The position numbers and the translations under genes were made by a program. This document shows positions 1 to 64,000 of a DNA stretch of 64,000 bases, one piece after another. Under the pieces are notes generated by a model. The model was given only the letters and a program-made list of their open reading frames with translations. It did not search any database and was not told the origin of the DNA. How positions within the stretch are numbered: the first letter of the stretch is position 1; every line of letters starts with the position of its first letter. Source of the DNA: Candidatus Uhrbacteria bacterium (GTDB lineage: Bacteria; Patescibacteriota; Patescibacteriia; 2-12-FULL-60-25); contig JAUSEV010000034.1 of NCBI GenBank assembly GCA_030649995.1, forward strand, positions 19,482 to 83,481, written 5' to 3'.

Positions 1-92
1 ACCCCGCAAATTCGCGCCGCAATAAAATGCCCAAACTCGTGAATCAACACGAGCACGGAGAGAACGGCGAGGAAGATAAGGAGAGTGAGCAT
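1..92 (-). CDS. rseP: RseP-like site-2 (M50) zinc metalloprotease, N-terminal fragment; the gene runs off the window start
   Basis: Minus-strand ATG at 92-90. Translation MLTLLIFLAVLSVLVLIHEFGHFIAARICG is a TM helix followed by an HExxH motif, as in RseP/RasP N-termini. Confidence 0.6.
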   Translation of the reverse strand, partial: MLTLLIFLAVLSVLVLIHEFGHFIAARICG

Positions 93-98
93 GGAAAT

Positions 99-452
99 TT
101 AAGCGGGGAAAAAACGAACGCCATTCTCTCCCACAATCGCCAATCGATCTTGAAATTTTGTCGCTGGAATTTCGGAAAGAAAAAATATCAATGTTTTGGC
201 TACGATTTCCGGCAAGGGCTTGCGCAGACGTAACAAAATAACGCCGACATGTTTTTGAATAGGGTAGCGAATAACGTTCCCAAAATCGCGATCATGCGTC
301 ACGATAATTCTCCGATCCTGCCGAGCTAGTCGAATAACCACATCATCAGACACTCCGGGAGTCATGTCACGAATCGAATGAACATCGTGACCCGCTCCTC
401 GTAATTTTTCTACAACCATGGGCGCGACATTCTCATCGGCGAGCAAGCGCAT
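99..452 (-). CDS. DUF5615-like (PIN-like) putative toxin
   Basis: MRLLADENV..VTHDRDFG pattern. Internal ATG at 452 lies a few nt downstream of the upstream DUF433 gene stop (457-459). Confidence 0.5.
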   Translation of the reverse strand: MRLLADENVAPMVVEKLRGAGHDVHSIRDMTPGVSDDVVIRLARQDRRIIVTHDRDFGNVIRYPIQKHVGVILLRLRKPLPEIVAKTLIFFLSEIPATKFQDRLAIVGENGVRFFPA

Positions 453-456
453 ACCC

Positions 457-714
457 CTAAGCCGGCTGGCGCACGAAAGCGTCTTCACGTTTTAACTGTT
501 GTACCGCAAAATTTACCGCAGCAAACACCGCTTCTTCGGAAACGCCATACTCACGAACAATGGCTGCCGATGTCATGCCTGCGGCAAGCAACTCTAAAAT
601 AAACTCAACAGAGAGCCGAGTGCCCGCAATAACCGGCTTGCCTCCTAAAACTTTTGGATCCTGATGAATAAGAACCTTTTGCTTAGGATGAATAACTCGT
701 TTGATTCGTTGCAT
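457..714 (-). CDS. DUF433-domain protein (antitoxin-like partner of DUF5615)
   Basis: DPKVLGGKPVIAGTRLSVEFILELLAAGMT matches the DUF433 signature. Sits directly upstream of the DUF5615 gene. Confidence 0.6.
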   Translation of the reverse strand: MQRIKRVIHPKQKVLIHQDPKVLGGKPVIAGTRLSVEFILELLAAGMTSAAIVREYGVSEEAVFAAVNFAVQQLKREDAFVRQPA

Positions 715-888
715 AAAACAAGGTTAGCATTTTTCACCCTCCTTTCGCAAGCCCATCCATTCATTCCATGGGCCGTACGAAAAAAAATGATCAATTCTCA
801 CATCAAGGCTTTTACAAAAATGTTACTAACCGAAGCTATAGTGTGAGATAGTAACAGAGATGAAAAACTGAAAACAAGAAGTCAGGGG

Positions 889-1265
889 AAATAATACAGC
901 GGGGATACTCGAGTGACGAGTTCCCCGCTCTGTGGGACACGTGGCTGTACTGGACAACACGCAACTGTAGCCAGCAAAAGAACACCTCGCGGAAGCCTGC
1001 GCAGCCGTGCGGTGAACTCCAAACGATCAGAAGGAAAGAAAGTGATACGGCCCGACCAGCCAACGTCGGACCCCGTGCACGACTTAACTCTGCCGAAGAA
1101 CGCCGTAGATTACCGAAGCGAACCGCACTTGACGCTACGAAGATGAAAAAAGAAAGGTGATGCGGCGGGTCAAAGAATCGACACGCCCCGTGCAGAACAC
1201 GACGCCACCGCGGATAAGAGTGCTTAGCTTGACGTGACGCAAGTAGGTCTAACTCAACCTGAGTG
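889..1265 (-). ncRNA. Noncoding cassette F (promoter to T1 terminator), unknown RNA family
   Basis: -35 TTGACT at 1299-1294 with a 17-18 nt spacer to a TAGTTA-like -10. Two internal H2 hairpins (1146-1193, 1033-1080), each followed by a CTTTCTTT tract. Ends in T1 hairpin 898-929 (AGCGGGGA..TCCCCGCT) plus a T-rich tract. No ORF with an RBS. Confidence 0.5.
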
Positions 1266-1305
1266 CCACTAACTAACCAAATTTTCCAAAAAAAGTCAAT
1301 CATTT

Positions 1306-1655
1306 AAAATTACAGCGGGGATGATCGAGTACGATCTCCCCGCTCTGCGCAAAACTTGACGTGACACAACTCTACCTGACATAACTCCGCCGAGGCTAAC
1401 GTCTATCTCTCTGTCATTGCGAGAAGGAGTCCGCGACGACGAAGCAATCTCTCCGCAGCCATCGAAGATTGCCACGCTTCGTATGACTTCGCTCGCAATG
1501 ACAGTGGTTTGATACCCGGTCAAATTCAATGTCTGAAAAAAAGAAAGGTGATACAACAGGCTGAAATGAATCAGCCCATTCCATGCTGCGCTACGCGATA
1601 GCGAACCGTACTGGAGAAAACCTCTCCTAACATCGCAGAACGCGATGAAGCACAT
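1306..1655 (-). ncRNA. Noncoding cassette E, carrying a MITE insertion
   Basis: -35 TTGACA at 1688-1683, 17-nt spacer, -10 TAAGTA. H2-like hairpin 1536-1577 followed by CACCTTTCTTTTTTT. T1 hairpin 1314-1344 followed by GTAATTTT. Confidence 0.5.
1400..1520. mobile_element. MITE copy 1 (TIR TGTCATTGCGAG..CTCGCAATGACA)
   Basis: Near-identical to 26782-26930 apart from a ~33-nt internal indel. Terminal inverted repeats at 1412-1423 and 1492-1503. Confidence 0.6.
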
Positions 1656-1699
1656 GGAATACTTATCAAAGAACAATCGTTTTGTCAAGGCTCATATCG

Positions 1700-1830
1700 A
1701 AAAAATACAGCGGGGATCGGGAGTGAACCCGTCCCCGCTCTGCGGTGTGGTGGACGTCACGCTAGTTCACGCAACGACGCCGGACGCTACGGTATAAGAA
1801 TAAAACACCCGAAAGGATACGAATCGTGAA
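1700..1830 (-). ncRNA. Partial cassette (3' module plus T1 only)
   Basis: T1 hairpin 1709-1739 preceded by a CACGCTAGTTCACGCAACG segment homologous to the cassette B/C 3' module. No own promoter seen. Lies directly after the CDS terminator. Confidence 0.35.
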
Positions 1831-1870
1831 AAGAAAAAGGCGGGTTCGGAAAGTTTCTCCGAATCCCGCC
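1831..1870 (-). terminator. Intrinsic terminator of CDS 1903-2700
   Basis: GGCGGGATTCGGAGAAACTTTCCGAACCCGCC followed by TTTTTCTT on the minus strand. Confidence 0.65.
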
Positions 1871-1902
1871 AGTTGTTGAAGTTCCGACTGCTATCCGATC
1901 CG

Positions 1903-2700
1903 CTACTTGCGGACCGACGTGACCCGCCACTTCGTGATTTGGAACTTGCCGAACGGCCCACGGCAGCCACCGCGGAAGGAACACAGACCGATCGCCGCAC
2001 CGGCCAGGAGGAACATGTCATACACGTGACGCTCGGTGAGTCCCGCGAGCTCGTGGAGCTTGAGCGTCATGACGAACTCCGTCGTCCACTTCTTGAACTT
2101 CGGCCGCACGATGCCGACGGCCGTGCCCGGTCCCGAACCGGCCCTCTGCATGCCGCGTCTCACGTCGTGGATCCACTCCGTTCCATCCGGGAACCGCAGG
2201 AACTCGCGGTCGATGGAGAGGAATGCGAAGAGCTTGGTCGTGTCCGCCGTGGAGATCCCGCCGCGGCCAACCTTGATGCCGCGCGCGGCTTCGGCGAGGC
2301 AGGCAAGCAAGTTCATGGTCGGGAACCCCAGCAACTGCCTCTTGCTATCGGGGTCATCGGGGTCGAAATAGAGCTTCTTCGTGGCCATGTCGCGCAGGGG
2401 AGCGGTTCGATCCGGGGGCTTGCGCTCCCCGCGGATGAGCACGTCGACGATGGTCTGCGGCCCCATCGCGTCGAGCAGGAGCGGTGATCCCCCCTGATTG
2501 GCGATACCAACATCGATGACCATCACGTGCTCGCGTCGCTTGAACCGCTCGATGCCGTCCCTGGCCATGATGTCGTCGTCACCGTTGTCGCCGGGTGCCG
2601 CCTCGGCTCCTTCGGCCTCGTTCGCGCCCTCTTTGCCTTCTCCCGCTTCCGGATCCTCCGTGGGATCGTCCTCCTCGGGCTTGCCAGGTTCTCTATTCAT
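1903..2700 (-). CDS. Hypothetical protein, acidic N-terminal tail; possible RAMP (Cas5/Cas7-like) fold
   Basis: GGAGG RBS 6 nt before the ATG at 2700. G+C-rich. GFPTMNLLACLAEAARG helix motif and C-terminal glycine-rich loop GLCSFRGGCRGPFGKFQI. Own TTGACA promoter at 2969-2964 with a ~230-nt leader. Confidence 0.7.
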   Translation of the reverse strand: MNREPGKPEEDDPTEDPEAGEGKEGANEAEGAEAAPGDNGDDDIMARDGIERFKRREHVMVIDVGIANQGGSPLLLDAMGPQTIVDVLIRGERKPPDRTAPLRDMATKKLYFDPDDPDSKRQLLGFPTMNLLACLAEAARGIKVGRGGISTADTTKLFAFLSIDREFLRFPDGTEWIHDVRRGMQRAGSGPGTAVGIVRPKFKKWTTEFVMTLKLHELAGLTERHVYDMFLLAGAAIGLCSFRGGCRGPFGKFQITKWRVTSVRK

Positions 2701-2981
2701 GGAGCGCCTCCGTGGTTTCGCAAAATGGGGTGATTGGGAATGTGCTGCCTCGCTCTAACCTCACCCCAGTGAAAGGTCAAAGCCAGATGTATCAGGTCAC
2801 CATATTCCAGGTTTCCCGTCAAGAGGCATTTTGCCCTATGATATAAGGTGTTGCTGCCCCGATCCGGGTCGAGGCACCTTGCTGAACGGAACCGAACTCT
2901 ACGTAACCTGACGACGCGGAACGGTATCTTCCACATATCTTTCTTAACCAAAAACATATTCTGTGTCAAGAGCCACATATA

Positions 2982-3336
2982 TAAAATTACAGCGGGGATA
3001 CTCGAGTGACGAGTTCCCCGCTCTGTGCAGAACCGTACACCACAACAGCTAAGAAGGCTCAACGTAGCCTAACGCTGCTGAAGATTATTGGAACGCGAGA
3101 ATTGAGATGTTGCGGCGGCCCGAAGAATTCTCGGGCCGCTCCATGCGCTGGCTGACCTAAGAGAGGTGGACGCAACTCCACCGGTCCCTGCTGAATTTTA
3201 TTCAACGACTGAAGAAGAAAGTTGAAAGGTGTTACGGCGGCCTGGCGAACTGCACCAGACCGCCCCGAGCGGTACAATGCGTGACTCGAGAAAGCGTGAC
3301 GAAAGTTGACGCGACACAGGCTCACTCAACAAGGTA
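2982..3336 (-). ncRNA. Noncoding cassette D
   Basis: -35 TTGACG at 3370-3365, 17-nt spacer, -10 TACAAG. H2 hairpins at 3214-3270 and 3103-3146. T1 hairpin 2991-3022 followed by GTAATTTT. Confidence 0.5.
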
Positions 3337-3379
3337 AAGACCTTGTAACAAAGATAACGAAGACCGTCAACCCCCGAAA

Positions 3380-3600
3380 AAATTACAGCGGGGATGATCG
3401 AGTACGATCTCCCCGCTCTGTGCAACACGCTAGGTTTCCTAACTCCACGCAACGGGTCCGGGCTGGACGCAACCAAAACGCACTGAATTTTGAGAAGATG
3501 TTACGGCGGCCCGAAGAGTTCTCGGGCCGCCCCGTGGGCGACCAAACTACACAGCACTATACGGGGCGATACAAAACGCAGCGTTAGTCTATGTAGTCAA
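3380..3600 (-). ncRNA. Noncoding cassette C
   Basis: -35 TTGACG at 3633-3628, 17-nt spacer, -10 TAAGAA. H2 hairpin 3491-3537. T1 hairpin 3387-3417 followed by GTAATTTTTT. No ATG codon in the transcript body. Confidence 0.55.
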
Positions 3601-3642
3601 GTATTTCTTAGCTGAAAAAATAAAATCCGTCAACCCCTAAAA

Positions 3643-3865
3643 ATAATTCAGCGGGGATGATCGAGTGCGATCTCCCCGCTCTGCGCTAAACACGACAACA
3701 CCCTAGGTTACCCAACTCCACGCAAGCGGACCGAACTGGGCGGTACGCAAAAAGAAAGATGTTACGGCGGTCCGAAAGAATCTCGGACCGCCCCGTGCAT
3801 TACGCAAGCGAGGGTTGATTAACGGCGCGAAACACTGCTTTGCTTGACGCGACTCTGCAGCGTAA
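3643..3865 (-). ncRNA. Noncoding cassette B
   Basis: -35 TTGACC at 3898-3893, 17-nt spacer, TG-extended -10 TAAACA. H2 hairpin 3750-3798. T1 hairpin 3650-3680 followed by GAATTATTTTT. Confidence 0.5.
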
Positions 3866-3911
3866 GATCTGTTTATCAAAAAATAAAATTTTGGTCAATA
3901 TTTGAATAAAC

Positions 3912-3945
3912 AAAAAAAACGGAGCTTGATTTCTCAAAACTCCGT
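3912..3945 (-). terminator. Intrinsic terminator of the helicase gene
   Basis: ACGGAG..CTCCGT hairpin followed by T8 on the minus strand. Confidence 0.65.
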
Positions 3946-3960
3946 GAGGAAAAAGTACAA

Positions 3961-5790
3961 CTACTTATGTAGCAGCGCGAGGGTGTCTTTGACTGCGCCT
4001 TCCATGTCGAGCTTGTCGCGATACGCCGACTGCAACCACTTGGGTAGACCGGCGAACAGGAACTTGGCGAACTGGCTCGACATGAAGAAGCACACACCTA
4101 CGTCCTCCGAACTGCGAATGTTGCGGCCACGCACCTGTAGTGCCTGCATGAGCACGCGGTAACGACGTAAAGCCCACACCTGACTCGCCGGAAAGCGCGC
4201 CTCCTCAAACTGGGCTTCCGGATCCTGCGGATGCGGATAACCAGGACGGAGGAAGAAGATCACCGGCGCCGCCTGACGAGGAAGATCAATCCCCTCGCCA
4301 TACTGCGCAGCGGTTCCCACGAGCGCCTCACCCCGACCTTCCAGAAAGTGCGCCGCCACCTGCTTTGCATCAGCGCCAAACCCATAGCTCAAGGCTTCGA
4401 GACTCTCCTCACCAGCGAAGCGCAAGAACTGCTGGCGCTCCGCATCAGACACGAGAACGATCAGCGACCGATGGCCGGCGCGCGCAAACCGCTTGGCCAT
4501 GTTCACGATCTGCCGCAGCGTCCAATTGACGTTGCGATGCCGCCGTTCGTCGAACGAGAGATCACGCGCGTCCCTCGGCACGAAGATGCGGGTCTGAAGC
4601 GTCGAGAACGGAGACTCGAAGGTGCGGAATGGATGACGAATGCCCGTCTCCCATCCAAAAACTTCCGAGTTGCCGATGGTGGCCGAGTACGCCACAACGT
4701 TCGGACCGAGCGCACGCCTGATGATCGGCGCCACAAAGTACGTCCGAATGCGCAAATGGTAACGGGCGCGCTTGCGGCCGGCCACGAATTCCGGATCGTC
4801 CTGCTTTAGATAGTAGGCAACCACATACTTGAGCGGCTGCCTCTCATCTTCGCCGACCGTGGCGTAACGCAGCGAGGTCAAGATCCTGGGGATGTTGCGC
4901 GTCAGGTTTTCCAGAACCTTGAGATCGCCCTTGTTCTCGATGGGGTCGAGCCTGCCGCTCCGTACCGCTTCGACCACGGCTCGTTCCAGCGCGCGACGAT
5001 CCATCTCGTCCAAGATCGCGATCAAGGACTCGACTTCCGTCACGGTGAAGAGGGATTGGTGACGCGCCGGCCGCCGACGAGCCATTCGCCGGAAGGCCTT
5101 CACGAACCGAACCATGATGTTTGCCTGTGCGCGAGCCAAATCCTTGAGGAGACGGGCAGCGCGCAGCAGGTGGAAGTCGGTGAGCGTGTACTCGAAGATG
5201 CCGCGAGCTACCTGTGCCAGGCGATGAGCCTCATCCACGACCACGAGCGCCGGATTTTGCTCCCGCCACCGAGTCACAAGCATCCGGTTCATGAGGAAGA
5301 ACGCCGTGGTACAAGCCACGACCTGTCCTCCACTCGTTTGCTGCATCGCTTGGTATTTGGCCTGAAAGTACGGGCACGGTTCCGCACCCGCCTCCTCCGT
5401 TTCGCCGGTTTCCTGATCTACCCGATGACCGCACTGCAACATGTAGCAAGGCGAGTCAGCCGCGTTCACATCCTCGACTCCGCGATCCACGTAGTACAGA
5501 CAACGGTACTCGCTGCGACCGAACACGGTGGTCACCTGACAGGGAAACGCTTCCTGCAGCTGGGCAACCAATGCCCTGGTAGGTGTCACGTAGAAACGCG
5601 GACCCTCATGATCGGCCAGTGCCAAAAGCGCCGCCATGCCGACCGCCGTCTTGCCGTCGCCCGTCGGCATCTCGAGCAGGACTCCGTCGTCTGATCCGGC
5701 GATCGCCTCGAGCGCAGCCGCTTGATTCGGACGAACCTCCGGAAACGGGAATGCCCGGCGCAGCCGGTCAAGCGGAATGAGCTTACTCAT
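3961..5790 (-). CDS. DinG/XPD (Rad3)-family FeS DNA helicase
   Basis: Walker A EMPTGDGKT and DEAH box VVDEAHRL. Four-Cys insertion between them (RCLYY, SPCYMLQCGH, EPCPYF). C-terminal GTAAQYGEGIDLP and FFLRPGYPHPQDP motifs. GGGAGG RBS before the ATG at 5790. Own TTGACG box at 5889-5884. Confidence 0.85.
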   Translation of the reverse strand: MSKLIPLDRLRRAFPFPEVRPNQAAALEAIAGSDDGVLLEMPTGDGKTAVGMAALLALADHEGPRFYVTPTRALVAQLQEAFPCQVTTVFGRSEYRCLYYVDRGVEDVNAADSPCYMLQCGHRVDQETGETEEAGAEPCPYFQAKYQAMQQTSGGQVVACTTAFFLMNRMLVTRWREQNPALVVVDEAHRLAQVARGIFEYTLTDFHLLRAARLLKDLARAQANIMVRFVKAFRRMARRRPARHQSLFTVTEVESLIAILDEMDRRALERAVVEAVRSGRLDPIENKGDLKVLENLTRNIPRILTSLRYATVGEDERQPLKYVVAYYLKQDDPEFVAGRKRARYHLRIRTYFVAPIIRRALGPNVVAYSATIGNSEVFGWETGIRHPFRTFESPFSTLQTRIFVPRDARDLSFDERRHRNVNWTLRQIVNMAKRFARAGHRSLIVLVSDAERQQFLRFAGEESLEALSYGFGADAKQVAAHFLEGRGEALVGTAAQYGEGIDLPRQAAPVIFFLRPGYPHPQDPEAQFEEARFPASQVWALRRYRVLMQALQVRGRNIRSSEDVGVCFFMSSQFAKFLFAGLPKWLQSAYRDKLDMEGAVKDTLALLHK

Positions 5791-5950
5791 GGATTCCTCC
5801 CACGCAGAACTTGGTCTGCGATTATCTGTCGTTGATGATGAAAAGGCCAAAAGCAAAATCATCTGACCATGAAATCTTCTTCTCGTCAAGAGCTGAAAAA
5901 AGCAAGAAAAATATCAACTCGCTCGTGAATGAAAAAATAAATACGATTCC

Positions 5951-5980
5951 ATCATCTTCTTCCGACCGTGAATAGATGAT
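5951..5980. promoter_or_regulatory. 30-nt palindrome A (ATCATCTTCTTCCGACCGTGAATAGATGAT)
   Basis: Inverted arms ATCATCT/AGATGAT around CGACCG. Lies ~60 nt upstream of the helicase -35 box. Same motif at 7174-7208 and 58739-58768. Confidence 0.45.
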
Positions 5981-6071
5981 AGAATTCTTGAAAGTTTTTT
6001 TAATCTCATCAATAAACTTTCACTGCTTATAGATAATACAAGCAAGGCATTCTAAAACTTATCTCAAAATA

Positions 6072-6515
6072 AAATAATACAGCGGGGATGATCGAGTTGC
6101 GATCTCCCCGCTCTGTGATGCGCTAAGCCGTGCCCTAGAGTACAAAACCGGACTGGGCTTTGGCTTACTTCGGGACACGAAGTGTAGAAGAAAGTTACGG
6201 CGGCCGGAGACGAGCTCCGACCGCCCCGTGCGCGACTCGACGGAAGTAAACGCGACCTGACCGTGGCGTGGGGTACGAATCCGTACCGAACGCCGAAAAG
6301 TCTCATCACATCACACCCGTGAAAGAAAGTTGCGGCCCCGAGTTGCCTCGGGGCCCCGTGCTGGAGCTTGCAAGACCACACCCAGCGTGACGGGGCAGAA
6401 CTACACGCCACGAAACAATGGTATGCGGAGGAAGAAAAAAGGACTTGCGGCGAGCCGATCAAAACCGCATCGACCCACCCCGTACAAAACTCTTGGCAAC
6501 CCTAGCTTCCATTAT
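6072..6515 (-). ncRNA. Noncoding cassette A
   Basis: -35 TTGACA at 6548-6543 with a TAAGGA-like -10. H2 hairpins at 6321-6360 and 6186-6231. T1 hairpin 6081-6112 followed by GTATTATTTTATTTT. Confidence 0.5.
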
Positions 6516-6557
6516 CTTCATCCTTAAACACAAATCTCTTTCTGTCAACCCTCAACT

Positions 6558-6583
6558 AAAAAAAACCACAGGTTGCCCTGCAG
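6558..6583 (-). terminator. Intrinsic terminator of CDS 6603-7094
   Basis: CTGCAGG-GCAA-CCTGTGG hairpin (two G-U pairs) followed by T8 on the minus strand. Confidence 0.55.
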
Positions 6584-6602
6584 TTACCATCAGAGAAAAG
6601 CT

Positions 6603-7094
6603 CTACCTGTTGCGGAAGGTCACGACAATATCGTTCCGACCCCACGTCCTCGGCTTGGGCGACGATTGGTCGAGATCGACAAGCCACAACCCCCACCGAC
6701 CGGACGATTGAAAGAGCACGGGGCCGCACCAGACCTTGGAATGCGGAGGCTGCTCACGAAAGCGCCGTTCGTAGGGTGGAATCGTCGAGTACGTCGCCTG
6801 CTGGTTGTCCGAGAGGATTCGTTCCTTGTTCTGGATGAGCCAGACGAGCCAAGCGGCCGTGTTGCCTTCGGCGTGGAGGCGGATCGACTCCGATTGGATG
6901 TCTCGGAGTGCCGATCGTCGCGCGTAGGAATGCAGCGTGAGAGCTTCAAACGTCCTACCTAATTCGCCACGCATGAAGTCCCAAGTTCTAAGAGCGGCTT
7001 CGACATACCCCAGGTCGAGTTCTTGTTCCACGCGGGCGATCAACTCCTTCGGAGTTACCTCTGGAACCGTGATCCTGTTCGTGTTCGATTTCAT
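6603..7094 (-). CDS. Hypothetical protein (163 aa), no recognisable domain
   Basis: GGAGGTGA RBS before the ATG at 7094 (MKSNTNRITVPE..). G+C-rich. Own TTGACA box at 7149-7144, 17-nt spacer, -10 TAAGGT. Confidence 0.65.
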   Translation of the reverse strand: MKSNTNRITVPEVTPKELIARVEQELDLGYVEAALRTWDFMRGELGRTFEALTLHSYARRSALRDIQSESIRLHAEGNTAAWLVWLIQNKERILSDNQQATYSTIPPYERRFREQPPHSKVWCGPVLFQSSGRWGLWLVDLDQSSPKPRTWGRNDIVVTFRNR

Positions 7095-7173
7095 CCGCTC
7101 ACCTCCTTTCAAGTAATGACACCTTAACACAAATAGGGCGCGTTGTCAAGCATGGGCCGTCTCACCAGTACGG

Positions 7174-7208
7174 ATGATGCCATCTTTTTCCGACCGGGAA
7201 AAGATGAT
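7174..7208. promoter_or_regulatory. Palindrome B (ATGATGCCATCTTTTTCCGACCGGGAAAAGATGAT)
   Basis: Same arms and core as palindromes A and C. Sits ~25 nt upstream of the -35 box of CDS 6603-7094. Confidence 0.45.
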
Positions 7209-7348
7209 AACGTTCACAAATGATGAGCATCTATAAAAACTATAGCCTTATTTTAGGTGCTTCAAGCAAAGCTTCGACAAACTTCTTTTTTGAATGAAAA
7301 TTCAACGTCGATACATTCATTATCAAAATAATTGCCATCCGTCAACAT

Positions 7349-7708
7349 TTAGCTCATTCCTCCCCCCATCTCCGACAACTCCTCTTCTTCCCGTTTCTTT
7401 CTGTGTTTTTTAGGTGTGTCGGTTTCTTCTTTTTTCTCCTCTGATCGTTTATGCAAATATGACAGCAACTGTTTTCCTCCTTCGGCGATGAATCCAAGAT
7501 ATTGCGCGGAGGCGCCGAGTTTTTCGCCGATCATCATGATCGCTCGCTCAAATCGTGCCACTTTTTCTCGCGTGTCACTCACCACTTCATTGGTTTGACG
7601 GACGAGCGTTGCAATCTCATACAATGCCCAGCACAAAAACACCGCCACAAACCCGATCGCGATGGCACTAATGAAATAAAGAAGCTCGAGAGAGGAGAGG
7701 GAAAACAT
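7349..7708 (-). CDS. Small membrane-anchored coiled-coil protein (DUF948-like)
   Basis: N-terminal TM helix, helical middle region and a K/E-rich tail. Backbone-like G+C. Confidence 0.45.
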   Translation of the reverse strand: MFSLSSLELLYFISAIAIGFVAVFLCWALYEIATLVRQTNEVVSDTREKVARFERAIMMIGEKLGASAQYLGFIAEGGKQLLSYLHKRSEEKKEETDTPKKHRKKREEEELSEMGGGMS

Positions 7709-7718
7709 ATTTAATGCA

Positions 7719-7946
7719 TTATATCATATCTGAAAAATCTTGCGCGGAAATATTTGCCTCTCGCAAAATACTATGTAGCAATCCTCGTCCAATATCCTCG
7801 CCGCCATGTCTGGGCACCAACGTCGTTCGACCATCCGGATGTTTAAAAAAGATATGCGAACCCCTTGTTCTGATCTCCTCAAAACCTACACGTTTCAAAA
7901 CCCGTATGACATCCCTCGCCCGAACGGACGGGAGGCGCGGACTCAT
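7719..7946 (-). CDS. hicA: HicA-family toxin
   Basis: VIRVLKRVGFEEIRTRGSHIFFKHPDGRTTLVPRH matches the HicA/YcfA signature. 4-nt overlap with the upstream hicB. Confidence 0.8.
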   Translation of the reverse strand: MSPRLPSVRARDVIRVLKRVGFEEIRTRGSHIFFKHPDGRTTLVPRHGGEDIGRGLLHSILREANISAQDFSDMI

Positions 7947-8191
7947 ACCCGAACCGTTTCTACCCCGACAAACGTCGGCTCATAGGAAAAACCTCGAATC
8001 AAATTTTTATATTGACTATCCGTTTGCGCTACTTCTAAACAGAGAGCGATGGCTTCATGCAGTCTCTTTTGCAATTGCTCTAACGTCTTGGCTTGAGTAT
8101 GACAGCCGGGCAGACCTGGGACGGAGGCCATAAAAAATCCGTCTTCGTCGCGCTGGATAATCACCTTAAATTCTTTCATCTTTTTGGACAT
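7943..8191 (-). CDS. hicB: HicB-family antitoxin (UPF0150 fold); start uncertain
   Basis: FKVIIQRDEDGFFMASVPGLPGCHTQAKTLEQL is typical of the HicB N-domain. Confidence 0.7.
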   Translation of the reverse strand: MSKKMKEFKVIIQRDEDGFFMASVPGLPGCHTQAKTLEQLQKRLHEAIALCLEVAQTDSQYKNLIRGFSYEPTFVGVETVRV

Positions 8192-8250
8192 AGATTCTCT
8201 GAAGAGAGTACTCCCTAATCTTGGCTGGGTCAATTTTTTGAATGTACAAC

Positions 8251-10721
8251 TCACGTCGTGCGCGCCTCTGCGCCAAATTTTTCTTTCATCTGTTTCTTGA
8301 TCTGTTGCATGGCCTTGTCCACCTCTTCCGTTTCCAGCGTTCGCTCCGGTGATAAAAAGGTGAGATGAAACGCGAAGGATTTTTTATCCGCCGGGATTCC
8401 TTGTCCCGCATACGTATCAAACCATTCGACGTGATGGAGAAGCGGGCTGACCGCGTTCATGGCTTGCATCAACGTCTGAACTTCCAACTCGCGCGCGACG
8501 ATGAACGCCAAATCTCGCTTGGCTTCCGGATACAGCGGCAAAGGTTCGTACCGTTTTGCGGTGGTCGCCAGACGAAAAATATTTTCAAGCGGTAAATCAA
8601 TCATGGCGATTCGACCTTCGATTTTGAAACGCTCCGCAATCAACGGATGAACCTCACCCACCGTCCCCAATAAATGCTCTCCCAAAAACGCCTGCACCGT
8701 GCGCCCCGGATGCCAAAATTCGTCATCGATCAACGTCCGCCACGCAATTCTCGATTCTCCATTCTCTATTCTCAATTCTCGATACAAATATTCGACAAAC
8801 CCCTTCGCCTCGCGCCACGCTCGATCATCGCCCAAAAACGCCGCCCCAAGCTCCAACTGTTCATCCGGTAACTCTGTAAGCTGCAACCTGTCACCTGTAA
8901 CCTGTTTTGGATAGTACACGTGCGCGACTTCAAAAATCTTTTGTTGATGGAACCGTTCTTGATTTTCCGCCACGACTTGCAAAAGTGATGGCAAAAGCGT
9001 GGTGCGCATGAATGCAAAATCCGCGGTCAACGGATTGGCCACGCGCAACATATTTCTTGATTCATAGCCTGCCTTGGCTAACAATTCACTTGAAACAAAA
9101 GAATACGTGTACACCTCGGTGAGTCCGGCGCCTTTGGCAACGTGACGCGTGCGTTCTTCCCACACCAATTCAGGATCTCGATCACGCGTGGCCAATCCCA
9201 CGGGAAACACAGCCGGCAGATTCGCGTACCCGTGCACGCGCGCGATTTCTTCCACCAGATCGCGACCGGATTCGATATCGTGATCGCGCCAGTATGTGAC
9301 AGTAACTCGTAACTCGTAACTCGTTCGGAAAAACCCAGACGCTGTAGCGTGTCATACATTTCTTTGACAGGAAGTTCAACACCGATGAGGGCGTTCACTT
9401 CCGCGGTTTTGATGGAAAATTTCTTTGGCTGATATTTTTTTGTTTGAGAATCAAAAACCTTGCTCGCGACCTGACCGCCCGCAAGCTCCAAACACAGTTC
9501 AATGGCACGCGCGATGGCCAATGGCGGCGCTTCAGTCGAAAGTCCTTTTTCGAACAACGCTTGAGCGCCGGAATAGAGATTCAACTTTCGCGCGGTTCGA
9601 CGGATCGATACAGGATCAACGGTCGCGGCTTCAAACAAAATCGAGGTGGTATCCTTGGTGACCCCGGTCGCCTCCCCTCCCATCACTCCCACGATATCGA
9701 TCGGTTGACGTTCATCGGCAACGATCAACATCGTGTCATCCAGTTGATATTCCTTCCCATCCAACGCCAACATTTTTTCTCCCACTCGCGCTATTCTAAC
9801 TTCCAGTTTTGGCTGTGAGCTGTAAGCTGTAAGCTGTAAGCTGTCATACACGTGCATCGGTTGACCAATCTCGAGCATGACATAGTTCGTAATATCCACC
9901 ACGTTGTTGATCGGTCTAACGCCAGAAGAGATTAAGCGACGTTTGAGCCACCAAGGTGACGGTCCAACTTTGACGCCGTCGATTTGCACCGCCATGAAAC
10001 GCGGACAGAGGGTTTTGTCGGCGATGCGAACGGAAACCCCCGTCAAAGCTCCGACACGCTCGCTTTGACTCCCCCTTATCAGGGGGATATTCAAACTTCC
10101 TGCCCACAAAAATTTTCTCTTCAAAATCGCGGCCGCCTCGCGCGCCAACCCTGCGATACTCATCGCATCCGGACGGTTGGTCGTGACCTCCACATCCATC
10201 ACCACATCATCCGCCACACCAAGAAGATCTCCGAGCGGCATACCCGCCTTCAGTTTGGCTTCAGGTAAAGCTTTGTTCAAATCCAAAATCTCGCGCTCGA
10301 TATGTGGGAAAATATCAAAAAGGCCGATCTCATTTGCCGCGCAGATCATCCCCTCGCTTTTGATCCCACGAATTTCCGCCGATTTCAATTCGACCGGTTC
10401 TCCCTCGCCATGCCAACGCACCATGGCCCCGATCTTCGCGACGGCAACCCATTGATCAACCGCAAGATTTGATCCGCCGCAAACGATGGACAATGTTTTT
10501 CCTCCTACATCCACCAATGCCAATTTGAGCTTGTCTGCGTTTGGATGCGTCTTGATCTCGACCACACGACCCACGACAATCTGTCTCAGATGTTCCCCTT
10601 GCGGATATAAACGCTCTATCCCAGGCCCTGACAAAGAAATCCGCGATGCAAATTCCTCGGGCGTAATGCCTTTTAGATCCACATATTCTTTCAACCAGTT
10701 GTAGGAAGCGAGTAAGTTCAT
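8251..10721 (-). CDS. pheT: Phenylalanyl-tRNA synthetase beta subunit, reading frame broken at a heptamer tract (9301-9324)
   Basis: The N-terminal ~465 aa (tRNA-binding, B3/4 and B5 domains) lie in the frame of ORF 9078-10721. The remainder (TVTYWRDHDIESGRDLVEEIARVHGYANLP..) lies in the frame of ORF 8251-9255. The switch falls inside (GAGTTAC)x3. Confidence 0.9.
8747..8781. repeat. Heptamer tandem repeat (ATTCTCN)x5 inside the pheT CDS
   Basis: attctcg attctcc attctct attctca attctcg. Encodes RELRIENGESRI. Confidence 0.85.
8868..8905. repeat. 7-nt-periodic tract inside the pheT CDS
   Basis: gtaactc tgtaagc tgcaacc tgtcacc tgtaacc. Confidence 0.7.
9301..9324. repeat. Heptamer tandem repeat (GTAACTC)x3 at the pheT frameshift
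   Basis: Three perfect units. The two pheT reading frames meet here. Confidence 0.9.
9812..9846. repeat. Heptamer tandem repeat (GCTGTRA)x5 inside the pheT CDS
   Basis: gctgtga gctgtaa x3 gctgtca. Encodes LQLTAYSSQ. Confidence 0.85.
10070..10087. repeat. Short GC palindrome inside the pheT CDS
   Basis: TCCCCCTTATCAGGGGGA, translated as PLIRGS. Confidence 0.7.
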
Positions 10722-10724
10722 AGC

Positions 10725-11804
10725 TCAAAACTGCTGAAGGAAACGTAAATCATTTTTATACATCATGCGCAGATCATCCAACTTCATCCCCTCCTTCATC
10801 ATATAATTACGTTCAACACCCCATCCGAACGCGACTCCGGAATAGACGGATGAATCCACGCCTGCGGCTTTCAACACGTTGGGATGGAGCAGACCGCATC
10901 CACCAAGCTCCAACCATCCGCGCTTGCAGGTGCGACATTTTTCTTTTCCGATCATCCCCGTCCCTCCGCACACGCCGCACGACACATCCATTTCAAATGA
11001 CGGCTCTGTAAAACGAAAATGAAAAGGTCGAATGCGCACCTGACGCGTGGGACCAAAAAATTGTTTTACGAAATAATCCAAAATTCCAAGAAGATGCGTG
11101 ATGCCGACACCCTTGTCCACGTACACACCGTCGAACTGATGGAACATGGGCGTGTGCGTGATATCCATTTGTCGGCGATACGTTTTAGCGATGTTGATGG
11201 CGCGAATGGGAAATTTCTTTTCCGCTAAAATTCGGGCCGTGCCGCTCGTGGCATGCGGCGTCAAAATCATCTTGCCAAATTTCTTTGATTCCGGCGCGTC
11301 CATAAAAAACGTCTCCCACTCGTCGCGCGCCGGATGATCTTTTGGCATGTTAAGGGCTTCAAACGCATACCAATCCCATTCCACTTCCGGATAGCGCGTG
11401 CGCGTAAAACCGACGCGTTCAAAAATCTGCGTGATCTCCTCGATCGCCTGCGTCACCAAATGGAGATGTCCCTCGGGCGGACGGATCCCCGGTTCAGTCA
11501 CGTCTTCGGTTTGACCGGCGAGCGTCTGTTCGATATTTTCTCGACCCAATCTTTCTTTCGCCGCGTGAATTTTTTTCTCCGTCAAAATTTTTACTTCATT
11601 CGCCATGGCGCCGAGCTTGGGTCGGTCTTCGACCGATACCGTAGCCAATCCTTTCAAGATCGTCGTCAGCTCTCCCTTGCGCCCCAAAAATCGAATCTCA
11701 AGTGCTTCAATATCAACCAAAGTCTTAGCCTGCTTGATCGCTTGATCGGCGCTGATAGCCAATGTTTGAATTTGATCGGCGAGAGTCATAATGACATGAA
11801 TCAT
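10725..11804 (-). CDS. pheS: Phenylalanyl-tRNA synthetase alpha subunit
   Basis: Class II core motifs (HPARDEWETFF, FRFTEPSFEMD, GWGVERNYM). ATGA overlap with the tgt stop. Confidence 0.95.
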   Translation of the reverse strand: MIHVIMTLADQIQTLAISADQAIKQAKTLVDIEALEIRFLGRKGELTTILKGLATVSVEDRPKLGAMANEVKILTEKKIHAAKERLGRENIEQTLAGQTEDVTEPGIRPPEGHLHLVTQAIEEITQIFERVGFTRTRYPEVEWDWYAFEALNMPKDHPARDEWETFFMDAPESKKFGKMILTPHATSGTARILAEKKFPIRAINIAKTYRRQMDITHTPMFHQFDGVYVDKGVGITHLLGILDYFVKQFFGPTRQVRIRPFHFRFTEPSFEMDVSCGVCGGTGMIGKEKCRTCKRGWLELGGCGLLHPNVLKAAGVDSSVYSGVAFGWGVERNYMMKEGMKLDDLRMMYKNDLRFLQQF

Positions 11805-12868
11805 GAATCATGAATCGTCAAACGAATCTTCCGCATAAGCTCCAAATAAAATTTTACGTTGATGATCGTCGCTAACCGATACCCAAGCATTTCATCCACG
11901 GTAAACAGATGGCGGAGGTAGCCAAGAGAGACCTCGCCCATCCTCTCCTTCGTAAGGAGAGGGGTTTTTGAAAATTTCCATTTCTCATTTGTGATGTGAA
12001 TGGTTTCGTAAAAATCCGGTTTTGATAAATCGTCGTGAACAAAACGATACAGTTGGCCGTGGCGCGCATTCCGAGTCGGCAGCACGCAATCAAACATGTC
12101 AATCCCGCGTTTCACATATTCCACGATCTCGTGCGGTTGCGCGCCGCCCATAAAATAACGCGGCTTATCTTTCGGCAAAATCGGATCCAAATGGTCCAAC
12201 ATCTGACAAGCGTCTTGATGAGATTCGCCAACGGATAAACCGCCGATTGCGTACCCGTCAAATCCTATTTCCATCAATTCCCGCGCGCTCTGTTCCCGCA
12301 ATTTGATGTTTGTTCCTCCTTGCACAATGCCGAAAAGTTTGGCTTGGGGATTGATCGATCCTTCACGCGTTTCATCAAATCTTTTTTTTGATCGTCTTGC
12401 CCAATCCGTGGTTCTACGGCTTGCCTCCAGCAGCTCCTCCTGTGTCGCCGGTAATTTTGAACACACATCCAGCACCATGCAAATATCGCTGCCAATCACG
12501 CGCTGAATGTCCATGCACGCTTCCGGCGTCAAAAACATTTTAGCTCCATCAATGTGCGACTGAAACATGACCCCCTCATCCGAAAGTTTTCGCAAGCCCT
12601 CCAAACTGAAAACCTGAAACCCGCCCGAATCGGTCAAAATCGCGCCGGGCCAGTTCATAAATTGATGCAACCCGCCAAAAGATTTTAAAACTTCAAGCCC
12701 CGGCCTCAACCATAAATGATAAGCGTTCGCGAGGATGATCGGTGATCCCAACTCTTCCACATCAAAACTCGACAGCGTCTTGACCGCACCGCGCGTAGCA
12801 ATGGGCATGAAAAAAGGAGTTTCCAATGTCCCGTGCGCCGTCTCGAGAAGAGTTTGACGAGCGCCCAT
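11801..12868 (-). CDS. tgt: Queuine tRNA-ribosyltransferase
   Basis: LANAYHLWLRPG, ILTDSGGFQVFS and YAIGGLSVGE motifs. Confidence 0.95.
   Translation of the reverse strand: MGARQTLLETAHGTLETPFFMPIATRGAVKTLSSFDVEELGSPIILANAYHLWLRPGLEVLKSFGGLHQFMNWPGAILTDSGGFQVFSLEGLRKLSDEGVMFQSHIDGAKMFLTPEACMDIQRVIGSDICMVLDVCSKLPATQEELLEASRRTTDWARRSKKRFDETREGSINPQAKLFGIVQGGTNIKLREQSARELMEIGFDGYAIGGLSVGESHQDACQMLDHLDPILPKDKPRYFMGGAQPHEIVEYVKRGIDMFDCVLPTRNARHGQLYRFVHDDLSKPDFYETIHITNEKWKFSKTPLLTKERMGEVSLGYLRHLFTVDEMLGYRLATIINVKFYLELMRKIRLTIHDS
11942..11962. repeat. 21-nt palindrome CCTCTCCTTCGTAAGGAGAGG in frame in tgt
   Basis: Identical 21-mer also at 34510-34530. Encodes PLLTKERMGE. Confidence 0.85.
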
Positions 12869-12869
12869 A

Positions 12870-13559
12870 TTAATCCGCCAAGAGATCCGATCCCGTTTTC
12901 ACGCGCCGCCGGATCCAAGATGAGCGGCGAAGAAAAAAAGCCAAACCAAGGGACGCGGCGAGCAACACCGCAAATAATAACCATGTACGCGGGTTGGTGA
13001 TCGCTCCGCCCAGTACAACAAAAGTGATCGTTCCTGGCATGGATCCCAAACAGGTGGCTAACACAAACTCCCGAAACGACATCCGAGACATGCCACAACC
13101 GAAACTGACAATATCAAACGGAAAAAAAAGAAGACGCATCACCAGAACGGTGATAAATCCTTCGCGTTCCAAAATCTCGTCGTATTTTTTCATCCAGCCC
13201 TTCGCGTGTTCTTGAACAAAGTGATGACCGAAGTAACGGCCAAAATAAAAACTCACGACGGCGGCCGCGTTTAAGCCGATTAACACAAACAGGCTGCCAA
13301 GAAACGGACCGTACACGGCGCCGGAAATAATATCCAACCCGGCTTTGGAGAAAAAAATGATCGTGGAAGCAATATAAAGTCCGATGATCAACAATGGACC
13401 CAACCAACCGGCTTCCAAAACCTCGCGACGGATAAGAGCGGGAACTTGGCGCAAGGGAATCCCCGTGGCGTCGATCACAAGATACAGCCCTCCCACGCAA
13501 ACGATCCACAAAATGAGGAGCGCCCCTTTCAAAATATGCGCGCGATGCCGAATGTTCAT
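12870..13559 (-). CDS. TVP38/TMEM64 (DedA-superfamily) membrane protein
   Basis: Multi-TM protein with FFSKAGLDIISGAVYGPFLG and LRLLFFPFDIVSFGCGMS segments typical of the family. Confidence 0.65.
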   Translation of the reverse strand: MNIRHRAHILKGALLILWIVCVGGLYLVIDATGIPLRQVPALIRREVLEAGWLGPLLIIGLYIASTIIFFSKAGLDIISGAVYGPFLGSLFVLIGLNAAAVVSFYFGRYFGHHFVQEHAKGWMKKYDEILEREGFITVLVMRLLFFPFDIVSFGCGMSRMSFREFVLATCLGSMPGTITFVVLGGAITNPRTWLLFAVLLAASLGLAFFLRRSSWIRRRVKTGSDLLAD

Positions 13560-13590
13560 ATCATTTCCCCCTCTCCTTCATCCGCTTGGG

Positions 13591-13712
13591 CAGACACGGG
13601 TATAAAATTTTGCCGCGCCAAGTGTCTGAGATCCTTAATGCGCCAGCCTGCTTCCGACAGGAAGCAAAAAAGTGACCGAATTTTGGTGCAAAAAATTTCA
13701 TACCCGTGTCTG
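13591..13712. repeat. 13-bp inverted repeat pair flanking ~96 nt (MITE-like or long hairpin)
   Basis: CAGACACGGGTAT at 13591-13603 and ATACCCGTGTCTG at 13700-13712. Confidence 0.55.
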
Positions 13713-13713
13713 G

Positions 13714-15285
13714 CTATTGCAACTCCTCTTTTTTCTCCTTAATAAAGGAGAGCCATTCTTCCAAAATCGTCAAAAAAATCTTGAACGGCGTTTCAATGAT
13801 AAAATCAAAAAAGAAAATAAAAATGTTGAGGTGGGAAATGGTGGAAGAGAGCCATTGGCCCGCGCGCAAAATCGGAAAAGAGAAAAAGTCCAAAATGGCC
13901 GTCCGAAAACGATCCGCCCGATCCACCACCACATATTCTCGAGCGGCCAAACGCAAACGAAAAGCAAAAAAACTCACGATACACAAAAAGAAAATAAAAA
14001 TGGACGCGCTCACCCAAGTAAAATGAGAAGTCTTCAGAATAATAAAAATCAATCCAAAGGTGATCACGAACATGGCCGTATAGATGATGTTCAACAAAAA
14101 ACTCCCGAATCCCGCACGTGACTTTACTGGACGAATCTGTTTTCCCGGCGGCCCTTCCACCGACAACAGTTCATCCACCGCTTGTTTGAGCCGTATCACG
14201 TTTTCTTTGCCGGGAACGCGAATCATGGATCCAACAAAAAGCATCAATATCGGCGGAAACAACACGTTAATGGCGAGCGAAATATGATTGATTTCTTTAT
14301 ACAAAAACTGCTCAAACGGCACTTCAATCACCAAGGCTAACAAAATTTTCGTGATAAACAAATAAATGATGGCGCGTACGGTGCCGCGACGCAACTTGCC
14401 TTTTGAATCCTTATACCGTCGCTCGGCCATGCGACCGATTGTGGCATGCAATTCCTCGGGATGATTAAGGAGATGTTCCGCGTGATCCGGTTTTTCCATG
14501 AGCGCGTCTCGCAACATGCCGAGTGCCACCGCCCAGGGCTTTACCGCGTGCAAAAATTTTTGAGCCAATGGGTGCTTGAGCTGTCCGCGCACGATGACTT
14601 CCACCCCAATCATTTCTTGAGTCATGTCTCGAGGATCTTCCAGCCAATTTCCCGGTTGCATCCATGCCGTGTGATACGCGCGCACAAGCTTGTACGACAT
14701 CATTTCATCATCCGCTTTTGACAAAGATCGATGACAAGCCACATAAATTTGCCATCGACGCTCCGTCTCCTCCATCGACAAATCGCGCAAGGTGATGCGA
14801 TCTCCCAGTTGCTCAAAAAGAAAATTCACCAAGGCTTTTTCTTGAGCGTGACCGTCGAGCAATTCCTCCAGTTCGGCCGCCACAATACCCAAAAGCCAGG
14901 CGTAAAATTTTTCCGATCCGATGCGTGTCTTTTTAACGACCTGAAATTTTTTGATGACGAGCGCCGCCTCCCCGATCATCGATTCCGCCAAAACGCCGTT
15001 TGGCAAATACCGAGCCGCGATCAATTCACGAATTAAATTTGTGGCCACGAGAGCCGCGTCCGTTTCCAAATGAAGATGCCTTTTGAGAATGCGGACGATC
15101 GCCGCCTTACGCAACAAGTGGTCGTCTTTATAGTCAATGGCGTTTCGCATCTTTTCATAGAGAACCGCAAAACGACTCACCGTGGCATGCACCGTAATGC
15201 GAGAACCTTCCGGCGCTTCCGCCATTTTTTTTCTCTGCACGGCGCTCAAAATCTCTGCGATCTTTCCACGAGAAAAAGAAGTCAT
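13714..15285 (-). CDS. Hypothetical integral membrane protein (523 aa)
   Basis: Long ORF with an ATG start and GGAAGG RBS. Soluble N-terminal half, several C-terminal TM helices. Confidence 0.6.
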   Translation of the reverse strand: MTSFSRGKIAEILSAVQRKKMAEAPEGSRITVHATVSRFAVLYEKMRNAIDYKDDHLLRKAAIVRILKRHLHLETDAALVATNLIRELIAARYLPNGVLAESMIGEAALVIKKFQVVKKTRIGSEKFYAWLLGIVAAELEELLDGHAQEKALVNFLFEQLGDRITLRDLSMEETERRWQIYVACHRSLSKADDEMMSYKLVRAYHTAWMQPGNWLEDPRDMTQEMIGVEVIVRGQLKHPLAQKFLHAVKPWAVALGMLRDALMEKPDHAEHLLNHPEELHATIGRMAERRYKDSKGKLRRGTVRAIIYLFITKILLALVIEVPFEQFLYKEINHISLAINVLFPPILMLFVGSMIRVPGKENVIRLKQAVDELLSVEGPPGKQIRPVKSRAGFGSFLLNIIYTAMFVITFGLIFIILKTSHFTWVSASIFIFFLCIVSFFAFRLRLAAREYVVVDRADRFRTAILDFFSFPILRAGQWLSSTISHLNIFIFFFDFIIETPFKIFLTILEEWLSFIKEKKEELQ

Positions 15286-15373
15286 AGGATACCTTCCATG
15301 CTAACAGAAAAAGCTTTACGTGTCGATGGGTGATTTGTCAGACTAAATATAACCGAAAATTATTTCAAATTTA

Positions 15374-15742
15374 TCAAAATATTTCCGTGACGCGTTCAAG
15401 CGCCAAGCGGTCCATGTTACCATCATTGTAATTATCCATGTGGGTATTCATGCAAAGAAAAGCAATCTTCGCTCCCTGTACGGCAAACCACAAGCGCGGA
15501 AACTGATTCGGTCGCAGTCCTGACTTAACCAGCACAAGCTCCATCTTCCACATGGTTCATGTCGTATTTCGCGTCACTCGATGCAGTTTCGCTGGAGCGA
15601 TACATTGACTGGGATTTTCTGGATGAAATTGGCGATCACACAATTTTTCAAAAGCCTTAAAGCTCTCTTCGATCATTCGAACCTTCTTTGCCATTTTCCC
15701 GATTTCCTTCTCGAGGCTAGGATGGTAAAGAAACTGGATCAT
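15374..15742 (-). pseudogene. Putative toxin partner of the Panacea antitoxin, interrupted by one in-frame TGA (15559-15557)
   Basis: ..KLHRVTRNTT-TGA-TMWKMELVLVKSGLRPNQFPRLWFAV.. continues in the same frame for 60 more codons. ATGA overlap with the upstream gene. Confidence 0.45.
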
Positions 15743-16236
15743 ACCTCCACAAACTCGGTACCACGGTAGTAGGCTAATTCATAAGGGATTTTCTTTTGGA
15801 TGTCCGTAGCAACATAAGGGGCCTCCTGATGGCTTAATTCTTCCAACTGCTTCCCGGTCAAACCCCCATATTTTTTTGCGATCCGATCCAACATCAATTT
15901 TTCTTCACTCGAAAGGTGTGAGACTGAAGGATGTCTGGCTACGCAATGATAAATCTCAGTCGGCGCATACTCAGCACCAAATTCCTCAACGCTCTCAATC
16001 TTTAACTCACCATTTTTTTCCATGGAATGAATAACTTTCTCAAGTGATGTCGGAAATGGACCCATGGGAAGTGCATAATAAATATCGCCAGTAATAGGCT
16101 GACCATTTTTTTCGTAGTAATCAAAATCCGCGAAATAGAGAAGTTTCGCTAATTTTTTTTTGCCTTTAATCTCTCCATCCAACTGTTGGCAGAGATACAG
16201 AATGGCCTCCTGATATTTTTCCTTGTTGATAGGCAT
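15739..16236 (-). CDS. Panacea-domain (DUF4065, SocA/GepA-like) antitoxin
   Basis: KKLAKLLYFADFDYYEKNGQPITGDIYYALPMGPFP matches the DUF4065 signature. Confidence 0.65.
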   Translation of the reverse strand: MPINKEKYQEAILYLCQQLDGEIKGKKKLAKLLYFADFDYYEKNGQPITGDIYYALPMGPFPTSLEKVIHSMEKNGELKIESVEEFGAEYAPTEIYHCVARHPSVSHLSSEEKLMLDRIAKKYGGLTGKQLEELSHQEAPYVATDIQKKIPYELAYYRGTEFVEV

Positions 16237-16395
16237 AGCTGTGTCAAAAGGACTTGTGAGCACAGGAAAATCCTTTCAATCAGAAGTATACCAGCGATAG
16301 CAATTTTTGTCTGTTATTCAAATCCTTCAAATGAAGATGCATCTATTTAAGGGGTCATCTCTGTATAAGATAAAGACATGTAAGTCACACTTTAT

Positions 16396-19389
16396 TCAAA
16401 TCTTCTTAAACTCGCAAATGTTCTTAAAGTCACAAAAGCGACAAACAAAAGGATCCGGCGTGGGCGTAAAATCGGAACGTAAAATTTCGTCCATGCGATC
16501 CGTCACTTTTTCCATGAAATCCTCACGATCTTTCCCGATCAGCGGCTCCACATCCATCATCTGCCAGTCCAAAACGTACACATACGCCAAACGGCCGACC
16601 TTGACCCCTTTTTCCTCCAAAGCGATCTGATAGAGATGAAGCTGTTCCTTGTCCTCGGACGTGAGTTTCTCTTTTGCCCGTCCGGTTTTGTAATCAAACA
16701 CGGCCACGCGATCATCGGGCATACAGTCGATGCGATCGATTTTTCCCTTGAGCGAATGCATACCCAACACCAACGTAAAATCTTTTTCGATCTCGAGCAT
16801 ATCCGGCGCGGATTCCGTACAAGCTTGCAGAAAATGTTTGATCGCTTTTTTTCCGTTCGCGCGATACTCATCATGCTGCGCGCGAGAGTCATACCACTCG
16901 TCTATCCACGCCTCTTCAAAAATTTCCATAGCCTCTTCTTCGGTAACGCGAAATCCGGAGGTAGGCTGTGAGCTGTGAGCTGTGAGCTGTGAGCTGAATA
17001 AGTCTCCCTGCACGGATTTCATGCGCATCAGATGCAGATTCGATATCCGCTGCAAGGCGAGGTGAACGGATTGACCGAAACTTTTTTGATAGGAACCGAA
17101 TTTTGGAATGCGATAAATATGTTCAAATTTATATTGCAAAGGGCATTTCCGAAAGGCCGCCAGCTGGGTAAAACTGAACCGCCGCTTGAGCGGATAGAGG
17201 GGCGGCGATACCTCATCCGGAGCGAGATGCGTTTCCGGAGGACGCAAAGCGCGCGCTTCATCATCGGATGAAGCGGGCAGATCCTGTACAACAAAACCCG
17301 CTTCCGCAAAAAAAGGCGACGGTTTTTTCTGACGCGCGCCGCCATAAGAACTGGCGCCGGTGAGGGTGAGCGTATTTTTTGCGCGAGTCAAAGCCACATA
17401 AAATAATCGACGTTCCTCTTCCAAATGCACATCCCCTTCCGGCAACCGTTCCTGCACCAATCCATCAGGCAACGGAATGGTCTCGCTTCTGGCGCGTGTG
17501 GGAAAACGCTGCTCAACAAGTGAAGCGACAAATACGTGTGAAAATTCCAAACCCTTGGCCGCGTGCACCGTGAAAATTTTTACCATGTCCGGTCCGGCGT
17601 CTGGGTCCGATTCCAGCGCCCCCTCTTCCCCGCTCTCCATCTCCAGACGCAACTCTTCCAAAAATCCCCGTAAATTTGGACCGTGCGCGGATGTTTCATA
17701 CCGTTGCACGCGATCGGCGAAGGCATGAAGGAACTGAAGCGCCTCCCGACGTTCCCGCTCCGGCAGTCGAAGCACCGTCGCCAAGTATCCTGTTTTTTCC
17801 AGCATCCATTGAAAAACTTTGAACGGCGGTTCGCGGCGCGCCGTTTCGGACAAAAGTTCAACCGTACTCAACATTTTTTCGGCCAGTCGCGCGCCGTCGC
17901 CGCTCACGGTCAATTCCGGATTCCGACGCGCCGCCTCCTTTACGGCAAGCCACAACGGCAACCCTTTGCGATTGGCGAAATGAGAAAATTCCGCCACATC
18001 CTTTTGCGGAAACGGATAGCACGCCATATGCAATGCTCGCCAAACAGACGAGGATTCGTGGTACCCATCAAGCAAAGACAAAAACGCGATGACGTCCAAC
18101 ACGACCGGCTTTGAGTAGAGTCCGCGCAACGCCAAAAACTGAAAAGGAATTCCATGACGGGCCAAAGCGCGCACAAACGGCTCGGCCCCGTCATTGGAAC
18201 GCACGAGAATGGCAAAATCATTCCAACTCGTCTTCGTTTCCTGTTTTTTCCATTCCTTGATGCGTTCGATAACGGCGTCCGCCTCATCTTCCACGCTCTG
18301 TTTCCATAACACTTCCACGCTTCCTCCTTCCCCGCGCACCGCCTCAAGCGCCTTGGAAAGACCGGCATCTTTAAGCTGAACTTCCAAACGATGTGGATCG
18401 TTTTTTTGGATAAATTGATAGGCGTGCGACAGAATTTCCTTGTGTGAACGATAATTTTTTGTGAGAGCGATCGCTTTTGCCTCCGGAAAATCATCGCGAA
18501 ACTGTAAAATGTTGGCGAGCGAGGCCCCGCGAAATCTGTAAATGGCTTGATCGTCGTCGCCAACCACCGTCAAATTCCGCTTCTCGCCGGCCAGTAATTT
18601 TAACAATTCATACTGCGCCCCGTTGGTGTCTTGAAACTCGTCCACCATAATGAAATGAAATTGCGCCCGATATTTTTCTAGCACGGCCGGTCGCTCGCGA
18701 AACAACCGTAACGTCTCCAAAATCAAATCTCCAAAATCCAAACACCCTTCTTCGAGCAAGATGCGACGATACGCAAAATACAAATCCACGAGTTCCTGCA
18801 AACGTTTTTTCTCGCCGATGATAATTTCACTGTCACCATCCAGCGTCAAATTTTGTAAAAATGACAAATAGCGCTCCGGCGTGATGCCTTCATCTTTCGC
18901 TCGCAAAATGTGCTGAATCAACGCTCGCAAAAATTTAACGGGATTGCCGAGCGGACGATAATGGTCAAGCGGCAATTCATCGAGATGACGCTTGAGTAAG
19001 AGCCACGCGTCGGTTGGCGTGAGCAAACGAAATTGATTGGGAAGTCCTATCTCGAGTCCATGCGCCTCGAGTACACGCTGACAAAATCCGTGAAATGTCG
19101 AAATCCAAAAATCGTAGGTGCCGGTCGGCAACAGTTGCAAAATCCGATCCTCCATCTCCCCCGCCGCTTTATCGGTGAACGTAAGCGCGAGTAAATTTTC
19201 CGTTTTGATTCTCCCCCTTTCGAAGGGGGAGTTAGCGGGGGTTGGAGCCGTTGACAACAAATGCACATACCGTCGCGTCAACACCGTCGTTTTCCCCGTC
19301 CCTGCCCCAGCCACAATCAAAAGCGGCCCGTCACGATGAGTCACCGCCTGAAGCTGCGCTTCATTCAATGTATCCAACAAATTTTCCAT
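16396..19389 (-). CDS. UvrD/PcrA-type SF1 helicase fused to a C-terminal PD-(D/E)xK nuclease with a Cys cluster
   Basis: AGAGTGKTT, DEFQDTN, VGDDDQAIYRFRGA, TVHAAKGLEF and ALTRAK helicase motifs. Nuclease IDRID..VFDYKTG and CRFCDFKNIC at the C-terminus. Confidence 0.9.
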   Translation of the reverse strand: MENLLDTLNEAQLQAVTHRDGPLLIVAGAGTGKTTVLTRRYVHLLSTAPTPANSPFERGRIKTENLLALTFTDKAAGEMEDRILQLLPTGTYDFWISTFHGFCQRVLEAHGLEIGLPNQFRLLTPTDAWLLLKRHLDELPLDHYRPLGNPVKFLRALIQHILRAKDEGITPERYLSFLQNLTLDGDSEIIIGEKKRLQELVDLYFAYRRILLEEGCLDFGDLILETLRLFRERPAVLEKYRAQFHFIMVDEFQDTNGAQYELLKLLAGEKRNLTVVGDDDQAIYRFRGASLANILQFRDDFPEAKAIALTKNYRSHKEILSHAYQFIQKNDPHRLEVQLKDAGLSKALEAVRGEGGSVEVLWKQSVEDEADAVIERIKEWKKQETKTSWNDFAILVRSNDGAEPFVRALARHGIPFQFLALRGLYSKPVVLDVIAFLSLLDGYHESSSVWRALHMACYPFPQKDVAEFSHFANRKGLPLWLAVKEAARRNPELTVSGDGARLAEKMLSTVELLSETARREPPFKVFQWMLEKTGYLATVLRLPERERREALQFLHAFADRVQRYETSAHGPNLRGFLEELRLEMESGEEGALESDPDAGPDMVKIFTVHAAKGLEFSHVFVASLVEQRFPTRARSETIPLPDGLVQERLPEGDVHLEEERRLFYVALTRAKNTLTLTGASSYGGARQKKPSPFFAEAGFVVQDLPASSDDEARALRPPETHLAPDEVSPPLYPLKRRFSFTQLAAFRKCPLQYKFEHIYRIPKFGSYQKSFGQSVHLALQRISNLHLMRMKSVQGDLFSSQLTAHSSQPTSGFRVTEEEAMEIFEEAWIDEWYDSRAQHDEYRANGKKAIKHFLQACTESAPDMLEIEKDFTLVLGMHSLKGKIDRIDCMPDDRVAVFDYKTGRAKEKLTSEDKEQLHLYQIALEEKGVKVGRLAYVYVLDWQMMDVEPLIGKDREDFMEKVTDRMDEILRSDFTPTPDPFVCRFCDFKNICEFKKI
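16965..16996. repeat. Heptamer tandem repeat (GCTGTGA)x4 inside the helicase-nuclease CDS
   Basis: Four perfect units. Encodes SSQLTAHSSQ. Confidence 0.9.
19209..19250. repeat. ~40-nt GC palindromic element in frame in the helicase CDS
   Basis: CTCCCCCTTTCGAAGGGGGAGTTAGCGGGGGTTGGAGCC, ~85 percent identical by eye to 58421-58460. Confidence 0.75.
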
Positions 19390-19437
19390 GGCTTCGAGTG
19401 TGCCCCGAAAACTCGTGAGACGCAACTATTTTGATGG

Positions 19438-19578
19438 CCTACGAAAGTACGAATGGATCATACGAAATTACGAATATCTGATTTGATTCATACATTCGTA
19501 TATTCGTGCTGATTCGTACTTTCGTAGACCATTGATTGATATTCGTACTTTCGTAGGAAAGCGAAGCGAATAAAAAAA
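19438..19578. repeat. TACGAAA/TACGAAT heptamer block in direct and inverted copies, ending in junction motif J1
   Basis: CCTACGAAAGTACGAAT at 19438-19454. Reverse complements at 19513-19529 and 19541-19557, followed by AAAGCGAAGCGAATAAAAAAA. Confidence 0.8.
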
Positions 19579-19597
19579 CCTGCGCAGATTACGCAGG
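19571..19597 (-). terminator. Intrinsic terminator of the PNP cassette
   Basis: CCTGCGTAATCTGCGCAGG followed by T7 on the minus strand. Confidence 0.7.
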
Positions 19598-19619
19598 TCG
19601 AAGTGGAGTGAAGGAACGG

Positions 19620-20486
19620 CTAAGGCTTGGCGGTTTCGGTTTCGGTGCCGACACCTTTGATGATGCCGGACAGGAAGGCTCCGAGCTTGGCGCCGCTTTC
19701 TCGCGCCCGAGCCTGATGCACCTCGTGCGAGTGTTGTTCACTTGCCGTGTTGGTGACGAAGGTGACGGCGAGCGCACGACGCTTGGGATCGGAACAAGTG
19801 GCGGCGAACACCGCGAGTTCCGGCAAGATGCTCATGCCAATGACCGAAGCACCACACATGCCCAGAAGCTTCTTGTCATGCCGACGACTCTCGAAATCCG
19901 GTCCAGACACCATGGCATGCGCTCCGGCGTGGGAGCGCAATCCGACGGTCTCGGCAACCTTGCCTGCCGCATCGCGCCACTGCCGATCGAGCACATCCTC
20001 TGGTGAACAGAACTCACCTGTGTGGAGCGGCCGCGGCGGCGCGAACAAGGTCACGAGCCCGTTCACGATCACAACATCACCGACCATGATGCGTTCGTCA
20101 AGGCTTCCCACTGCGGCGGTGAGCACCAGATCACGCACCCCGAGAGCTATCAGCATCTCAATCTGCAGGCGCACCATGTGCGGCGCGCGCGGTGTCGAAA
20201 ACGCCTCGTTCATGTGCACGCGACCGCGCAACGCGATGACCGGTTTGCCAGCATGAAGACCATAGACAAGTCTCCGAGCATGACTCGGCAGATCGGCCAA
20301 ACCATGGAAGCCGTTGATATCGGACAACGGAAGTGACCGTTCGTCATCAAGAGTCAACGCATCTCCCCAACCGGTCCCAAGTACCAGACCGAGGCTGGTC
20401 GAACCCTTAATGCCGTACCGATCCCTGAAGAATTCCGCGCAACATCGTGCTTGATGGGCGGCATGCTCCGCAAAGTACTTCTCCAT
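19620..20486 (-). CDS. Purine nucleoside / MTA phosphorylase family protein (PNP family 2)
   Basis: GLVLGTGWG, LRGRVHMNEA, SVIGMSILPELAVFA and VTFVTN motifs. GGAGG RBS before the ATG at 20486. G+C-rich. Confidence 0.8.
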   Translation of the reverse strand: MEKYFAEHAAHQARCCAEFFRDRYGIKGSTSLGLVLGTGWGDALTLDDERSLPLSDINGFHGLADLPSHARRLVYGLHAGKPVIALRGRVHMNEAFSTPRAPHMVRLQIEMLIALGVRDLVLTAAVGSLDERIMVGDVVIVNGLVTLFAPPRPLHTGEFCSPEDVLDRQWRDAAGKVAETVGLRSHAGAHAMVSGPDFESRRHDKKLLGMCGASVIGMSILPELAVFAATCSDPKRRALAVTFVTNTASEQHSHEVHQARARESGAKLGAFLSGIIKGVGTETETAKP

Positions 20487-20559
20487 GGTCATCCTCCGTG
20501 TCAAACGGGTAGGCGGGTTTGAAACCCGCCTACTACCCTAAAAGAAACCGGTACTCGGG

Positions 20560-21240
20560 TCAAGGGTGTCTCTCCTTTCCCCATTTAACGATCAAGGCAT
20601 GGGATTCTTGATAGGTTTTCACAGAATGTGGCAAGGCAGATTCAAAAATATTTTTTATTTCTTCGTAGGGGCGGGTTTCGAACCCGCCCCTCCCACCGAT
20701 GAACGTCAGCCACCGTCGCGTGTACGCGTCAACAACAAACGTCGGCTGATTCAGTCCATATAATAAAATCGTGTCTGCGGTTTCCGGACCGATGCCCCAG
20801 AGAGACAACAGCCTAAAACGTGAAGCATGAAGCGTGAAGCATCGATCAACGAGCTGACTAAGATCACCATCCAATTCGTTCATGACGAACTTCGAAAGAA
20901 TTTTTAATTTTTTTGTTTTTTGTCGAAAATAGCCGGATGATCGAATGCAAGACGCGAGGATGGACGGTCGAGACGCGATGATTGCTTGAGGCGTTAATAA
21001 TTTTTTCTTCGCAAGACAGATGAGAGCCTTTTCGACGTTTGACCAACTCGTGTTCTGCGTAAGAATCGCCCCGATCGCCACTTCAAACGCCTGCGCCGAT
21101 TTATTTTTCAAAAATCTCTCCGATGGTTTGGCCCCATGCTTAATGTTCCATGTTCCATGCTCCATGACAAGCCCAGGCCACCACCCTTGCGGACCATAAC
21201 GCTTTTCCAGATGCTGAAGCGCTTGTTGGATAGAATCCAT
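20560..21240 (-). CDS. Endonuclease III-related HhH-GPD base-excision glycosylase
   Basis: ILTQNTSWSNVEKAL and the HhH motif LWGIGPETADTILLYGL. Confidence 0.75.
   Translation of the reverse strand: MDSIQQALQHLEKRYGPQGWWPGLVMEHGTWNIKHGAKPSERFLKNKSAQAFEVAIGAILTQNTSWSNVEKALICLAKKKLLTPQAIIASRPSILASCIRSSGYFRQKTKKLKILSKFVMNELDGDLSQLVDRCFTLHASRFRLLSLWGIGPETADTILLYGLNQPTFVVDAYTRRWLTFIGGRGGFETRPYEEIKNIFESALPHSVKTYQESHALIVKWGKERHP
20668..20690. repeat. Palindrome GGGGCGGGTTTCGAACCCGCCCC in frame in the nth-like CDS
   Basis: Encodes GRGGFETRPY. A related copy AGGCGGGTTTGAAACCCGCCT lies at 20511-20531 (intergenic). Confidence 0.8.
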
Positions 21241-21271
21241 ACAATTTGGCTATGTCTTGTTGATCCGTGAA

Positions 21272-22861
21272 CTATCTTACCTTCCCTTTTCCCCGCGCTC
21301 TCTCATCTCCCATCAAATTTGTATCAAGGGCATTGGTCACGGTTTGTAAAAACGTTTGTGTACGATTTTCCGTGGCTGTTGCCGTTGCCGCGCCCACTAA
21401 TGTTGGCACCGTGTTCCTCATGCCGCGTGTGGGAGTAAAAGCCATTTCAAAATTGGCGGTGAATCCCTCATTCATGGCCGGAACAAAAGGGAGTTGCCAA
21501 ATCACTTCTCCGTTTTGATAGGTCAGCCGGCCTCCTTGCGGCAAAGCCTCTCGACCGGTCAAAGTAACGCCGGGTGACAGTGTCGCGTGCATGATAAAAT
21601 TCGAAAGATCGGCCGTGGTCGCTCCGAGCTTCCAACTCACCCAGTATTTTGTGGTTTCTCCCACGCGCGGCGGCAACGGACCGATCCCGATCTGATCCCC
21701 GCTCGCCGCGTAATAACGCATGCCGGAAGTCAAATGGAATGGCGTCGTGATCGGCGCCTCATGAACAGGACCCAAGATCAGACCTTGTCTGTTTTCCATA
21801 AAAGGCATAACAAACCAGCTTGCCGCCGTCTGCACGGACTCTTCCGTGAGCGGAAGAATGATTTTTTGTCTTCCCGGGGATGCCTCAAATAGGCGCGTTC
21901 CGTTCTTGGCTTCGGACAAAGAGGGGTGAAAAACCAAAATGCGAGCGGATGTTGCGGCTTGAACGTTAAACGAAGTTTCCCCGCCCGGCGTCGAAGCGTT
22001 GAGTGAACCGATCTCAACGGGAAAAGGAACGGAAGAATATTGGAGCGGCAACGTTTGTTGCACGAGCGGCACCGCGTGACTCAACGCTTGAAGGCGAATG
22101 ACCGGCGCGCGATGCGGATCCACAAGAAAAACCCGCGACTCAAAGGGTGCCAAACGACCGATCGTCATCTCCGATCTTCCGTTCACGGTCGCGCCACCCT
22201 CCAACAGAATCTGAACGGTCTCAAGCACTTGCGGCGTATCATTTTTCAGAAGAAATGGGAGGACCGCTCCTTCTTTCAGCATGAATGGTCGAAGCAACGG
22301 CTCCAAACGCAACCCTGAACCCGCGACCGGCCGCGTTTCCGAACCAAAAAACCGCTCTCCCCCGTTTTGAACGCGAAATCCCAAACGGACCGAACCCTGT
22401 GGGACAAACAAACGAACCACCACACGCGCGGTTTGCGTTTCCCCCGGTGACAACGTTCCTAAAAAAACCTCCCGATCCGCGGAAAGCGGCGGGCTCGCGG
22501 AAAGAATTTCCGTTCCCAACGGGAGCTCCCATGAGAGCTTCAAGTTTTGAAGAGTCTTCTCATCACGAGAAATCACTTTTGCTTCAAGAGCCGTTGGAGC
22601 CGCCGATAAAATCGGTTGAGCGGATAAAATCAATCTCACTCCGGCTCGTGGCGCGGGAATGAGTCTGAAATAGAGGTTGACACCGACGAGAAGAGCGATC
22701 ACTCCAACCAAAACGACATCAAATAAAAAGATCCACGGAGCATGAAGAAAGCGCCCTCGATACCGTTCGTTATAGCGACGACGAAGATGAGAGGTGAGAA
22801 CTCGCGCCGGAGTCATGGCAACGGTTGCGCCATGCATGGCAAGGTTGAATTTTTGTTTCAT
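21272..22861 (-). CDS. Hypothetical membrane-anchored extracytoplasmic protein
   Basis: N-terminal TM helix followed by a beta-rich repetitive region. No motif recognised. Confidence 0.55.
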   Translation of the reverse strand: MKQKFNLAMHGATVAMTPARVLTSHLRRRYNERYRGRFLHAPWIFLFDVVLVGVIALLVGVNLYFRLIPAPRAGVRLILSAQPILSAAPTALEAKVISRDEKTLQNLKLSWELPLGTEILSASPPLSADREVFLGTLSPGETQTARVVVRLFVPQGSVRLGFRVQNGGERFFGSETRPVAGSGLRLEPLLRPFMLKEGAVLPFLLKNDTPQVLETVQILLEGGATVNGRSEMTIGRLAPFESRVFLVDPHRAPVIRLQALSHAVPLVQQTLPLQYSSVPFPVEIGSLNASTPGGETSFNVQAATSARILVFHPSLSEAKNGTRLFEASPGRQKIILPLTEESVQTAASWFVMPFMENRQGLILGPVHEAPITTPFHLTSGMRYYAASGDQIGIGPLPPRVGETTKYWVSWKLGATTADLSNFIMHATLSPGVTLTGREALPQGGRLTYQNGEVIWQLPFVPAMNEGFTANFEMAFTPTRGMRNTVPTLVGAATATATENRTQTFLQTVTNALDTNLMGDERARGKGKVR

Positions 22862-22873
22862 AAGCTTACAGCT

Positions 22874-24889
22874 TTAGAAAGGATTGCCGGGAATCAAAAT
22901 CTCCGCTTTTCCATCGCCATCAATATCAGACACGATCGGCTTGACGCCGATGGGGGTCGGAGCGTTGCCTAACGTAAACTCTGACTTCAAGATTCCCCTC
23001 CCATCATACACCCGTACGCGAGGGACGGAACCTCGTCCCGAACCCGCTACCATTTCTTGACGACCGTCGCCATCGAGGTCGCCCATGGCAATAGTAACTC
23101 CCCCGCGCTCATGGGAATCAAAGGCAAAAAAACCGCCGCCCCACAAAGCGCCGTCCGTTCTAAAAAAACGCACATGCGGCCCACCGCCCCGACCGGCGCC
23201 GGTTGCCACTTCACGTAATCCATCACCATCGACATCTCCCAAAGCCACAATCGAACCGCCGGTAAATTCCGGTCGATACGCGAGCCACGAACGTAAAACC
23301 TGCCCACGCAAATTCGTTATCAAAATTTTTGACGGCCAACCGTCGCTCGGACTCAATACCAATTCCCACGAAGCGTCGCGATTGGTTTGACCGGCGGCCA
23401 TTTCGATCAATCCGCGATACGAAGCGCCATACGGACGAAAACTCACGGATCCGCCTTTGCCAAATCGAATGTTCACCCGTCCATCCTGTGACCATAAAAT
23501 ATCATCCGTTCCGTCACGATCCACATCGCTCACCAAAACATTGACCCCACCGGGCACATCGTCGCGGCTCGCAAAAAATCCGTTACGCAATCGCTTACCT
23601 TCTCCGTCATAGACTTGCACGAATGTTCCGTTCAGATATTGCGCGTCACGAATCGTTGTTGCTTCCGCTCGACGAAGAAGTACGGCTCCGTCTTGAGGCG
23701 GAAGAGTGATCCGATTGATAATCGACCCATCATTGACCGATGGGTCTTGCGTGCCGGTCAACTTTTCAAACTCACCGGACAATGCGATCGTTTCCGCTTT
23801 GGCCGTACTGTTCACAAAAACAGCGCCGCGCTCGTAGGCGCGTGACCACACCGCCGGATACGCCCCCTGCGTTGGTCCTCGAACCACGCGCGGGAGAGCG
23901 CGCGGCCTGCCTATTTGCGCGTCATACTCGTCATACCACCAGGTACGCTGGTGTCCGCTGTCTCCGGCATCAAAAGAAAAATACGCGTCAGCGACAAGCG
24001 CGCTCGAAAGTCCATACCGCATTAAACGATAATTCCCCGGTTGCTCTTGATTGTTTGTGTTGGTATTGATAGCAGAAATTTTCGGTGAGATGTTGCGTTC
24101 AAGAGAAGAGCGCAGCTCATAAAACGGCCAGGCCCAACCAAAACGCGGAAAATTTTCATACAACGTCCCGTTCACCAACCCGGAATACGCGGCGCTCGAA
24201 TTATTCATAATGAGTTTGTCCTGTCCAATGGCTGTGCGCACGTTTTTGATGAGCTTAGTCATACCGACGCGCCACGCCTCATCCGTTTGCTTTGACGCAT
24301 TTGCCAACCCATTCTGATCCGGATCAAGATCAGGCCCAAACGTTGTTGTCAGATCGCCATACGCGGCATCTAAAAATACTCCATCCCATAAACCGGAAGA
24401 CATGAGTTCGTTTTGAATGAATGGCCCCAAAAAAGTATTCCAACGCTGTCCGTCCGCCGATGAGCCTAAATCAGTGGCATTCATGAGGGACGTGCCGGGC
24501 CACCAAAAAGCGTGGCGACCGTCCGCCCGATGCATAAACCAACTTTCCGGAAGGATGCTGGCCAATTTATACCCGGGCGAGGCGGGGTCTCCACGAAAAC
24601 GCGCGTCGGAAATTTCGCTCGCGCTCACATACGCTAAAATTTTTGTTTTCGGATTGAGCTGCCTTAACCGACGAACCTTTTCCGGAAACTGAAACTGCTG
24701 ATCCATATCCAAAACAACCATATCCCATTTGGCGAGATTCTCGACATCCTCATCGGTGATGAGATAACCTAAAAAAAGATTCAGCAGCTTAGGCGCATGC
24801 TGCGTCCCACCGGTCGCGCGTGCGACAGAAGGAAAAAAACTCGTGAGAAGCACGAGGCATAAAAAACTACTGAACCATAGCGAGCGCAT
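22874..24889 (-). CDS. Secreted protein: putative glycoside-hydrolase-like TIM domain plus C-terminal FG-GAP/VCBS repeats
   Basis: Signal peptide. Four DxDxDG-type repeats (DVDRDGTDD, GDVDGDGLRE, GDLDGDGRQE, SDIDGDGKAE). Confidence 0.55.
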   Translation of the reverse strand: MRSLWFSSFLCLVLLTSFFPSVARATGGTQHAPKLLNLFLGYLITDEDVENLAKWDMVVLDMDQQFQFPEKVRRLRQLNPKTKILAYVSASEISDARFRGDPASPGYKLASILPESWFMHRADGRHAFWWPGTSLMNATDLGSSADGQRWNTFLGPFIQNELMSSGLWDGVFLDAAYGDLTTTFGPDLDPDQNGLANASKQTDEAWRVGMTKLIKNVRTAIGQDKLIMNNSSAAYSGLVNGTLYENFPRFGWAWPFYELRSSLERNISPKISAINTNTNNQEQPGNYRLMRYGLSSALVADAYFSFDAGDSGHQRTWWYDEYDAQIGRPRALPRVVRGPTQGAYPAVWSRAYERGAVFVNSTAKAETIALSGEFEKLTGTQDPSVNDGSIINRITLPPQDGAVLLRRAEATTIRDAQYLNGTFVQVYDGEGKRLRNGFFASRDDVPGGVNVLVSDVDRDGTDDILWSQDGRVNIRFGKGGSVSFRPYGASYRGLIEMAAGQTNRDASWELVLSPSDGWPSKILITNLRGQVLRSWLAYRPEFTGGSIVALGDVDGDGLREVATGAGRGGGPHVRFFRTDGALWGGGFFAFDSHERGGVTIAMGDLDGDGRQEMVAGSGRGSVPRVRVYDGRGILKSEFTLGNAPTPIGVKPIVSDIDGDGKAEILIPGNPF

Positions 24890-25016
24890 AAGCAAACGAA
24901 GGTAACAAAAAATGCACGAGTCGTCAATGGGTCATGGTATCAACAAAAACCCTATTGACAAAATTTCCATCTGATTGAACAGTACCCTTTACCATCCCAA
25001 CATGGAGGTAGGCAAA

Positions 25017-25439
25017 ATGCCTTTTTCCCCAAATTGGATCCTGCTCATGGTTGTTGGTGTCATCACGGGACTGGCGATCGAGGAACATCGGATGCGACGA
25101 ATTGAGGGTCGAAAACTCGTCCGCTTCGTGTGTACGGCCATCCTCAAGCTCATCCAAGAACGCGGACCCCTCACGCATGACGAACTGCGACAGGCTTTCC
25201 CGGAGCTCTGGTGTGACATCTGTAAAAAAAACTTGGAGCAGTGCCTTGCTCTGCTCGACCGGCGGGAGATGCTCCGCGTCTTTAAGAACGAAGATGCGGA
25301 TGTCTGGCCGCTTGACCTCACTCCACAAGCGCAAAAACAACTCACGAGGAAGGAAGAAAGCGAAGATTTCGTTCCGGCACACGCGGTGGACACGGCCAAG
25401 ATCCACCACGGCACACTCCACTACTGCGTCTTCGAGTGA
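25017..25439 (+). CDS. Small TM-anchored winged-helix-like protein
   Basis: GGAGG RBS 8 nt before the ATG at 25017. N-terminal TM helix, then LTHDELRQAF..CLALLDRREMLRV. Confidence 0.5.
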   Translation: MPFSPNWILLMVVGVITGLAIEEHRMRRIEGRKLVRFVCTAILKLIQERGPLTHDELRQAFPELWCDICKKNLEQCLALLDRREMLRVFKNEDADVWPLDLTPQAQKQLTRKEESEDFVPAHAVDTAKIHHGTLHYCVFE

Positions 25440-25462
25440 CCTGCTCGAAAACGACCCTCTCT

Positions 25463-25488
25463 CCGACCACAACCGGTCGGATTTTTTT
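25463..25488 (+). terminator. Intrinsic terminator
   Basis: CCGACC-ACAACC-GGTCGG followed by ATTTTTTT. Confidence 0.65.
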
Positions 25489-25489
25489 A

Positions 25490-25516
25490 CGCTTCGCGTT
25501 CCTACGAAATTACGAA
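25490..25516. repeat. Junction motif J4 (CGCTTCGCGTTCCTACGAAATTACGAA)
   Basis: Same motif, in the same position relative to a terminator, as at 19541-19578, 46148-46164 and 60538-60573. Confidence 0.75.
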
Positions 25517-25560
25517 ACACAAAATTTCACACCTCATCTAAATATCAAATAAACGCCAAA

Positions 25561-25612
25561 AAACTCCCATCATCTATGATAAGCGATAGCTAATTTTAGA
25601 TGATGGGAGTTT
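25561..25612. terminator. Long inverted repeat (AAACTCCCATCATCTA..TAGATGATGGGAGTTT), bidirectional-terminator-like
   Basis: 16-bp arms, an A-run before and a T-run after. The arms contain the CATCATCT/AGATGATG core of palindromes A-C. Confidence 0.5.
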
Positions 25613-25785
25613 TGTGCAATGACGATTGAGAATCGTGCCGCAAAAGCACCGATACACAAACCAACACACGCGCGCCGTTTTCCCTACGCATTGCCCCGTG
25701 CCTATTTGACACATAGAACAAAATAGAGTATTTGTTCATCAGCATTCGCACCTCAACAACTGAACCGTGAAAGGACAGGTGGATC

Positions 25786-26676
25786 ATGGAAATCCGAAAT
25801 CAACGACTCGTGGGCGTCTGCTTCACGATCGGCTGTCTGACCATGCTTGGCCTCAATGTGTTGGTTCCCTCGCTCGGTTTGGCCGGACTCTTGCTCGGCG
25901 CGCTCGGCGGAGCCATCATCGGCTACGTGGCCTACGACCTGCGCGAGACCTGGCGCGGCATGGTCCACGCGGCCAAGATCGTGTTCCCGATGATCGTGCG
26001 CGAGATCGGTAACGACCTGTGCCAATTCTTCGCCAAGCCGCGACCGTTCTTTTATCTGCACAGCTTGGTCAGCGCCATCTCCTTGTATGTGCTCCTAACC
26101 CACATACCTGAATTGTTCGTCTCTCCGATTGTGGCATTCCCTACCTGTTTCGTCTCCATGTTCTTAGTCTCCTTCTTTGTGCTCCAGATATTCCTGTCAC
26201 TCATGAGCCTACGCCCAACCCTCTGCAACACATGGCAGTGCCGGACTGGCAAGACAACCGATCCGTTCATAAGCAACGATGTATTCATGGCCATGAGCTG
26301 GAAAGAGTTCGGCTGGTTCTACGCGCTGGTCTTCTACAGCATCGTCCGCCGCTTCACGTGGGACATCGCTGTCTCCGCCATCAAGATCATCGCGGTCGTG
26401 GCATGGGGCGTGGCACAGATTCCTCGCTTCATCGGCATCTTCTTGCGCCATGTTCACTCGGATGCGCGGCTCGCCACGGCCGTGGACGGACCGCTCGGCG
26501 CCGTCATGGCCTACGTCGCTCTTCGACTCAACCTCGGTCCGAACTTCTTCCAGACCTCGCCGCTGCGCCAGCTCGCCTTCATCCTCGTCGGCGGACTCGT
26601 CTCGCTCGGCCTCGGACTCGTGAGCGCGCACATGCTCAAGAGCCGTGTGGCTGATCCAAAAGCCACCTCGATCTGA
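25786..26676 (+). CDS. Hypothetical polytopic membrane protein
   Basis: AGGTGG RBS, TTGACA-17-TATTTG promoter upstream, several TM helices. G+C-rich. Confidence 0.6.
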   Translation: MEIRNQRLVGVCFTIGCLTMLGLNVLVPSLGLAGLLLGALGGAIIGYVAYDLRETWRGMVHAAKIVFPMIVREIGNDLCQFFAKPRPFFYLHSLVSAISLYVLLTHIPELFVSPIVAFPTCFVSMFLVSFFVLQIFLSLMSLRPTLCNTWQCRTGKTTDPFISNDVFMAMSWKEFGWFYALVFYSIVRRFTWDIAVSAIKIIAVVAWGVAQIPRFIGIFLRHVHSDARLATAVDGPLGAVMAYVALRLNLGPNFFQTSPLRQLAFILVGGLVSLGLGLVSAHMLKSRVADPKATSI

Positions 26677-26708
26677 TGCACGGTTCGTCAACACGCACGT
26701 TCCTCATC

Positions 26709-26743
26709 CCGGCAGATGCTCTCACGCATCCGCCGGTTTTTTT
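26709..26743 (+). terminator. Intrinsic terminator
   Basis: CCGGCAGATGC-TCTCAC-GCATCCGCCGG followed by T7. Confidence 0.7.
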
Positions 26744-26781
26744 ATTCTCTCTTAAGGTCAATATCCCGCAGCTCCGGCTAG

Positions 26782-26930
26782 CGTCTATCTCTCTGTCATT
26801 GCGCGGAGGAGTCCGCGACGACGAAGCAATCTCTCCGCAGCCATCTGCTCCAGAGATGCGCTCACCTCAGGCGAGGGAGATTGCCACGCTTCGTATGACT
26901 TCGCTCGCAATGACAGTGATTTGATACCCC
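26782..26930. mobile_element. MITE copy 2 (TIR TGTCATTGCG..CGCAATGACA)
   Basis: Homologous to 1400-1520 with an extra ~33-nt internal segment. Confidence 0.6.
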
Positions 26931-26956
26931 GTCAACTTGCTGCGGGGTAGTTTATT

Positions 26957-26990
26957 CTCATTACTCATTACTCATTACTCATTACGCATT
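26957..26990. repeat. Heptamer tandem repeat (CTCATTA)x4
   Basis: Intergenic, immediately downstream of the GT4 gene stop. Confidence 0.85.
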
Positions 26991-26992
26991 TT

Positions 26993-28228
26993 TCATCCCA
27001 TCCTCCCCTGCCCCGCGGCTTCGCGATAAAATTCCATCAATCTTTCCAGATGTTGCGACCACAGATGATGTTCGATGATTTTTTCTCGACCTGCCAAGCC
27101 CATCTCACGACGCACTTCGACTGGGAGCGCTAAAAATCGCCGCAAGGTATGCTCCCAATCTTCCACATCGCCGGGAGCGACCAAAAATCCGTTGACTCCA
27201 TCTTCCACCAATTCAGGATTGCCGCCGATGCGCGTCGTTAAACACGGCAATCCGGAAGCCATGGCCTCGAGCAATGATCCTGAAGCGTTTTCATAACTGA
27301 CACTCGGCAAAATGAGAGCTTCGGCGCGACGACGAATCATGGCCAATTCTTCCGGTTTTAGAAAACCAAGAAATTCAATATGAGAAGCCTGCAAGGAACG
27401 CGAGAGAGATCGCAACGGCTGATCCTCCGGCCCGCGCCCGGCGATTTTGATCGGCAGTTCCGGAACCTGCGCGGCGGCACGTATAAAACTCTCCAATCCT
27501 TTTTCGAGAGACAATCGGCCGGCATACAGGAGATATCCTCCGCCACCGGGAACAGGTTCTTCCGGAAGATCAGTAGGATTTGCAAGATAACGCAGTTGAT
27601 TGGCAGGTTCTCCCCAGTCGATCATCGTGCGTTGCATGAATGTGGATGGACACAAAAAGAGTTGCACGGTTTTTTCATAAGACTGTCGGCGTTTGGTCAT
27701 CCACATTTCAAAAGCCGTGAGAGCGTTTCCAAAAAAATCAGGTGCCGCGCATCGCCGTTTGAAGATCTCAAAATATCGACCGCCCTTAGCATGTTCGCAC
27801 ACGCCTTTTTGATCAAACATTCCGTAGACCGGATTAGCGAGCTTGTAATCATGCAGCGTCATGACACATGGCAAATGACGGTCGCGAATCGGCTTTAACA
27901 CCGAAGAAGAAAGATGGTGATAGATATTATGAAGATGAACAATGTCCGGTCGCAGATCGTCTAACATACGCGATAATGACCGTTCGGCCTCGCGATTCCA
28001 AAGAAATTTGATCGCTTTGCAAAGATCACGCCAAGGTCCCTCGCGCCGGTGCATGGCCAATCTCGAAACAAAATATTTGGCATCCGGCGTCGGAAAATTT
28101 GTCGCGCCTTGCGTGGAAAACACATGCACCTCATGCCCCGCCTCGCGCTCAACTTTAATCAACCCGTGAAGATACGTCTCCGCTCCCCCATGAAGATCAA
28201 AAAATTTATTGATGTGGAGAATGCGCAT
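26993..28228 (-). CDS. Glycosyltransferase family 4 (GT-B)
   Basis: N-terminal MRILHINKFF..GG and C-terminal EASGSLLEAMASGLPCLTT motif. Confidence 0.85.
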   Translation of the reverse strand: MRILHINKFFDLHGGAETYLHGLIKVEREAGHEVHVFSTQGATNFPTPDAKYFVSRLAMHRREGPWRDLCKAIKFLWNREAERSLSRMLDDLRPDIVHLHNIYHHLSSSVLKPIRDRHLPCVMTLHDYKLANPVYGMFDQKGVCEHAKGGRYFEIFKRRCAAPDFFGNALTAFEMWMTKRRQSYEKTVQLFLCPSTFMQRTMIDWGEPANQLRYLANPTDLPEEPVPGGGGYLLYAGRLSLEKGLESFIRAAAQVPELPIKIAGRGPEDQPLRSLSRSLQASHIEFLGFLKPEELAMIRRRAEALILPSVSYENASGSLLEAMASGLPCLTTRIGGNPELVEDGVNGFLVAPGDVEDWEHTLRRFLALPVEVRREMGLAGREKIIEHHLWSQHLERLMEFYREAAGQGRMG

Positions 28229-28229
28229 A

Positions 28230-29315
28230 TCAGGACGGATTTAACAAACCTCGATACAAAGCCGCATACTCTTTGGTCATCTGCTCAAGAGAAAAATGTT
28301 CACGCACTATCTGTTCAGCGCGATGCGCTCGCTGCAGAGCCGCCGGATAATGGTCGAGCGCCTGTTCAATCGCATGAACCCAAGCTGTTTTGGAAGAGCT
28401 GGCAAAGGCGTATAACACCTCTTCTTCACTAAACATTTCTTTAAACACGGGCAACGGACTGGCGATGATGGGAATACCGCTCGCGGCCGCTTCAAGCAAC
28501 ACCAAACCCTGACCTTCAGAAGTGGATGGAAAACACAAAAGATCCGCTTCGGCCAAGTAAGGAGCGATGTCCGCGACCGAACCGACAAATCGAATGCGTG
28601 ATTCTATATGGAGAGAAGCGGCTAAAGCTCGCAGATGCGTCTCCTCCGGCCCCTCGCCGATCAAACTTAATTCCCACGGATGTCGGATCGTAGCTAAGGC
28701 CTTTAATAGAGTTGCTTGATTTTTGCCTGCGACCAATCTGCCAACGCATAAAATTCTTGGTACCGCATGAGGCAAAATGCGCGGATGTGATGGAAAGCGC
28801 GAGAGGTCGATGCCGCTGTGAATCACGGACAGACACCGTTCGGGAATTTCATACGTGTCTCGCATGGATTGACACACCCCTTTTGAGACGCACACGATGT
28901 GATCTACCCGCTGCATGATCGGACGACGTAACCAGCGAGTTCTCCACGGCAATTGAGACTCATCGCTGTGAGCCGTGAGAATCCATGGATGCATATGCTG
29001 TTGAAAAGCCGCTCGACCGGCCCACACATCGCTCCCCAAATGCGTATGCCAAATCGCCGGTTTGTGTTTCAACAATTGCTGCTCAAAAAACTTTACCGTC
29101 TGCCACCGCTCCCACAGCTTTGGACCTCCATGCGGTCCGATGGTAAGTGGAATGCCCGCGGTCTTAAAATCAGCCTCCATATCTCCGCCAAAAGCGGCTA
29201 ACACCCTCGTATCAAACCCTTGAGAAGGCAATGTCCGCACCAAATCAAACACCATGCGTTCAGCACCGGCGCGCCCCAAGCTCCACAACACATGAATCAC
29301 CAAAGGATTAGCCAT
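28230..29315 (-). CDS. Glycosyltransferase family 4 (GT-B)
   Basis: PSTSEGQGLVLLEAAASGIPIIAS motif. Adjacent to the other GT4 gene. Confidence 0.85.
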   Translation of the reverse strand: MANPLVIHVLWSLGRAGAERMVFDLVRTLPSQGFDTRVLAAFGGDMEADFKTAGIPLTIGPHGGPKLWERWQTVKFFEQQLLKHKPAIWHTHLGSDVWAGRAAFQQHMHPWILTAHSDESQLPWRTRWLRRPIMQRVDHIVCVSKGVCQSMRDTYEIPERCLSVIHSGIDLSRFPSHPRILPHAVPRILCVGRLVAGKNQATLLKALATIRHPWELSLIGEGPEETHLRALAASLHIESRIRFVGSVADIAPYLAEADLLCFPSTSEGQGLVLLEAAASGIPIIASPLPVFKEMFSEEEVLYAFASSSKTAWVHAIEQALDHYPAALQRAHRAEQIVREHFSLEQMTKEYAALYRGLLNPS

Positions 29316-29360
29316 GCTGCGTAGTGTACGGCCAGATGGGTTTTAAGACAAAAGTTGTTC

Positions 29361-29388
29361 TTGACATAAATGATCTTTATGCTATACT
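29361..29388 (+). promoter_or_regulatory. Near-consensus sigma70-type promoter
   Basis: TTGACA (29361-29366), 16-nt spacer, TATACT (29383-29388). Confidence 0.55.
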
Positions 29389-29392
29389 GCTT

Positions 29393-29457
29393 ATTGTCAA
29401 GCACGGAACCCATTGAAACTCCGAAAGTCCGAGACCAAAATCTCGGTCTTTTTTTTT
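29393..29457 (+). ncRNA. Candidate small RNA 1 (unknown family)
   Basis: Starts after the consensus promoter. CCGAGA..TCTCGG hairpin followed by T9. Contains GTCAAGCACGGAA, which is complementary to 29519-29531. Confidence 0.35.
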
Positions 29458-29484
29458 CTATAAAAAATAGACTATACTGTTCGT

Positions 29485-29600
29485 CGTGGAGTACGAGGGG
29501 GCCACCTCATGGTGAGGATTCCGTGCTTGACACTCGGATAGAGGGGTTCAATGCCCCTTGGCTCCACACTAAAAGCTACCCTCATGGGTGGTTTTTAGTT
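29485..29600 (+). ncRNA. Candidate small RNA 2 with a tRNA-like T-arm (unknown family)
   Basis: Second TATACT box at 29473-29478. AGGGG-TTCAATG-CCCCT arm followed by TGGCTCCA. Terminal hairpin CTACCC..GGGTGG followed by T5. Confidence 0.35.
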
Positions 29601-29634
29601 CTATAAATCCTCATTCCTCATTCCGACCGCCAGA

Positions 29635-30249
29635 TTATTGTTTGGTTCCGCTACGCACGATCTCGCCCGTTTCTGCGTTGATCCTAATGACCTCGTCTTT
29701 TCCATCGTCGGCTCTATCTACGTAGGTGAAAGTACGTCCATCCCATTCAACTCCGGTGGTCGGAGGATAGAGAAATCGTTTGTAGTAATCGTCATTGTTC
29801 AACGAAACCAGCTTGGGATCTGTATTGGTGAGCTGTTTGATTTTGCCGGTAGCGATTTCGTAGACAAAGAGGCTGGGCGTCGCCCGAGCATCGGTGATGT
29901 GGGTCGACTTCACGAAGAGGAGGAGCTGGCCATCTGGAGAAAATGACTCAGGCCAATGGGTGCTGGTCCGTGCCAGCTCTTTTCTTAAACCATTTGGCCC
30001 CTCAACAATCAAAGCATACGAAGGATCGTCGTCTATTTTGATTCGGTATGCTCTCCACGTATTGTCGGGGGACTTAATTTCAAAAGATTCGTCTCCGACC
30101 CGATCGGAACCAAGCCTGTCGCCTTCAACGTCGTGAAATGGAGTATATGGTTCGGATAGAGGCGCGGACTGCTTGCAACCAACGCCAAGAACAGCAAGAA
30201 GAGTAGCTCCCGCGAGTATCACAGACATCAATAAATTGGAATTTATCAT
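29635..30249 (-). CDS. Hypothetical lipoprotein
   Basis: Signal peptide with lipobox LGVGC. Confidence 0.55.
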   Translation of the reverse strand: MINSNLLMSVILAGATLLAVLGVGCKQSAPLSEPYTPFHDVEGDRLGSDRVGDESFEIKSPDNTWRAYRIKIDDDPSYALIVEGPNGLRKELARTSTHWPESFSPDGQLLLFVKSTHITDARATPSLFVYEIATGKIKQLTNTDPKLVSLNNDDYYKRFLYPPTTGVEWDGRTFTYVDRADDGKDEVIRINAETGEIVRSGTKQ

Positions 30250-30369
30250 AGACTTTTACTTAGCCGAGCAGGAATGAAGCAGAACCGAATGTACAGGGAG
30301 GATGCCGACTCGGTTACGGAGCTTAGTTGGAATAGAATGATGTGCATTCGGTCGGGTGCTGCGATCAAA

Positions 30370-31815
30370 TTACGCTCCATGCGATGGCGACAAAAAATCC
30401 GGATCGCGTTCGGATTGTGTATGTAAAAAAATCTTTCCGGCCACAAGTAAGATTCCTACGGGCAACCAGAGTCTCGATGTCCAATAGGTCGTATCAAAAA
30501 GTTGATACACAAACGCGCCTAAGGCCGCGGCGATCAGGTACATGTAGGCCCGACGCTCTTCCCGATTCTTTTTGAGGAGTTGCCATGTGAAGCGAGTATG
30601 CCGCAAAACGATGATGAATAACACAATAAACGCTGCGAATCCGGCGAGGCCGGTCTCTGACAAAAGTTTTTGAATCAATCCGTGAGAATCTACCGGCGTT
30701 CCAAACTCAACCGTATAGGCATAGATGTGCGATACGCGTTCCTCAAAACTTCCAGCACCTGTGCCGAGCCAAGGACTGCTCTTAAACAAATGCCAGGCAA
30801 CGCTTGTGATCGTGGCGCGCGCCTCGGTTGATCCTTTTACTTCCGTACTGAATGAAAGACCGATCATGAATATCAAAAAAGGTAGGAACGCACAAAACAG
30901 AACGGACACGAGGCGAAGATGCTGTTTAATCCACGGTTTCCAAATGGTCGTTCCGAGCAACACACATTCCGCGGCAAGCACAATCCACGCCGAACGAGCA
31001 AAGGTGAGCAAAGTGACAACGAGCATCCCGCCGACGGCCAACACCACCCACGGCTCCGAGCGTTTTGAACGATGAAGCTCAAACCATGCCAACAAAGCCG
31101 GAGCCGCAAATAACAAAAGTTCGGCCAACGCATTATGATTTCCGCCCAAAGGCGAAACGCCTAACAAGGGCAATGGTCTGGCTCGATGAAATCCCTCGAC
31201 GGCGCCGGAAACAAACAGAGAACGAAAACCGTCTAAAGAAAAAATAACGCCCACAACCCCAAACAAAAGCAGCACGGACATCAGGCGGCGACGGGTTTGT
31301 AAAAAATTTACCGGCAATAACACGCAGGTTAAATACACAAACAACACCGGACGAAGACTGTATTTTAATCCCAAAATAGGATCAGGTGAGATGGTCGAAA
31401 ATACGGATAGGACGTGAGCGGCAACCACGAGCGCGTAGGCTCCGGCGAGCGGCAACCACGGCTTCCAACCTTGCGGTCGTGCGCGACTCATGAGCAAAAG
31501 ACGAAACGCCCAAACCGCCAATAACGCGCCGGCGATCAACTCTCCCAAACTCACGTCAATGGATCCGCCAAAAGCTCGCTCGCCGAATTGCACGGATCCG
31601 GTCGGAAAAGAAACTAAAAATCCCAAAAGAGGCGCGGTTGCCATCCACACAAAAAAACTCTGATAGGGAAATTGCCAAACCACGATGCCAACGAGCACAA
31701 TGCCTATAAAATAACTCACTTCCAACGGAATACCGATCGTGATGAGGAATGCGGCAACCGCGAGCAGTAAAAACAACCCCCAACTTAGGCGTTGCCACAA
31801 TGGCGAAGGAAACAT
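30370..31815 (-). CDS. O-antigen ligase/Wzy-like polytopic membrane protein
   Basis: More than 10 TM helices and a large loop with a WLGTGAGSFE-type motif. GGGTGAT RBS before the ATG at 31815. Confidence 0.5.
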   Translation of the reverse strand: MFPSPLWQRLSWGLFLLLAVAAFLITIGIPLEVSYFIGIVLVGIVVWQFPYQSFFVWMATAPLLGFLVSFPTGSVQFGERAFGGSIDVSLGELIAGALLAVWAFRLLLMSRARPQGWKPWLPLAGAYALVVAAHVLSVFSTISPDPILGLKYSLRPVLFVYLTCVLLPVNFLQTRRRLMSVLLLFGVVGVIFSLDGFRSLFVSGAVEGFHRARPLPLLGVSPLGGNHNALAELLLFAAPALLAWFELHRSKRSEPWVVLAVGGMLVVTLLTFARSAWIVLAAECVLLGTTIWKPWIKQHLRLVSVLFCAFLPFLIFMIGLSFSTEVKGSTEARATITSVAWHLFKSSPWLGTGAGSFEERVSHIYAYTVEFGTPVDSHGLIQKLLSETGLAGFAAFIVLFIIVLRHTRFTWQLLKKNREERRAYMYLIAAALGAFVYQLFDTTYWTSRLWLPVGILLVAGKIFLHTQSERDPDFLSPSHGA

Positions 31816-31836
31816 TTTTTGAATCACCCTCTCAGT

Positions 31837-33216
31837 TTACACTAAACCCAGCTTTTTTTTAACTTCATGAATCGCTTTTTTGACATCAACGATTTCTTGA
31901 GTCCCGGAATCCATGTCGCGTAAAATGGCGGTTCCATCCAACACTTCCTTTTGTCCGATAACCATGGTCCACTTGGCGGTTCGTCGATTGGCGATTTCCA
32001 TTTGACTCTTAATGGAAGACTTGGCAAACGCCTCTCCCACCATAATTCCCGCTTCACGAAATTCCTCAAAAAGAGCCAGAGCTTTTTTCCGTCCCATCTC
32101 GCCTAACTGCGCCAAAAATACGTCTATGTGACGAGCGGACTCAACCACCGGCGATTTTTTCTTGAGACGGGAAACGATACGATCCAGTCCCAAACCAAAA
32201 CCGGCGGCAGGCGTCGGGCGTCCACCTAAAAGCTCTACCAACCCATCATAACGTCCGCCTCCTCCGAGCGCGGATTGCGCCAATTCCTGATCATCACTCG
32301 TGGCATAAATCTCGAACACCGTCTTTGTATAATAATCCAACCCGCGCACCAAATACGGATCAAGTTGATACGGCACCCCCACTTCGTCAAGATATTCGAG
32401 AACGCGCATAAAGTGCGATTTTGATTCCTCATCCAACCAATCCACCATCTGTGGAGCTTCCATTTTTAACTCTTGCATTCCCGGATCTTTTGAATCCAAC
32501 ACACGAAGAGGATTTTTGAGAAGACGCTTTTTATCCTCTTCCGAAAGCTGATGTCTCTTGCTGCGAAAATACGTTACCAGAGCATTCTTGTAATTGATGC
32601 GCGACTCGGGCGTGCCGAGAGAATTGACTCGCACCGTCACATCAATCCCCAAGGCCTTAAAAAAATTCCAAGCCATGATGATGAGTTGGGCGTCAATCAC
32701 CGGTTCGGCGTCTCCAATGCACTCAAAACCTGTGGTAAAAAACTGGCGGAAACGGTCAGCTTGCGGACGATCGTGACGGAACAACGGTCCCGTGTACCAC
32801 AGCTTTACCGGTTGAGGTTGATTTAACATGCCGTGCTGAACATAGGCTCGTACCACGGAAGCGGTTCCTTCCGGACGTAAAGAGATGGATTCACCTCCCG
32901 GCGTTTCCCAACTATACAATTCTTTTTCGACGATATCCGTGGCTTTCCCGACTCCGCGAACAAACAAGGTTGTTTCCTCCACGATCGGGGTGTCAATTCG
33001 CTCATATCCATACTCCTCGGCGATCTTTTCCGATTGAACAGCCAGTTGTTTCCAATAATGCTGATCCGTCGGCAACAGATCTCTCATGCCGCGCACAAGC
33101 TGAATCGGATGCATCCCCTTTTTTGGAACAAACGGAGGAAGCACGGGCGCAAGTTTTGGTGGCGCCACGTAGGGAGCTCTCTTGGGTGCCGACGATTTTG
33201 ATTTTGTGTTGGGCAT
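31837..33216 (-). CDS. hisS: Histidyl-tRNA synthetase
   Basis: VRGMRDLLP, class II motifs, GGGGRYDGL. Confidence 0.95.
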   Translation of the reverse strand: MPNTKSKSSAPKRAPYVAPPKLAPVLPPFVPKKGMHPIQLVRGMRDLLPTDQHYWKQLAVQSEKIAEEYGYERIDTPIVEETTLFVRGVGKATDIVEKELYSWETPGGESISLRPEGTASVVRAYVQHGMLNQPQPVKLWYTGPLFRHDRPQADRFRQFFTTGFECIGDAEPVIDAQLIIMAWNFFKALGIDVTVRVNSLGTPESRINYKNALVTYFRSKRHQLSEEDKKRLLKNPLRVLDSKDPGMQELKMEAPQMVDWLDEESKSHFMRVLEYLDEVGVPYQLDPYLVRGLDYYTKTVFEIYATSDDQELAQSALGGGGRYDGLVELLGGRPTPAAGFGLGLDRIVSRLKKKSPVVESARHIDVFLAQLGEMGRKKALALFEEFREAGIMVGEAFAKSSIKSQMEIANRRTAKWTMVIGQKEVLDGTAILRDMDSGTQEIVDVKKAIHEVKKKLGLV

Positions 33217-33231
33217 ATGATGTAGAAAAAT

Positions 33232-33323
33232 GAGTAATGAGTAATGCGTAATGCGTAATGAGTAATGCGTAATGAGTAATGAGCCATTCAGATCGCATTA
33301 CGCATTACTCATTACGCATTACG
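33232..33323. repeat. Heptamer array (RGTAATG)x7 facing four inverted units: a hairpin built from heptamers
   Basis: gagtaat/gcgtaat units at 33232-33280. Reverse-complement units cattacg/cattact at 33295-33323. Confidence 0.85.
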
Positions 33324-33328
33324 TTCGT

Positions 33329-33931
33329 CTAATACATTGGCGCTTCAAACAATTTCCATCGATCCACCGGATATCCGCGCAACCAGACACGGCCAACGAT
33401 AGAAGATCTGGCCACGGGTCCAAAAATCCGCGAATCCAAACTGGATGCTCGGTTATCTCCCATCAAATAATACTCTCCGGGTTTGAGCGTGATGGTTTGC
33501 GTGGAACCGGTTACTTCTTGGTCCAAATAGGAACGCTCGTCCAACAGCATGCCGTTTGGAAACGTGTGATTGTACACCTTGACTTTTCCGGTGGCGATCT
33601 CGACGGTTTCGCTCGGCAATCCTATGACGCGTTTAATGAAAAATTGTTTCGGATCGCGCGGATAACGAAAGACCACAATGTCCCCTCGCTTTGGTTCGCG
33701 AAGACGATAGGAAATTTCGTCAATAACGAGATACTCGTGATCAAAAAAATTTGGCTCCATGCTGGCGCCTTTAACATAAAAAGGCTGAACCAGAAAATAT
33801 CGTATCGGAATGATGATCGCGAGCGACACGGCCAGCACTTCGATGAGTTCAAAAGCGAGGGCCAGGGTTTTACCGCCGGAAGAAGTTGGCGCTTCGCTCG
33901 GATGGCGAGAACGCGAAAAGGGAAAAGCCAT
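33329..33931 (-). CDS. lepB: Signal peptidase I
   Basis: GASMEPNF, RGDIVVF and GDNRASSLDSR boxes. Confidence 0.9.
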   Translation of the reverse strand: MAFPFSRSRHPSEAPTSSGGKTLALAFELIEVLAVSLAIIIPIRYFLVQPFYVKGASMEPNFFDHEYLVIDEISYRLREPKRGDIVVFRYPRDPKQFFIKRVIGLPSETVEIATGKVKVYNHTFPNGMLLDERSYLDQEVTGSTQTITLKPGEYYLMGDNRASSLDSRIFGPVARSSIVGRVWLRGYPVDRWKLFEAPMY

Positions 33932-33993
33932 GGATCACAGGATACCGCCTATCCCAAAGATTGTCGAGGGATAAAAAAAGTCCGCAGGACGCT

Positions 33994-34743
33994 TCAATCT
34001 CTCCCCGGCCACTCCTTAATCGCCCGCTCCCACCGCTCCATGGTTCCGCAATCAAACCATGGACCGTTTAACCGGCATCCGCCCAAACGTCCGGCAGATG
34101 CCAAGTCCGGAAACAGTTCTTTTTCCAACATTAAAAATTTCTTCTCACGACTGACTTCGGAAAAAATGCCGGGTTCGATCACATATAATCCGGAATTGAT
34201 AAGATTTGACGGCGGGTTGGCCGGTTTTTCATGGAACGCTTTAATGCGTTCGCCCGCCAATTCCGCCACGCCATAATCGGAAGGATTGGGCACTTCGATC
34301 AGCGCAATGGTCGTCGCATAGTTCGATGATGTGACCCTCTCTCGTCTATGAAATGCTTCCAAGACAGACAGATCCAACCCTTTAAGTTCATCGCCGTTGG
34401 TCACAAATATCGGTTCATCTCCCAGCTGATTCGAAAGTTCATGCACAAACGCACCCATGGTGCCGAGAGGTTCGGGTTCGACGAATAGTTCTATCGAAAC
34501 CTCACCTAACCTCTCCTTCGTAAGGAGAGGAATAAGATCGTTGCGCCATTTTTCAAATGCTTCTCGCCATCGAGGGGGAATAATCACGAGAATATGTTCT
34601 ACCCCGTGTCGCGCAAACCAACGGGCTTGCCAGGTTAAGATCGGCAGTCCTTGAACCGGTACGAGAGGTTTGGGAATCTCAAGCGTCACCGGACGTAAAC
34701 GCGTGCCATCTCCTCCGGCCTGAATCACGGCTTTTCGGATCAT
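33994..34743 (-). CDS. Sugar-phosphate nucleotidyltransferase
   Basis: N-terminal AGGDGTRLRPVTLEIPKPLVPV motif. Confidence 0.8.
   Translation of the reverse strand: MIRKAVIQAGGDGTRLRPVTLEIPKPLVPVQGLPILTWQARWFARHGVEHILVIIPPRWREAFEKWRNDLIPLLTKERLGEVSIELFVEPEPLGTMGAFVHELSNQLGDEPIFVTNGDELKGLDLSVLEAFHRRERVTSSNYATTIALIEVPNPSDYGVAELAGERIKAFHEKPANPPSNLINSGLYVIEPGIFSEVSREKKFLMLEKELFPDLASAGRLGGCRLNGPWFDCGTMERWERAIKEWPGRD
34510..34530. repeat. 21-nt palindrome CCTCTCCTTCGTAAGGAGAGG in frame in the nucleotidyltransferase
   Basis: Identical to 11942-11962. Encodes PLLTKERLGE. Confidence 0.85.
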
Positions 34744-34793
34744 ATTGATCCTGAATCGTGAATCATGAAACCTGAATCGTCAAGCAAAACCCT

Positions 34794-35765
34794 TCATCCC
34801 ATCCACTCCTTCACAATCGCTTCCGCTTCTTTTGCGTCCTTCACCCAATGGATACGTGGATCGCGCTTAAACCACGTCACTTGCCGTTTGGCATATTGAC
34901 GAGTCGCACGCTTGATTTTTTCCGTTGCCTCCTCAAGAGAGATTTCTCCGCGCACATGAGCAGCCAACTCTCGATACCCGATGGAAGTCATGGCCGGGGC
35001 ATCCCAAGGAATACCTCGATGATGAAGTTTTTTGACTTCCTCCACCCAGCCGCGTTGCATCATATTGTCCAACGCGTTTTCAATACGAGTGTACAGCTCT
35101 TCGCGAGGGCGGGCGATGCCGATCAAACAGGCATCCACAACTGGCTTGGCCTTGGCGCGCAACAAAGAAAACGGCTTACCGGTAAAGGTAATGACTTCAA
35201 GCGCACGCAACACTCGACGACGGTTGCGTAAATCAACAACCTTGGACGCTTCCGGATCCGCGTGATGCAGCAACGCGACCAATTCTTCCAATGTTTTGGT
35301 GTCCATAGCTCGACGATACGCGTTTTGCGGAGCCACGGATGGAATTTTGTAGTTATCAATCAACGCTTGAATATATAACCCCGTTCCCCCCACAACCATC
35401 GGTAAACGACCGCGACTCAAAATATCTTTCGAGCATCTCCGAGCTTCTTTGCGCCATTCCGCCACCGTACAAATTTTGGTCGGCGATAAAAAATCCATCA
35501 AATGGTGCGGGACGTCTTCTACAATAAATAAACGGTGCTTATCCCGAACACGGTGTTCCCCGGTCTCGGGCTTGCCTGTGCCAATATCAAAATAGCGATA
35601 CACTTGCCGCGCATCCGCATTGATCACCTCTCCATTAAAGCGTTTGGCGAGCGCGATTCCAAGGTCGGTTTTGCCAGAAGCGGTGGGCCCCACTATGCAC
35701 AAAACGCGCGGAAGCGCGCGTTTTGTACTCATCCCCGCCATCAGCGGGGATGCTGAAATGCTCAT
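34794..35765 (-). CDS. miaA: tRNA dimethylallyltransferase; start uncertain (35765, 35741 or 35732)
   Basis: GPTASGKT P-loop and INADARQVY motif. Confidence 0.9.
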   Translation of the reverse strand: MSISASPLMAGMSTKRALPRVLCIVGPTASGKTDLGIALAKRFNGEVINADARQVYRYFDIGTGKPETGEHRVRDKHRLFIVEDVPHHLMDFLSPTKICTVAEWRKEARRCSKDILSRGRLPMVVGGTGLYIQALIDNYKIPSVAPQNAYRRAMDTKTLEELVALLHHADPEASKVVDLRNRRRVLRALEVITFTGKPFSLLRAKAKPVVDACLIGIARPREELYTRIENALDNMMQRGWVEEVKKLHHRGIPWDAPAMTSIGYRELAAHVRGEISLEEATEKIKRATRQYAKRQVTWFKRDPRIHWVKDAKEAEAIVKEWMG

Positions 35766-35782
35766 GGAACGTCTCTTTACCA

Positions 35783-37270
35783 TCAAGAAAAGTTTAGCAC
35801 AGGAATCTTCTTTCCCACAAGCTCCCCTGTCAAGACCCATGCTTTGGCATCCGTCACCCGGACATGAACGATCTGACCGACCAATCCGGCTTCCCCCTGA
35901 TAAGGGGGATCGAGGGGGTTTTTCGGAAGAGGAAACCGCACCAACTTCATCTCTCGTGAATTGCCGATGGCAAAGCCGTGATCGATCCGATCCACCAAGA
36001 CCGACACAGTCTGACCTATGAGTGCCTGATTTTTCTTGAGAGTGATGTCCTCCATGAGTGCCTGCAAATCATCCCAGCGTTCGCGTTTTTCTTCTTTTGG
36101 AATGTCATCTTGATAGAGCTTGACGCCGAGGGTTCCTGATCGAGGAGAATATTGCGCGTTGTAGGACACATCAAATTCCACCTCTCGATAGAGAGATAGC
36201 GTTTCCGCAAACTGCTCACGCGTCTCACCTGGAAAACCCACGATAATATCCGTGCCGAGAGCGATACCCGGTCGCGCCGCTTTGATCTTGGCGATTTTTT
36301 CTAGATATTGCTCGCGCGTGTATTTGCGATTCATGCGCCTCAACACATCATTACTCCCCGATTGCACCGGCAGATGAAGATAGTTGACCTGTTTGGGTAA
36401 GGCGAGCGCGGCAATAACCTCATCACTCATCGAAAGCGGATGCGCCGCAGTCCAATGCAACCGTTCCAATCCGTCGAGTTGATTGAGTTCCCACAAAAGA
36501 GCGGCGAAGTGATCTCCATTTGTCATCCTCGGGCGAGGCTCTGCGAGACCCGGGGATCCATCCGATGGATTCCTGCCTCCGCAGGAATGACAAAAAGGGT
36601 TCTCCGACGAAAAATTTTCCGGATCACTTGTGCGAAACGAATTGACGGTTTGACCGAGGAGGGTAATTTCGATGATGCCGTGCGCCACGAGTTCGCGACA
36701 TTCTTGCAAAATATCCGCTACTGACCGATTCCGTTCAAGTCCTCGCGCGTACGGCACCACGCAATAGGTGCAAAACTTGTTGCAGCCGGTTTGAATGGTG
36801 ACATACGCTTGAACCGATGGCGCGCGCAACGGATGAATTTTGAGATAATCACTTTCGAGATCGGTCGAATTAACCAAATCAGGACGTAACTCCGCGATCC
36901 ATTTTGGTAGATGCACCATGTCCGGCGTGGGGAAATACAAATCCGTCGCCGGCAAACGTTTTTGGAATTCGCGCGCCTTGTCCCGCCCGGGCATGCACCC
37001 TGTGACGGCCACAATCATATTCGGTTTTTCCTTTTTGTATTCCAGATATTTTTCTTGCGAGCCATACACGCGATTCTCGGCGGATTGACGCACGCTGCAT
37101 GTGTTGATCACGATCAGATCGGCTCGCGACTCATCCTCTGTCGAAACAAAACCAAGCGACGACAAAAGCCCGGCGATCCGCTCGCTATCATTCTTATTCA
37201 TCTGGCAACCATAGGTGGTGATGGAGAAAGTTGGTGATGGCATGCTTTTATGGTTTAATGATAAGCTCAT
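35783..37270 (-). CDS. miaB: tRNA-2-methylthio-N6-dimethylallyladenosine synthase
   Basis: TYGCQMNKNDSE, radical-SAM CNKFCTYCVVP, C-terminal TRAM domain. Carries a 72-nt MITE in frame. Confidence 0.9.
   Translation of the reverse strand: MSLSLNHKSMPSPTFSITTYGCQMNKNDSERIAGLLSSLGFVSTEDESRADLIVINTCSVRQSAENRVYGSQEKYLEYKKEKPNMIVAVTGCMPGRDKAREFQKRLPATDLYFPTPDMVHLPKWIAELRPDLVNSTDLESDYLKIHPLRAPSVQAYVTIQTGCNKFCTYCVVPYARGLERNRSVADILQECRELVAHGIIEITLLGQTVNSFRTSDPENFSSENPFCHSCGGRNPSDGSPGLAEPRPRMTNGDHFAALLWELNQLDGLERLHWTAAHPLSMSDEVIAALALPKQVNYLHLPVQSGSNDVLRRMNRKYTREQYLEKIAKIKAARPGIALGTDIIVGFPGETREQFAETLSLYREVEFDVSYNAQYSPRSGTLGVKLYQDDIPKEEKRERWDDLQALMEDITLKKNQALIGQTVSVLVDRIDHGFAIGNSREMKLVRFPLPKNPLDPPYQGEAGLVGQIVHVRVTDAKAWVLTGELVGKKIPVLNFS
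36520..36591. mobile_element. 72-nt TGTCAT..ATGACA MITE inserted in frame in miaB
   Basis: TGTCATCCTCGGGCGAGG..CCTGCCTCCGCAGGAATGACA. Encodes CHSCGGRNPSDGSPGLAEPRPRMT. Confidence 0.7.
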
Positions 37271-37299
37271 GGTGAGTTTCTTTCAAAATTTCGCTCTGT

Positions 37300-37389
37300 T
37301 GTCATCCTGAACGGAGTTTGACGCAGTGAAGGATCTTCGACCGTCGGAAGGAGGATTCTTCGCTCTGCTGCGCGCCGCTCAGAATGACA
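37300..37389. mobile_element. TGTCAT..ATGACA MITE (intergenic)
   Basis: TGTCATCCTGAACGG..GCTCAGAATGACA. Confidence 0.6.
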
Positions 37390-37446
37390 TAAGGACGAAA
37401 CTCGCTATGAGTTCAATACTATCAACTATTCATTATTAACTGTTTT

Positions 37447-37620
37447 ATGTCCACTCCCCTTTCCCCCGAGGCCAAAAAGAAAATTCTTGCGGCTTATAAA
37501 AAATTTCAAACGTCCCTCAAAAAAATCACCAAACAACATCGGGCAACGGTCAAAAAAATTATTGAGCAACTCGATCAAAATCACGCGGAACGCTTGCGAA
37601 AGCAATTGAAGAAAAATTAA
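37447..37620 (+). CDS. Possible small K-rich helical protein (57 aa)
   Basis: ATG-initiated ORF convergent with eno. No clear RBS. Confidence 0.3.
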   Translation: MSTPLSPEAKKKILAAYKKFQTSLKKITKQHRATVKKIIEQLDQNHAERLRKQLKKN

Positions 37621-38873
37621 AGCTCCCCTTCTATCGCCAGCAACCGATTATATTTTTCCACGCGCTCGGATCGTGAGAGTGATCCGGTTTTGATATATTT
37701 TGAACCGCAGGCCACGGCAAGGTCAGCGATGGTCGTGTCTGATGTCTCGCCCGAACGATGTGAAATGGACGTTTCCCAGCCGGCCTCGTGAGCCATCACA
37801 ATCGCCTCGACCGTTTCCGTGAGCGTGCCAATCTGATTTGGTTTGATGAGAATCGCGTTCGCGGCGCGCTCTTTGATCGCTCTTTGCAATCGAGTGACGT
37901 TGGTGACCAAAAAATCATCACCCACGATCACCGATTTCTTTTTCAAAACCGGCAACGCCTTTTTCCACGCCCCCCAATCATCTTCTGCAAACGGATCCTC
38001 GATGGATTCAAACGGGTATTTTTTTTGCCACATTTGGTAACGCGCCAAAAGCTCGTCGGACGTATAATTTTTTCCATCAACTTTCATGCGATAGAGTTTT
38101 TCCTTGCGATCGTAAAATTCCGAAGCGGCCACATCCGTTGCCAGATTGATGTCCTTGCCCGGACGATATCCGGCTTTGCGGATGGCTGTGATCAACAGAT
38201 CAAACGAAGCTTCCGCATTGGGCAATTTCGGCGCGAACCCGCCCTCATCGCCGACCGTTTCCGCAAACCCTTTATCTTTCAAAATTTTCTTCAAAGCCTG
38301 AAACGTTTCCGCTCCGGCGCGTAACCGCTCGGCAAACGTCCGCTGCTTTGGCACGATCATACACTCTTGAATATCCATGACCCAACCCGCGTGCGCTCCC
38401 CCATTCAGCACGTTCATGGTGGCAATGGGGAGCCGAGGTTGACGAGGAAAATGGAATGTCGAACGCAAAGATTTCCATAAAGGCATTCGATGGGCGAGCG
38501 CATTTGCCTGCGCGCAAGCCAGTGAAACCGAAAGCATGGCGTTTGCTCCCAATGAAGATTTGTTCGGCGTGCCATCAAGCTCGATCATCACGTGATCGAT
38601 GTCCTGTTGCCGCGAAACATCGATTCCTTTCAGAAGCGGCGCAATGCGATCGTTCACATGAGCAACCGCTTTCAAAACACCTTTCCCTCCATAGCGTTTT
38701 CCTCCATCGCGCAGCTCCAGCGCTTCATGCGTTCCTGTGGAAGCACCCGAAGGAACCTTCGCTTCCGAGCAAACACCCGAACCGAGGGTAACGCAACAAG
38801 CCACCGTCGGATTCCCACGTGAGTCAAGAATTTCTCGAGCGACAATAGCGACAATTTTATTTTTGTTGAACAT
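37617..38873 (-). CDS. eno: Enolase
   Basis: ILDSRGNPTV near the N-terminus, SHRSGETSDTTIADLAV. Confidence 0.97.
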   Translation of the reverse strand: MFNKNKIVAIVAREILDSRGNPTVACCVTLGSGVCSEAKVPSGASTGTHEALELRDGGKRYGGKGVLKAVAHVNDRIAPLLKGIDVSRQQDIDHVMIELDGTPNKSSLGANAMLSVSLACAQANALAHRMPLWKSLRSTFHFPRQPRLPIATMNVLNGGAHAGWVMDIQECMIVPKQRTFAERLRAGAETFQALKKILKDKGFAETVGDEGGFAPKLPNAEASFDLLITAIRKAGYRPGKDINLATDVAASEFYDRKEKLYRMKVDGKNYTSDELLARYQMWQKKYPFESIEDPFAEDDWGAWKKALPVLKKKSVIVGDDFLVTNVTRLQRAIKERAANAILIKPNQIGTLTETVEAIVMAHEAGWETSISHRSGETSDTTIADLAVACGSKYIKTGSLSRSERVEKYNRLLAIEGEL

Positions 38874-38883
38874 AGAAATCCTC

Positions 38884-38999
38884 TGTCATTCCCCTCTGTC
38901 ATTCCCGCGAAGGCGGGAATCTAGCGTGCGAAAGCACAAAATAAATAAAGTGTTCTTCTGATTTGTTTGAGCTGGATCCCCGCCTTCGCGGGGATGACA
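38884..38999. mobile_element. TGTCAT..ATGACA MITE (TGTCATTCCCGCGAAGGCGGGAATC..GGATCCCCGCCTTCGCGGGGATGACA)
   Basis: Paired terminal hairpins with an extra TGTCATTCCCC half-site at 38884. Confidence 0.6.
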
Positions 39000-39004
39000 A
39001 AAAA

Positions 39005-39784
39005 CTACCGAATCTCGAACGTCACGGACACGCGAGAAATCACATCAAGAGATCCCGGTTGAATGTCTGGTGCCGTACCACCTCCACCCAACCCAGTTGC
39101 TTCGGCTTTATACATATAGGGAAATGGTTGGATCATGGGATTGGATGATTCGGCAAATGTCACCACGCGTTCAACCTTGACCCCCAATGCATCGGCCAAC
39201 TCCTGCGCCTTGTTGCGCGCGTCTTGCAAAGCTTTTTTCCGCGCTTCTTGCTTGAGTTCGGTCGGATCATCAATCGTAAAACTCACTCCGTTAACCTGAT
39301 TCGTGCCAAGTTGCCCTGCTTTGGCCAACACGGCGCTCAATTTGGAAAGATCGCGCACCTTCAAATTCAAATTCTGTGAAATCATATATCCAACCACATT
39401 TTGCGATCCATCCTTATACTCAAACTTTGGAGAGATCGTGTAGTTGCTGGTTTGAAGATCGGCCTCGGCAATCCCCAAACCTTTCATGGCGGCGATGATC
39501 GCGTTCACCTTTTGACTATTCTGATTTTGCAACTCCGGCACATCTTTTCCCTCCATAAACATCCCAAGATCAATTTGCGCAAGCGTCGGTTTCCCCGTTA
39601 CCTTGCCCTCCCCGTCCATCGTAATAGTGTCTCGCGATCGAGGAGCGTGACCGATCTGATCGTGCTCACCGAACGCGTTCCATGCTTTAAAGCCCACAAG
39701 AAAAATAAAAGCGATGCACAAAAGCGCGAGCAAAGCCGTAAATAATCGGTTTTCCTTCCAATCCGGCCAAAAAGAAGAGTTCAT
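39005..39784 (-). CDS. SIMPL/DUF541-domain protein
   Basis: N-terminal TM helix. ITMDGEGKV..QNLNLKVRDL..FTIDDPTELKQEARKKALQDARNKA pattern. Confidence 0.7.
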   Translation of the reverse strand: MNSSFWPDWKENRLFTALLALLCIAFIFLVGFKAWNAFGEHDQIGHAPRSRDTITMDGEGKVTGKPTLAQIDLGMFMEGKDVPELQNQNSQKVNAIIAAMKGLGIAEADLQTSNYTISPKFEYKDGSQNVVGYMISQNLNLKVRDLSKLSAVLAKAGQLGTNQVNGVSFTIDDPTELKQEARKKALQDARNKAQELADALGVKVERVVTFAESSNPMIQPFPYMYKAEATGLGGGGTAPDIQPGSLDVISRVSVTFEIR

Positions 39785-39889
39785 AAGATAAAGAAGAATG
39801 AAGAATGAAGAATAAAGAATGAAGAAAAGTGACTAAGAATAGGATAACGCAAAAACACGCAGGGAGCAAAATACTTCTCTCCTGATTAT

Positions 39890-41752
39890 TTAAACCGCTT
39901 TCTTGGATTCGACCTCTGGCAACACGTTTTTGATATTCGCCGGCGGCAAGCCAACGACTTGAGCTAATTCATCACGCTCGATCGTTTCATTTTTTATGAG
40001 ATAGTCTGCCATTGCATCCATGGCCGGTTTATGGTCAGCGATGATGCGCGTCGCCGTCTCCAAGGCCTGTTTGATCAACGCGTCAACTTCTTGATCGATG
40101 ATCTCCGCTTTTGATTCGGAATAATCGCGACTCTCGGTGATTTCGCGACCCAAGAAAATCATATCTTGCCGTTCGCCATACACGCGCGGCCCCAACTTTT
40201 CCGACATCCCCCATTGCGTCACCATATTCTGAACGAGTTTGGTGGCCTGTTGCATATCGCTCGACGCGCCGGTCGTAATATCGCCAAAAAATATTTTTTC
40301 CGCCGCGTAACCGCCCAACATCACGGCCAAATCTTCCGCGTATTCTGTCCGATTGCGCATGTGCTTATCCTCTGTGGGCAACTTGATAGTGTAACCGGCC
40401 GCTCGCCCGCGGCTGATGATGGAAACTTTTTGCACCGGATCCGCGTGAGGCAAAAGATGCGCCACAAGCGCGTGGCCGCCTTCATGATACGCCGTAATCT
40501 TTCGCTCCTCCTCATTCATCATGTGGCTCTTTCTTTCGGGCCCAAGCATCACCTTTTCAATGGATTCGATGAGATCTGTCATAAAAACCTCCGTTCGATC
40601 CCGTCGCGCCGCTAAAATCGCCGCCTCGTTCATTAAGTTGGCCAAGTCGGCGCCGGAAAATCCGGGCGTTCTTTGCGCCAAACGCTGCAAATCCACATCC
40701 TTCGCGAGCGGTTTGTTAATCGCGTGAATCGTTAAAATTTCTTCGCGATCTCGAATATCCGGCGGATCCAGAATCACGCGACGGTCAAAACGACCCGGAC
40801 GCAACAGCGCCGGATCAAGCACATCCGGACGATTAGTGGCGGCAATAACAATCACGCCGAGATTAGGTTCAAACCCATCCATCTCCACCAAAATTTGGTT
40901 CAACGTCTGTTCGCGCTCGTCATGCGAACCGCCAAGACCGGCACCGCGTTGCCGACCGACCGCGTCGATCTCATCGATAAACATGATGCAAGGAGCGTTC
41001 TTTTTAGCTTTGGCAAAAAGATCGCGCACGCGAGAAGCGCCGACACCCACAAACATCTCGACAAATTCCGAACCGCTGATGTGAAAAAACGGCACATCCG
41101 CCTCTCCGGCCACGGCTCGCGCGAGCAACGTCTTACCTGTTCCGGGCGATCCCATGAGCAACACCCCTTTGGGAATCTTGGCTCCCAATTTGGAAAATTT
41201 ATCCGGACTCCTTAAAAACTCCACCACTTCCAAAAGCTCACTCTTGGCCTCTTTGACGCCTGCCACGTCTTTGAAAGTGATTTTGTCTTTTACGCCTTTT
41301 GGCGTCTCGCGCGCCGTGGATTGTCCGAATGACATGGCGCGATTGTTTTGTCCCTGCACCTGTCGAAAAAAGAAAAACATGAGTCCAAAAATAAGAAGAA
41401 ACGGGATGATCGTCGGCAAGATAACGCTCGTCCAATAGCCAAAGCCTGACGGTTCTTTGACTTCCGTCTTAATGCCGCGAGCCTTGTCCGTATCAATGCC
41501 GTAATTTTTGAACAGTTCAGACAAAGACTCGTTTGATTCTTTATCCACCGTCGCTTTTGTATTATCCGTCATCACCACTTCCAATTTTTGGCCGCGAATC
41601 ACGATCTCTTTGACCTTGCCCTCTTGGACACGCGAAACGAACGTACCCAAATCCAGTTTCTTCGGCTCTTCCAAATTGATAAAAGATAACGCCCCGCCAA
41701 CAAGCAAAATCATGGCGATCACAAGCACAATATTTCGTACAGTAGTATTCAT
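39890..41752 (-). CDS. ftsH: ATP-dependent zinc metalloprotease FtsH
   Basis: [18 protein letters not shown] Walker A, AAA SRH region, HEGGHAL zinc motif. Confidence 0.97.
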
Positions 41753-41788
41753 GCAAGTTGTGAGTTACTGATTACTAGTTACGAGTTA

Positions 41789-42910
41789 CTAGTTACTAGC
41801 TCCTTCTTCACCCGTCCCCTCTTCTTTTGCCTTACGCAACGACAGTCCCAAACGATGATTTTCCGGATCGATATTGATAATACGAAACTCCAACTCATCT
41901 CCCATGTGCGCGATTTCGTTAACATCCTTGACCGGTTTGGCCGCCAATTCGCTGATGTGGGCTAAACCGTGAATATCCGGATCAAGCTCAACAAACAAAC
42001 CAAAAGGATTGATTTTGAGCACGCGGCCCTTGACCCACTGATTCACCTGATACTTTTGCGCGACGCCTTTCCACGGATCATCAATCAATTTTTTCATGGA
42101 CAAAAAAATCTTTGAACCCTCAACGTTGATCACTTCCGCTCGAACATGATCGCCAACCTTAAGCACATCGTGCGGATGGTCAATGCGTTGCCAAGCAATT
42201 TCCGAAATGTGAACCAGTCCTTCCAAATTTTGATCAAAACGAATGAATGCGCCGAAATCGGTCACGGCCGTCACATCGCCTTCCACTCGATCCCCGACTT
42301 TATACTTGGCGAGAACGGATTCTTGCTTGGTTTCCCACACGGCTTTCTCTGACACAACGATTTTTTCTTCTTCTTCGCTCACGTCCAAAATCTTTACCTC
42401 CATGGTGGCACCAACCAATGTTTTTAATTTTTCATGAATCTTGGCTTTTTCTCCGCCGGACACGCGCGGATAGTGGTTGGGGGAAAGTTGGGAAACGGGA
42501 ATAAAGGCCGGGACATTTTCCACGCGAGTGATGAGCCCCCCCTTGTTCGCATCTAAAATTTTGACGCTCAATACCGTAGCTTTCGTCAACAATTCCTTAA
42601 TTTTATCCCAAGAACGCTTGCGACCGGCACCCTTTAACGATAATTCCAATTCTCCAAATTCATTATCGAGTTCGACGACGGTTGCTTCCACCTCGTCCCC
42701 AACTCGCAAATCGATATTTTTATCCAATTCCGGCCCGCGAACGAGTCCGATGGCCAAACCGCCGATATCGCATCGTACTTCATTTCGCCCGACCGCGATC
42801 ACCGTACCATGCACCACGTCCCCCACTTTTGGGAAAGCGACCTGCGTATCATCCGTAAAAAGCGCTGACATGTTTCCTCCAACCCGTTCCTTAACCGTAT
42901 CGTTTGTCAT
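41789..42910 (-). CDS. rpsA: Ribosomal protein S1-like protein (four S1 domains)
   Basis: Four repeats of the GxxVxGxV..GAFV/GLFV S1 pattern. Confidence 0.8.
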   Translation of the reverse strand: MTNDTVKERVGGNMSALFTDDTQVAFPKVGDVVHGTVIAVGRNEVRCDIGGLAIGLVRGPELDKNIDLRVGDEVEATVVELDNEFGELELSLKGAGRKRSWDKIKELLTKATVLSVKILDANKGGLITRVENVPAFIPVSQLSPNHYPRVSGGEKAKIHEKLKTLVGATMEVKILDVSEEEEKIVVSEKAVWETKQESVLAKYKVGDRVEGDVTAVTDFGAFIRFDQNLEGLVHISEIAWQRIDHPHDVLKVGDHVRAEVINVEGSKIFLSMKKLIDDPWKGVAQKYQVNQWVKGRVLKINPFGLFVELDPDIHGLAHISELAAKPVKDVNEIAHMGDELEFRIINIDPENHRLGLSLRKAKEEGTGEEGASN

Positions 42911-43088
42911 AACAAAGACCCCTGATAAACCGCCCCCTAAAACGAGGGAGCAGCCTCATCGCTGAAGGTAAAAATCCACAGACCGATGAGCTTAATGAGA
43001 AGTAGATGGAGGGTACCGAACCTGACCCTCTTCGTCAAGAGCCTAAAACCAAACCCCCGCCAAATGGCGGGGGTTATTTTTATTTTTG

Positions 43089-45980
43089 TTACTTTTTATT
43101 GACTCCGAGCGTCGCCGTCCATACTTCTTGTCCGTGGGCGTCCACGAGACGAACCGCGTATTCGAAGGAAGATTTAAAATAAGCGGCACTCGTATAACTG
43201 CACGCATCAGACGCACAGCTCGCGACTTTTGATCCGTTCACGAAGATGTCCAAGCGATCAACGCCAACCGGTGACCATCCGTGGCCTACCAGTTGTATTT
43301 TGTCGCCATAGGCATATCCGTTTGGATGATCGTTGGTCACGCTCACGTATGGCCCCGGCTGATTGATGGGTTCCCAAGAACGTTTGATGGTGATGAAGCG
43401 TGGTTCCGACCACATCACTTGACCGGAAGCGTCCGTAATACGCGCGTTCACGGATGCCATGTGACCCTGACTGTAATCATAGGTCAGGATGGTGTAGGTA
43501 CACTCCTTATTGCCGGTGAGGGTCGTCGGCAAACAGGTGCGTCGCACAACTCCATCCACCAACATTTCGATTTTGACAATCCCTTTTGGCGACCAACTGC
43601 CCACGCTATAATCCGCGGTTTGTCCTTCGGACAATTCCGCCACTTGAGGTGCGAGCCACGACCAGACGCTCATCCCGTTGCTCGCCGAAGCGGCAACGAC
43701 GGATGTGGACGTGCGAACCGTAACGGACTTCACGTTGCTCCATATTTCGTGACCGGCTCCATCAATGGCGCGGGCCATAATGGTGAGGGTGGATCCTTGT
43801 ACATAGGTGGAAGTATCAATCGTCGCATTACAGATGGCCGTATCAACGACCGCCCCAAACGTACACGCACTCAACACGGAACCGTTCAGGTACAACTCAA
43901 CGCGAGCCAGACCCAATATATTATTTTGAGATTGACTGTGAACTTTTACGATCCCGCCGCGAACAATTTCTGAAACGTTCGGATCAACCGTAACGGTGGA
44001 GCGGAAAACCGGACCAACGGGGGTCACAAAAGCTTGTTCCGGAGAAGAAGCGCTCGCGATGCTGACGGCAGAAGTGTCGCGACGCACGCGTGTTCCGGCG
44101 GTCCAGGCATTCTTGCCTTTGGCATCTTGCACGTTCGCGTTCATGAACACTTCGGTTCCATACGGATAGTCGCTGCCAACCAAGATCACGGCGCATAAAT
44201 TTGTTGCTTTGGAACCGCCAAGCAAACAGGTGCGTGCCACCGTGCCGTTGACCCACACATCAATTTTGGACAATCCATCCGCATCATTGGCTGCCACGGC
44301 GTAGACCATTTTGCCTCCGGTCGCGAGCAAGGTTTGATTCGGTTCGGTCCATGTCGCCCAACGAATACCGGAGAGACGGTCGTTATTCCAAACTTGACCG
44401 GCTGGCACACGATCCGGAAGAATCGGTTCGGCACCGGTCGTGCCGACGAGAGCGCCACTCGCTCCTGAATTCACATCCACCAAAAGATTAATTTTTTGAC
44501 TTTCGTTCGCGTATCCTTGCTTATCAATGGCGTGAGCATACATCTCCACCTTGCGAGACGTGGCGCCATTGGTCCAATAGGTTTGGGTGTATTCGCAAGC
44601 ATTCCCCGGACAAGATTTTACTCGTCCGCCATTCACATAAACATCAATGCGTGCCACGCCATCCGCATCATCGGCCACGGCTCGCAACGTCAAACGGCGG
44701 CCATTACCGATACGGGCATCAGCCGGATCCGTTGAGATCGTCACGGTCGGACCGTACACGGAAGACAAAATTTCCGACACGGATCCGCTCACGAGCGGAA
44801 CCACCGTCTCCGAAGCCGTCAAATCTTCGTTCACGAGCGCGAGCTGCGCCATGAGCGGTTTGATGGCAGATTCATGATCTTGATCAGACAAAGCTCCACC
44901 CAAGACAAAGCGACCGGCGCCATCCGAGGAAATCACTTGAAAAGCGTCGCGCGTATTCCCCATGCTCGTCATGCGAACTCCGTCAAAACGCACCTGCTTT
45001 TTTCCGGCCAAGATCATCCACGAACGACCGTTCCACGCGGCGCGAAGTTCGCGCGCATCAACAGACAGTAAACCCATCTGCAAAGCGGAAACGGAAAGAT
45101 CACGCCAATTCGCCCCATCAAACAACCACAAATGATCGGCGGCAAACGGATTGCTTACGGCATCGCTTGTGGCAACAAGCACGCCGCTTGGACTCGTCCA
45201 CACACCGCTGATAAATTTTACCTTTGGCATTTGCGAAACAGCCGTAAAAGTTCCACCATCCATTTTCCACAAAGAAGCTTTTGCCGTTTGTGTGATCGTG
45301 CCATTTGCGCCGCGCGCCTCGCTCGAACCACCGATAAAATACCAAGCGCCGTTCAGATACACCGGCATATTTACGCCCGTGCACAATTTGGAACCGTCAA
45401 GATACGCAAAGCATCCGGACGAAACGGAAGGAATCGTCGAAGGCATGGCGACGTGTGTAGGATTGGAATAGGTTCCGTTCCAATGCCACAGATCCCATGA
45501 TCCGGGTTCCGAGGCTGTTGCCTTGTGATACGTACGCACATACCACACACCATCATTTCCCACGGCGTCGATGCCTCCGTCAGGAGTCGGAAATTTTCCG
45601 GCAACATCGGTCCACGTTTGACCGTCGGTCAACCACAATTGAAAATCCTTTTGATCGAGCGGCCGGTAAGACACGAGCCACTGACGATGATCGGAAAAAA
45701 TTCCGGATACGGCTGGCATGTTGCGATCGCGAAGAGCGCGAGTCATATCAATAACCGTCGTGCCATCATAATGGTACGCATGGACTCCATCAGAGACCAA
45801 CCAATCATTTTGACGCGCCGCAATCATACTTACCGCAACGCCATCGCGATACGGCAGAAGCGCGGAATGGTCAGACCAACTCCACACACCGGAAGTGGCG
45901 ATCACCGGAGCGCTTAAAAGAGCCATGGCAATCAGCCCGTAAACGGCGCGCGTAATAGACGTTCGATATTTGTTGAACAT
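43089..45980 (-). CDS. Large secreted protein: N-terminal beta-rich region plus ~6 Ig-like modules with a conserved Cys pair
   Basis: Signal peptide. Repeated (I/V)D(V/I)(Y/W/F)VNG..C....C.Y modules. Confidence 0.65.
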   Translation of the reverse strand: MFNKYRTSITRAVYGLIAMALLSAPVIATSGVWSWSDHSALLPYRDGVAVSMIAARQNDWLVSDGVHAYHYDGTTVIDMTRALRDRNMPAVSGIFSDHRQWLVSYRPLDQKDFQLWLTDGQTWTDVAGKFPTPDGGIDAVGNDGVWYVRTYHKATASEPGSWDLWHWNGTYSNPTHVAMPSTIPSVSSGCFAYLDGSKLCTGVNMPVYLNGAWYFIGGSSEARGANGTITQTAKASLWKMDGGTFTAVSQMPKVKFISGVWTSPSGVLVATSDAVSNPFAADHLWLFDGANWRDLSVSALQMGLLSVDARELRAAWNGRSWMILAGKKQVRFDGVRMTSMGNTRDAFQVISSDGAGRFVLGGALSDQDHESAIKPLMAQLALVNEDLTASETVVPLVSGSVSEILSSVYGPTVTISTDPADARIGNGRRLTLRAVADDADGVARIDVYVNGGRVKSCPGNACEYTQTYWTNGATSRKVEMYAHAIDKQGYANESQKINLLVDVNSGASGALVGTTGAEPILPDRVPAGQVWNNDRLSGIRWATWTEPNQTLLATGGKMVYAVAANDADGLSKIDVWVNGTVARTCLLGGSKATNLCAVILVGSDYPYGTEVFMNANVQDAKGKNAWTAGTRVRRDTSAVSIASASSPEQAFVTPVGPVFRSTVTVDPNVSEIVRGGIVKVHSQSQNNILGLARVELYLNGSVLSACTFGAVVDTAICNATIDTSTYVQGSTLTIMARAIDGAGHEIWSNVKSVTVRTSTSVVAASASNGMSVWSWLAPQVAELSEGQTADYSVGSWSPKGIVKIEMLVDGVVRRTCLPTTLTGNKECTYTILTYDYSQGHMASVNARITDASGQVMWSEPRFITIKRSWEPINQPGPYVSVTNDHPNGYAYGDKIQLVGHGWSPVGVDRLDIFVNGSKVASCASDACSYTSAAYFKSSFEYAVRLVDAHGQEVWTATLGVNKK

Positions 45981-46147
45981 AGTTTTGTCGTTATTTTACA
46001 AGAAAAAATGATTTAATTCCCATTTCAGGAACTAGAATTTATACCATAAAAGACGGTTTATGTCAATGGGCTATCGCTCAGTCTCAATAAAACAGGAAAT
46101 AAGGAAATTTAGCTTAAACTAAACAAATTATTCGTATTTTCGTATAA

Positions 46148-46164
46148 ATTCGTAATTTCGTAGG
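46148..46164. repeat. Junction motif J3 (ATTCGTAATTTCGTAGG)
   Basis: Directly follows the terminator hairpin 46175-46207 and its T-run on the minus strand. Confidence 0.75.
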
Positions 46165-46242
46165 CACAAAAAAACGCCTCGTCATGGTTGTGAGCCATGG
46201 CGAGGCGCGGTTGAAGCGAAGGTACGAAGGCGAGGAGGGGCT

Positions 46243-47889
46243 TTAGCAGGGCGGGGATCCGTCCATCATCACCGTGGGCTTCTTGCCCCCGCTGACGACA
46301 TCCGGACAGACGGTCGAGGAGTTGACGAACTCCTTCCCCCGCAGCTTCACGCTCTTGAAACGCGTGACGACCGGCGTCCTGTCCGCCATCTGGTTCCAGT
46401 TCGCGTAGGCACCGTTGCAGACGGTGGAGTAGTACAGGAACCCGCCCCAGGTGTTGTCGATCACGATCGAAAGCGGCTGACCGGGGAGCGAACGCTTTTC
46501 CCCGTTGGGCCCGAAGGCGACCACGATGAGCTGGTTGCCACACGCCACCTGATCCACCGCCTCCGCTTCGATGTACAGCGTCTGCGGAGGGGGTGGCGCC
46601 ATGCACTGACCGGCCGTGCACGTCTGACCCTGCGGGCAGACGTTGCCGCACGCCCCACAGTTCGAGGCGTTCGTTTGGGTGTCGAAGCAGCTTCCGTTGC
46701 AGCGGGTCTGACCCTGCGGACACGACACGACACACTTGCCGTTCTCGCACGTGAACCCGTTGAAGCACCAGTTGTTGCACGCCCCACAGTTGTACTTGTC
46801 GGTGAGGACGTCGGTTTCACAGCCGGTGGTCTCGTCCCAGTCACAGTCACCGAAGTTCTGGAAACAGGTGACCGAGCACAGGCCTTTCCCGCAGGCGGGG
46901 GTGCTGTTCTGGCGGATCGGGCACACCGTGGCGCAGTCGCCGCAGTGCTTCGGGTCGTTGGTCAGGTTGACCTCGCACCCGTTGCCAAGCTTGTCGCCGT
47001 CGCAGTCCGAGAAGCCCTCCTTGCAGCTCCCGTTGCAGAACGTCTGACAGGTTACCGAGGCCATGTTGGAGCTCGAGCAGGCCGCGTTGCATCCGCCGCA
47101 GTGGCGCGGGTCGTGAACGACGTCCACGCACGCGTTCCCGTTGCAGATGATCGACGGCTTCCCGCACTGCACCTCGCACATGCCCGCCGAGCAGACTTCA
47201 CCCGGCTGACAGCGCTTGGCGCACCCGCCGCAGTTGTTCGCGTCGGACAGGGTGTTGGTGCACTTGCCGAGGCAGAAGAGCTCCCCGACGAAGCAGGAAC
47301 ACGCGCCGTTCGAACAGGTCTGGCCGCCGCCGCAGGCCTTGCCGCACCCACCGCAGTTCGACGAGTCCGAGGACGTGTCGATGCACTTGCTGGCGCAGAG
47401 GGTCATGCCACACGGCGGGATCAGGTCGGGCGAAGCCGCCGGGGTGCTGTCGACCATCGAGAGGAGATCCGGCATGGTCGAAACGACGAGATCCGGCGAA
47501 GGCGCGGTGCTGGAATCGACCATCGAGACACCGCCGTCGCTGGCGGTCGAACCGTCGAGCGAGGTGGTGGTGCCGGCGTCCAGCGGGTTGGTGCACGTGT
47601 TGTTGAGACACGTGCCGGACAGGCAGTCGCTGCCGTGGAGGCAGGACAGGCCCGCGCCGCACTGGACGCAGAAGATGCCGCCGCAGTCGATGGCCGTCTC
47701 GTTGCCGTCCTTCTGCCCATTCTGGGCGCAGAAGTCCGGAGGAGCGCACGAGTTGTTCTTGCAGAAGCCGCTCTTGCAGTCGTCCGAGACGTTGCAGTTG
47801 ACGCCGATCTCGCCCTTGTCGATGTTGCAGCCGGTGAGGGTGGTGCCGAGCAGGAACGCGATGCCGAGAGTGGTGATGAGCTTCTTCAT
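46243..47889 (-). CDS. Cys-rich lipoprotein (tandem NCGxCGxxC and DCxSGxC modules)
   Basis: Lipobox LTGC. AAGGAGG RBS. Very G+C-rich. At least 8 repeats of the (N/H)CGxCxxxCxxGxxCxxGxC type. Confidence 0.75.
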   Translation of the reverse strand: MKKLITTLGIAFLLGTTLTGCNIDKGEIGVNCNVSDDCKSGFCKNNSCAPPDFCAQNGQKDGNETAIDCGGIFCVQCGAGLSCLHGSDCLSGTCLNNTCTNPLDAGTTTSLDGSTASDGGVSMVDSSTAPSPDLVVSTMPDLLSMVDSTPAASPDLIPPCGMTLCASKCIDTSSDSSNCGGCGKACGGGQTCSNGACSCFVGELFCLGKCTNTLSDANNCGGCAKRCQPGEVCSAGMCEVQCGKPSIICNGNACVDVVHDPRHCGGCNAACSSSNMASVTCQTFCNGSCKEGFSDCDGDKLGNGCEVNLTNDPKHCGDCATVCPIRQNSTPACGKGLCSVTCFQNFGDCDWDETTGCETDVLTDKYNCGACNNWCFNGFTCENGKCVVSCPQGQTRCNGSCFDTQTNASNCGACGNVCPQGQTCTAGQCMAPPPPQTLYIEAEAVDQVACGNQLIVVAFGPNGEKRSLPGQPLSIVIDNTWGGFLYYSTVCNGAYANWNQMADRTPVVTRFKSVKLRGKEFVNSSTVCPDVVSGGKKPTVMMDGSPPC

Positions 47890-48168
47890 GGTCTCCTCCT
47901 TAGTGGGAGATGGTCCGGGCTCCCTCGCCCGGCACTTTTACCGGACGAAGATGTAGCCACGGGACCATCCCGCGCCACATGGAACACAGATTGCTTTTCT
48001 TACTGATCAAATTGTCTAAGCTACATGAGGCCTCCAAATAAGTTGGGGGCTTTCCTGAATTGATCTTGTGATGAAGGTCAGCTCGGGAAAAGACGGAGGG
48101 TTTTGCTTGCGCATAACCCTGCCGTCGAGTAGTCGAATCGAAGAACGAAGTGAGGAGTGGCGAACGAG

Positions 48169-49413
48169 CTACCACTTGAAGTTGATCGGTCGGATCGTGA
48201 TCACCATCTCCGCCATGCTGTCCTTCCTGGGGATCTGACCCGGGGTTTCGCCGCAGCGAGCCCAGGACAGATACAGGAAGTCCGCCGAAGCTTGCACGGA
48301 GAAACCCTTGCCCATGCTGGCTTTGATGATCGGCCCTCCACCGATGGCCCAGGCCGTGGCCGTGGGACAACGATCGGACTTGAAGTCCGGACGGACATCG
48401 AGTGAGAACTTCCCCTCGACACCAACCTCGAGCCAGGCCATCTTCGGAGCAACTTCCTCGAATGAAATCAGGAACTCCGGACCGAGCTCCAGATTCAGCA
48501 GACCCTTGTCGCTGACCCCGAAGCCGACACGGCCGAACACCCGCAGAGGAACCTGACCATCCAACACGGTTCCTCCGAGAACGAAGGATGCGACGTACGA
48601 GGTACCTTCGAACTTCAAACCGCGGAAATCGAGGTTGACTCCCAAGCCGAAGCCCATGAGCAACTCCCTGCCGGAGTCCGAAGTCGAACTCGAACTCGTG
48701 GCCACGGCATCGCGCCCCGGAGGACCCATGGGACCCTCCGGACCTACGGGACCGATCGGACCGACTTCGCCCTGCTCACCCTTGTCACCCTTGGGACCGC
48801 TTCCATTGGTGCCGCTCTGTTCGAGCGCCGCGAGGCGAGTGCGAATGCCGTCGAGCTCAGCGAGCAACTGGTCGAGTCCGTTCTTGATGCCAGTGAGCTT
48901 CGCGTAGTCTCCTGCCGTGAGCCCGGTCGTTTCGAAGTTGGCCGAACTCGTGATCGACGAAGTGCTACTCTTCTCGACCTTTTCCTTCAGCGCGATGAAC
49001 TCACGCTGAAGCCGATCGAACTCCGCCGGAGGCACCATCTTGAGATTCCTGTAGGCCTTCTGCAGATCGGCGATCTTTTGCCGCAGCTGGCCATACGATT
49101 CACCACACTTGTCGGTGCAACCGGAATCGGCGACGACCGGCGAAACGGGACGAACGGGCAGCGGCGGGGGCGGCACGCAGTAATTGACGAGGCACTGCTT
49201 GCGCTCCTCTATCAACTGTGCGAGCCGGATCCCGTACTCCTTCTCTCCGAGAGAGGCGTGCTGCCGAAGCAGCTCTGTGAGCTGACGGTCGTGGACTTTC
49301 TCACAGCTCGTTCGGTTGTCGCTCGTCGAACCGTCCGGCGACGACTGCGCCGCGGCCGGCAGGCTGATCGTGAAGAACATGAAGGCGAAGATGAGCCGGT
49401 AAATGTTCCGCAT
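48169..49413 (-). CDS. Secreted coiled-coil / collagen-like (GXY)x10 protein with a C-terminal beta-barrel-like domain
   Basis: Signal peptide ending AAAQ. GPKGDKGEQGEVGPIGPVGPEGPMGPPGRD. Amphipathic beta-strand pattern ending ..PINFKW. GGAGG RBS before the ATG at 49413. Confidence 0.7.
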   Translation of the reverse strand: MRNIYRLIFAFMFFTISLPAAAQSSPDGSTSDNRTSCEKVHDRQLTELLRQHASLGEKEYGIRLAQLIEERKQCLVNYCVPPPPLPVRPVSPVVADSGCTDKCGESYGQLRQKIADLQKAYRNLKMVPPAEFDRLQREFIALKEKVEKSSTSSITSSANFETTGLTAGDYAKLTGIKNGLDQLLAELDGIRTRLAALEQSGTNGSGPKGDKGEQGEVGPIGPVGPEGPMGPPGRDAVATSSSSTSDSGRELLMGFGLGVNLDFRGLKFEGTSYVASFVLGGTVLDGQVPLRVFGRVGFGVSDKGLLNLELGPEFLISFEEVAPKMAWLEVGVEGKFSLDVRPDFKSDRCPTATAWAIGGGPIIKASMGKGFSVQASADFLYLSWARCGETPGQIPRKDSMAEMVITIRPINFKW

Positions 49414-49821
49414 GGGAACCTCCATTTGGAGCCCCTCTTGCGGGGCCAGTTGAACTTCGAAAATGATTCACCGGACACCGTGTCCGGATTTTTTCTTTTC
49501 TTCTTTCATCGATTCAAAATGTAATGTCCAATCCAATTCTGGTTACCCAGACCGGATCTAAAGCCGTCCCGTTTTGGCTTGAGAAGAGGAGGAATCCCCC
49601 AAACCCAGGCGGAACGGCTTTAAATCCCATCTTTTATATAACATCCACAAACACCATACGCCTATGTAATGAACGAACTAAAGTATCATAAAGATCGATT
49701 TTTGTCAAGAGCCCTTTGCCGGCCCTTTGCCGGCACCGCTTGACCTTAGCGAAATATCAAAAAATTGGCTATTTTAGCCAAAATTTTGGACTATGGCAGG
49801 TGCTGTCCTAACAACCTCGCC

Positions 49822-50439
49822 CTATTCTTCTCGTTCCGATCCTCGCAACAGAAGCCAGATGACCCCAAAAAGAAATCCGACCAATAAACCGAACAAACCA
49901 TTCAAAACAAAATCCGGTTTCACAAACCAACGCGAATTGAGCGGCGCGTCAATGACCTGCACGCGGACATTTGACCCAAAATAATTTGGGGCTTCCAACG
50001 CCAGCTCGCGAGCGGCCGCGTCAACGATAATGCGAGCCTGTTCCGGATTGGGATGGTACGCCGTTACCGTCATGATTCCCGTGCCCGGAGTGACCGATGT
50101 GACGATGGTGCGTCTCCAAGCTCGACGACGCAGAGAATCGTCAGAGGAAAAATAGGCCGCATCAAATCCTTGAGCTTGATTGAGCGTGTTGGCATAAAAC
50201 GTCGTTGTATAGACAAGTTCCGACAGACTGCTCGCTATGCGTTCGGTGGACTTGAGCGCCGTGTACGGATCGAGTCCGGTCGCGTTTAATTGAGTGATGA
50301 AGACTCGCACCGTGGAAGAATATTGCAGCGGCGAAGCCAAAGAGAATAGCAGCACGAGCAACGCGCCGGCTACCGCCATGCCGATCACAAAACGCCATGA
50401 ACGAATCAGGAAACCGATAGAGAGAGATGATCTGGACAT
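49822..50439 (-). CDS. Wzz/chain-length-determinant-like protein (two TM helices)
   Basis: N- and C-terminal TM helices flank a soluble domain. Confidence 0.45.
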   Translation of the reverse strand: MSRSSLSIGFLIRSWRFVIGMAVAGALLVLLFSLASPLQYSSTVRVFITQLNATGLDPYTALKSTERIASSLSELVYTTTFYANTLNQAQGFDAAYFSSDDSLRRRAWRRTIVTSVTPGTGIMTVTAYHPNPEQARIIVDAAARELALEAPNYFGSNVRVQVIDAPLNSRWFVKPDFVLNGLFGLLVGFLFGVIWLLLRGSEREE

Positions 50440-50450
50440 AGGGAGGAAGC

Positions 50451-50529
50451 GAGATAATGGATAATAGAGATAAGAGATAAGAGATAAGAGATAAGAAAAA
50501 AGAATGGAGAATGGAGAATAAGAAATAGA
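50451..50529. repeat. Heptamer arrays (GAGATAA)xN then (GAATGGA)-type units
   Basis: gagataa tggataa .. gagataa x4 gaaaaaa gaatgga x2 gaataag. Confidence 0.85.
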
Positions 50530-50535
50530 AGAAAA

Positions 50536-51615
50536 TTATTTTAATGGTTCACTGGTCATGACCGAACCCAGGGTGACGGTCGCTTGAAAGGATTTACCCT
50601 TTCGTTGACCATACACCGTTACGTTTGCTCCCGGTGAATAATCCAATAAATATTCTCCCACGTCCGCCGTCCCGTCTAGGGTATCACGTTCGATCCGTTC
50701 GATCACGTCGCCCTCATGGAGAATGTTCGCCGCAGGGCCGGAAGCATCAACGGAAGCGACACGGGACGCATCCGCTATTTGAACTCCCAAAGACGCGTGT
50801 CTGATTCGTTGCGTCGAGAGTAAAGAAGACAACGCCCCTGAAAGATTGCTCCCCGGCAAAACGCTCCACCCTTCTCCTGATTTTGTCACCAAGAGACCCA
50901 CCAAACGGCCATCGCCGTCCCATGCCGCCCCTCCTCCGAACCGTTGATTCGAAGATCCGGAGATGATGAACCGCCGCGTCGCCCGTTCGCTTGGCCTTGC
51001 TTGAGTTCGACGGCCGCCTTCAACGCTCACGATCACCTCCGGATACAAATATTTTGATCTCGGCTCAAGCCACACCGCCATACCGGAAACAACATCTTGC
51101 GCATGAACGAATGTTGCGACAGGCAACTCACGCGCGTCAATCTTAAAAAAAGTCACGTCCGTGGCGCTGTCACGCACCGCTTGAATAACGGGAAAGGCTC
51201 GACCATTCCACATCACGCCAATATCTTTTACACGCATACCCTTAAAAACTCCCGACGGGGTCACGAACCAACCATCGGAACTCACCGCAAACGCGAAGCC
51301 CCTTTCCCGATCAGTCCCCACGATTTCCTCGGCGGTGATAGACCCACCGACTCCACCGCGATTCCAGAGCAACGCAACCGGTGACAAACGGCGAGAAAGA
51401 AATGCGGAAGGATACGAGGGAGTGATGGGTCGCCGCTCAACCGGTATGATTTTTGTCGCCGGACTCTCCTTGGCTCCGGAAACAAATCGATCCACTTTGA
51501 GAGACATTTGATCAAGTCGCGGCAAAAACATCCATCGCGTCATAAGCGACGCGCCCAAAACCCCTCCTCCAATGCCGATCAGAAGAAGGCCAAAAATCAT
51601 TCCCGCAAATCGCAT
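50536..51615 (-). CDS. HtrA-like trypsin-fold plus PDZ protein lacking the catalytic His and Ser
   Basis: Family-like layout, but TPSGVF replaces TNxHV and RFGGGAAWD replaces GNSGGPL. Confidence 0.5.
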   Translation of the reverse strand: MRFAGMIFGLLLIGIGGGVLGASLMTRWMFLPRLDQMSLKVDRFVSGAKESPATKIIPVERRPITPSYPSAFLSRRLSPVALLWNRGGVGGSITAEEIVGTDRERGFAFAVSSDGWFVTPSGVFKGMRVKDIGVMWNGRAFPVIQAVRDSATDVTFFKIDARELPVATFVHAQDVVSGMAVWLEPRSKYLYPEVIVSVEGGRRTQARPSERATRRFIISGSSNQRFGGGAAWDGDGRLVGLLVTKSGEGWSVLPGSNLSGALSSLLSTQRIRHASLGVQIADASRVASVDASGPAANILHEGDVIERIERDTLDGTADVGEYLLDYSPGANVTVYGQRKGKSFQATVTLGSVMTSEPLK

Positions 51616-51626
51616 AAATAGGTTAT

Positions 51627-51746
51627 AGGGTGATTAAAAAGGATGAGATACGAAGCGCTGGAGCGAGGAGAAACCGGAGACGTATGCGGCATACGTTGAG
51701 GATTTTTCCGAGTGAAGCGCGAGTAGATCGCCTTTTTCATCACCCT
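51627..51746. repeat. 16-bp inverted repeat pair flanking ~88 nt (MITE-like)
   Basis: AGGGTGATTAAAAAGG at 51627-51642 and CCTTTTTCATCACCCT at 51731-51746. Internal hairpin ACGTATGCGGCATACGT. Confidence 0.55.
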
Positions 51747-51747
51747 C

Positions 51748-52512
51748 TTATATCCAACGCGCACTGATCAGAATAACCAAAAAACACACCGATGCCAACA
51801 CGGATTCACTCCAAGCGACGCGACGAGCGGGTTGCGGTTGGTAGAGATATCGACGAAAACGCAGAGGTACGAATAGCAGAAAGGCCGCCAAAGCCCCTTG
51901 CGCAAACATACTTAAAGGCAAAACCCATTCAAGAATTCCGATATGCGCGCCCACGAGCCCTCCAAGCGCGCTCCAACGAAGACGGTGAACGCGTGAGGCG
52001 GTCGGATGAGCGGTAAAGAAAAAAAGCGCCGCGCCAAAAATACAAAAAGCGCCGGTGATGATCCACCAAGGAAGACGCAAACCCACATTCAATCCATTCA
52101 GAGATGCGGCGAAAAAAAGAGTTGCCACCGGAACCAGAGCGATATTAAAACGAGAAAGTCCGTTGACGGGATAACGGGCCGGCGCATGAATCAACAAAAA
52201 TAATAATTCAAGAATAAAATAAGGAATGCCGATAAACAGGGCGGTCAAAACAAGACGGCCGAAAAAAGAACCGACTACGAGAAACCCCAATCCTAAAGAC
52301 AAGAGGGTGATAAAAAACGGAATGAGTTTATCCAACGCATCACGCCAAGAAAGGTGGCGCCAAACTAAAATAAATGAGGCAAACACGACCCATACGCCAA
52401 ACCAAACCAATGGCCAAGGATAATTTAATGGATGAACCCATTGCCACAGCGCCGCGAGGAAAGAAAAAAAAGCCGTAATGGCCGGAATGATGCGAAGAAA
52501 CAACAAAGTCAT
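51748..52512 (-). CDS. Hypothetical polytopic membrane protein
   Basis: ATGA overlap with the upstream AI-2E gene stop. Multiple TM helices. Confidence 0.55.
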   Translation of the reverse strand: MTLLFLRIIPAITAFFSFLAALWQWVHPLNYPWPLVWFGVWVVFASFILVWRHLSWRDALDKLIPFFITLLSLGLGFLVVGSFFGRLVLTALFIGIPYFILELLFLLIHAPARYPVNGLSRFNIALVPVATLFFAASLNGLNVGLRLPWWIITGAFCIFGAALFFFTAHPTASRVHRLRWSALGGLVGAHIGILEWVLPLSMFAQGALAAFLLFVPLRFRRYLYQPQPARRVAWSESVLASVCFLVILISARWI

Positions 52513-53591
52513 ACCCCCCCATGTTCTCGGCGAAAACGCATCCCCTCTGACCAAGCCACGGAAATGGCCGTGGCCACGGGAATAGCAAAAATGGCTCCAA
52601 CAACGCCGAACAGCTTGGCGCCGATCATAAAAGCCACGATGCTCACAATGGGATTTAAGCCGACGACTTTTTGCATCACTTTTGGGACAATCACATTATT
52701 CTCGAGCTGCTGAATAATCACAATCAAAATCAAAACCACAACGGCTTTAAGCGGCGAATCGGAAAGCGCCAAATAAATGGCCGGTACGGCGGCAATAAAC
52801 GGCCCCACATAAGGAATAAATTCCAACAATCCTCCCAAGATCGCAAGCAAAAGGGCATATGGCACGCCAATAAGAGAAAAACCGATGAAATACAGAGTGC
52901 CAATGATCAGTCCCAACACCAACTGACCGCGTAACCACGATCCCAATTTATCGATGATGCTCCAACCGGCTTGAACGGCGAATTCGTGATAGCGAAGAGG
53001 AACGATATTTAAAAAAAGTTTTCGAACCGCCTCATCTTCCACGATCAAATAAAAAGAGAGAACGAGAACGATGATGAATCCGGCAATGCCGCCAAACACG
53101 CTGGTCACAATGCCAAATAAACTGCCTAACGTTTTCGGAGCCGTGGCGCTCAAATTATCCAAACTCGAACGAAGATTTTGGCTAAAACCATGTCTATCGG
53201 AAAATTCTTTTAAAACGTTCGACGCGTCGTTGATCCAAGAGGCTGATCCTCCGAACGTACTCACCAAATTTTTTGACTCGGTCACGATAATCGGAATCAG
53301 GAGCGTGAGAATAAGACCAATAAGACCGAAAAATAAAAGATAAAAAATGAGCACGGCCAACCCTTTTGGAAAATGATGAGCCGCAGCCCAACGGGCAAAC
53401 GGATAAATCACGCCCGCCAATAAAATGGCGATAAAAACATACAAAACAATGTCACGAATCAACCACAAACCTCCAAGGGCGACAAAGATCCCAATAGTTT
53501 TAACAATCGTACCGGTGGAAATGGAAATGATGCGAGGAGGGAGAGGGGGCATAACGAGAGAATACCATAATCGCTCCGTGTGGAAAAGCAT
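52509..53591 (-). CDS. AI-2E (PerM/UPF0118) family transporter
   Basis: LLEFIPYVGPFIAAVPAI and surrounding TM pattern typical of the family. Confidence 0.8.
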   Translation of the reverse strand: MLFHTERLWYSLVMPPLPPRIISISTGTIVKTIGIFVALGGLWLIRDIVLYVFIAILLAGVIYPFARWAAAHHFPKGLAVLIFYLLFFGLIGLILTLLIPIIVTESKNLVSTFGGSASWINDASNVLKEFSDRHGFSQNLRSSLDNLSATAPKTLGSLFGIVTSVFGGIAGFIIVLVLSFYLIVEDEAVRKLFLNIVPLRYHEFAVQAGWSIIDKLGSWLRGQLVLGLIIGTLYFIGFSLIGVPYALLLAILGGLLEFIPYVGPFIAAVPAIYLALSDSPLKAVVVLILIVIIQQLENNVIVPKVMQKVVGLNPIVSIVAFMIGAKLFGVVGAIFAIPVATAISVAWSEGMRFRREHGGV

Positions 53592-53630
53592 CTGTATAAT
53601 GACCGCCTTTTATGTTGTAATAACCCACGC

Positions 53631-54074
53631 ATGAAACCCTACGCCGAAAATCGTAAAGCTCATCACCAATATGAAATCCTCAAAAAGTTTGAGGGAGGGT
53701 TAGCGTTGACCGGCGCGGAAGCAAAAAGCGTTCGAGAGGGTGGCGCCAAGCTTGATGGAGCTTATGTGCAAATTTTTCAAGGGGAGTTATGGCTCGTTGG
53801 GGCGCATGTTCGAGCTTACAGCAAACAAGGACAGCGCGACGGCTATGATCCCAACCGACGACGCAAGGTCTTGGTTCATAAGAAAGAACTGCATGCGCTT
53901 GCCGGTCAAACACAACAAAAAGGCTTGACACTTGTGCCTCTTACGTTCTATCCTGTTGGCCGACGCATCAAGGTGTCTTTTGCCCTCTGTCGCGGAAGAA
54001 AAGTCCACGATAAACGGGAACAACTCAAAAAAAGAGATATTGAGCGCCAATTAAAAAGAGAGGTCGGAAGCTAG
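53631..54074 (+). CDS. smpB: SsrA-binding protein
   Basis: NRKAHHQYEI..GLALTGAEAKS..LLVHKKEL pattern. Followed by ssrA. Confidence 0.95.
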   Translation: MKPYAENRKAHHQYEILKKFEGGLALTGAEAKSVREGGAKLDGAYVQIFQGELWLVGAHVRAYSKQGQRDGYDPNRRRKVLVHKKELHALAGQTQQKGLTLVPLTFYPVGRRIKVSFALCRGRKVHDKREQLKKRDIERQLKREVGS

Positions 54075-54127
54075 AAGCTGGAAGCTTGATCTAAATTCCA
54101 AATTCTAAATTCCAACTTCTACCCAGT

Positions 54128-54549
54128 GGGGATGAATCAGCATCGACGACGAACCTTTCACCATCATGCAAGCCGAGGGCGTTGGTCACCTCGTAAATCT
54201 CACCGACACAATGACAACTGCCAACGTCATTTCAAAAGTGAAGAACTTCATCGCTTCGGTGATGCAAGTTCCGACCTTTGCTCCGGCCCTCGCTTAAACG
54301 CGATTGTTGCCGGACCGATCCCCTCTTTGGCGTCTCAACGAAGAGGATCGATCGTCATACATTGAGGCTTGATCTCGCATCCGTTCTCGATTGCGAGATG
54401 ACAGGCCACGAGAACTGGCGCTTCCATGCCTCGTCCGTTCCCTGAAGGTGGCGTAAGATTCCGCCGAAAGGCGGATTGAGCGGTCTAAGCTTGTGAATGA
54501 ATGCGGGTTGAGTTTCGCTCGGACGGGGGTGCGATACCCCCCATCTCCA
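54128..54549 (+). ncRNA. ssrA: tmRNA
   Basis: 5' GGGGATGA pairs with 3' CATCTCC-A including the G3-U pair. T-arm GGGGGTGCGATACCCCC. Tag frame ends ..QVPTFAPALA-TAA. CCA is not encoded. Confidence 0.85.
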
Positions 54550-54638
54550 TAGTAAAATAAGCTTCTTAGCCTTTAGCTTCTTAGCTTGTTAGTTCAAATC
54601 TAAGAAGCTAAAAAGCTGACGCCTAAGAAGCTGATCTC

Positions 54639-55199
54639 ATGCGTATCCACCATCGCCGCCGCGGCGGCTATCAAAAAAGAGAACAGGGACCCGTGTATCG
54701 AGCCAATGAAGCGATCCTCGTTCCGGAGGTTCGGGTCATTGATGAAGAAAACAAATTTCTTGGCGTGATGCCGACCTCGGAAGCCTTAACGACCGCGCGC
54801 GAACGCGGGTATGATCTCGTGGAAGTTTCACCCAAAGAAGTTCCGCCCGTATGCAAACTGATTGATTTTGGACAATTCAAATATCAAAAAGAAAAAGAAA
54901 TGCGCGTACAAAAAGCGCGAGCGAAAAAAGTCGATGTCAAGGGCATTCGGCTGTCGGTCAAAATGAGCCAGCATGATATTGACACCCGACAGAATCAAGC
55001 CGTAGAATTTTTGGCTGATGGAGACAAGCTAAAAATAGAAATGATGTTGCGCGGTCGGGAAAAAGAGCATGGAGATTTGGCCACCAAACGTATTCAAGCA
55101 TTTCTCGCTCAACTGGAAAAAACTTATCCCCTCATTGTTGAACAGCCTATCGCGCGTAACGGCGGGAACGTCTCCACCATCGTCGGCCGTAAATCATGA
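54639..55199 (+). CDS. infC: Translation initiation factor IF-3
   Basis: RANEAILVPEVRVIDEE..YDLVEVSP..VCKLIDFGQFKY. Confidence 0.9.
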   Translation: MRIHHRRRGGYQKREQGPVYRANEAILVPEVRVIDEENKFLGVMPTSEALTTARERGYDLVEVSPKEVPPVCKLIDFGQFKYQKEKEMRVQKARAKKVDVKGIRLSVKMSQHDIDTRQNQAVEFLADGDKLKIEMMLRGREKEHGDLATKRIQAFLAQLEKTYPLIVEQPIARNGGNVSTIVGRKS

Positions 55200-55266
55200 A
55201 ATATCAGACCTTAGGCGCTAGGCTCTAGCTAGAGTCTAATACCTAGAGCCTAAAGCCTAATATCAT

Positions 55267-55464
55267 ATGAAACTCAAAACCCACAAAACCGTCGCCAAAC
55301 GCTTGATCGTTACAAAGAGCGGAAAATTGCTCAAGCGACATGGCGGCCAAGACCATTTTAACAGTCGCGATTCCGGAACGATCACCCGCAAAAAACGTCG
55401 CGATCAAACCGTGAACGCCTCGTACGTCAGAACCCTTAAATCGCTCATGCCACATCACAAGTAA
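55267..55464 (+). CDS. rpmI: Ribosomal protein L35
   Basis: MKLKTHKTVAKRL.. Confidence 0.9.
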   Translation: MKLKTHKTVAKRLIVTKSGKLLKRHGGQDHFNSRDSGTITRKKRRDQTVNASYVRTLKSLMPHHK

Positions 55465-55473
55465 ATAGGAATT

Positions 55474-55557
55474 GGTAACTAGTAACTCGTAACTAGTGAC
55501 TAACTTCTGATTACTAGTTACTGATTACTGATTACTAATTACGAGTTACTCATTACT
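55474..55557. repeat. Twelve consecutive 7-nt units (NGTAACT/GATTACT type) between rpmI and rplT
   Basis: ggtaact agtaact cgtaact agtgact aacttct gattact agttact gattact gattact aattacg agttact cattact. Confidence 0.85.
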
Positions 55558-55569
55558 CCATCTCCATCT

Positions 55570-55908
55570 ATGCCCCGAGTCAAACGCGGAACCCACCGCA
55601 TCAAACGCCGAAAAAATATTCTTGCCCGCACCAAGGGCATGATGTGGGGACGAAAAAGCAAAATCACTTTGGCAAAAATCGCCGCGGTCAAAGCCGGAGC
55701 AAATGCTTATCGTGATCGAAAACTCAAAAAACGAAATAATCGCGGATTGCAACAAATGCGCATCAATGCCGCGGCACGCCTCAATGGCACTATCTACTCA
55801 CGGTTGATGGCGGATCTCAAAAAGAGAGGCATTCTCTTGGATCGAAAAGTCTTGGCGGAACTTGCCATGAATCATCCAAAAATTTTCGAAAAAATCGTCA
55901 AAGGATAA
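55570..55908 (+). CDS. rplT: Ribosomal protein L20
   Basis: MPRVKRGTHRIKRRKNIL.. Confidence 0.95.
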   Translation: MPRVKRGTHRIKRRKNILARTKGMMWGRKSKITLAKIAAVKAGANAYRDRKLKKRNNRGLQQMRINAAARLNGTIYSRLMADLKKRGILLDRKVLAELAMNHPKIFEKIVKG

Positions 55909-56044
55909 AAAACGAACCACAAAATCCTCCAACGCGCTACGGAGGATTTTTGTTATCAGACAGAAAGTGGGTGGTGTTGACAACAAACAAAATAATTGCT
56001 ACGGTCACAGCACGGTACATCACAACAAAACACGGGAGAAAACC

Positions 56045-56566
56045 ATGGCCACACACGGACAACAAAAAGTTGCCGTGGCAAGCCACGGCAAAATCGCTCT
56101 CCGAATCATCCTCCACGACAGAGGCAGGGGAAAAATCAAGGAGGTCGTGGTTTGTCATGAAGCCACGATCTGGCTACAAGGTGATTGGATCGCTGTGGGG
56201 GATCGATCAACCATCCTCCCCGACAGCGTGCGATTGATGAGCCGCGACGAAGATGGGAAGGTTTTTCTCTATCCTCGCCACGCTGCCATGGCAGGGTGGA
56301 CGATCAGACTGGAAGGGGCTGCGGATAACGAACGGGTCTTACTGCAACCGGGCGCATCCTGTGAGGTGGATCGTGGGGAGGTTCAGTTGAACTGTTGGGT
56401 GGTAAGACTGCTGAAAGAGCCTCCTGCGCTCGTGCCAACACCAGCAACCGCCCCTTCGCCTCACGGTCAAGACCACACCAAAATCGAGCCGGACGAACTC
56501 GCTCTCCATCCGCTTGCTCGATGGATCTTCAGATCCTTGCTCCGTCTTTTAGACCGCAATCCATGA
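56045..56566 (+). CDS. Hypothetical protein, G+C-rich insertion between rplT and thrS
   Basis: GGGAGAA RBS before the ATG at 56045. No recognisable motif. Confidence 0.5.
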   Translation: MATHGQQKVAVASHGKIALRIILHDRGRGKIKEVVVCHEATIWLQGDWIAVGDRSTILPDSVRLMSRDEDGKVFLYPRHAAMAGWTIRLEGAADNERVLLQPGASCEVDRGEVQLNCWVVRLLKEPPALVPTPATAPSPHGQDHTKIEPDELALHPLARWIFRSLLRLLDRNP

Positions 56567-56609
56567 CCACGCTACTCTTCCCGTGCCTCCACGTGAAGAG
56601 TTTTTTTAT

Positions 56610-58409
56610 TCATGCTTGACGTGATTTGATGGAAGCGAGAGTTTCCTCGAAAAATTTTTCTTTTGATGTTTCCTGCTGATCTTTTTCCCCGTGGACACGA
56701 ACGGTGAGCGCTCCCCCATCGGCCTCGCGATCTCCCACGACCAGCATGCGAGGAAATTTTTGTTTTTCCGCTGCGCGAATTTTTTTGCCGACCGATTCGG
56801 AAGAATCATCAACCGAAACGCGCAAGCCCAGCGCTCGCAGCTCATCGGCCAACACTCGCGCAAACTCTATGTGACGATCCGCAACGGGCAACACCGCGAT
56901 CTGCACCGGCGCAAGCCACAAGGGAAATGCACCGGCGTAGTGCTCGATCAAAAAGGCCATAAATCGTTCATGCGTTGAGAGCGGTGCGCGATGAATGACA
57001 AACACTTCTTCATTTTTTTGACCCGACTCATCTGTATACGCCAACCCAAAACGTTGTTTGGCCAAAAAATCCAACTGAATGGTTGACATACTTTCCTCAC
57101 GCCCGATCGCTGATTTAAATTGTACGTCAATTTTTGGTCCGTAGAACGCGGCCTCATCATCAGCTTCTCGAAACTCGACGTCCATTTCTTGCAACACATC
57201 GCGCAACACTCCTTGCGTGTATTCCCAATGCTCCGGTTCCTGAATATATTTTTCAGGATGCGCAGGACTCCACTTGGAGAGCCGAAACCAATAATTTTTT
57301 AACTGAAAGATCTCAAAATAGCGCAACGTCATCTCCATCACTTTTTTAAACTCCTCCTTGATCTGATCTTTTCGACAATAAATATGCGCGTCGTTCATGG
57401 CCATGGCTCGGACACGCAAAAGACCGGCCAGTGTCCCGGAGAGTTCGTTGCGATACACCGTCCCGTATTCCGCCAAGCGAATCGGGAGTTCCCGATAGCT
57501 ATGCGGCTTGTGCAGATACATCATGTGATGATGAGGACAATTCATGGACTTCATGTAATAGGTTCCATCATCCATCACCATGGGCGGGTACATGCTGTCT
57601 TTATAGTAAGGAAGGTGACCTGAAGTCAGATACAGTTCTTCTTTCGCGATATGGGGTGTGATCACTCGTTCATATCCATATTTCGCTTCCATCTCAACGG
57701 CTAATTTTTCTACTTGATCGCGAACGGCCACACCTTTTGGCAACCACATCGCAAGTCCCTTTCCAATTTTGTCATCAATAAAAAACAGATCCAGCTCCTG
57801 TCCCAGTTTTCGATGATCCCGCTTCTCCGCTTCAACCAACATCGCCTGATATTCATCAAGTTCCTTTTCCGTTTCAAAACACAAACCATAGATGCGCTGC
57901 ATTTGCGGATTTGTTTCTTTTCCGCGCCAGTAGGCACCTGCGATTTTACCGAGTTTCCACGCACCAATTTCTTTTGCTTCCGTGACGTGTGGACCGCGAC
58001 ACAAATCGACAAAATCGCCGGTGCGATAGAGGGTGACACTCCCGACATTTTGCGGATCAATATCCTGCGCTTCTTCGGTGCTGACTTTGGTCGTGCCTTT
58101 GGTTTTAAGATCATTCAACAATTCAAGTTTGTAGGGTTGATCCAACTCACGAAATAATTTAATCGCATCATCAATCGGCAGCTCCTCGCGCGTGAAAGCC
58201 GGATTTTGATTGACGATCTTACGCATCTCTTTTTCGATGGTTTTGAGATCCTCCGGCGTGACCGGTCGGCCAATATCAATATCATAATAAAATCCATTTT
58301 CGATGACCGGCCCCACGCCAAACTTGGCTTCAGGAAAAAGGTGTTTGATGGCAGCAGCCATCACGTGCGCCGCGCTATGGCGACGAAATTCGATGGGGTG
58401 TTCAGACAT
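56610..58409 (-). CDS. thrS: Threonyl-tRNA synthetase (starts at the editing/SAD domain, no TGS domain)
   Basis: HSAAHVMAAAI, RDHRKLG, class II core, C-terminal anticodon-binding domain. Confidence 0.95.
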   Translation of the reverse strand: MSEHPIEFRRHSAAHVMAAAIKHLFPEAKFGVGPVIENGFYYDIDIGRPVTPEDLKTIEKEMRKIVNQNPAFTREELPIDDAIKLFRELDQPYKLELLNDLKTKGTTKVSTEEAQDIDPQNVGSVTLYRTGDFVDLCRGPHVTEAKEIGAWKLGKIAGAYWRGKETNPQMQRIYGLCFETEKELDEYQAMLVEAEKRDHRKLGQELDLFFIDDKIGKGLAMWLPKGVAVRDQVEKLAVEMEAKYGYERVITPHIAKEELYLTSGHLPYYKDSMYPPMVMDDGTYYMKSMNCPHHHMMYLHKPHSYRELPIRLAEYGTVYRNELSGTLAGLLRVRAMAMNDAHIYCRKDQIKEEFKKVMEMTLRYFEIFQLKNYWFRLSKWSPAHPEKYIQEPEHWEYTQGVLRDVLQEMDVEFREADDEAAFYGPKIDVQFKSAIGREESMSTIQLDFLAKQRFGLAYTDESGQKNEEVFVIHRAPLSTHERFMAFLIEHYAGAFPLWLAPVQIAVLPVADRHIEFARVLADELRALGLRVSVDDSSESVGKKIRAAEKQKFPRMLVVGDREADGGALTVRVHGEKDQQETSKEKFFEETLASIKSRQA

Positions 58410-58420
58410 AGGGTTTTAAT

Positions 58421-58501
58421 TCCCCTCCTTTCGAAGGAGGGGTTAGGGGAGGTTGGAGCCCGGGCGCCAACCCCCTCTAGCTCCCCCTTCGGAAGGGGGA
58501 G
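58421..58501. repeat. Composite GC palindromic element (three hairpins) in the thrS 5' region
   Basis: CCCCTCCTTTCGAAGGAGGGG, GGTTGGAGCCCGGGCGCCAACC and CTCCCCCTTCGGAAGGGGGAG. The left half is homologous to 19209-19250. Confidence 0.75.
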
Positions 58502-58512
58502 AATAAATAAAT

Positions 58513-58535
58513 AAAAAGAAACTCTAAGGAGTTTC
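58513..58535 (-). terminator. Intrinsic terminator inside the thrS leader (attenuator-like)
   Basis: GAAACTC-CTTA-GAGTTTC followed by T5, located between the candidate thrS promoters (58650-58709) and the thrS ATG. Confidence 0.45.
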
Positions 58536-58738
58536 GCTGGGGCCCAATCTTTCGATCAGACGGTTCCACCCGGCTTCTCCCCCATAGCCTTGGCGACGGG
58601 GGAACGCTTCATTTTCTTTCTTTTTTCGACGCCGGTTGGTGAGGCCGGAGGATATTTGTAGGATAACAGATCAATGAAAAGAGTGTCAATTTTTTACGAA
58701 CCAGCTCCAGAACCGTCAATATCCAACGTAAAGAATCT

Positions 58739-58768
58739 ATCATCTTTTCACGGTCGAAAAAAGATGAT
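58739..58768. promoter_or_regulatory. Palindrome C (ATCATCTTTTCACGGTCGAAAAAAGATGAT)
   Basis: Same motif as palindromes A and B. ~28 nt upstream of the TTGACG box at 58709-58704 and ~70 nt downstream of the XRE gene. Confidence 0.45.
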
Positions 58769-58841
58769 GTTATATTACAAAACAAAAAAAGACTCCTGAT
58801 TCGGAGTCGGAGTCAGCCTTGAGGAAGAAAAGAAAGAACGG

Positions 58842-59129
58842 TTACGGAGCGAGGAGTTCTTCGATCGATGGACCCGGCGGAACCCCGAGGTTACGCTGCC
58901 GCCACACCTCACTCGAATCGTACCGGAAGAGCGTGGCCATGACCTTGACGAGCGGCCATGACACCATCCTCACGTCACCTCCTTCGATCCTGATGACGGT
59001 CTCATGCGTGACATCGAGGCGAGTAGCCAATTCCTCTTGAGACAACCCCTCCAACTTCCGAAGCCGTCGAACCCACAAACCGAAAGCCTCTCGCGCTTCT
59101 GCATACTTCCAGCTCTCATCGCGTGTCAT
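58842..59129 (-). CDS. XRE-family helix-turn-helix regulator
   Basis: LRKLEGLSQEELATRLDVTHETVIRIEGG. AAGGAG RBS. TTGACG-17-TAAAGT promoter. Own terminator at 58784-58814. Confidence 0.75.
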   Translation of the reverse strand: MTRDESWKYAEAREAFGLWVRRLRKLEGLSQEELATRLDVTHETVIRIEGGDVRMVSWPLVKVMATLFRYDSSEVWRQRNLGVPPGPSIEELLAP

Positions 59130-59192
59130 GATGGTCTCCTTAGCTCACGTCCGTTTTATGACTTTATAAAAAATCCGCCCTTCCGTCAAATT

Positions 59193-60461
59193 TTATTCAA
59201 CCTTTATCTCCACATGATCCTTTAATCTTGGTACTTTCCCCCACCAACCCGGGCGAACTTTTATATTGACATCATTTACTCCGGGGACCGCTCGCAAAAG
59301 AGCCGTGGCCTCGCTTTTTGATTTTCCAGCCACGAGCGACTTGGCGAGCGTAGGACTTGCGGCGGTTAAGCGATAGGTTCCATCACCTTTTACATGAATG
59401 GCTGCTGTTTCCGATTTCGCGTCTGTTGTTTCTATGGAAAAGACGAGAGAGGTTGGATCAAGCGGCAACAACTCGCGACCTTCGGGAATCTTTTCTTTTA
59501 TCTTGGAACGAATCAACGCCCGCATATCCTCTTTGGGATAATACACGGCCGTCACATCCAACTTTACCGAGGCAAGAAACGTATCCGCATGCTGACCGGC
59601 AGACACATTTGTCTTTTTATCCAAAACTTTGACCACATACGATACTTCGCCAAATTTTGCCTCGGACACCTCTACGGCCAAAGCTTTCTTGGCCTGCTCA
59701 AGCACGGCATCCGTTAAAACTTTTTCCGCTTCCGCCACATGACCGGCCGTAACCAATTTTCCAGACTTTTCGGAAGATGTAACTTTGACGGTCGCCGGAA
59801 CATCCTTGGTCGGCACGGCTATAAATGGTTGATCGGAGACGGCGTAAATCAATTTTTGCAGATCAATCCACAAACCGGGAATGGTAAATTTGGCGGGACC
59901 TATCACGAATGCCGTGCCTGGTTGATCCGCGTATGCCGGAACGGTGACTTCTTCGCCCGCGGGAATGACAATCGTTTTGTCGATCCGATAGAGTTTTTTG
60001 TCTGCGGTTAAAAGCCGTGTTGTCTTAACCAACGTCTGCGAGCGAGCATAGTTATTGATCACGCGCACGCTCCCTTTGGCCACAACATTTGGCACATTTT
60101 GATTGACGGCAATCTTTTCCACATCCATATTTTTTGCCGTAGAGGTCGCCAATGCATTAACCTCAAATTCTTGAATCTTTTCAAACACTCCCTGCACCAC
60201 ACGACCGCTCAACTGTCCCTGTTCTGGAGCCTTTGCCACTTCCACCACATGATCCAAAACCACGATCTCCTGTTTGGCGTGGATCGTAATATCGGCACGA
60301 GCGGACGACAACCACAGAACTCCGATCACTACCAGCACAACCACACCCACAAACGTGTACGCAATCGTTTTATAGACGCGTGGTCGAGGAAGCGTGGGAA
60401 ACGACGGGGCTGTGATAGGAACAACGTGAGCGCGACGATGGCCTTTTGGAGACATAGACAA
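59193..60461 (-). CDS. Hypothetical membrane-anchored protein; start TTG at 60461 or ATG at 60455
   Basis: Single N-terminal TM helix followed by a beta-rich ectodomain. Confidence 0.55.
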   Translation of the reverse strand: MSMSPKGHRRAHVVPITAPSFPTLPRPRVYKTIAYTFVGVVVLVVIGVLWLSSARADITIHAKQEIVVLDHVVEVAKAPEQGQLSGRVVQGVFEKIQEFEVNALATSTAKNMDVEKIAVNQNVPNVVAKGSVRVINNYARSQTLVKTTRLLTADKKLYRIDKTIVIPAGEEVTVPAYADQPGTAFVIGPAKFTIPGLWIDLQKLIYAVSDQPFIAVPTKDVPATVKVTSSEKSGKLVTAGHVAEAEKVLTDAVLEQAKKALAVEVSEAKFGEVSYVVKVLDKKTNVSAGQHADTFLASVKLDVTAVYYPKEDMRALIRSKIKEKIPEGRELLPLDPTSLVFSIETTDAKSETAAIHVKGDGTYRLTAASPTLAKSLVAGKSKSEATALLRAVPGVNDVNIKVRPGWWGKVPRLKDHVEIKVE

Positions 60462-60537
60462 GATGATAGCACATTTCGCGTTGTGGATAAAAAAATAGCT
60501 GTATTATCGTCTCGTCATTCGTATTTTCGCGTGATCC

Positions 60538-60573
60538 ATTCGTAATTTCGTAGGAGAGCGAAGCGAAAAAAAA
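60538..60573. repeat. Junction motif J2 (ATTCGTAATTTCGTAGGAGAGCGAAGCGAAAAAAAA)
   Basis: Follows the terminator hairpin 60574-60594 on the minus strand. Near-identical to 19541-19578. Confidence 0.8.
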
Positions 60574-60628
60574 GTCTCGAGGGTGAGTCGAGACTGGAGG
60601 CGAAGTTACAAGAAAAACGGAACGATTG

Positions 60629-61873
60629 CTACGGGCAGGCCGGGTTCAACGGGCAGGGGTTTGCCCCCTGCTCGTAGGCTACGAACTTGTAACCGACGCT
60701 GAAAGGATCCTTGCACACCTGCGCCGTGGCGCTGATGTCCATCCCATCGTCTCGCGTCATCTTGACCCCGAGCTGTTGGGCGGTCCTACCACAGAACGGC
60801 TTGAGCGCGTCGCCGTTCACAGTCGCACCGTTGCAGGTGACCGCGATCATCACGTGCGGTCCCCAGCCGTTACCCGGCATGATCACGAGCGGCGGACCGT
60901 TCGGGACCGGGTTCCCCGCATTGTCCCATCCGAGGAAGCCGATCGCCGCGTTCGGCAGACAGAGCGGCGGGAAAGAAGCGGGGTCCACGATGCCAGTGGT
61001 GTAGGCCAAACGGCATCGATTCACATCACATGCGCCACTCTTGCAGTCGTTGTTCACGGCGCAAGACATCATGACCGTGCACGACGCGCATCCGCCGCCG
61101 CAGTCCACGTCGGTTTCGCTGCCGTCCTTGATGGCGTTCATGATACAAACCGGTGCCATGTCCGGCAGACGCGTCAGGTCCTGAATGACCGTCTGATCCG
61201 GAAGCGTGACGAAATCCGGCAGACTCACGAGATCCGGAAGCTTGGTCATGTCCGGCAACAGCGTCAGGTCCGGCAGATTCACGAGATCCGGAGACGAAGC
61301 GATGTCGGGCGAGGTTACCTGATCCGGAAGCGTCGCCTGATCCGGAAGCACGACGAGATCCGGAAGCACGACGAGATCGGACAGGCTCACGAGATCGGGC
61401 AAAACCGTCAGATCCGCCACGACGATGAGGTCAGGCGCCGCGCTCAAATCCTCGCTCGCGAGATCCGCTACGACGCTCATGTCCGGCAGTATCGTGAGAT
61501 CCGGCAAGTTCGGATTCGATGCGCACTTTCCCAGATCGCACGCGCGGTTCAAACAATCGCGCGGGCTCGCGCAAAACTTGCCGTCCGCGCAGCCGTAGCA
61601 GGCCGGACCTCCACAGTCCACGTCGGTCTCGATGCCATCCTTCATGTCGTTCATGCAGGTGAACGCCGGGGCGCACACGAACCGGCCCCATCCGTTTTCT
61701 TCGCAGCGACCCGAAGCGCAGTCGCTCCAAACGGCACAGCCATCGCCGACCCTCTGCTCGTACCGCTTGGCCGAGGTGGGAGCGTCCGATGGAAGCGGCT
61801 CCTGTCCGCAACCGAAACCGACGAAAAACATCCATCCGATGAAAAAGAACATCCACCCTTTCCGCATGGTCAT
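60629..61873 (-). CDS. Cys-rich lipoprotein with ~18 DLxxLP hexapeptide repeats
   Basis: Lipobox VGFGC. AGGAGG RBS. DVDCGG..C..C..DC.SGxC modules as in 46243-47889. G+C-rich. Confidence 0.75.
   Translation of the reverse strand: MTMRKGWMFFFIGWMFFVGFGCGQEPLPSDAPTSAKRYEQRVGDGCAVWSDCASGRCEENGWGRFVCAPAFTCMNDMKDGIETDVDCGGPACYGCADGKFCASPRDCLNRACDLGKCASNPNLPDLTILPDMSVVADLASEDLSAAPDLIVVADLTVLPDLVSLSDLVVLPDLVVLPDQATLPDQVTSPDIASSPDLVNLPDLTLLPDMTKLPDLVSLPDFVTLPDQTVIQDLTRLPDMAPVCIMNAIKDGSETDVDCGGGCASCTVMMSCAVNNDCKSGACDVNRCRLAYTTGIVDPASFPPLCLPNAAIGFLGWDNAGNPVPNGPPLVIMPGNGWGPHVMIAVTCNGATVNGDALKPFCGRTAQQLGVKMTRDDGMDISATAQVCKDPFSVGYKFVAYEQGANPCPLNPACP
61157..61513. repeat. 18-nt-periodic coding repeat (DLxxLP hexapeptides)
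   Basis: Repeated GATCCGGAAGC/GTCCGGCAG units, roughly aa 121-239 of the protein. Confidence 0.75.
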
Positions 61874-61948
61874 CCTCCTGTGTGTGCCGTCACCTTAAGA
61901 AAACAAGGCTATTTTGTCAATAGCCTCGCTTCCTAAACGAACGATGGT

Positions 61949-64000
61949 TCAAAATTTAACCTTTACAGGAAAACTGCTGTTTTTGGTCGTACCATCACCA
62001 AGTTGGCCTTCAGCATTATATCCCCAACACCATACCTCGAGCGCTTCCTCGCCACGCCTCGATCCTAAGGCACAGGTATGGTAGGTACCGACCTCAATCT
62101 GATAAAAATCAGTAAATGCTCCTCCCTGTGGATCCTGTACCGGAGTTGGGAATTGGCGATGCGCATTCGTGCCATCTCCAAGCGAACCATAATTGTTCGA
62201 TCCCCAGCATGAAGCTGTGTGATCGCTTTTATTCAAAACACAGCTATGACCAGATACCCCTCCTCCGGTCGAGGCCAATTTTACCAAGATGGGTTTATTA
62301 TTGCTGTCAACAAATTGTCCAAGCTCTTCAAAAACATTAAAAATATTTGGTCCGCCAACATCTCTCCCTGGCGGAATTGTCCCCATACCCCAGAGTGAAT
62401 CATCACGAACGCCAAGATCATCTTTTTGAAAAGCAACAAATCTATCAGCTGTTGGCTGGCGGGCCAGCGTCCGTACTTCTTTAATGGGATTTCCCAGTTT
62501 GTTATTCTGTACTTTTGGTACAAGTACTGTATGACCAAGATTACCACCCTGCCCAAAACCGAGCCATACCGGATTTTCACCCCAACAGAACAGATTGGAA
62601 TCTTTGTCGCCTATAGCACAAGTACGTCCTTGTCCGCCGCTAATAGCGGTAAAAATGTGCTTTCCACTTACAGGGACAGCCATGCTGGAACTCTCTTTGG
62701 AGTTGTTACCAAGTGCACCACCACCATTGTGCCCCCAACACCAAGCTGAGCCATCATTCTTTAAGGCACACACATGGGAATCTCCGGCAGAAATTGCCTT
62801 AATCCTAGTGAGTGGGATTCCTTGTTTCACGAGTACCTGTACCGGGGTTAGGGACATATTGGTGGTACCATCCCCCAATTGTCCTCTTTGGTTATTATTC
62901 TGATCAAAATAAAGGATTCCCCAGCACCACACACTTCCATCATTTTTTAATGCACAAGCAAAATTGGAGCCAGCGGAAATGCTCACGGCACCCTTAAATC
63001 TTTGACCATTCTTCTCAAGAATCGGGTATGCAGTAGAGAGTGTTATCGGTATCTTTGACTTGGTACTACTAGAGCTTTCTTCTTGCTGGACCACTAATTT
63101 TACCCCTCCCCAGCACCACACATGTCCTTCAGGATTTCTCGTCACGCAACCATGACCCTCCCCCACCGTTAAACTGGGGAGCGGAGGACCAGTAGTAACT
63201 GGCGAAGGAGTATTGATACCCGGCGGCAGCACGATTTGTTCCGCGCGTGGAACAACAACTTTTCCGGTTCTCGTTTGTTGAAACGGATTATCACCCCAAC
63301 ACCAAATCTCATTGCCTGTTTTGATGACGCAAGTGTGCTTGGCGCCGGAAGCGATGGCTGTGGCGTTGGTCAAAGCTTTGCCGGTCGTATCCTTAACCTC
63401 TGTCAACCCGCTTTTTTCAGCGGTTCCACCATTACCAAGTTGTCCGCTCGCATTTGATCCTCGACACCACACAGATCCGTTTTTTTTGATAACACAGGTG
63501 TGCGCATCCCCGCCGGTCACGGCGGTGAGAGGAACTTTTTCAAATGCCGCTACCGCCTCGAGGGAATCTATTTTTTGTTCGCTGAATTGTCCCTCCTCAT
63601 TTCCGCCAAAACACCAAGGGGTTCCGTCTTTTTTTAATACACACAGATGCTTGGCTGATCCAAACACGCCCAAAGAGACCACATCTAAAATCGGCGCACC
63701 GTTTTCATCCTCGATGGGTGTGGCTGCGGATAGGGTTTCCGTCGTCTCACTCACACTTTCACTCTCACTTTCATCATCTTGATTATCCGTAGCCGAGGTT
63801 TCTTCTTCAGATACGGCAGAGGGAGCGACCAACTGACCCCAACACCACACCTTGCCGTTATTTTTTAATCCGCAGCTAAAACTGCTTCCTGAACTGATGG
63901 AAACAATGTTAGACAATGCTCCCGCGCCTTCTTCTTTTACCTCGACCGGTAAATCGCTGTCTTGATCGGAGCCGTTGCCTAATTCCGTATCACTATTATT
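61949..64000 (-). CDS. RCC1/BLIP-II repeat protein, 5' end beyond the window
   Basis: At least 10 repeats of the HTC(A/V)LKNDGSVWCWGxNxxGQLGDG type. The frame stays open to position 64000. Confidence 0.85.
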   Translation of the reverse strand, partial: NNSDTELGNGSDQDSDLPVEVKEEGAGALSNIVSISSGSSFSCGLKNNGKVWCWGQLVAPSAVSEEETSATDNQDDESESESVSETTETLSAATPIEDENGAPILDVVSLGVFGSAKHLCVLKKDGTPWCFGGNEEGQFSEQKIDSLEAVAAFEKVPLTAVTGGDAHTCVIKKNGSVWCRGSNASGQLGNGGTAEKSGLTEVKDTTGKALTNATAIASGAKHTCVIKTGNEIWCWGDNPFQQTRTGKVVVPRAEQIVLPPGINTPSPVTTGPPLPSLTVGEGHGCVTRNPEGHVWCWGGVKLVVQQEESSSSTKSKIPITLSTAYPILEKNGQRFKGAVSISAGSNFACALKNDGSVWCWGILYFDQNNNQRGQLGDGTTNMSLTPVQVLVKQGIPLTRIKAISAGDSHVCALKNDGSAWCWGHNGGGALGNNSKESSSMAVPVSGKHIFTAISGGQGRTCAIGDKDSNLFCWGENPVWLGFGQGGNLGHTVLVPKVQNNKLGNPIKEVRTLARQPTADRFVAFQKDDLGVRDDSLWGMGTIPPGRDVGGPNIFNVFEELGQFVDSNNKPILVKLASTGGGVSGHSCVLNKSDHTASCWGSNNYGSLGDGTNAHRQFPTPVQDPQGGAFTDFYQIEVGTYHTCALGSRRGEEALEVWCWGYNAEGQLGDGTTKNSSFPVKVKF

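Follow-up and report, generated by a model that had tools for sequence, protein, structure and literature searches.

What kind of system joins a set of near-identical hairpins to a DinG/XPD-type helicase and a small RAMP-like protein? The question is raised by an island in a 64,000-nt stretch of a Candidatus Uhrbacteria genome (the window), which the initial annotation considered a possible RNA-guided module fitting no described system. Our analysis suggests that an RNA-guided module is the best reading, and that a place for it exists: with a probability of roughly 0.9, it is VIPR (Viral Interference Programmable Repeat), here carried on the chromosome and of a helicase-associated type common in Patescibacteria. 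VIPR was first described in 2026 preprints (bioRxiv 10.64898/2026.04.26.720920 and 10.64898/2026.04.26.720927), which define it as a Vipr protein with vrRNAs made of 9–16 pentanucleotide repeats and a structured tail. They distinguish seven types, of which III–V carry nuclease or helicase accessory genes, and report an alternative repeat, YNNNG, in the Methods. It is the match between the family profile of the RAMP-fold ORF and SUSP1 Vipr, together with pentanucleotide vrRNA tracts, that leads us to this placement.

The island and its setting

The island is a real and rare feature. Its three coding sequences, at 1903–2700, 3961–5790 and 6603–7094, are G+C-rich as initially described (0.645, 0.61 and 0.58, respectively, against 0.51 across the rest of the window), and each has its own TTGAC box (at 2822, 5889 and 7149), a GGAGG-type ribosome binding site and a private hairpin/T-run terminator. 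DUF433/DUF5615 and HicAB toxin-antitoxin pairs and pheT are its neighbours; with housekeeping and toxin-antitoxin genes on its flanks, no prophage is recognisable around it. In the preprints (bioRxiv 10.64898/2026.04.26.720920,.720927), 25.5% of VIPR systems are chromosomal and the majority are encoded by phages or proviruses; the island does not share this majority setting, which VIPR membership does not strictly demand.

Two classes of hairpin

The pattern AGCGGGGA-N13-18-TCCCCGCT has exactly seven matches in the 64 kb, all of them in the island (898–929, 1314–1344, 1709–1739, 2991–3022, 3387–3417, 3650–3680 and 6081–6112), where none is expected from shuffles. These are the seven hairpins originally noticed, and each is followed on the minus strand by a GTAWTTTT-type tract. 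Six of them lie 216–436 nt downstream of minus-strand TTGAC boxes (6548, 3898, 3633, 3370, 1688 and 1299), and the cassette of the remaining one, C, has no ATG, both as previously reported. Aligned, this hairpin class has 97% of cells paired and four pairs with compensatory changes, a covariation score equalled by none of 500 shuffles.

A second class, overlooked at first, consists of 11 internal hairpins inside the cassettes, with the consensus CACGG-GGCGG…CCGCC-GTAAC and double changes in seven of ten pairs. The proposed unit of seven paralogous cassettes is thus replaced by 18 RNAs in which a hairpin tail follows a run of NNN-G-Y pentanucleotides, and the 31-nt hairpin is the terminal tail only, doubling as a terminator.

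Pentanucleotide repeat tracts

The minus-strand DNA leading from the promoters to the hairpins, also overlooked initially, consists of pentanucleotide repeat tracts of the form NNN-G-Y. G-T co-occurrence on this strand at lags of 5, 10, 15 and 20 is 2.6–4 times expectation (controls, about 1), and the period-5 signal reaches z = 7–12 against dinucleotide shuffles. All ten strict tracts fall within 936–6426 on the minus strand, with none in the rest of the window. The unit logo shows G at position 4 in 81% of units, T at position 5 in 75% (C in the remainder) and nearly uniform positions 1–3; the canonical GGY repeat is absent from the island tracts, which have the NNN-G-Y variant instead. The noted recurrence of TTGCGT on the minus strand holds, with nine copies between 959 and 3802, and its excess is due to the 5-nt G-Y periodicity, as eight of the nine copies lie inside periodic tracts.

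Predicted vrRNA genes

We predict 18 vrRNA genes in the island, all on the minus strand, in seven units with TTGAC boxes. In each gene, 5–16 pentanucleotide units lead through a CAC(G/A)G linker of about 9 nt into a hairpin tail rich in G+C; a tail that closes a transcription unit is terminator-like as well. Signs of expression, read from sequence alone, are the TTGAC boxes and these terminator-like tails. Several tracts (G1, D2, B1 and A1) are short or degenerate.

Unit G (6081–6548; TTGACA box at 6548) would encode four vrRNAs: G1 (6449–6508), with a weak tract of 5 units (6508–6484) and an internal tail at 6479–6449; G2 (6334–6419), with 9 NNNGY units (6419–6375) and an internal tail at 6355–6334; G3 (6199–6294), with 12 units (6294–6235) and an internal tail at 6225–6199; and G4 (6081–6181), with 8 units (6181–6142) ending in the terminal tail and terminator at 6112–6081. 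Unit F (3650–3898; TTGACC box at 3898) holds F1 (3766–3861; 8 units, 3861–3822; internal tail 3792–3766) and F2 (3650–3749; 12 units, 3749–3690; terminal tail 3680–3650). Its diverged duplicate, unit E (3387–3633; TTGACG box at 3633), likewise holds two, E1 (3505–3590; 10 units, 3590–3541; internal tail 3531–3505) and E2 (3387–3486; 12 units, 3486–3427; terminal tail 3417–3387). Three are predicted in unit D (2991–3370; TTGACG box at 3370), namely D1 (3236–3333; 12 units, 3333–3274; internal tail 3264–3236), D2 (3115–3184; 6 units, 3184–3155; internal tail 3139–3115) and D3 (2991–3086; 11 units, 3086–3032; terminal tail 3022–2991).

Upstream of vipr lies a leader vrRNA (2855–2969; TTGACA box at 2969; 8 units, 2925–2886; tail hairpin 2876–2855), and the second box, TTGACG at 2822, stands between it and the vipr ribosome binding site. 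Downstream of the vipr terminator hairpin (1839–1870), an arrangement common to a related locus (L002), follows vrRNA C (1709–1793; 8 units, 1793–1754; terminal tail 1739–1709), which lacks its own promoter box. In unit B (1314–1688; TTGACA box at 1688), a MITE-like palindromic element (1400–1525, minus strand) is inserted between B1 (1555–1644; 8 degenerate units, 1644–1605; diverged internal tail 1580–1555) and B2 (1314–1403; 10 units, 1403–1354, the last 7 perfect NNNGT; terminal tail 1344–1314); we place this element, which has a second, near-identical copy at about 26800–26930, outside the system. Unit A (898–1299; TTGACT box at 1299) completes the set with A1 (1163–1276; at most 16 degenerate units, 1276–1197; imperfect internal tail 1190–1163), A2 (1049–1141; 12 units, 1141–1082; internal tail 1072–1049) and A3 (898–1013; 15 units, 1013–939; terminal tail 929–898).

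A Vipr-family RAMP protein

The gene at 1903–2700 on the minus strand (NCBI Q7N87_03430) encodes a minimal RAMP protein of 265 residues with a 45-residue acidic N-terminal extension, and we assign it, from profile and model comparison, to the Vipr family. As a single sequence it did not detect SUSP1 Vipr; the profile of its family (703 representatives) did, matching PDB 36pp, 'SUSP1 Vipr protein', with E 4.7e-10 over residues 5–192, and phrog_4652 was matched by all 59 family members sampled. The earlier suggestion of a RAMP-like protein, to be checked with AlphaFold and Foldseek, is borne out by an AF2 model (pLDDT 86) for which CRISPR RAMPs make up the best 50 of 105 PDB matches (E ≤ 1e-3), led by Csm3/Cmr4/Cas7 RAMPs. 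In the alignment, R199, F242 and R243 stand opposite R138, W178 and R179, with which SUSP1 Vipr holds G2 and Y3; across the family, R199 is invariant and R243 almost so, and a G-loop-like IGLCSFRGGCRGPFGKF occupies residues 237–253. Conservation is lacking at the positions by which SUSP1 Vipr contacts the first G.

The helicase, the orphan ORF and related loci

The 609-residue protein encoded at 3961–5790 (minus strand) was taken for a DinG/XPD helicase, and Pfam (DEAD, Helicase_C_2, ResIII) and PADLOC agree in placing it in the SF2 XPD/Rad3/DinG family as a candidate accessory (vap-like) helicase. Walker A, DEAH and motif VI are present, and four conserved cysteines (C97, C115, C120 and C139) probably form an Fe-S domain. 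Vipr, helicase and same-strand NNNGY tracts occur together in six further Patescibacteria loci, independent of one another (L001, L004, L005, L007/L008, L011 and L012/L013), in which the helicase adjoins Vipr, making seven contexts with the window; flanking genes and gene order vary among them, and related loci sit among housekeeping genes.

The 163-residue orphan ORF at 6603–7094 (minus strand; Q7N87_03440) has no homologue in any related locus and stands alone in its cluster, in a set of 5.8e9 clusters. It has an upstream palindrome (repeat family D6) in common with the helicase gene. Its membership in the system, as first proposed, is doubtful, as it is not conserved with Vipr and helicase in related loci. 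The idea that the island proteins belong with the structured RNAs thus stands for Vipr and the helicase, which travel with the tracts, and is doubtful for this ORF.

Could Vipr and the vrRNAs be a complete silencing system, with the Rad3/XPD-like helicase only a nearby Patescibacteria repair gene? We find this improbable, although at least 138 clusters of the helicase family are known from CPR genomes, where they frequently lie on near-complete chromosomes, the helicase of one lineage (L009/L010) is accompanied by neither Vipr nor tracts, and SUSP1 VIPR is reported to repress without any helicase (bioRxiv 10.64898/2026.04.26.720920,.720927). Since helicases of this family are found apart from Vipr too, it is through synteny only that we infer a functional coupling; at the same time, that adjacency recurs in all seven independent contexts, with different flanks and gene orders and always on the same strand. 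Moreover, vrRNA genes flank the helicase on both sides, helicase and vipr are alike in their raised G+C, and helicases are named as accessory genes in the preprints (bioRxiv 10.64898/2026.04.26.720920,.720927).

Comparison with type IV CRISPR-Cas and with described VIPR types

In type IV-A CRISPR-Cas (a Csf complex with CasDinG/Csf4), as in the island, interference plausibly works by binding plus helicase action. Like the island, type IV-A pairs a RAMP-based ribonucleoprotein with an XPD/DinG-family helicase and lacks a nuclease and Cas1-Cas2. One might see in the island a degenerate or minimal type IV system, its hairpins being diverged CRISPR repeats and the DNA between them long spacers. 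The RAMP fold of the partner protein, the absence of nuclease and adaptation modules, as in type IV, and the best PADLOC match of the helicase, the typeIV_DinG model PDLC01439 (E 1.4e-40, full length), would agree with this. However, other PADLOC typeIV_DinG models gave only E ≥ 4e-5, and the curated Csf4 model (NCBIfam TIGR03117, cas_csf4) scored 15.4 bits against a cut-off of 400; unlike Csf4, the island helicase keeps the four conserved cysteines. No repeat-spacer array was found at the island, the supposed spacers are themselves 5-nt periodic, forming a gapped guide, and the single small single-RRM RAMP, whose profile matches Vipr by sequence, is accompanied by no Cas5-, Cas6- or Cas8-like subunits, neither 1903–2700 nor 6603–7094 having Cas matches in PADLOC, NCBIfam or Pfam. 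The missing array and Cas5/6/8 and the low Csf4 score speak against a type IV relic, and the degenerate-system reading as a whole is very improbable.

Weaker still, and hardly credible, is the reading of the hairpins as generic terminators or REP-like repeats, of the periodicity as a compositional accident and of the genes as unrelated: the terminal hairpins do resemble intrinsic terminators, and a MITE-like repeat is inserted in the island, but within the 64 kb both the hairpins and the one-stranded periodic tracts occur in the island only, and the same tract-plus-tail architecture stands beside Vipr homologues 34–47% identical in other genomes and beside one 82% identical (L002).

The VIPR placement, by comparison, has several features in its favour: a minimal RAMP that matches Vipr by family profile and has a RAMP fold by AF2 model and Foldseek; pentanucleotide vrRNAs as NNN-G-Y, which we equate with the YNNNG of the preprint Methods; structured 3' tails in two hairpin classes whose pairing was assessed; and a minimal locus with an accessory gene predicted to act on DNA, no array, and Cas matches to helicase models only. 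VIPR type II (Escherichia phage SUSP1, Pseudomonas fulva prophage) likewise has a small, profile-detectable single-RRM RAMP, tandem pentanucleotide guides with a conserved G-pyrimidine, hypervariable bases and a structured 3' tail, and vrRNA genes on either side of the protein genes, with neither CRISPR array nor adaptation genes. It differs in its repeat (GGY/NN, against xGY, that is NNN-G-Y, in the island), its tail (a pseudoknot in the SUSP1 clade, against plain hairpins of two classes), its accessory gene (DNA-binding Vap1, against an XPD/DinG-type helicase), its vrRNA number (about 4, against 18) and its setting (phage-borne, against the chromosome of a Patescibacteria genome). Another candidate counterpart is the helicase-carrying type of these preprints, likewise with Vipr and a helicase accessory gene; by elimination, types III and V being the only nuclease types, this would be VIPR type IV, to which the island may belong.

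Target search and proposed mechanism

Guides read by six rules against 230 kb of local sequence, on both strands, were indistinguishable from shuffled guides, and nine exact-pattern scans (seven of viral and two of metagenome collections), stringent in being exact over 8–12 units, gave no matches. By analogy with the SUSP1 work, one Vipr protomer would bind each pentanucleotide, burying G-Y and presenting the variable bases; the resulting filament would read double-stranded DNA by a gapped code and form an R-loop on competing mobile elements or phages. The helicase, as CasDinG in type IV-A CRISPR, might then be recruited to the bound site and extend interference or silencing without a nuclease. 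Duplication of vrRNA units, followed by divergence of their variable bases, would enlarge the repertoire.

In the island repeat, three bases per protomer are free, and the first-G contact positions are not conserved. We offer as a tentative and rather unlikely proposal that this Patescibacteria lineage reads DNA differently from the published two-base, one-skip code and that, with an Fe-S-bearing XPD/DinG helicase as partner, it may be the living system that most closely connects VIPR with type IV CRISPR-Cas effector modules.

Two hairpin classes and a five-nucleotide code

The ~6.5-kb island (window 836-7348) had been described in the initial annotation as a set of noncoding RNA cassettes interleaved with three genes. 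All seven hairpins of the form AGCGGGGA-N15/16-TCCCCGCT were found exactly where that annotation had placed them (898-929, 1314-1344, 1709-1739, 2991-3022, 3387-3417, 3650-3680 and 6081-6112), with none elsewhere in the 64-kb window against a chance expectation of 0, and on the minus strand each has a T-rich tract on its 3' side. Minus-strand TTGAC boxes lie 216-436 nt upstream of six of the seven, cassette C contains no ATG, and there are nine minus-strand copies of the hexamer TTGCGT, which confirms the original observation. The three coding sequences (1903-2700, 3961-5790 and 6603-7094; here ORF1, the helicase gene and ORF3) are indeed G+C-rich (0.58-0.645 vs 0.51 in the remainder of the window), and each has its own TTGAC box, GGAGG-type ribosome-binding site and hairpin terminator. 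A promoter/terminator scanner built on the E. coli consensus did not recover the TTGAC-box promoters and bulged terminators, which were inspected by hand.

Two features of the cassettes had been overlooked, namely a second hairpin class and a 5-nt periodicity of G and pyrimidine. In the second class (11 copies), the minus strand reads CACGG-GGCGG…CCGCC-GTAAC as a consensus, with pyrimidine-rich sequence on its 3' side; the stems vary between copies by compensatory changes. Upstream of every hairpin of both classes, the minus strand carries a G followed by a pyrimidine every five bases. Across the three non-coding blocks, G-T co-occurrence at lags of 5, 10, 15 and 20 on the minus strand is 2.6-4 times expectation, whereas the plus strand, the helicase coding sequence and the other 56 kb all give ~1; relative to dinucleotide-preserving shuffles, the period-5 statistic reaches z = 8.7, 12.0 and 7.1. 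Ten strict tracts (at least seven of eight consecutive period-5 positions being G-Y) were found, all on the minus strand within 936-6426, and zero elsewhere in the window on either strand. Eight of the nine TTGCGT copies fall inside periodic tracts, and the enrichment of this hexamer is therefore a by-product of the periodicity.

Parsing anchored on the hairpins replaced the original division into cassettes with 18 tract-plus-hairpin units, each made of 5-16 pentanucleotides, a linker of ~9 nt with CAC(G/A)G at its 3' end, and a hairpin of either class. In the logo of these units, positions 1-3 are near-uniform, position 4 is G (81%) or C (18%), and position 5 is T (75%) or C (21%). As a check for contiguous, codon-like reading, stop codons were counted in the variable triplets and proved not to be depleted. 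Units E and F are diverged duplicates: their tails are still similar, their guide tracts are not, which suggests that the repertoire grew through duplication and divergence.

Rfam searches with both the gathering thresholds and a cut-off of E<=1 left the island without a match except for two sub-threshold chance ones, and no ribozyme family was detected there by RNA-family search; the window's sole gathering-level match is a tmRNA gene at 54128-54552. Readings of the units as tRNA-like elements, type III toxin-antitoxin RNA repeats, retron-like RNAs or, prompted by an enrichment of GTCAAGT, antisense to -35 boxes were abandoned after the 5-nt periodicity and the protein match described below emerged.

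ORF1 encodes a Vipr-family RAMP protein

The ORF1 product (265 aa, Q7N87_03430) has no significant match in Pfam, PADLOC or NCBIfam, and word-indexed search returned only three close relatives. Exhaustive profile search yielded a family of 703 representatives, mostly of 190-260 aa, and all 59 members sampled match phrog_4652, a family of unknown function. Against PDB sequences, the family profile retrieved one solved structure, 36pp, 'SUSP1 Vipr protein' (E 4.7e-10, residues 5-192), from an Escherichia phage; the single ORF1 sequence did not retrieve it. An AlphaFold2 model built from a 59-sequence alignment had a pLDDT of 86 (with a 3-sequence alignment it was 45, and unusable), and Foldseek gave 105 PDB matches at E<=1e-3, the top matches listed (the best 50) all being CRISPR RAMPs (Csm3, Cmr4, type VII Cas7, gRAMP). 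Among viral predicted structures there were three significant matches, proteins of ~195-250 aa that include one with a RAMP annotation. The window protein begins with an acidic, Gly-rich extension of ~45 residues (residues 1-45, window 2566-2700) modelled with low confidence, which is also present in an 82%-identical protein from a related locus and is missing from most family members.

The entry name of 36pp led to two preprints on VIPR, or Viral Interference Programmable Repeat (bioRxiv 10.64898/2026.04.26.720920 and 10.64898/2026.04.26.720927). As set out in their text, a small ancestral RAMP, Vipr, works with guide RNAs (vrRNAs). Each vrRNA has 9-16 pentanucleotide repeats, conserved as GGY and hypervariable at the alternating NN, and ends in a structured 3' tail that is also conserved. 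Every repeat is bound by one Vipr protomer, which buries the GGY; the NN bases read dsDNA with every third target base skipped, and the resulting R-loop triplex represses transcription (VIPR preprints). Whereas the published repeat is GGY/NN, that of the window is NNN-G-Y (xGY); the Methods of one preprint list NNNGG, YNNNG and NNNNG as alternative repeats, and the window repeat is the YNNNG form.

In SUSP1 Vipr, G2 is contacted by R138 and W178, Y3 by R179, and G1 by H17 and D177, according to the preprints. Profile alignment places R138, W178 and R179 at R199, F242 and R243 of the window protein, where R199 is invariant and R243 nearly invariant across the family; the counterparts of H17 and D177 are D77 and S241, positions that vary within the clade. 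This pattern is compatible with a repeat that fixes only G-Y and leaves the former G1 position free. The link between residues and repeat is suggestive only, because one related protein (from locus L012) keeps Asp at the D177-equivalent position yet uses NNNGY.

Taken together, we regard a VIPR system as the best explanation of the island, with a probability of roughly 0.9. The core of the earlier proposal, an RNA-guided module in which structured RNAs go with a RAMP-like protein and a DinG-like helicase, holds; its division into cassettes, its inclusion of ORF3 and its statement that no described system fits do not. VIPR was described in 2026. The uncharacterised form that the locus represents has an xGY code, an XPD/DinG helicase partner with a probable Fe-S domain, a large guide repertoire and a chromosomal setting in Patescibacteria. 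The preprints' text distinguishes seven types, of which III-V carry predicted nucleases or helicases, with nucleases only in III and V. Mechanistic studies are known only for type II. The helicase partner points to a helicase-carrying type, which on that account would, by elimination, be type IV.

The helicase and the orphan gene

The 609-aa protein belongs to the XPD/Rad3/DinG family of SF2 helicases. Relatives share its Walker A, DEAH and motif VI residues without exception, and four Cys conserved between Walker A and B suggest an Fe-S domain. Among defence-library models, its best match is a PADLOC 'typeIV_DinG' model (full length, E 1.4e-40); with the curated Csf4 model it reaches only 15 bits vs a cut-off of 400.

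ORF3 (Q7N87_03440), previously counted as part of the system, has no counterpart in any of the related loci compared. It is the sole member of its own cluster among 5.8 billion, and Pfam, PADLOC and NCBIfam gave nothing significant (DUF5919 sub-threshold, E 0.071). Its only link to the system is an imperfect ~30-nt palindrome, ATCATCT…CGGTCGG…AGATGAT, 90% identical upstream of both the helicase gene and ORF3 (repeat families D6/D7: 5953-5981 and 7181-7209; 5926-5955 and 7291-7320), which could be a common operator of the two genes. A further TTGACG box is present at 7345, ~200 nt farther upstream than the promoter box of ORF3 (7149), and no vrRNA tract intervenes.

Related loci and genomic surroundings

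Related loci were retrieved via both Vipr and helicase homologues, and their named hosts are all Patescibacteria. In L001, L004, L005, L007/L008, L011 and L012/L013, Vipr and the helicase are accompanied by NNNGY tracts on the same strand that have hairpin tails. Because this synteny persists despite differing gene order and flanks of unrelated housekeeping genes, the three travel as a module. The minimal version, L004, has three vrRNAs, and L001 has ~31-35 with the same code as the window in a 3.6-kb array (2950-6620 of a Logan contig). The L001 vrRNAs are arranged in several promoter-terminator blocks with at least three tail-hairpin subtypes, a repertoire far larger than the examples in the preprint text. 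A helicase lineage 50% identical to that of the window (L009/L010, 8001-9827) has no Vipr homologue or periodic tract nearby; either the system has decayed there or this helicase lineage stands alone.

Only two relatives of the window Vipr clade, both weak, were found in IMG/VR. On one viral contig (UViG_3300048074_000056, 5445-7438), NNN-GC periodic tracts flank a distant 188-aa Vipr-like protein, whose gene is followed by genes for a PD-(D/E)XK nuclease and a family A DNA polymerase; the nuclease may be an accessory gene or merely part of a phage replication module.

Toxin-antitoxin pairs on both sides of the island, DUF5615/PIN-like with DUF433 (99-714) and HicA/HicB (7719-8254), make the site resemble a small defence island. 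A palindromic MITE-like element of ~120-150 nt (…CACTGTCATTGCGAGCGAAGTC…CTCGCAATGACAGAGA; 1400-1525, minus strand) has inserted between two of the vrRNAs in cassette B, and a near-identical copy, differing by a 30-nt indel, lies 25 kb away at ~26800-26930. Heptanucleotide tandem arrays (AGTAACT, GTAACTC, AATGAGT, CTCATTA, GCTGTAA, GCTGTGA and others) of 3-8 copies occupy at least 16 sites in the window (for example 9302-9324, 9812-9844, 16965-16996, 26957-26990, 33229-33323, 41763-41799 and 55460-55557), some within mechanically called long ORFs.

Targets and proposed mechanism

By extension from the SUSP1 work, Vipr would assemble as a filament on the guide, one protomer per pentanucleotide, and would recognise dsDNA of competing elements in a gapped manner. 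The helicase may then be recruited to the bound site, by analogy with CasDinG of type IV-A. When targets of 42 guides were sought in the window plus L001-L006 under six reading rules (abN, Nbc, abc, abcN, abcNN and abNN, that is, two or three bases read with period 3, 4 or 5), the best matches equalled those of shuffled guides. IMG/VR and JGI metagenomes were scanned nine times with exact gapped patterns, including guides from a JGI-derived locus, and gave 0 matches; requiring an exact match across 8-12 units is a strict criterion, and these collections may lack the relevant mobile elements.

Significance

VIPR is a newly reported form of RNA-based DNA recognition and a proposed ancestor of the CRISPR RAMP effectors. 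To our knowledge, few defence systems are known in Patescibacteria. For the helicase-associated form, so far uncharacterised, the window locus and its relatives provide a compact example defined at the sequence level, with an xGY repeat and an unusually large natural set of guides (18 in the window, ~31-35 in L001). In genome annotation, such systems can be reliably flagged by period-5 G-Y tracts beside a small ORF that lacks annotation. The locus is also a ready substrate for testing the reading of three free bases per protomer, the contribution of an XPD/DinG helicase to a gapped R-loop, and a possible common effector ancestry of type IV CRISPR-Cas and VIPR.

Follow-up and report, generated by a model that had tools for sequence, protein, structure and literature searches.

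A covarying hairpin in a Patescibacteria island is best read as the guide RNA tail of a VIPR system

VIPR, which entered the literature in 2026, is an RNA-guided system related to CRISPR. Its guide RNA (vrRNA) is defined as a tract of 9-16 YNNGG repeats closed by an invariant structured tail (bioRxiv 10.64898/2026.04.26.720920, 10.64898/2026.04.26.720927, 10.64898/2026.10.15.759431). Some vrRNAs are stated to have NNNGG, YNNNG or NNNNG repeats (VIPR preprint, Methods, 'VIPR type classification'), and the same preprint assigns predicted nucleases or helicases to types III-V. A language-model survey reported 21 clusters with non-canonical pentamers beside Vipr-like folds (bioRxiv 10.64898/2026.10.21.760802). 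In the VIPR sections compared, the published arrays are ribozyme-interspersed, staggered or single-guide, and these sections contain neither a mention of Patescibacteria nor an account of multi-guide transcripts in which hairpins separate the guides and the terminal tail is of its own type. Here, we analysed a 64,000-nucleotide stretch (the window) of a chromosome from Candidatus Uhrbacteria, a member of the Patescibacteria, in which an initial annotation had pointed out a recurring hairpin, H2. The hairpin lies in a 6.3-kb minus-strand island (~885-7150; all hairpins, guide tracts, genes and promoter-like boxes given below are on this strand) that encodes a Vipr RAMP protein, a helicase and a small orphan protein. 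H2 is best read not as a new regulatory device, but as the guide tail of VIPR, an already-known kind of system.

The vipr gene (1903-2700) encodes a RAMP protein of 265 aa, the first ~55 of which are acidic and disordered. When a 75-sequence profile of this ORF family was compared to the PDB, a single match was found, 36pp_D 'SUSP1 Vipr protein' (E=4e-12, spanning residues 2-192 of 202). Like the type II VIPR of Escherichia phage SUSP1 (PDB 36pp), the locus thus encodes a small RAMP protein of the Vipr kind. The AF2 model of the protein (pLDDT 86.7) gave only Cas7-type (Cas7/Csm3/Cmr4-type) subunits among its top 50 Foldseek PDB matches, and also matched viral RAMP-like proteins. The SUSP1 residues holding G2 and Y3 were found to be kept (R138 as the invariant R199, W178 as F242, R179 as R243), whereas those reading G1 are replaced in the 265-aa protein (H17 to D, D177 to S). 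Judging from the alignment and the SUSP1 contacts, these replacements would fit the loss of the first G from the pentamer code described below.

All nine H2 copies listed by the initial annotation are present at their places. A covariance model trained on the copies recovered them and added two more (6484-6436 and 2881-2839), which brought the number in the window to 11. Each copy has a model match and folds into a hairpin of 7-12 bp (-11 to -24 kcal/mol). Copy A1 (6436-6484; match 6489-6433, 50.9 bits; fold -19.5 kcal/mol) closes a very short tract of at most five pentamers, and is followed by A2 (6318-6360; match 6365-6318), with the stem GGCCCCGAG/CTCGGGGCC, and A3 (6183-6230; match 6235-6183). 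Copy B (3750-3797; match 3802-3750) has the best score, 64.8 bits, and copies C (3489-3536; match 3541-3489), D1 (3220-3269; match 3274-3220) and D2 (3098-3145; match 3150-3098) follow downstream. Two copies are degenerate: E (2839-2881; match 2886-2839, 39 bits), which lies 3' of guide E1 and upstream of the vipr promoter, and F (1530-1577; match 1590-1539, 29.4 bits), with a 7-bp stem. The last copies are G1 (1148-1192; match 1197-1148) and G2 (1033-1077; match 1082-1033). Cassette F also contains an inserted MITE-like element (1411-1503).

The conserved flanks and paired stem variants quoted in the initial annotation were found to be correct, and its proposal of selection on RNA secondary structure rather than sequence is borne out by the covariation. 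The count covered 15 copies, 11 of them in the window and four in a related strain, in an alignment that had been fitted to the covariance model. Of the alignment cells, 92.8% are paired, and both-side changes occur in 7 of 12 pairs (23 cells); none of 500 shuffles matched this, and controls with slid partners gave 29-56% paired. H2 is a real repeat under selection for RNA structure, not for stem sequence. As only the stem shape and the foot bases are constrained, the stem sequences are free to drift through compensatory changes, and CACGG-GGC...GCC-GYAAC remains fixed. The many G-U pairs fit an RNA with the minus-strand sequence rather than DNA or the opposite strand. These observations bear on another view of H2, as a REP- or MITE-like mobile hairpin, or a site where a protein binds the DNA, that multiplied inside the island. 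The many copies in a small region and the genuine MITE-like insert in cassette F would suit it, but all H2 copies share a strand and keep phase with the pentamer tracts, none is flanked by target-site duplications or terminal repeats, and on the opposite strand, where the covariance-model scores are far lower, the frequent G-U pairs would turn into A-C mismatches. A scan of the 1.08-Mb genome moreover found no H2 or T1 motifs outside the island, and we consider this view extremely improbable. The same confinement shows that H2 is not a generic genome-wide terminator, in line with the cassette specificity that had been proposed.

The hairpins are in register with a pentamer code. Sixteen tracts of 10-18 in-register YNNNG pentamers abut H2 or the terminal hairpin T1 on the 5' side. 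In the 124 pentamers that precede nine H2 copies, the first base is Y in 97% and the fifth is G in 77% and C in 17%, with at most 0.06 bit at positions 2-4; the 105 pentamers before T1 follow the same code, and the conserved H2 5' flank "CACGG" is itself the final guide pentamer. Spectral power at periods of 5 and 2.5 nt in the tracts exceeds that of shuffles, and 15 of the 21 clusters of nine consecutive YNNNG units found genome-wide lie in the island, on the same strand. In unit A, tracts of 14 pentamers each run to H2 (A2, 6356-6425), occupy 6226-6295 (A3) and run into T1 (A4, 6108-6177). Unit B has 14 pentamers in B1 (3793-3862) and at least 12 in B2 (3676-3735, into T1), and unit C has 12 in C1 (3532-3591) and 13 in C2 (3413-3477, into T1). 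Three tracts make up unit D, with 13 (D1, 3265-3329), 11 (D2, 3141-3195) and 14 pentamers (D3, 3018-3087, into T1). The strongest period-5 signal (z=9.9) belongs to the 10 pentamers of E1 (2877-2926), and E2 (1735-1794; 12 pentamers, into T1) is found downstream of the vipr terminator. F2 (1340-1399) holds 12 pentamers running into T1, and G1 (1188-1262), G2 (1073-1142) and G3 (925-1014, into T1) hold 15, 14 and 18, respectively. As in SUSP1 VIPR, the guides consist of tandem 5-nt repeats in which some positions are fixed and others vary (10-18 repeats here, 9-16 in SUSP1), a conserved structured tail adjoins each repeat tract on its 3' side, and tandem guide-plus-tail units surround the protein genes, with an adjacent accessory gene. 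The locus differs in the repeat itself, which is YNNNG with the first G free rather than YNNGG.

A second difference from SUSP1 is that one locus holds two kinds of tail, an internal one (H2) and a terminal one (T1). The island comprises seven transcription units from promoter-like box to T1, with about 16 intact guides and two decayed ones. T1 is a terminal tail hairpin with a U-run, found at 6068-6114 (closing unit A), 3637-3682 (B), 3374-3419 (C), 2978-3024 (D), 1696-1741 (E), 1301-1346 (F) and 885-931 (G). A pattern scan found a promoter-like box in unit A at 6521-6548 (TTGACA-N16-TAAGGA) and in units B-G at 3870-3898, 3605-3633, 3343-3370, 2941-2969, 1660-1688 and 1270-1299, each just downstream of the preceding T1. 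The boxes are consensus-like and were not called by a generic promoter scan; their role as promoters is a reading of the sequence.

The initial annotation had described a U-rich tract after each H2 and proposed attenuator-like stops giving short and long RNA isoforms of a cassette. What follows H2 is instead a C/U-rich run that starts 5-8 nt from the stem or is missing; the first UUU, where there is one, lies at +5 to +8. The first 8 nt 3' of the stem contain 0-4 U for H2 compared to 4-6 for T1, and in the three gene terminators the U-run adjoins the stem. H2 thus falls outside an intrinsic-terminator definition of a GC-rich hairpin with a U-run within 0-2 nt, and was not called by a generic terminator scan. 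Lacking a U-run directly at its stem, it should be a poor intrinsic terminator, so that efficient termination at H2 is unlikely and partial termination possible. That H2 acts chiefly as an intrinsic attenuator or partial terminator is accordingly improbable, even though it is a stable GC-rich hairpin. Such a role would leave the in-register pentamer tracts, the CACGG flank and the adjacent Vipr gene unexplained. Related loci of other Patescibacteria speak on both sides: in L014 and L002 a homologous tail hairpin is followed directly by UUUUUU and a new promoter and closes a single-guide transcription unit, which gives the attenuator idea an evolutionary basis, and the terminal hairpins of L001 have U-runs, but the internal tails of L001 are without any U-run.

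The second protein gene of the island (3961-5790), presumed to be a vipr-accessory (vap) gene, encodes a DinG/XPD-type SF2 helicase (Pfam DEAD, Helicase_C_2 and DEAD_2). It matched the PADLOC typeIV_DinG model PDLC01439 over the full model length (1.6e-40) and the curated TIGR03117 cas_csf4 model only at E=0.003, and its best PDB matches were XPD helicases. Together with the Cas7-like fold of the 265-aa protein and the palindromic hairpins at a regular spacing of ~115-130 nt, the PADLOC match could suggest a divergent type IV CRISPR-Cas locus in which the hairpins are repeats and the intervening DNA long spacers. Type IV-A CRISPR-Cas with DinG (Csf4) indeed has a DinG-family helicase alongside an RNA-binding backbone of Cas7 type, but the island is without Csf1, Csf3, Cas6 and a CRISPR array. 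The supposed repeat stems differ in sequence within one locus, and all supposed spacers follow a strand-specific 5-nt code, unlike acquired foreign DNA. There is a single RAMP gene, with no Csf1/Csf2/Csf3 module given by the other ORFs, and the only PDB sequence match of its product is Vipr and not Cas7. Searches with Pfam, PADLOC and NCBIfam found no Cas5, Cas6 or Cas8 homologues among the island ORFs, and Cas1 (PF01867) was not found in the 99%-complete genome, in which positive controls were detected. We therefore hold a type IV locus to be very improbable. Cas6-processed crRNAs of class 1 CRISPR-Cas are similar in their variable guide with a stable 3' hairpin cap and their Cas7-like backbone binder, and differ in that the island has no Cas6 or adaptation module, its stems vary between units, and its code is gapped in steps of 5 nt rather than a contiguous spacer. 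No Rfam families or ribozymes were found in the island.

Taken together, the island is very probably a VIPR system, with H2 the structured 3' tail of its vrRNAs, a reading which follows from hairpins in register with YNNNG tracts and an adjoining Vipr gene, matching the published vrRNA tail. The locus combines a homologue of Vipr, a small single-RRM RAMP, with guide tracts of 10-18 tandem 5-nt repeats (VIPR guides have at least four, with fixed GGY or a related consensus), a 3' structured tail and an adjacent DNA-related vap gene and, as in SUSP1, has no CRISPR array or adaptation genes. The definition of VIPR further includes expressed vrRNAs that co-purify with Vipr and direct the binding or silencing of DNA matching them, which are here predicted by analogy. 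The accessory protein is a DinG/XPD helicase rather than the DNA-binding protein of SUSP1, and the host is a Patescibacteria chromosome rather than a coliphage; the helicase accessory and the YNNNG repeat are shared with VIPR types III-V and alternative-repeat VIPRs, respectively.

From the SUSP1 work we infer that filament assembly, capping, DNA targeting and helicase recruitment may proceed in a similar way. One Vipr protomer would bind each pentamer, holding the fixed G and Y and leaving the variable bases exposed to pair, with gaps, to double-stranded DNA. H2 would cap a guide when the next guide shares its transcript, and T1 would cap the last guide and, with its U-run, also end the transcript. 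The capping role is assigned by analogy only, as the tail is here a simple hairpin with a drifting stem and in SUSP1 a sequence-conserved pseudoknot. Multi-guide transcripts might be cut by a host RNase in the 15-25 nt C/U-rich linker 3' of H2, or alternatively be trimmed back to the hairpin or partially terminated at H2; attenuation is probably not the main role of the hairpin.

No target was found for any of the guides in the genome of the host itself (nine pairing rules), in viral contigs (four scans) or in 401 Patescibacteria genomes. Four metagenome matches of one guide look like chance.

The third protein gene is a 163-aa orphan ORF (6603-7094) with its own promoter-like box and terminator, and possibly encodes a second accessory protein. 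It gave no Pfam, PADLOC or NCBIfam match and no homologue by word search, and its AF2 model was unusable (pLDDT 45.6); its N-terminus is weakly similar to that of a 162-aa ORF in the same relative place in L014.

The pair of Vipr homologue and helicase genes recurs in other Patescibacteria (L001, L002, L004 and L014), and the tail architecture, Y-A/G-C-C/G-G followed by GGC-stem-GCC, is also found in L001, where there are more than 20 such hairpins, and in L006/L007, L013, L014 and L002. It is conceivable, if rather unlikely, that the Patescibacteria Vipr-DinG loci form a distinct VIPR lineage with a plain, structure-only tail hairpin doubling as terminator, of which H2 would be a derivative tuned for read-through, its U-run moved 5-8 nt from the stem. 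Were this so, several guides could be made per transcript without a ribozyme or Cas6, and the relative dosage of the guides could be set through graded termination or through 3' trimming limited by the hairpin. With a hairpin-plus-guide unit every 115-130 nt, a Cas7-like backbone and a helicase of the DinG family, such loci would then look intermediate between VIPR and type IV CRISPR-Cas, with the tail hairpin as a forerunner of the palindromic CRISPR repeat. In a related strain, whose proteins are 75-82% identical, the syntenic tails are 72-81% identical and the variable guide positions only 33%; the variable guide bases turn over fast, and the tails slowly.

Seven cassettes were found on the minus strand between positions 885 and 7150, each with a TTGAC-N16-18-TAAGAA-like box at its 5' end and a terminal hairpin (T1, AGCGGGGA...TCCCCGCT) followed by a U-run at its 3' end. 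The nine copies of an internal hairpin (H2) listed in the initial annotation were all present on this strand inside the cassettes, and a covariance model derived from these copies revealed two further ones that had been overlooked (6489-6433 and 2886-2839). All copies adopt a GGC-stem-loop-stem-GCC fold of 7-12 pairs with an energy of -11 to -24 kcal/mol, and G-U pairs are common in the stems, as expected of an RNA read from the minus strand. Across 15 copies, four of which come from a related strain and the other 11 from the window, 92.8% of the cells were paired and 7 of the 12 pairs carried compensatory double changes (23 cells), values reached by none of 500 shuffles; fitting the alignment to the model somewhat favors the structure, but the margin is large nonetheless. 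When the 3' partner was slid by 1-3 columns as a control, pairing fell to 29-56%. The covariation thus bears out the selection on RNA structure that had been proposed for H2. Neither H2 nor T1 was found outside the island in the 1.08-Mb genome, and H2 is therefore not a generic genome-wide terminator. A generic terminator and promoter scan called no H2, T1 or TTGAC box and is uninformative for these elements. Rfam searches, at gathering thresholds over the whole window and at E up to 1 over positions 1-8000, returned only two sub-threshold chance matches and a tmRNA gene unrelated to the island (54128-54552, plus strand; RF00023, 109.6 bits).

Stepping back by five nucleotides from each H2 revealed an uninterrupted register of pentamers. 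Among the 124 pentamers preceding H2, position 1 was a pyrimidine in 97% and position 5 was G in 77% and C in 17%, while positions 2-4 carried next to no information. The same YNNNG code leads into every T1. The CACGG motif, previously described as a conserved 5' flank of H2, is indeed conserved but is the last pentamer of the guide rather than a separate flank. The guide tracts comprise 10-18 units, with spectral power at periods of 5 and 2.5 nt. When the entire genome was scanned for runs of nine YNNNG units, 15 of 21 clusters fell in the island, on the minus strand; the remaining six were weak, short and without tails, one of them lying in 16S rRNA, and were dismissed as chance. The guides B2 (3676-3735), C2 (3413-3477) and E2 (1735-1794), all on the minus strand, have alike 3' halves (TTGCG TGGAG TTRGG.AACC TAG.G TGTTG); they are paralogous and may have the same or related targets.

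The island encodes a DinG/XPD-type SF2 helicase (3961-5790, minus strand) and a 265-aa protein (1903-2700, minus strand) for which no Pfam, NCBIfam or PADLOC match was found. The latter is homologous to an ORF of approximately 200 aa adjoining a helicase homolog in four other Patescibacteria loci, and its family numbers 3212 cluster representatives at E up to 1e-3. When a 75-sequence family profile was compared to all PDB sequences, the single match was the Vipr protein of Escherichia phage SUSP1 (PDB 36pp; E=4e-12), covering nearly the full length. The AlphaFold model (pLDDT 86.7) matched only Cas7-type backbone subunits among PDB structures, and three uncharacterized or RAMP-annotated proteins in a viral structure library.

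VIPR systems, reported in 2026, consist of the RAMP protein Vipr, an accessory gene and vrRNAs, in which 9-16 YNNGG repeats precede an invariant structured tail (bioRxiv 10.64898/2026.04.26.720920, 10.64898/2026.04.26.720927 and 10.64898/2026.10.15.759431). According to these preprints, each repeat is bound by one Vipr protomer with GGY hidden, the NN bases pair with DNA so that every third target base is skipped, the tail forms a 3' cap, and R-loop formation runs from the 3' end; types III-V carry nucleases or helicases, and YNNNG is given as an alternative repeat in the Methods. The island shows all the sequence-level defining features of VIPR. The H2 and T1 hairpins are best read as tails of the guide RNAs in a VIPR system that has a helicase and a YNNNG code. 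Readings of the island as a type IV CRISPR locus, as a set of mobile hairpins or as a CsrB-like protein sponge were all dropped, as the pentamer register together with the Vipr homology explains the anatomy better. The VIPR system described here adds a member to the kind published in 2026, and its variant features do not suffice for a new category. These are two tail classes within one locus, predicted multi-guide transcripts without ribozymes, and a tail that is a plain covarying hairpin where that of SUSP1 is a pseudoknot. The code is relaxed at the first G relative to the YNNGG of SUSP1. The residues holding G2 and Y3 in SUSP1 are retained in the 265-aa protein (R138 as the invariant R199, W178 as F242 and R179 as R243), whereas both residues reading G1 are replaced (H17 by D and D177 by S), which, judging from the alignment, would account for the relaxed code.

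H2 would be the vrRNA tail of units with another guide downstream on the same transcript, and T1 the tail of the last guide, doubling as terminator. This reading is supported by comparison with other Patescibacteria loci carrying the Vipr-helicase pair. In two of these (L014 and L002) the guides have individual promoters, and UUUUUU directly follows the GGC...GCC hairpin of each guide. A third, large locus (L001) has long multi-guide units, with more than 20 hairpins detected and more than 40 hairpin-capped guides given for it; its internal tails lack U-runs and its terminal tails have them. Within the window, only 0-4 U occur among the 8 nt that follow the H2 stem vs 4-6 for T1, and the U-run is immediate in the three gene terminators. 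The H2 copies are followed by linkers of 15-25 nt devoid of promoter-like boxes. Given the few U directly after the stem and the tails of the relatives, H2 is a poor terminator. The attenuator-like stop once suggested for H2 may hold only in the form of partial termination. As regards the separation of multi-guide transcripts, Rfam detected no ribozyme, hammerhead or other, in the window and seven related loci, and no Cas6 was found.

Compared to a related strain, Vipr is 82% and the helicase 75% identical; syntenic tails share 72-81% identity vs 33% for the variable guide positions, the pattern expected of handles and guides. Of 31 close relatives, only 3 carry Vipr, and the G+C content of the island is higher than that of its flanks, both of which fit a mobile accessory island. 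The large L001 locus adjoins a DUF87/TrwB-like ATPase gene (L001 1-1326), which points to the setting of a conjugative or integrative element.

Targets were sought for the guides in several collections. All 16 guides were compared to their own host genome under nine pairing rules (NN or NNN, with skips of 0-3), and the best scores equaled those of shuffled guides. External searches applied the published 1-nt-skip rule to the 10 tail-proximal pentamers: four guides gave no match in viral contigs, and one full guide, allowing up to 3 mismatches, gave none in 401 Patescibacteria genomes. One guide had four matches in metagenome contigs, three of them distinct; none extended to two further pentamers and the skip bases agreed with position 4 at chance level, so these were rejected as chance.

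Small symbiotic Patescibacteria had been regarded as poor in RNA-guided defense, and the 1.08-Mb genome has no CRISPR adaptation gene. What had been unexplained covarying hairpins can now be annotated as an RNA-guided system that comprises about 16 guides. As a compact natural case, the locus combines the relaxed YNNNG code and corresponding replacements of both Vipr residues responsible in SUSP1 for reading the first G, a VIPR helicase accessory gene, and a tail that would be recognized by shape rather than sequence. As an annotation rule, covarying hairpins following strand-biased period-5 sequence, beside a protein of approximately 200 aa with GIVRPxFxxW and G-rich-loop motifs, denote VIPR guide arrays.

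At its N-terminus, Vipr has an acidic extension (residues 1-55; 2536-2700, minus strand) that is disordered (pLDDT 52-64) and of low complexity. The extension is common to the closest strain and absent or much shorter in the L002 and L004 homologs. The leader of approximately 100 nt between the promoter-like box and the start codon of vipr (2700-2830, minus strand; 170-290 in the related-strain locus L007) is approximately 80% conserved (CTGGGGTGAGGT...AGCGAGGCAGCAC...CAATCACCC), far better than the adjacent guides, and may be regulatory. The terminator of vipr (1835-1875, minus strand; GGCGGGATTCGGAGAAACTTTCCGAACCCGCC + TTTTTCTTTT) has the GGCGG...CCGCC foot of H2, but its U-run adjoins the stem, and it looks like an H2-type hairpin serving as a true terminator; Rfam gave only a chance-level NrsZ match here.

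A 163-aa ORF (6603-7094, minus strand) had no family match and no homolog by word search, and its single-sequence AF2 model was unusable (pLDDT 45.6). Its N-terminal part weakly resembles a 162-aa ORF (377-863, minus strand) that occupies the corresponding place in the VIPR locus L014, from a genome of the same family (30% over 50 aa; E=6e-5 against a small database). The 163-aa ORF may encode a fast-evolving second accessory protein. Cassette F carries a MITE-like insertion (1411-1503, minus strand; terminal inverted repeats CTGTCATTGCGAG / CTCGCAATGACAG) between the degenerate H2 and guide F2. Its first guide has only approximately 6 good pentamers, and this cassette looks partly decayed. 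The promoter-like boxes of the helicase gene and the 163-aa ORF each have a palindrome of the ATCATCT...AGATGAT type shortly upstream; the two palindromes (5945-5980 and 7170-7210, minus strand) are near-identical and may be a shared operator for the protein genes of the island.

Follow-up and report, generated by a model that had tools for sequence, protein, structure and literature searches.

Why should the only copy of an essential gene appear broken in a genome that is 99% complete? The question is raised by pheT, which encodes the β subunit of PheRS, in an assembly of Candidatus Uhrbacteria (G000; 1.08 Mb, 50 contigs, 0.26% contamination). We analysed a 64,000-nt stretch of one contig (hereinafter the window), in which pheT occupies the minus strand at 10721..8251 and switches from one frame to another within a perfect (GAGTTAC)x3.3 tract at 9302-9324. 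TRF describes this tract as period 7, 3.3 copies and 100% matches; it consists of three GAGTTAC units plus 2 nt on the minus strand, 23 periodic nt in all, and its motif would be expected by chance 0.01 times in the window. The minus strand reads ..CTG GGT TTT TCC GAA C(GAGTTAC)(GAGTTAC)(GAGTTAC)TGTCACATACTGG.. across the break, the switch falling in CGAAC(GAGTTAC)3TGTCAC. From the ATG at 10721, frame 0 continues for ~470 residues to ..LQRLGFSERVTSYELL, after which come 81 unrelated codons and, at 9078, a stop. Translation in the C-terminal frame gives ..SYELRVTVTYWRDHDIESGRDLVEEIARVHGYANLP.. up to the stop at 8251, and the conserved continuation ..VTVTYWRDHDIESGRDLVEEIARVHGYANLP.. sits in the frame that is gained by adding one base.

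Homology to relatives follows the N-terminal frame up to 9312 and the C-terminal frame from 9327 on, placing the shift inside the tract. The two frames are rejoined by adding 7 nt or by removing 14 nt, and since 7 mod 3 = 1, any single-unit change breaks the frame. With four units the protein would read ..GFSERVTSYELRVTVTYWRDHDI... The initial annotation, made from the letters of the window, had located a frameshift of pheT inside (GAGTTAC)x3 and had predicted that a fourth unit would restore the frame. The minus-strand sequence, the TRF call and the homology limits bear out the first claim, and the four-unit protein matches the text given there exactly. The peptides differ between the readings: SERVTSYELRVTVPYWR belongs to the four-unit product and VTSYELLSHTGAITISNPVAIWWK to the truncated, out-of-frame one.

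Pfam assigns tRNA_bind and B3_4 to the first piece of the gene, and the second half of B5, the tRNA_synthFbeta core and FDX-ACB to the second. The N-terminal frame (minus strand, 9312..10721, residues 1 to ~470, with an ORF that continues out of frame to 9078) thus ends in the first half of B5, the C-terminal frame (minus strand, 8251..9327, stop included) starts in its second half, and the break bisects the domain. Together the two halves display the domain order of PheT (tRNA_bind, B3_4, B5, tRNA_synthFbeta core, FDX-ACB), and B5 is whole only when the frames are joined by four units. Membership in the PheT family is further indicated by the adjoining pheS and by the single copy, and the names on homologues are those of Patescibacteria or Candidatus Uhrbacteria. 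The pheS gene for the alpha subunit (minus strand, 10725..11804) is an intact ORF immediately upstream of pheT, and PF01409 is found in the neighbour gene at the locus of a relative. Exact-protein look-ups with PheS and with the 547-aa ORF returned no record.

To which copy number does a working protein correspond? We compared the site with 19 relatives of 55-65% identity, each of which has one open frame across it. Seventeen of the 19 can be aligned with the four-unit reading, ..LGFSERVTSYELRVTV[T]YWRDHD, with no gap, and the two others carry extra residues at the site (four in L005 and one in L009). This comparison with sibling genomes, which the initial annotation had proposed as a check, returns the protein length of the relatives for four units. 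The Pfam B5 score is 61.0 bits with four units, compared with 50.5 bits with one unit and 56.8 bits with seven, and rises to 67.1 bits when four units are combined with a proline just past the tract. That proline corresponds to position 9296 on the minus strand, where the window carries a T on the plus strand (codon ACA, Thr, if in frame); 18 of the 19 relatives have Pro here, within VPWWRDHD.

Why the length is held is suggested by the AlphaFold2 model of P0001, the closest relative (mean pLDDT 85). Residues 440-444 and 447-451 are modelled as two strands with a two-residue turn between them (pLDDT ~88-91), after a helix ending in LQRLGF, and the repeat codes for precisely this strand pair. 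The tract is thus predicted to encode a two-stranded beta-hairpin of the B5 domain, and a hairpin of fixed length fits the conserved residue count. Three heptamers amount to 21 nt, or 7 aa, a repeat that suits strand-turn-strand spacing. In P0001 itself (85% identity over this part), the DNA of the hairpin consists of ACGCTCC ACGCTAA ACGCTCC ACGCTAA ACGCTAC; L003 uses AGCTAAC-type units and L017 a 14-mer, and more distant, family-level relatives are non-periodic here, the protein length being equal in every case. Judged from these sequences, the pheT hairpin appears to be a long-lived repeat site with turnover of its units. At the loci of the closest relative (L023), L003 and L017, the arrays replace sequence at the B5 hairpin and add no length.

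A second assembly of the same sample provides an allele to set beside the deposited one. Run X1 is a groundwater metagenome holding the same strain, and the comparison was made on its Logan contigs rather than on raw reads. The two assemblies are identical over ~100 kb (window positions 1-60000 plus 40 kb of two other contigs) except for four differences: the pheT tract, the SNP beside it, a CATGAAT tract, and one ordinary SNP on contig C28. The C-terminal half of pheT is covered by L022 (SRR13727527, 5941 nt), which agrees with the window except at its last bases. It begins with ACGAGTTACGAGTTACGAGTTACGAGTTAC followed by TGTCCCATAC, namely at least four units and then CCA for Pro; the start, AC plus 4 x GAGTTAC, amounts to 30 periodic nt where the window has 23, and ACGAGTTACGAGTTACGAGTTACGAGTTAC leads into the right flank TGTCCCATACTGG. 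Six bases past the tract L022 has C and the window A, the Logan form of the SNP at 9296 (G on the plus strand). An allele with at least four units is therefore present in the same sample. L022 stops at exactly k-1 = 30 periodic nt and hence sets a lower bound of four units, not an exact count, and no Logan contig includes the left flank (9325-9375).

The second discordant tract, CATGAAT at 11795-11816, lies 2.5 kb from the pheT tract, and here too Logan is one unit longer. No tract indels other than these two were seen in the ~100 kb compared. The Logan contigs pass through the concordant tracts shorter than 30 nt and break within the allele-specific part of both discordant tracts, the pattern that a length polymorphism would give. 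A perfect repeat whose alleles differ by whole units within one population is what characterizes a slipped-strand SSR, and both features are seen here at the level of contigs. In wider searches, no runs holding the 96-nt junction were found, runs X2 and X5 contain only a ~90-95% identical relative whose contigs break at the tracts too, and the flank-gap-flank pattern had no match in JGI metagenome contigs or GTDB genomes.

Taken together, these results make it quite probable that the break marks a slippage-prone heptanucleotide SSR in a single essential pheT, caught one unit short either as a real allele or through a choice of the assembler. The functional allele would comprise 30 periodic nt, or four units, followed closely by a CCA (Pro) codon; the deposited version is one unit shorter (23 periodic nt), carries a linked substitution, and would represent either a slipped allele found in some of the cells or a wrong turn of the assembler at a polymorphic repeat. 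Slipped-strand mispairing is the presumed cause, the longer allele probably has exactly four units, and it is likely to be the majority form in living cells. Whether allele or artefact, the frameshift is not fixed. The initial annotation had offered collapse of one unit during assembly and real length heterogeneity as explanations; the at least four units of L022, the length of the relatives and the B5 score support the two as a pair, and contigs do not separate one from the other.

That the assembler is at fault is possible, if somewhat doubtful: all reads would then carry four units, and the MAG assembler would have taken the shortest path through a k=21 de Bruijn loop of a 29-30-nt period-7 tract. 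The MAG is indeed shorter by exactly one unit at both discordant tracts, and both of its tracts, at 22-23 nt, would correspond to the shortest phase-consistent path at k=21. Against this, the MAG does not shorten perfect tracts of 29-33 nt elsewhere (29 nt on C18, 32 nt on C28 and 32 nt at window position 16965, all equal to Logan), and a collapsed loop does not account for the SNP 6 nt from the tract. With just two SNPs in ~100 kb, one beside the tract is unlikely to be a coincidence. Collapse of every tract at k=21 was also considered as a general rule and rejected, as tracts of 23, 29 and 32 nt agree between the MAG and Logan. Of the two forms of the slippage reading we therefore favour a real haplotype, which would combine three pheT units, the A and three CATGAAT units, beside an in-frame one. 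Some considerations weigh against slippage. Living cells should seldom carry a null allele of an essential gene; if the three-unit form were real and abundant, simple slippage would not suffice as an explanation. A four-unit tract is also short relative to well-studied phase-variable tracts, such that its slippage rate may be low.

A stronger version, in which the three-unit, out-of-frame allele is both real and common and the lineage keeps ~30-nt arrays at tolerant sites of essential genes, seems unlikely. Were this version true, one-unit slips would continually make null aaRS alleles, frequent enough to be assembled, and the arrays would occupy fixed, structurally tolerant sites, rewritten with new units at constant protein length. 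It would imply tolerance, be it that each cell has more than one copy of the genome or that attached cells share with one another, or alternatively a heavy, hitherto unrecognised mutational load from a replication or repair process specific to a 7-nt register.

Much less probable is a fixed pseudogene in a strain that has truly lost PheT and obtains its function otherwise. The window allele does combine two nearby defects, the frameshift and the loss of a conserved Pro. PheRS β, however, is universally essential in bacteria, and a whole-genome search of G000 recovers just the two pieces of pheT. Within the limits of a MAG that is 99% complete, this excludes an intact second copy, which the initial annotation had named, together with three-unit reads at high depth, as the sign of a pseudogene. 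Furthermore, pheS is intact, both halves of pheT are free of stops or further shifts, and the Logan contig L022 brings from the same sample an allele with no fewer than four units, a number that would keep the frame if exact. The gene shows a single shift rather than the accumulated defects or functional second copy that mark a pseudogene.

Least credible of all is a programmed -1 frameshift at G GGU UUU (9336-9330) that would rescue the three-unit allele: the site (G GGT TTT, minus strand, 9330..9336, zero frame) has the canonical X XXY YYZ form, is correctly phased and precedes the tract by 6 nt, and ribosomes slipping by -1 at this point would join the C-terminal frame past its last upstream stop. 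Yet the heptamer simply spells the conserved L-G-F codons and recurs with the same bases in L016, where the gene is intact, shuffled sequences fold better than the RNA downstream (z = +1.9 and +2.4), all 19 of the 19 relatives compared use a single frame across the site, and the product, ..LGFFRTSYELRVTVTYWRD.. with GFFRTSYELR, would be two residues shorter than in relatives and would shorten by that much a hairpin otherwise of conserved length. We therefore regard it as a look-alike of a -1 slippery site and reject it as a recoding site, the slippery heptamer being present and both the downstream structure and two-frame conservation in relatives being absent. The related proposal of the initial annotation, translational frameshifting on the repeat itself, finds no support either, as a stimulatory structure is lacking and the relatives are unshifted.

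Slippage of a coding heptamer has a close precedent. In neuO of E. coli K1, carried by the CUS-3 prophage, the copy number of an in-ORF (AAGACTC)n sets the reading frame, strand slippage is the accepted cause, and alleles of plus or minus one unit accounted for 1.9% and 5.4% beside 93% in one culture (PMC13001214). The pheT tract likewise has a 7-nt unit in coding sequence; the frame moves whenever one unit is gained or lost, and full translation is obtained only at every third copy number. In contrast to neuO, a dispensable accessory gene with 3-53 units and an adaptive ON/OFF switch, pheT is essential and has 3-4 units, and its OFF state should be lethal, which makes the tract a liability rather than a switch. 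The tetra- and heptanucleotide contingency loci of Haemophilus influenzae, long tracts in surface, LPS or restriction-modification genes (PMC2651432, PMC8262952), resemble the pheT locus in that slipped-strand mispairing of perfect SSRs yields unit-number alleles within a population. The likeness is mechanical: a contingency locus switches a dispensable gene reversibly ON and OFF with adaptive benefit, and pheT does not qualify, because the gene is essential and its OFF state cannot be adaptive. We know of no essential translation gene that is a contingency locus.

The tract belongs to a much larger population of heptamer arrays. TRF detects 333 arrays of period 7 in G000 (307 per Mb), periods 6 and 8 contributing 42 and 66, and among perfect arrays of at least three copies the numbers are 68 for period 7 and 4 and 1 for periods 6 and 8, respectively. 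This genome-wide excess over the neighbouring periods qualifies them as over-represented heptanucleotide SSRs. About 105 of the 333 lie in frame within long ORFs, and pheT holds the only frame-breaker, as expected if out-of-frame states are selected against; only three-unit changes would be viable in a coding tract, consistent with all other coding tracts of the genome being in frame. Additional frame-breaking tracts suggested by merging ORFs proved to be gene junctions, the case on C6 being the rpoB-rpoC spacer.

Three of the in-frame tracts are in pheT itself, all on the minus strand. TTACAGC x4.7 (9812..9844) forms a 4-5 aa insertion relative to the relatives and is identical in the Logan contig; a degenerate AGGTTAC x5.3 tract (8868..8905) falls in a variable loop; and a degenerate CGAGAAT x5.3 tract (8747..8783) is a small insertion relative to the relatives.

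The discordant CATGAAT tract is, on the minus strand, a second perfect tract, (ATTCATG)x3.1 at 11795..11816. Here the overlap between the tgt stop and the pheS start (ATGA) is itself multiplied as (ATTCATG)n; since each unit brings its own ATG and forms a TGA together with the adjacent one, a change of copy number is neutral. Many junction arrays likewise multiply a TAATG overlap. Directly downstream of pheT, at 7719-8254, Pfam hits on the Logan contig genes place a HicA toxin / HicB antitoxin pair.

Arrays of this kind have been described before. Over-represented heptanucleotide SSRs are reported from bacteria (Mrazek et al. 2007, as summarised in PMC4692102), known arrays being GGGAATC in Xanthomonas, GGGGAYT in Nostoc and the STRR of Calothrix, and polymerase slippage in a 7-nt register has been proposed as the cause (PMC4692102). 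The G000 arrays resemble them in an excess of period 7 over 6 and 8, in being mostly intergenic, and in a length and sequence that vary between close relatives. The earlier arrays comprise one or a few G-rich unit types and are nearly all intergenic (PMC4692102); unlike these, the arrays of G000 fall into 118 unit classes, are A/T-rich and enriched in TAA and GTAA, and lie to one third in frame in housekeeping genes. Our literature search on heptamer arrays in CPR bacteria found nothing specific.

Several consequences follow for annotation and biology. The pheT of this genome should not be counted as a pseudogene or as a lost essential function, and MAG pipelines will mis-call genes at such heptamer tracts. 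The locus offers a concrete case of an essential translation gene whose repeat cannot gain or lose one unit without lethal effect. It also places the repeat in a structured hairpin of conserved length, the DNA of which has been homogenised anew, into other heptamers, in sister species. Finally, the origin and cost of heptamer arrays in Patescibacteria become testable by simple read counting.

The arrays of G000 share a number of compositional features. TAA is present in 53% of units and GTAA in 29% (examples in the window are at 16965-16996, 26957-26990, 33229-33323 and 50466-50496), and the same units recur at many loci (GTAATGC at 25, GTAAGCT at 15 and CTAATGT at 15). A stop trinucleotide occurs in non-coding arrays on at least one strand in 89% and on both strands in 43% (random genomic 7-mers, 25%), and in coding arrays the stop-bearing strand is the antisense strand. 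Among perfect period-7 runs, the length distribution has its peaks at 13, 20 and 27 nt (7n-1), with almost none above 33 nt, which suggests a preferred quantum of ~4 units with the terminal copy one base short.

Relatives differ widely in whether they show the heptamer excess. Counted in samples of 20 kb, arrays number 4.1 per 10 kb in the window, and three other genomes reach 3.2 (G006, L051), 6.0 (G023, L039) and 4.5 (G036, L040), G023 having as many period-8 as period-7 arrays. Ten of the 14 samples from the same family or genus are at 0-0.5 arrays per 10 kb, and three at 1.0.

Many contigs of G000 have at their ends (for example the 5' ends of C9, C10 and C21, and ends of C18, C19, C22, C23, C28 and C36) the same two or three dispersed repeats, CCCCATTTACTCATCGACTTGTGACAGGTCGGGCAATGTT and TGAGGGCGGACTCAACAGCCGCCTCAAAGAATTGTTTCGA; multi-copy dispersed repeats, not heptamer tracts, fragment the MAG assembly. 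Contig breaks in the pheT of relatives were also considered, and the one in G018 was discarded as an ordinary overlap without a tract; in G003 the pheT contig end falls inside a heptamer tract. In G011, a relative assembled as a single contig, pheT (L030, G011:C1:495150-496100) is spread over three frames with one TGA, and the shifts are located away from heptamer tracts, possibly, at a guess, as a result of indel errors in long reads.
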